A stretch of 8,529 nucleotides of DNA from an uncultured Erysipelotrichaceae bacterium. GTDB lineage: Bacteria > Bacillota_I > Bacilli_A > Erysipelotrichales > Erysipelotrichaceae. The position numbers and the translations under genes are program-made. Under the pieces are notes generated by a model that was not told the DNA's origin, made no database searches, and saw nothing but the letters and a program-made list of their open reading frames with translations. The first letter of the stretch is position 1. Every line of letters begins with the position of its first letter. Of this stretch, positions 1 through 8,529 are shown piece by piece. Location: assembly GCA_964457525.1 (NCBI GenBank), contig CAYWGS010000062.1, forward strand, positions 1 to 8,529, read 5' to 3'.

Positions 1-1218
1 TGTTCTATGTTTTGTTAGTAATGGTACAAACGATGTGCCATTTTGTGGTTTATCGACATTGAAGTAATCACACACGGAAGCCCCAATGTCAGACAATGAT
101 TTTCTTAATCCAATTTCTACCCCTTGAACATTTCCATACTTGATGAGTAGAGGAACATTTTCACGGGTATGACGGTTATGTCCGATGTTCGGATCATTTC
201 CATGGTCTGCCATTACGACGAAGATATCATCGGGTCCTAAGAGTTCAAGAATATCGCCAATCTTCTTATCGGATATTTCGAGTAATTCTTTGTACCATTT
301 AGAGTTTTGACTATGACCGGCTAAGTCTGTTTCTTGTACGTTTGTACAAATGAAACCTTCTTGCATATCTTTGATTTCTTGAATGGTTAAATCAAGAACA
401 TCACTGGTATTCACACAGGAAACGAGTTTCCCTAAATCATTTGCGACAATATCCGCTACTTTTCCGAATAGGGATACATTGACTCCAGCTTTCGTTAGGA
501 TGGTTGGGGCTTGAACTTTTTCATTCACTCCATACCCTAGATGACGACATTGATAGCCTTCATTGTAGGACTTTGATTTAACCGCATGAATACCGATGAA
601 TCGTCCTTCACGAGTTTCTTCAGCGTTTAGTATATCTTGAATCGTTGTGTTTGTACCACCAAATGGTATAACACGATTCACAGTTACGACTTCTCTTACT
701 TGTCGTCCAATCTCTAATTCTTTCTCAAATGACATGAAATCAAGTGCAGCAGTAACATTGTATGCCATACCTAAGTCGGCATCGATGTTATCACCAACGG
801 TGCAATAATCATCTACGAGTAAGTATCTTAAATCACCGTTGGATCGAATTTCTACTTTATGGCCTAGTTTAGTTAAATGTTCATACACAACATCTACTTT
901 TTCTTGGAAGGGTTGGAATAAAGGTTTTAATGGGTTTGTGCCCATGATTTCTTGATGACCCATAAAGGTATCTGCACCATAGTGCATGAGTTCACTCTTA
1001 CCAAAGTTTGCGGTTGGTGATTTCTTCATGTTTAAGGATTCTTTACCATACGCATTCATTAAACCTAACTTCTCTAAATTAGGTAATTTCAAATCTGGAA
1101 AATCATGTAAGATACTACCTAACGTGTTACTGACTTCATCCCCTGGTCGTACAACACTCGCATCTGCGGTTGCGCCTATTCCAAATCCATCTAATACTAC
1201 TACAATAAATCGTTTCAT
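1..1218 (-). CDS. yhfW: YhfW-like metallo-phosphomutase of the phosphopentomutase (DeoB) / alkaline-phosphatase superfamily. It is truncated at the 3' end by the window edge: 406 codons are visible and there is no stop.
   Basis: This gene is absent from the supplied track. I translated the minus strand by hand from the ATG at 1218..1216, and it stays open through base 1: MKRFIVVVLDGFGIGATADASVVRPGDEV...HYGADTFMGHQEIMGTNPLKP...NVQETDLAGHSQNSKWY...FVVMADHGNDPNIGHNRHTRENVPLLIKYG...SFVPLLTKHRT. The DeoB-type landmarks are all present: the N-terminal metal Asp (VLDGFG, D10), a candidate phospho-acceptor Thr in GADT (T84), DxxGH, ADHGNDP and HTRE. The start overlaps the yhfX stop in an ATGA arrangement (1215..1218). 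E. coli YhfW is about the same length, so only a few codons should be missing. Confidence 0.85.
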   Translation of the reverse strand, partial: MKRFIVVVLDGFGIGATADASVVRPGDEVSNTLGSILHDFPDLKLPNLEKLGLMNAYGKESLNMKKSPTANFGKSELMHYGADTFMGHQEIMGTNPLKPLFQPFQEKVDVVYEHLTKLGHKVEIRSNGDLRYLLVDDYCTVGDNIDADLGMAYNVTAALDFMSFEKELEIGRQVREVVTVNRVIPFGGTNTTIQDILNAEETREGRFIGIHAVKSKSYNEGYQCRHLGYGVNEKVQAPTILTKAGVNVSLFGKVADIVANDLGKLVSCVNTSDVLDLTIQEIKDMQEGFICTNVQETDLAGHSQNSKWYKELLEISDKKIGDILELLGPDDIFVVMADHGNDPNIGHNRHTRENVPLLIKYGNVQGVEIGLRKSLSDIGASVCDYFNVDKPQNGTSFVPLLTKHRT

Positions 1219-2369
1219 AATTCAGCTCCTAAACTATTAAAGAGACCCAGTATTTCTGGTTTTCCACTTTGAATTCCCTTAACAATACATACTGTACTCC
1301 GTGTCACAAAGATTTGGAATCGAAATGCCATGAGGACAGTATCATTAATTTTCAAGTTATCACTTAATCCAAAGTGATAATCGATACTATCGAGATCAGG
1401 GGGTAAAACCTTCGTCATTTGTGCATGATTTAAATCAGTCCCAACCAATGCATTTTCCACATGAGATCGACGATAATGTCCTCCACCATAACAGAATGAT
1501 TTCTGATTAAGCGTGTGAGAAACTTCACTCACATAGACAACCGCAGGAATTTCTACTCCATCTTTAATCGCATGTAGAGGTGTTGTACCACTTAAACCAT
1601 GTCCGGGTTCTCCACTGTTTACTGGATATTTTGCCATCTCTTCGATGGTTTCAACACAGGTTGTGGAAGGTGCATTTAGATTTTCAATACTTATGCCAAG
1701 TTTTTCCACAATCGTTTTGGCTCTTAGAATGGTATTCAAATTCTCTGTGGGTTCATTCTTTTGAGTTGTTTCGTTGTATAAGAAACACGGGAAAGAGGTT
1801 AACCCTTTAATATCAATGTGTTCAAGTTTCTTGAGATCATGGACCACATGTTCTAACTCATCAATATGAAATCCAGCGTGTTGACCGCTATAGATACGAT
1901 CTTGATCACTGATAATCCGTAACATGACTTTTTGTTTACGATTTGTATTCACTAAACATGCGTTGATATCTTGTGCTTTTTCAATGGAATAGAGGGTAAC
2001 ATATTCACATCCGTAATCCACTAATTGTTTTAATAAAGCTTTAGGTGGTTGAACTAAATGTCCTACATTTGAGATCGGCACATTGTGTTCCATATAAATC
2101 TTCGCTTCATTGAAATCCACCGCAACCGCTCCAGAATAACCAAGTTTGATAAGTTCTTTTGCGATGATTGGGTTTCTGCCCAACTGCTTTAACATGAAAT
2201 ACATCTTGAGATCATGTTTCTGTGCAGATTCAATAATATGTTTCGCATTCGCTAATAAAGCATCTAAATCAATCACATAGGTATCAGGTAGAATGAGTCC
2301 TTTTTGATGTAAATCGAAACATGTTTGTACTAATGCAGGATTTCTGCGTATTGTCTTTTCTAGGAACAT
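1215..2369 (-). CDS. yhfX: YhfX-like PLP-dependent enzyme, fold type III (alanine racemase N-terminal / ODC-like barrel). Substrate unknown.
   Basis: 384-aa ORF. The N-terminal region DLKMYFMLKQLGRNP resembles the fold-type-III PLP-lysine motif (Y/F-A-x-K-x-N), which makes K61 the candidate PLP lysine. The length and the adjacency to the yhfW-like gene match the E. coli yhfX-yhfW pair. The SD AAGGGTG lies upstream of the ATG. The start overlaps the yhfS stop by 10 nt. Confidence 0.82.
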   Translation of the reverse strand: MFLEKTIRRNPALVQTCFDLHQKGLILPDTYVIDLDALLANAKHIIESAQKHDLKMYFMLKQLGRNPIIAKELIKLGYSGAVAVDFNEAKIYMEHNVPISNVGHLVQPPKALLKQLVDYGCEYVTLYSIEKAQDINACLVNTNRKQKVMLRIISDQDRIYSGQHAGFHIDELEHVVHDLKKLEHIDIKGLTSFPCFLYNETTQKNEPTENLNTILRAKTIVEKLGISIENLNAPSTTCVETIEEMAKYPVNSGEPGHGLSGTTPLHAIKDGVEIPAVVYVSEVSHTLNQKSFCYGGGHYRRSHVENALVGTDLNHAQMTKVLPPDLDSIDYHFGLSDNLKINDTVLMAFRFQIFVTRSTVCIVKGIQSGKPEILGLFNSLGAEL

Positions 2370-3466
2370 TCTTTCACCCTTTTAATACTTTCTACTAATA
2401 TACGAATAACGGTATCCGAACCTGAACGCATCGGATTAATACGAATCATACGATGTCTTAGACTTGGATCACTGTTAATAAATGTCTGACTTACACGATA
2501 GAACAATGGAACAATCTCATACTTCGATTCAGCCCCAACAGGATTCGGTGCTGCACCAAGTTTTTGTGCTTCGATCAGTACTTCTTGTGCAATATCTTCA
2601 TGGAATTCTACCAATAATACTTTAGATTGCGCATTGGCTAAAAAGACAGATTTAACCCCTTCAATGTTCATCGCTTGTATACGTTGTACGAGTTTCTCAT
2701 TTTCTTCTGCTTGAACCGCAAAAGAAACTGGGGCATAGACTAATCCACGTAAGACTTCCATGGCTTGGAAACCTTGGATCTTACCCCCACCGGAGTAATT
2801 CATTTTATCCACATATTCAATCACTTCTTTTTTACCGACTAAGATACCTACACCTTCAGGCCCGAGTAGTTTGAACGAAGAGAATGCGGACACATCTGCA
2901 CCGAGTTCTACTCCAATCTTACTGACCTTCATAACAGCGTAGTTATCATCGGTAATAATTGGTATATTTTGGACTGATTTAATGCGATCAATCACTTCTT
3001 TCATATCGTAATGATCATCCATTTTTTGACGGGTATATTGGATAAGTGCCGCATCAAATGTATGATTTTTGAGTACATTTAATAAATCATTTGAATCATT
3101 AAAATCTGCTTCAATACAGTTAATATTTAAACTCTCTAAACTTACCTTTGTCGTTGGATAGATGGGTGCCTTATGAATTAATAGAGTAGAGTTTGGTTTG
3201 AGTAGTGCTTGTAGACCCCAACGAATCGCACCTGTTCCTGCACCAGTTACTAAAAGTGCCTTTTCGACATTAAAGTAAGCTGCTAGAACTTTTTCTACTT
3301 TTTCGGTTTGTGTTGGTTTGTTTATCGAACCTGTAACCCCTAAATCCCCTAGATTTAAGAACTCAGATCCTGGAAACACCTTACAAATCTCATCCACAAG
3401 TCTGAATTGTTTTTCTTTTGCCTCTTCGATACTGATGGATTGTAATGGATATGTAAGCATAGTCAA
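2360..3466 (-). CDS. yhfS: YhfS-like fold-type-I PLP enzyme with a SelA/DgaE-like active-site segment.
   Basis: 368-aa ORF. The segment ADVSAFSSFKLLGPEGVGILVGKKEVI closely resembles the SelA-family PLP-lysine segment (FSGDKLLGGPQAGIIVGKK, as I recall it). That makes K199 (codon 2870..2872, AAA) the candidate Schiff-base lysine. The glycine-rich VTGAGTGAI and the ITDDNYAV Asp motif fit fold type I. A strong SD GAGGAGG lies 6 nt upstream of the ATG at 3466. Confidence 0.82.
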   Translation of the reverse strand: MTMLTYPLQSISIEEAKEKQFRLVDEICKVFPGSEFLNLGDLGVTGSINKPTQTEKVEKVLAAYFNVEKALLVTGAGTGAIRWGLQALLKPNSTLLIHKAPIYPTTKVSLESLNINCIEADFNDSNDLLNVLKNHTFDAALIQYTRQKMDDHYDMKEVIDRIKSVQNIPIITDDNYAVMKVSKIGVELGADVSAFSSFKLLGPEGVGILVGKKEVIEYVDKMNYSGGGKIQGFQAMEVLRGLVYAPVSFAVQAEENEKLVQRIQAMNIEGVKSVFLANAQSKVLLVEFHEDIAQEVLIEAQKLGAAPNPVGAESKYEIVPLFYRVSQTFINSDPSLRHRMIRINPMRSGSDTVIRILVESIKRVKECS

Positions 3467-3472
3467 CCTCCT

Positions 3473-4462
3473 CTATTGGTTATATTTTGGTGTGAAATAG
3501 AGATCTAAATCTCTAAAATAACGTTCAACTAATTCATCTTTCTCTGATACTAATTCTTTCGCAACACTTAAGAGTTTCGCAATCTTCTCAGGTTTAGACT
3601 CTGAGATGAGTAAATACGCTTGAGCCAATTCTTTCTTAGGGATACAGATTGCGGTCGCATTGGCCATATTCACCACTCGACAATAACCCTTTTTAGCTTC
3701 TTTCTGAATTTCTTTGGTTGTTTCATCGAAATGACCAAACACGGTATCTCCAAATCCAAAGAGATCAATCGGTCCTTCATTTGTAATCATCATATCGCAT
3801 TGTGGAAGAGTTTGACGTAAGAACAGTATCAGTCCATCTCTTTCGCCTAGTGCGTCTATCATTTCAATGGCTTGTGTTTCAAATGGATAAATATTGTTAT
3901 CCGAATGAGAGACAAATATCTTAGATGAATCTATACTCTTTGGAAGCGTTAACGTATCTTCAATGATTTCAGTTAATAATTCATAGGTATAGGTCATATA
4001 CCCAATCGATGGTTTAAATGGAATCCCATCCGTCGATACTTTCTTAAATTGATTCATGTACTCTGAATCGATTAAGGGAGAAACAAAACCAAACAAGTTA
4101 AGTGACATCGCAGGCGCTAGAACAGAGCCTCCACCATCAACACCAATTCCAATATCATTGATGCCTAGAAATACATTAATGGCAGTTCCACTACTTGAAC
4201 CTGTCATGTATCGACCTGTGATTGGATTGATGAGTTGAAGATCAATCGCTCTACCACCAAAAGAAGATTTATCTAAGGTATGGTGTTGATACTTATGGGT
4301 TTGTTCGAGGGATTGAATAAACTGTTGATTGACTTGTTTAACATTCTTCACACCCAATAACTTGATGGAGTCTTCCATCTCTTTAACATCCAATACGATT
4401 GAATCGACAGACTTATAAGGATTAATTTGGGCGACCGATGTCATCTTCATTAAACGTTTCAT
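3473..4462 (-). CDS. Compact divergent amidase-signature (AS) family protein, a putative amidohydrolase.
   Basis: 329-aa ORF. The core TGSSSGTAINVFLGINDIGIGVDGGGSVLAPAMSLNLFGFVSP aligns by eye to the AS consensus GGSSGGSAAAVAAG...[24 protein letters not shown]. Candidate cis-Ser is S90 and candidate nucleophile is S113. It is much shorter than typical AS enzymes. The SD GGAG lies inside the php 3' end, and only 2 nt separate the php stop from this ATG. Confidence 0.72.
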   Translation of the reverse strand: MKRLMKMTSVAQINPYKSVDSIVLDVKEMEDSIKLLGVKNVKQVNQQFIQSLEQTHKYQHHTLDKSSFGGRAIDLQLINPITGRYMTGSSSGTAINVFLGINDIGIGVDGGGSVLAPAMSLNLFGFVSPLIDSEYMNQFKKVSTDGIPFKPSIGYMTYTYELLTEIIEDTLTLPKSIDSSKIFVSHSDNNIYPFETQAIEMIDALGERDGLILFLRQTLPQCDMMITNEGPIDLFGFGDTVFGHFDETTKEIQKEAKKGYCRVVNMANATAICIPKKELAQAYLLISESKPEKIAKLLSVAKELVSEKDELVERYFRDLDLYFTPKYNQ

Positions 4463-4464
4463 AT

Positions 4465-5331
4465 TTACTCCGCAAAAATGATTTCTGGATTCGTAATCAA
4501 CATTTGTTCAATCGATGATTCTTTCATACCTGCTTTACGTAATTCTGGAATGAAGTGGGTAAATAAGTAATTGTATCCAATCCCACCTTTATAGTTTAGG
4601 TGTGATTTACGAGTTAAATCTTCGGATAATACAACACCATGAATTCGATTCGTCTTCTCAAGTTCGAGTAAGAACTCTATACGTTTTTCATCTGGGAAGT
4701 AATCATTTTTACCAATCGTATCAAATCCAACAAAGAAACCAAGATCAATGACTTGTTTAATCACATCTAAGTCTTTGGATAAATCCATGTGACCAATAAC
4801 AATTCGCTTTGGATCAAGTTTCTTAGAAACAAAATAATGAGCTTGTTCAAGACCTAAGGTACCAATGGTTGTATGAGTGTAGATCGGTTTCTTCGTAGCT
4901 TGATGAGCAATGATCGCAGCTTCAAATACCGCTAACTCTTCTTTCTTCCATTCGTTTAAACTGGTTCCAATTTCACCGATAATGCCAATACTCGAATCGT
5001 TTCGAATATCGTTAATCATTTCATCTGCGATTTCTTGAACGGATTTATTCGCTAAATCACTCGGTAAGAAAGGTACTTTATAGAATCCAGTAGCTTGAAT
5101 GATATTAATCCCTGACTCCTGTGCAATCTTTTCCACATAGTGCCGGTTTAATCCCATTCCACGATTGGTTACATCGACGATATTACGTACACCATTACGA
5201 TAGAGTTCCTTGAATTCTACAAGTGTTTCATCGTAGCAGTCGAGTCGACAGTCAAGATCGTTTTTGACGCCTGAGAGGTCGATGGTAATGTGTTCATGCA
5301 TTAAGGTATAGCCTTTAATGAGTTTTGTCAT
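4465..5331 (-). CDS. php: Phosphotriesterase-homology protein (Php). Amidohydrolase superfamily, COG1735, binuclear-metal hydrolase.
   Basis: 288-aa ORF that is collinear by eye with E. coli Php. The N-terminus GYTLMHEHITIDLSG carries the HxH metal ligands (H12, H14). IIGEIGTS supplies a bridging Glu (E120) in place of the carbamylated Lys of true phosphotriesterases. YTHTT (H153), IGHMD (H181) and LSEDLTR (D238) are each offset by about 5 residues from the E. coli ligand numbering as I recall it. Confidence 0.92.
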   Translation of the reverse strand: MTKLIKGYTLMHEHITIDLSGVKNDLDCRLDCYDETLVEFKELYRNGVRNIVDVTNRGMGLNRHYVEKIAQESGINIIQATGFYKVPFLPSDLANKSVQEIADEMINDIRNDSSIGIIGEIGTSLNEWKKEELAVFEAAIIAHQATKKPIYTHTTIGTLGLEQAHYFVSKKLDPKRIVIGHMDLSKDLDVIKQVIDLGFFVGFDTIGKNDYFPDEKRIEFLLELEKTNRIHGVVLSEDLTRKSHLNYKGGIGYNYLFTHFIPELRKAGMKESSIEQMLITNPEIIFAE

Positions 5332-5356
5332 GGATTGAATCCCTTTCTTAAAGTAA

Positions 5357-5385
5357 AGAGTGAAGTGAATTGTTCACTTCACTCT
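5357..5385 (-). terminator. Intercistronic stem-loop between yhfT and php. It could be a weak or partial intrinsic terminator, or an mRNA processing or stability element.
   Basis: A perfect 13-bp inverted repeat: AGAGTGAAGTGAA (5357..5369), loop TTG, then TTCACTTCACTCT (5373..5385). On the transcribed (minus) strand the stem is followed by TTACTTTAA, which is only a poor U-tract. The stem is AT-rich (5 G/C pairs out of 13). Confidence 0.35.
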
Positions 5386-5415
5386 ATTATTCATGTATTC
5401 AATAATTGTTGTGGC

Positions 5416-6735
5416 TTAACCAACTGGGATTAAAGCAACAAGTTTAACGATGATTAATAAGTTTAGAAGGATACCAAATGCGATGGTAGCAACTGGGCCG
5501 ATTGCTAGTTCAACGATAGGCTTCTTAGACATACGGTTAAGTAATAGAACAGCGATAACGAATAGAGCACCGATGCCACTAAGGCCAACTGCTGCAGACA
5601 TTGTTTCAGCCGCAACAACAGCTCCGACTAATAATGCGACTTCAAGAACTTTATTCATAGAAGTACGAATGTGTTCACCCATGTCTTTAACGCCTGGGAA
5701 TCTATCCATACCTTTAGCAAATACGTTGATAAGTAATAATTCAACAACCATAACAGCTGCGCCAGCGATGCCTGCAAATAATGGATTGCCATGTAGTGCT
5801 AGACCAACTGCGAAGACAAAGGTAACCCCTGCAGGTCCATAAACACCTGTAACGATTGCGGTTGTGAAGACAAGTGGAATAAACCCAATTGCTCGTGTGA
5901 ATGCGGCTAAAGCAGCTTCAGAATAAGAACCAGCGGCTAATAATGCGAGAGATGCTGGGTCACCTGCAACGATTGAAAGAGATGTTGCGGCCGCAAGTAA
6001 TCCACCCATAACCGCTAATAGAGGCCAATTCTTACGAATACGAGCTACTTTTTCAGAGAAAACACTTACTAATGTTGTATTGGAATCTGTGCTTTCAACC
6101 TTTTGAGTTGCCGCATAGAATAACATTGTGATTGTTCCAGCTAACATTGCCATACCTTCACCATTGAGTGAGATCTTGAAATCTCCAACCATGAAGATAC
6201 CGAATTTTTTAACTAAGAAATAAACTAGAACCGTAATAACACCAGAGATAATCCCCTTTTTCATGCCATGTTGGTAACCAACAGCGACAGCTGGGAAAAT
6301 AGCGAATACGACTGTAACATATTTGGATACACCACCTAATGCACTTAAGAAGTTATAAGGTAATGCCGCGAATAATTGAACGATAAATTCTAGTCCAACA
6401 AGGATACCAATACCGTAGACTGCACCGATAACTCCTGCAGCGATTGTGCCTTTGAATGTATCAGGGCACCAAGTACCGATAATATCGGTTGTTAGTAATA
6501 AACTGTGGATTAAGATGATGGTAGCAGCGATGGATGTTGGAATACCAAATCCGACCACTAAACCAAAACTGATAGCGAAACTCATTGCCGCTAATTCTTT
6601 ACGGCCAATCTTTCCTTCTAAGTATTGAGGAACGATTGGTCTGAAACCGTCGTTAAATACAGCGATTCCTTTGTTTGCCAAAACGGATGCTAGTGCGCCA
6701 ATTGCCGCAATAACAATGTAGTTAAGAAATTCCAT
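5416..6735 (-). CDS. yhfT: YhfT-like polytopic inner-membrane protein, a putative permease.
   Basis: 439-aa ORF that is hydrophobic almost throughout, with many Gly/Ala/Val/Ile-rich helices such as IVIAAIGALASVLA, FAISFGLVVGFGIP and GIGALFVIAVLLL. Its size and its position directly after the DUF2620 gene match E. coli yhfU-yhfT. A strong SD AAGGAGA lies upstream, and there is a 3-nt gap from the yhfU stop. Confidence 0.85.
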   Translation of the reverse strand: MEFLNYIVIAAIGALASVLANKGIAVFNDGFRPIVPQYLEGKIGRKELAAMSFAISFGLVVGFGIPTSIAATIILIHSLLLTTDIIGTWCPDTFKGTIAAGVIGAVYGIGILVGLEFIVQLFAALPYNFLSALGGVSKYVTVVFAIFPAVAVGYQHGMKKGIISGVITVLVYFLVKKFGIFMVGDFKISLNGEGMAMLAGTITMLFYAATQKVESTDSNTTLVSVFSEKVARIRKNWPLLAVMGGLLAAATSLSIVAGDPASLALLAAGSYSEAALAAFTRAIGFIPLVFTTAIVTGVYGPAGVTFVFAVGLALHGNPLFAGIAGAAVMVVELLLINVFAKGMDRFPGVKDMGEHIRTSMNKVLEVALLVGAVVAAETMSAAVGLSGIGALFVIAVLLLNRMSKKPIVELAIGPVATIAFGILLNLLIIVKLVALIPVG

Positions 6736-6738
6736 GCA

Positions 6739-7119
6739 TTAATTCTCCTTTTCTCTTTTGCTTAAAATAGCATTTAGTAATATTGGTAATACTTTCTCAG
6801 TGTGTTGATCCACAAAGCCGAATGCTTTTTTGCCCTCATTCACTGCTTTGATAATCTCTTCATCTGCGAAAATTTTGCCTGGCATCGATATTGTTTTACA
6901 GAGGTCCATGCCGAGTAGTGCCATAGCCATGGCAAGTGCACCTCCACCGCCTGTATTACAAGCGCCAACATAATAATCGAAATTCCCTTTCTTTAGAGCA
7001 TTCACTGCTTCAAGATCGTTCTTAATTTCAAGATACACATTGGATTCGCCCAAGTATCGTTGAATGAAATTGTAGATCTCTTGCTTGTTAACCTGCCCAC
7101 CAATCACAATTCTTAACAT
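6739..7119 (-). CDS. yhfU: YhfU-like small soluble protein (DUF2620 family).
   Basis: 126-aa ORF: MLRIVIGGQVNKQEI...FDYYVGACNTGGGGALAMAMALLG.... It has a predicted N-terminal beta-strand and a Cys/Gly-rich loop (C54, codon 6958..6960 TGT). The size and the pairing with yhfT match E. coli. A strong SD GGGAGGA lies upstream. Confidence 0.78.
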   Translation of the reverse strand: MLRIVIGGQVNKQEIYNFIQRYLGESNVYLEIKNDLEAVNALKKGNFDYYVGACNTGGGGALAMAMALLGMDLCKTISMPGKIFADEEIIKAVNEGKKAFGFVDQHTEKVLPILLNAILSKREKEN

Positions 7120-7162
7120 CGTATTCCTCCCTTCATCGTTTTTCTATCTATTGTTAGGATGA

Positions 7163-7503
7163 TTAATCCTGACTTAAATTACATAGATGCATAATAAGGA
7201 ATTTGCGTTCACTCTCCATATATGGAACCGGTGAATGATTGGAAATCATTTCAAACAACTCTACCGCTTGATTGAACTTTGGATCCATTTCAATTTGACT
7301 CCAAATACTATCATCAAATTCTAACTCTTCATTTTGATCAACCGTACGTTGAGTTGCCATCGCTAGTGCGTGGTGAACATTTCCATCTTACCTTCTTCAA
7401 ACGAATATCCACTCAAAAGATCGATGACTTTTATGACATAGTCCGCAACCGCTTTTGAAATAATATTGGCTTCAAGTAAGATATTAATTCTTTCTATTAA
7501 CAT
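7163..7503 (-). pseudogene. yhfY: YhfY-like stand-alone PRD-domain protein, split by a 1-nt frameshift.
   Basis: The ATG at 7503..7501 (SD GAGGAAAAAATG) opens a 46-codon ORF: MLIERINILLEANIISKAVADYVIKVIDLLSGYSFEEGKMEMFTTH, ending at TAG 7365..7363. This ORF is too short to be in the track. The track ORF 7163..7360 (MATQRTVDQ...FLIMHLCNLSQD) continues in the -1 frame, which is open from 7387. Joining the two gives ...MFTTH-LAMATQR..., a PRD-like T-H-L-A-x-A-x-x-R histidine motif, plus a second conserved-His motif, IMHLC. The joined length of about 113 aa is close to E. coli YhfY (about 120 aa). Confidence 0.7.
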
Positions 7504-7520
7504 TTTTTCCTCAATCTAAT

Positions 7521-7555
7521 CAATATACAATATTTTGTATATTGTATTTTACAAT
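7521..7555. promoter_or_regulatory. Overlapping dyad-symmetric candidate operators at and just downstream of the predicted transcription start.
   Basis: Dyad 1 is CAATATACAA (7521..7530), spacer TATT, then TTGTATATTG (7535..7544), with perfect 10-bp arms. Dyad 2 is ATTGTA (7541..7546), spacer TTT, then TACAAT (7550..7555), and it shares bases with the right arm of dyad 1. The TACAAT/ATTGTA core recurs three times. Both dyads lie between the -10 box and the yhfY SD. Confidence 0.45.
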
Positions 7556-7558
7556 TTC

Positions 7559-7586
7559 ATTATACCCCAGAACGGTTGTTTGTCAA
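7559..7586 (-). promoter_or_regulatory. Sigma-70/SigA-type operon promoter with consensus -35 and -10 hexamers.
   Basis: The minus strand reads TTGACA (7586..7581), a 16-nt spacer, then TATAAT (7564..7559). Both hexamers match the consensus perfectly. The predicted TSS is near 7552, which gives a leader of about 50 nt before the yhfY ATG. The -35 box begins only 5 nt after the yhfZ stop codon. Confidence 0.6.
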
Positions 7587-7590
7587 CACT

Positions 7591-8514
7591 TTAGTAACTT
7601 GGGGTAATTTTACCGTCTAATACGAGTTTTTGTATATTAACCACAGAATCCACATCAATAATCTCATTGAGTAGAATCGCGAGTTCTGGTTTGTCTTTAC
7701 TCACGACGATCACCGCTTCAGTATCTTCAGAATTTTTTTGAGCTACTGTAATGTAATTGATCTTTACAAACTTATCTGTGATTTCATCTTTATTCCAAAC
7801 AGCCGCGTCAATATCTCCAGAGATAACTTTATCTAAAATCTGAGAGTACTCCGTTTGTACGAAGGTCACATCGATTCCCTTACATACTTTCTCCGTCAAA
7901 TCCTTTTGGTCAATGGAGTCCGCATCAATCCCAACTTTCATTCCAGGTAAGATCTCATGAACATCTTTATTATGAAAAATAACGATGTGTTCACTTAAAT
8001 AAGAGTTAATCCCAAACGACTTAACAACCATAATCGAATCATTCTTCATTAGAAATTGATTCGCCGCATATTTTGAAACAACCGCATAATCATAACGATC
8101 CGACAGTAACATGCCAATCCGATTCACTGCCCCTCTCATATAGGCCATATACGCTGGTACATTGTATTGATTTTCCATCGCCACAATTAAACCTGACGCA
8201 AATCCTTCATATTTCTTGGAGTATGGAAGTGGCATAACCCCTACAATACTTGTAATCCCTGAGAACTCTAAAAGGATACGTGTATTCTTCTCAATCAAAA
8301 AAGTTCCAAGATGTCCTCTTGATTCAAGTCGTATTGCCTTATTGTTCTGTAGAAACTTCAAAGAGTTTTGAACGGTCCCTCTCGCTAAATCCATCGTTTC
8401 ACATAATTCTGTAATCGTTGGTATATTAGATCCTACCGAGTGTTTTAAAAACTCCTTGGCTAGTTTCATTGTCGCAAATCCATTTTTACTCAGTAACATT
8501 TGTTGATAATTCAT
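7591..8514 (-). CDS. yhfZ: YhfZ-like transcriptional regulator: an N-terminal winged-HTH plus a C-terminal periplasmic-binding-protein-like ligand domain.
   Basis: 307-aa ORF. The N-terminus IPTITELCETMDLARGTVQNSLKFLQNNKAIRLESRGHLGTFL looks like a GntR-style wHTH. The segment VGVMPLPYSKKYEGFASGL, the DAAVWN motif and the C-terminal ...PSY match what I recall of E. coli YhfZ (301 aa). The SD AAGGTG lies upstream of the ATG at 8514. The gene's own promoter is outside the window. Confidence 0.8.
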   Translation of the reverse strand: MNYQQMLLSKNGFATMKLAKEFLKHSVGSNIPTITELCETMDLARGTVQNSLKFLQNNKAIRLESRGHLGTFLIEKNTRILLEFSGITSIVGVMPLPYSKKYEGFASGLIVAMENQYNVPAYMAYMRGAVNRIGMLLSDRYDYAVVSKYAANQFLMKNDSIMVVKSFGINSYLSEHIVIFHNKDVHEILPGMKVGIDADSIDQKDLTEKVCKGIDVTFVQTEYSQILDKVISGDIDAAVWNKDEITDKFVKINYITVAQKNSEDTEAVIVVSKDKPELAILLNEIIDVDSVVNIQKLVLDGKITPSY

Positions 8515-8529
8515 AGAAGCACCTTGTCG

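Follow-up and report, generated by a model that had tools for sequence, protein, structure and literature searches.

The window analysed here, the whole stretch of 8,529 nt, harbours nine genes, all on the minus strand, in the order Z-Y-U-T-P-A-S-X-W (A, amidase; Table 1), with a G+C content of 34-44%. The first-pass annotation had named this co-directional set and its families, and each family was recovered in profile searches (Pfam, NCBIfam): YhfZ, PRD, DUF2620, YhfT, Php/PTE, amidase signature, YhfS, YhfX and a YhfW-type mutase. The locus is the Firmicute form of the orphan yhf/php cluster known from E. coli, in an almost complete copy. Its source is an uncultured Erysipelothrix-like bacterium of gut or sewage, and L007, a contig of an Erysipelothrix MAG, was 100% identical. 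It had been described as a complete operon, which was too generous: a frameshift disrupts the PRD gene, and at the window edge yhfW loses its last four codons and its stop codon (the product has 410 aa in the related contig L001). Most junctions had been put at 10 nt or less. This stood for five of the eight, which are of 12 nt or less (-10 to 6 nt: U-T 3, P-A 2, A-S 6, S-X -10 and X-W -4), but not for Z-PRD (87 nt), PRD-U (43 nt) and T-P (84 nt). The five enzyme genes are packed tightly with frequent overlaps, those of yhfX being 10 nt with yhfS and 4 nt (ATGA) with yhfW; in related loci the median junctions of the enzyme genes were -10 to +8 nt, and the T-P median was 69 nt.

Table 1. Genes and other features of the window, with the support for each.
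Feature	Position	Strand	Support
yhfW-like phosphopentomutase-family mutase, 406 codons	1..1218	-	PRK12383, 570 bits (cut-off 254)
yhfX-like fold-type III PLP enzyme, 384 aa	1215..2369	-	Ala_racemase_N and YhfX-like_C (E 2e-36)
yhfS-like fold-type I PLP enzyme, 368 aa from TTG 3466	2360..3466	-	YhfS-like_C, E 7e-43
amidase-signature protein, 329 aa	3473..4462	-	Pfam Amidase, 26.9 bits (cut-off 27), residues 83-126
php, phosphotriesterase-homology protein, binuclear-metal amidohydrolase, 288 aa	4465..5331	-	Pfam PTE, E 2e-69
intercistronic hairpin, yhfT/php	5357..5385	-	13-bp perfect stem, 3-nt loop, weak T-rich tail
yhfT, polytopic membrane protein, presumed permease, 439 aa	5416..6735	-	Pfam YhfT, E 2e-153
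yhfU, DUF2620 protein, 126 aa	6739..7119	-	Pfam DUF2620, E 5e-41
yhfY-like PRD-only gene, broken	7163..7503	-	1-nt deletion at about 7365/7366
inverted repeat, candidate YhfZ operator	7521..7544	.	perfect 10-bp CAATATACAA-AATA-TTGTATATTG
predicted sigma-70/sigma-A type promoter of the PRD-to-yhfW transcript	7559..7586	-	match to TTGACA-16 nt-TATAAT consensus
yhfZ, GntR-type regulator, HTH_41 plus YhfZ_C sensor domain, 307 aa	7591..8514	-	profile searches

The break in the PRD-only gene was located by comparison with 12 related contigs (97.4-99.8% identical), which read CACTTAGCG where the window, with a T missing, reads CACTAGCG. The gene is thereby split into fragments of 46 aa (7503..7363, ending at a TAG stop) and 65 aa (7360..7163). 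The frame-repaired product of 113 aa matched Pfam PRD at 27.7 bits (cut-off 23), a match that requires the repair. The break may be either a real mutation or an assembly error. If real, this one-nucleotide deletion could be the first sign of decay, the cluster then being a non-functional relic in the strain sampled. However, the other eight reading frames were unbroken, with 97-100% identity to their counterparts in the related contigs, and the PRD gene itself was intact, at 113 aa, in all 12 of them (L001, L088-L098). The 65-aa fragment was on record elsewhere neither as a called gene nor in any other contig, and the miscall of one base in a metagenome assembled at low coverage explains a change of TT to T equally well. 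Decay of the cluster is considered highly improbable.

The product of yhfZ matched NF041241 (YhfZ_full) at 373 bits (cut-off 260) as well as Pfam HTH_41 and YhfZ_C, and was 34% identical to E. coli YhfZ; its C-terminal domain matched PDB 2ozz ('hypothetical protein YhfZ') at E 1e-31. Just 15 nt of the window remain upstream of the yhfZ ATG, and the promoter of this gene lies outside. The promoter proposed in the first-pass annotation begins 5 nt past the yhfZ stop codon and was upheld as a prediction from the consensus, with 12/12 positions matched and no second perfect match in the window. Between its -10 box and the ribosome-binding site lies the inverted repeat, with the core TATACA-N6-TGTATA; the palindrome occurred once in the window, against 0.14 matches expected. 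In 1.44 Mb of related loci, the core TRTACA-N6-TGTAYA was present 38 times, about 32 of these copies being 30-160 nt upstream of the first gene of the operon, and the motif recurs in this position in many lineages. It also precedes the amidase gene in L014 and L082, where that gene is separately transcribed. A search of the E. coli cluster for TATACA-N6-TGTATA gave no significant match. The palindrome is probably the YhfZ operator, to which YhfZ would bind.

Simple co-transcription of the genes, as first assumed, has to be qualified by the hairpin between yhfT and php, which had not been mentioned. The yhfT-php intergenic region folded with z = -4.49, and none of 200 shuffled sequences folded equally well. 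Hairpins of unrelated sequence were found at the same junction in at least 17 other loci, and four compensatory pairs were seen among four related copies; the structure is conserved and the sequence is not. The hairpin divides the PRD, YhfU and YhfT genes from the five enzyme genes. Its T-tail is weak in the window, and it may act either as an attenuator or as a stabiliser.

All eight families shared with E. coli K-12 (b3383-b3376) were orthologous, with 25-57% identity, and each of the two clusters is encoded on a single strand and begins with the regulator. Together with the retained Php metal ligands, this supported the assignment to the php/yhf type. The E. coli cluster differs in its order (Z-Y-X-W-P-U-T-S), in lacking the amidase, and in adjoining frlABCDR, whereas the cluster in the window adjoins unrelated methyltransferase and Fic protein genes. 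The E. coli genes were correctly said to keep y-names and to have no assigned substrate: their products are putative in RefSeq (September 2026), and a search of the full-text literature for a substrate assignment to the yhf/php cluster found none.

The enzyme noted as additional to the E. coli set, a short amidase, is real and is conserved in the Firmicute version. Its Pfam match was marginal and confined to 44 residues; GSSSGTA...DGGGSVLAPA could be aligned with GatA and further amidases. In alignment A1, K39, S89-S91 and S113 were invariant, and this invariance points to K39 as the likely catalytic lysine. The Ser-cisSer-Lys enzymes GatA, malonamidase E2 and fatty acid amide hydrolase share GSSSG...DGGGS(V/I)xxPA, including both serines, but have 410-640 aa against 329 aa, and only about 44 residues align; the bulk of the ordinary amidases was not reached by the profile of the short family. 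The family had 269 representatives among 1.84 billion, and its full-length members were all of 300-390 aa. Unlike ordinary amidases, the short amidase was always found in yhf clusters: yhf genes adjoined it in each of the 80 genome loci retrieved with it, in at least six gene orders, and the full set of Z, Y, U, T, P, S, X and W was present wherever the contig flank sufficed. It forms a truncated, separate, small and compact subfamily, which the first-pass annotation had not seen. The Firmicute version with this extra enzyme and the broken regulatory gene offers new handles on the function of the cluster, without revealing the function itself.

The remaining enzymes were orthologous to their E. 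coli counterparts. Php was 46.5% identical to E. coli Php, whose structures 1bf6 and 4lef were the nearest PDB entries (E 4e-80), and all six metal ligands (H12, H14, E125, H158, H186 and D243) were kept. The amidohydrolase family and the binuclear metal site are shared with phospho-sugar lactonases (Lmo2620 of Listeria, PDB 3pnz; NCBIfam 'phospho-furanose lactonase'), and it is on these grounds that Php is supposed to act on a phosphorylated lactone. These lactonases are nevertheless far from Php, with E 8e-23 for 3pnz against 4e-80 for 1bf6, and 76 bits for NF045706 against a cut-off of 630. The substrate specificities of phospho-sugar lactonases in the phosphotriesterase family have reportedly been described in papers from the Raushel laboratory. 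The YhfS-like enzyme was 57% identical to E. coli YhfS, matched PDB 4j8l ('uncharacterized protein YhfS') at E 3e-124 and also matched Pfam Aminotran_5 and Cys_Met_Meta_PP; elsewhere its start has been called at ATG 3460 (366 aa). The YhfX-like enzyme was 42% identical to E. coli YhfX and matched PDB 4kbx ('uncharacterized protein YhfX') at E 6e-101. YhfW was 49% identical to its E. coli counterpart and scored 150 against the true deoB model TIGR01696 (cut-off 341).

Uptake was considered from YhfT and YhfU. The YhfT family is strongly conserved (mean column identity 78%), and the YhfT model (pLDDT 73.7) was nearly all helical. A search of the PDB gave no sequence match to YhfT and a best fold that was not significant (E 0.04, TM <0.25); its presumed transport role rests on its polytopic membrane nature, since no solved transporter fold matches. 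In related loci yhfU always adjoins yhfT, despite extensive gene shuffling, and with this fixed adjacency a transport partner fits better than a free isomerase. The AlphaFold2 model of YhfU (pLDDT 93.9) has an RpiB/LacAB-like fold, RpiB being the best PDB fold (E 2e-4, TM 0.60-0.70, probability 1.0). This fold of DUF2620 had gone unseen in the earlier reading. The invariant YhfU motif GAC54-N-T56-GGGG (family alignment A2) includes a Cys-x-Thr-Gly loop after the third strand, as in RpiB/LacAB. YhfU differs from these isomerases in being shorter (126 against about 150 aa), in not keeping the other catalytic positions, in the lack of a Pfam LacAB_rpiB match to its sequence, and in always being encoded beside a membrane protein.

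The likeness to RpiB might mean that YhfU is a soluble RpiB/LacAB-type sugar-phosphate aldose-ketose isomerase and YhfT an ordinary secondary carrier importing an already phosphorylated compound (an organophosphate), so that the phosphate would arrive with the substrate. The top 19 PDB matches of YhfU were all RpiB structures, and C54-N-T56-G-G-G can be set against C66-G-T68-G-V-G of RpiB, in a low-probability alignment (hhalign probability 0.6%) to a provisional template sequence. Php is reported to have been crystallised with phosphate in its active site (4lef), which would also agree. However, the YhfU positions corresponding to Asp9/His10 of RpiB are Gly-Gln, Pfam LacAB_rpiB does not match, the strict adjacency to YhfT would be unusual for a free metabolic isomerase, and YhfT is unlike known organophosphate carriers. 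Import of an organophosphate followed by such isomerisation is regarded as quite unlikely.

That adjacency, constant amid gene shuffling, could instead reflect a non-canonical phosphotransferase-type system of YhfT, YhfU and the PRD protein, by which the substrate is phosphorylated on entry: Cys54 of YhfU would be phosphorylated by HPr or a borrowed EIIA, YhfT would translocate the substrate, and the PRD protein would sense the phosphorylation state. This would account for the absence of a kinase from the cluster and its conserved flanks, though relatives of Php and YhfW use phosphorylated sugars. Nearly all cluster variants include a PRD protein, and YhfU has a three-layer alpha/beta arrangement like EIIB (IIB-cellobiose, 1iib, was at rank 41), with an invariant Cys at a strand end followed by a Gly-rich loop. 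RpiB is nonetheless the better match (E 2e-4, TM 0.6-0.7, against E 0.03, TM 0.42 for IIB-cellobiose), and the YhfU Cys follows strand 3, as in RpiB, while that of lactose/cellobiose-type EIIB follows strand 1. YhfT resembles no EIIC in fold or in sequence, and the cluster has no EIIA. Phosphorylation on entry by these proteins is judged unlikely.

The reading favoured here, with moderate confidence, is a substrate-inducible operon for the uptake and breakdown of an amide-containing, amino-sugar-like compound. The cluster is taken to be self-contained because related loci have no other recurrent enzyme family in their flanks. The nitrogen-containing, phosphorylated, sugar-acid or lactone/lactam-like substrate proposed in the first-pass annotation is a possibility suggested by the family names. 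Neither a kinase nor a phosphorylase is present, which leaves unexplained where the phosphate supposed for Php and YhfW would come from. In the proposed scheme, YhfZ would repress through TATACA-N6-TGTATA until released by the substrate or an intermediate, and the PRD-only protein would relay the state of the sugar phosphotransferase system. Import of the compound would fall to YhfT and its constant neighbour YhfU, and the hairpin may set the upstream genes and the enzyme genes at different levels within one transcript. The amidase would cleave an amide bond, a step that may be absent or done elsewhere in Proteobacteria, Php would open a lactone-type or similar ester ring, and YhfW would move phosphate on the sugar-like moiety. 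Through its Cys-x-Thr loop, YhfU may act as a sugar-phosphate isomerase, YhfX would invert or activate the alpha-amino centre, and YhfS would take off the amino group. The substrate might be an amide-linked compound of the amino-sugar or amino-sugar-acid type that occurs in guts and decaying matter.

A comparable make-up is seen in the EF_0829-EF_0837 clusters (Enterococcus/Aeromonas), which encode a PRD protein, a Gly-rich SFCGS protein, DUF4311/4312 membrane proteins, an MJ0158-type PLP enzyme and an amidohydrolase; the likeness lies in the PRD, the small Gly-rich protein, the membrane protein(s), the amidohydrolase and the PLP enzyme. Of these systems, none is known to have been characterised except the D-glucosaminate (dga) pathway of Salmonella, which uses a standard mannose-type phosphotransferase system. 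The cluster in the window has no KDPG-type aldolase. YhfU matched Gly_rich_SFCGS and TIGR03577 (EF_0830) weakly, below cut-offs, as YhfS did TIGR03576 and the DgaE family.

All nine genes lie on the minus strand of the window, as the first-pass annotation had claimed, and every gene family it had named was matched in profile HMM searches. The first gene encodes a YhfZ-type GntR regulator, whose full-length score clears the cut-off of the NCBIfam equivalog NF041241 (373 bits, cut-off 260). Matches were also obtained for DUF2620 (the YhfU family; E 5e-41), YhfT (E 2e-153) and Php/PTE (E 2e-69), and profile searches showed that the YhfS-like and YhfX-like PLP enzymes each have their own family-specific C-terminal domain. 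The yhfW product falls within the phosphopentomutase family as a YhfW-type protein (PRK12383 score 570 bits, cut-off 254). It was rejected as a true DeoB, with a score of 150 bits for the deoB equivalog TIGR01696, below the cut-off of 341. For Php, the Pfam PTE score was 234.8 bits (cut-off 22.4), and each of the six E. coli Php metal ligands (H12, H14, E125, H158, H186 and D243) was kept in a pairwise alignment. The score for NCBIfam PRK09875 was 314 bits, below the equivalog cut-off of 486; by its context Php is an ortholog, one that has diverged too far for this rule.

Orthologs of all eight E. coli genes of b3376-b3383 (yhfZ, Y, X, W, php, yhfU, T and S) were found in one co-directional cluster, with protein identities of 25-57% to E. 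coli K-12. The gene order differs from that of E. coli, and the amidase gene between php and yhfS is extra relative to the E. coli cluster. The cluster had been described as complete, which needs correction: the PRD gene is split, and yhfW runs off the window after 406 of its 410 codons (full length taken from the near-identical contig L001). The promoter of yhfZ is also beyond the window. Tight spacing was found at five of the eight junctions (12 nt or less), but the other three measured 87, 43 and 84 nt. The start of yhfS is ambiguous, the 366-aa product being the version called on other contigs. Plus-strand ORFs of 60-130 aa are located inside minus-strand genes and were treated as spurious. 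The G+C content of the window was 34-44%, and a contig of an uncultured Erysipelothrix MAG (L007) was 100% identical to it across its 1.8 kb.

A full-text literature search with gene, DUF and PDB names found no functional study of the yhf/php cluster; the cluster genes were merely named, in one match, among accessory genes of Lactobacillus rhamnosus. In the E. coli K-12 RefSeq of September 2026, yhfS, yhfT, yhfU, php, yhfW, yhfX, yhfY and yhfZ all had putative or uncharacterised products. Within what was searched, the orphan status proposed for the cluster is therefore upheld. The nearest solved structures to the window Php were those of E. coli Php (1bf6 and 4lef, E 4e-80), and those of the other proteins were deposited as 'uncharacterized protein YhfX' (4kbx), 'uncharacterized protein YhfS' (4j8l) and 'hypothetical protein YhfZ' (2ozz). 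No solved relative of YhfT or YhfU was found by sequence in the PDB. The E. coli cluster is one of those still unexplained although crystal structures of Php, YhfS, YhfX and the YhfZ sensor domain have been solved. The window cluster belongs, as an ordinary example, to a Firmicute variant of this orphan cluster that is widespread. Four features of the variant, namely the linked short amidase, a candidate operator, an internal hairpin and the RpiB-like fold predicted for DUF2620, are absent from the literature searched. They make the function of the php/yhf operon more testable; they do not answer the question.

The PRD gene is split by the deletion of one nucleotide, which changes His-Leu-Ala-Met-Ala to His-stop and leaves fragments of 46 and 65 aa, compared with the 113-aa protein called elsewhere. 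The gene was intact in 12 of 12 near-identical contigs from other samples, the sources of which included sewage, wastewater and other metagenomes, and in a look-up no other assembly on record had the 65-aa fragment. The split would reflect either a pseudogene peculiar to this strain or an assembly error of one base. The repaired 113-aa product matched Pfam PRD with 27.7 bits (cut-off 23). The protein is a single PRD with no other domain and lacks the N-terminal RNA-binding (CAT) domain of BglG/LicT-type antiterminators. No RAT RNA target or other known RNA element was found in the window with Rfam at E 1 or below.

Coordinates of sequence features in the window and in related loci
Feature	Record	Coordinates	Strand	Position or detail
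Predicted promoter TTGACA-16-TATAAT	window	7586..7559	minus	five nt past the yhfZ stop codon
Perfect 10-bp inverted repeat CAATATACAA-AATA-TTGTATATTG	window	7521-7544		between the -10 box and the PRD-gene ribosome-binding site
One-nucleotide deletion (TT to T) in the PRD gene	window	7363-7366 (at about 7365/7366)		CACTAGCG in the window, CACTTAGCG in L001 and eleven further contigs (97.4-99.8% identical)
YhfT, long invariant motifs including FNDGxRxIxPQ and PGVKDMGEHIRTSMN	window	5416-6735		
Hairpin, 13-bp perfect stem, weak T-rich tail	window	5357-5385		yhfT-php spacer
Alternative yhfS starts	window	3460-3466		TTG 3466 gives 368 aa, ATG 3460 gives 366 aa
Candidate operator core	L014 (Jeotgalibaca)	9719 and 9846		where the amidase gene and yhfU diverge
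Candidate operator core	L082	9927		before the amidase gene, there the first gene
Palindrome TATTCA-N6-TGAATA	L087 (E. coli K-12)	14010-14027		between yhfY and yhfX
More distant cluster version	L017	3459-15640		
Region upstream of yhfZ	L088	1-3942		36-kb contig of the same species

The 329-aa amidase scored 26.9 bits with Pfam Amidase PF01425, just below the gathering cut-off of 27.0, and over residues 83-126 only, which are the core of the amidase signature. Within this core, GSSSGTA...DGGGSVLAPA lines up with GGSSGG...GGS(I/V)RxPA of GatA and other solved amidases, and both catalytic serines (the cis-Ser and the nucleophile Ser) are therefore present. The signature residues and a lysine, K39 (in GVKN), were invariant in a 14-member alignment (A1). 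K39, which lies outside every alignment of the amidase to solved amidases, is a candidate for the catalytic Lys of the Ser-cisSer-Lys triad. The amidase-family profile found just 269 representatives among 1.84 billion cluster representatives, and all full-length members were 300-390 aa long, so that the family forms a small and compact side branch within the amidase-signature superfamily.

A genome scan placed relatives of this amidase in the genomes of 208 species, mainly Erysipelotrichaceae and Lachnospiraceae (Enterocloster, Hungatella) and also Enterococcus, Vagococcus and Carnobacteriaceae. In all 80 retrieved loci the amidase gene was accompanied by yhf genes, and loci with enough flank had the full set of yhfZ, PRD, yhfU, yhfT, php, yhfS, yhfX and yhfW. 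At least six gene arrangements were observed among the Firmicute loci, in some of which the amidase gene was divergent or first. A linkage outlasting such shuffling is strong evidence that the amidase is part of the yhf pathway. Aldolases, kinases and dehydrogenases were sought in the flanks, and no further enzyme family recurred there, so the gene set appears self-contained; no kinase is present in the conserved set.

The promoter proposed upstream of the PRD gene is a perfect match to the consensus (12/12) and the sole such match in the window. The inverted repeat beside it has the core TATACA-N6-TGTATA. The related loci (1.44 Mb in all) contained 38 copies of the more general core TRTACA-N6-TGTAYA, approximately 32 of which preceded the operon's first gene by 30-160 nt, often as two copies (L008-L086). 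We infer that this palindrome is a candidate YhfZ operator. Copies were also found before the amidase gene where that gene is divergent or first (table), and the amidase would accordingly belong to the same regulon as the operon, as far as the placement of the motif tells. The E. coli cluster contains a perfect palindrome which is well placed, shares the spacing of the candidate Firmicute operator and has two mismatches to its core. It is not above chance (1.14 occurrences expected at two or fewer mismatches), and no significant operator match was found in E. coli. The conserved candidate operator offers a simple reporter and binding assay for inducer screening.

Junctions between enzyme genes had median lengths of -10 to +8 nt across the loci, and the yhfT-php spacer was consistently longer than these, with a median of 69 nt. 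The fold of this spacer in the window had a z-score of -4.49, with none of 200 shuffles as stable. At least 17 other loci (including L008-L015, L043, L051, L069, L073, L077, L080 and L085) had a stable hairpin at the same position, following yhfT or yhfU. The hairpins of Carnobacteriaceae and Lachnospiraceae at this junction were unrelated in sequence. Four related copies, a small sample in a trimmed alignment, showed four compensatory pairs and 93% pairing, compared with 52% or less in slid controls. Automatic alignment of the spacers of seven loci placed the hairpins out of register, without a consensus structure. The interval between hairpin and php is too short for a promoter, and the hairpin is therefore taken to be an element that terminates transcription in part or stabilises the transcript, not a full stop. 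It would set different levels for the PRD, YhfU and YhfT genes and for the enzyme genes. Simple co-transcription, as first assumed, is qualified by this conserved boundary but not overturned.

Because the cluster has a PRD protein, lacks a kinase and encodes a DUF2620 protein with a Cys/Gly-rich motif, a phosphotransferase-like pair was expected. Such a non-canonical phosphotransferase-type uptake system, with YhfU EIIB-like and YhfT EIIC-like, would answer the question of the phosphate source, and is kept only as a rival, as fold searches did not support it. The YhfU model (pLDDT 93.9) had as its top 19 PDB matches RpiB-type ribose-5-phosphate isomerases (E from 2e-4, TM 0.52-0.70, probability 0.99-1.0), and IIB-cellobiose ranked 41st (E 0.03, TM 0.42). 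The predicted fold of YhfU is that of RpiB. It is not a sequence member of RpiB/LacAB, as Pfam LacAB_rpiB gave no match at E 10 or below. Cys54 is invariant, and in a profile alignment only the Cys-x-Thr-Gly loop lines up with RpiB; the correspondence of C54-N-T56-G to the catalytic loop C66-G-T68-G of E. coli RpiB is statistically weak (hhalign probability 0.6%). For YhfT, the model was moderate (pLDDT 73.7), there was no significant fold match, neither EIIC fold nor EIIC sequence was found, and no similarity to any solved transporter was detected. Its conservation is unusual for a membrane protein: the 120 best cluster representatives (alignment A3) reach approximately 70% identity or higher.

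The genes yhfU and yhfT were adjacent in every arrangement, which suggests that their products act together. YhfU may act as an isomerase, may bind or relay phosphate as a partner of the membrane protein, or may do both; its fold points to sugar-phosphate chemistry or to such a partnership. It is a long shot that YhfT, the RpiB-fold YhfU and the PRD-only YhfY together form an uptake system of a type not recognised before. In it, a membrane protein whose fold is unknown would work with a small cytoplasmic Cys-loop protein, which relays a phosphoryl group or isomerises the entering substrate, under free-standing PRD control, and the related SFCGS/DUF4311 clusters would be a sister branch.

We consider it reasonably likely that the cluster is a repressor-controlled operon for the uptake and breakdown of an amide-containing compound of the amino-sugar or amino-sugar-acid type. 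Taking all steps from family membership, the amidase would cleave the amide, Php would hydrolyse a ring or ester, YhfW would shift a phosphate, YhfU might carry out an aldose-ketose isomerisation, YhfX would invert an amino centre and YhfS would remove the amine. The always-linked and apparently co-regulated amidase argues for an amide bond in the natural compound, or in its Firmicute precursor. The main gap in this pathway is the source of the phosphate, a question sharpened by the absence of a kinase. A second rival reading, in which an already phosphorylated compound is imported, would answer it in another way than a phosphotransferase. Gut Erysipelotrichaceae, Lachnospiraceae and enterococci commonly carry the cluster, so the substrate of the proposed uptake-and-breakdown operon is probably a compound regularly present in the gut or in decaying matter.

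The 36-kb contig of the same species (L088) showed genes for galactitol-type EIIC, SIS-domain, PASTA-domain and Fic/HTH proteins and a methyltransferase upstream of yhfZ, none of which was seen again beside the clusters of other genomes. Only 58 nt separated yhfZ from the methyltransferase gene. Some cluster loci (L041, L042, L057, L080, L081 and L086) were from MAGs labelled Tannerellaceae, Acutalibacteraceae, Oscillospiraceae or Coriobacteriaceae. The Tannerellaceae label is probably a binning error; the other three, if correct, widen the range past Erysipelotrichales, Lachnospirales and Lactobacillales. L017 and approximately 30 loci like it (L018-L021, L026-L036 and others) carried a second, more distant version of the cluster, in the order Z, a small membrane protein with a zinc ribbon, PRD, T, U, P (php), X, A (amidase), S and W. 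Its YhfT and Php were only approximately 30% identical to those of the window, and its Cys-x-x-Cys membrane protein of 112-164 aa had no Pfam match. In nine loci of this version, yhfW was followed by a second Php-like gene and a longer YhfS-like gene (447 aa).
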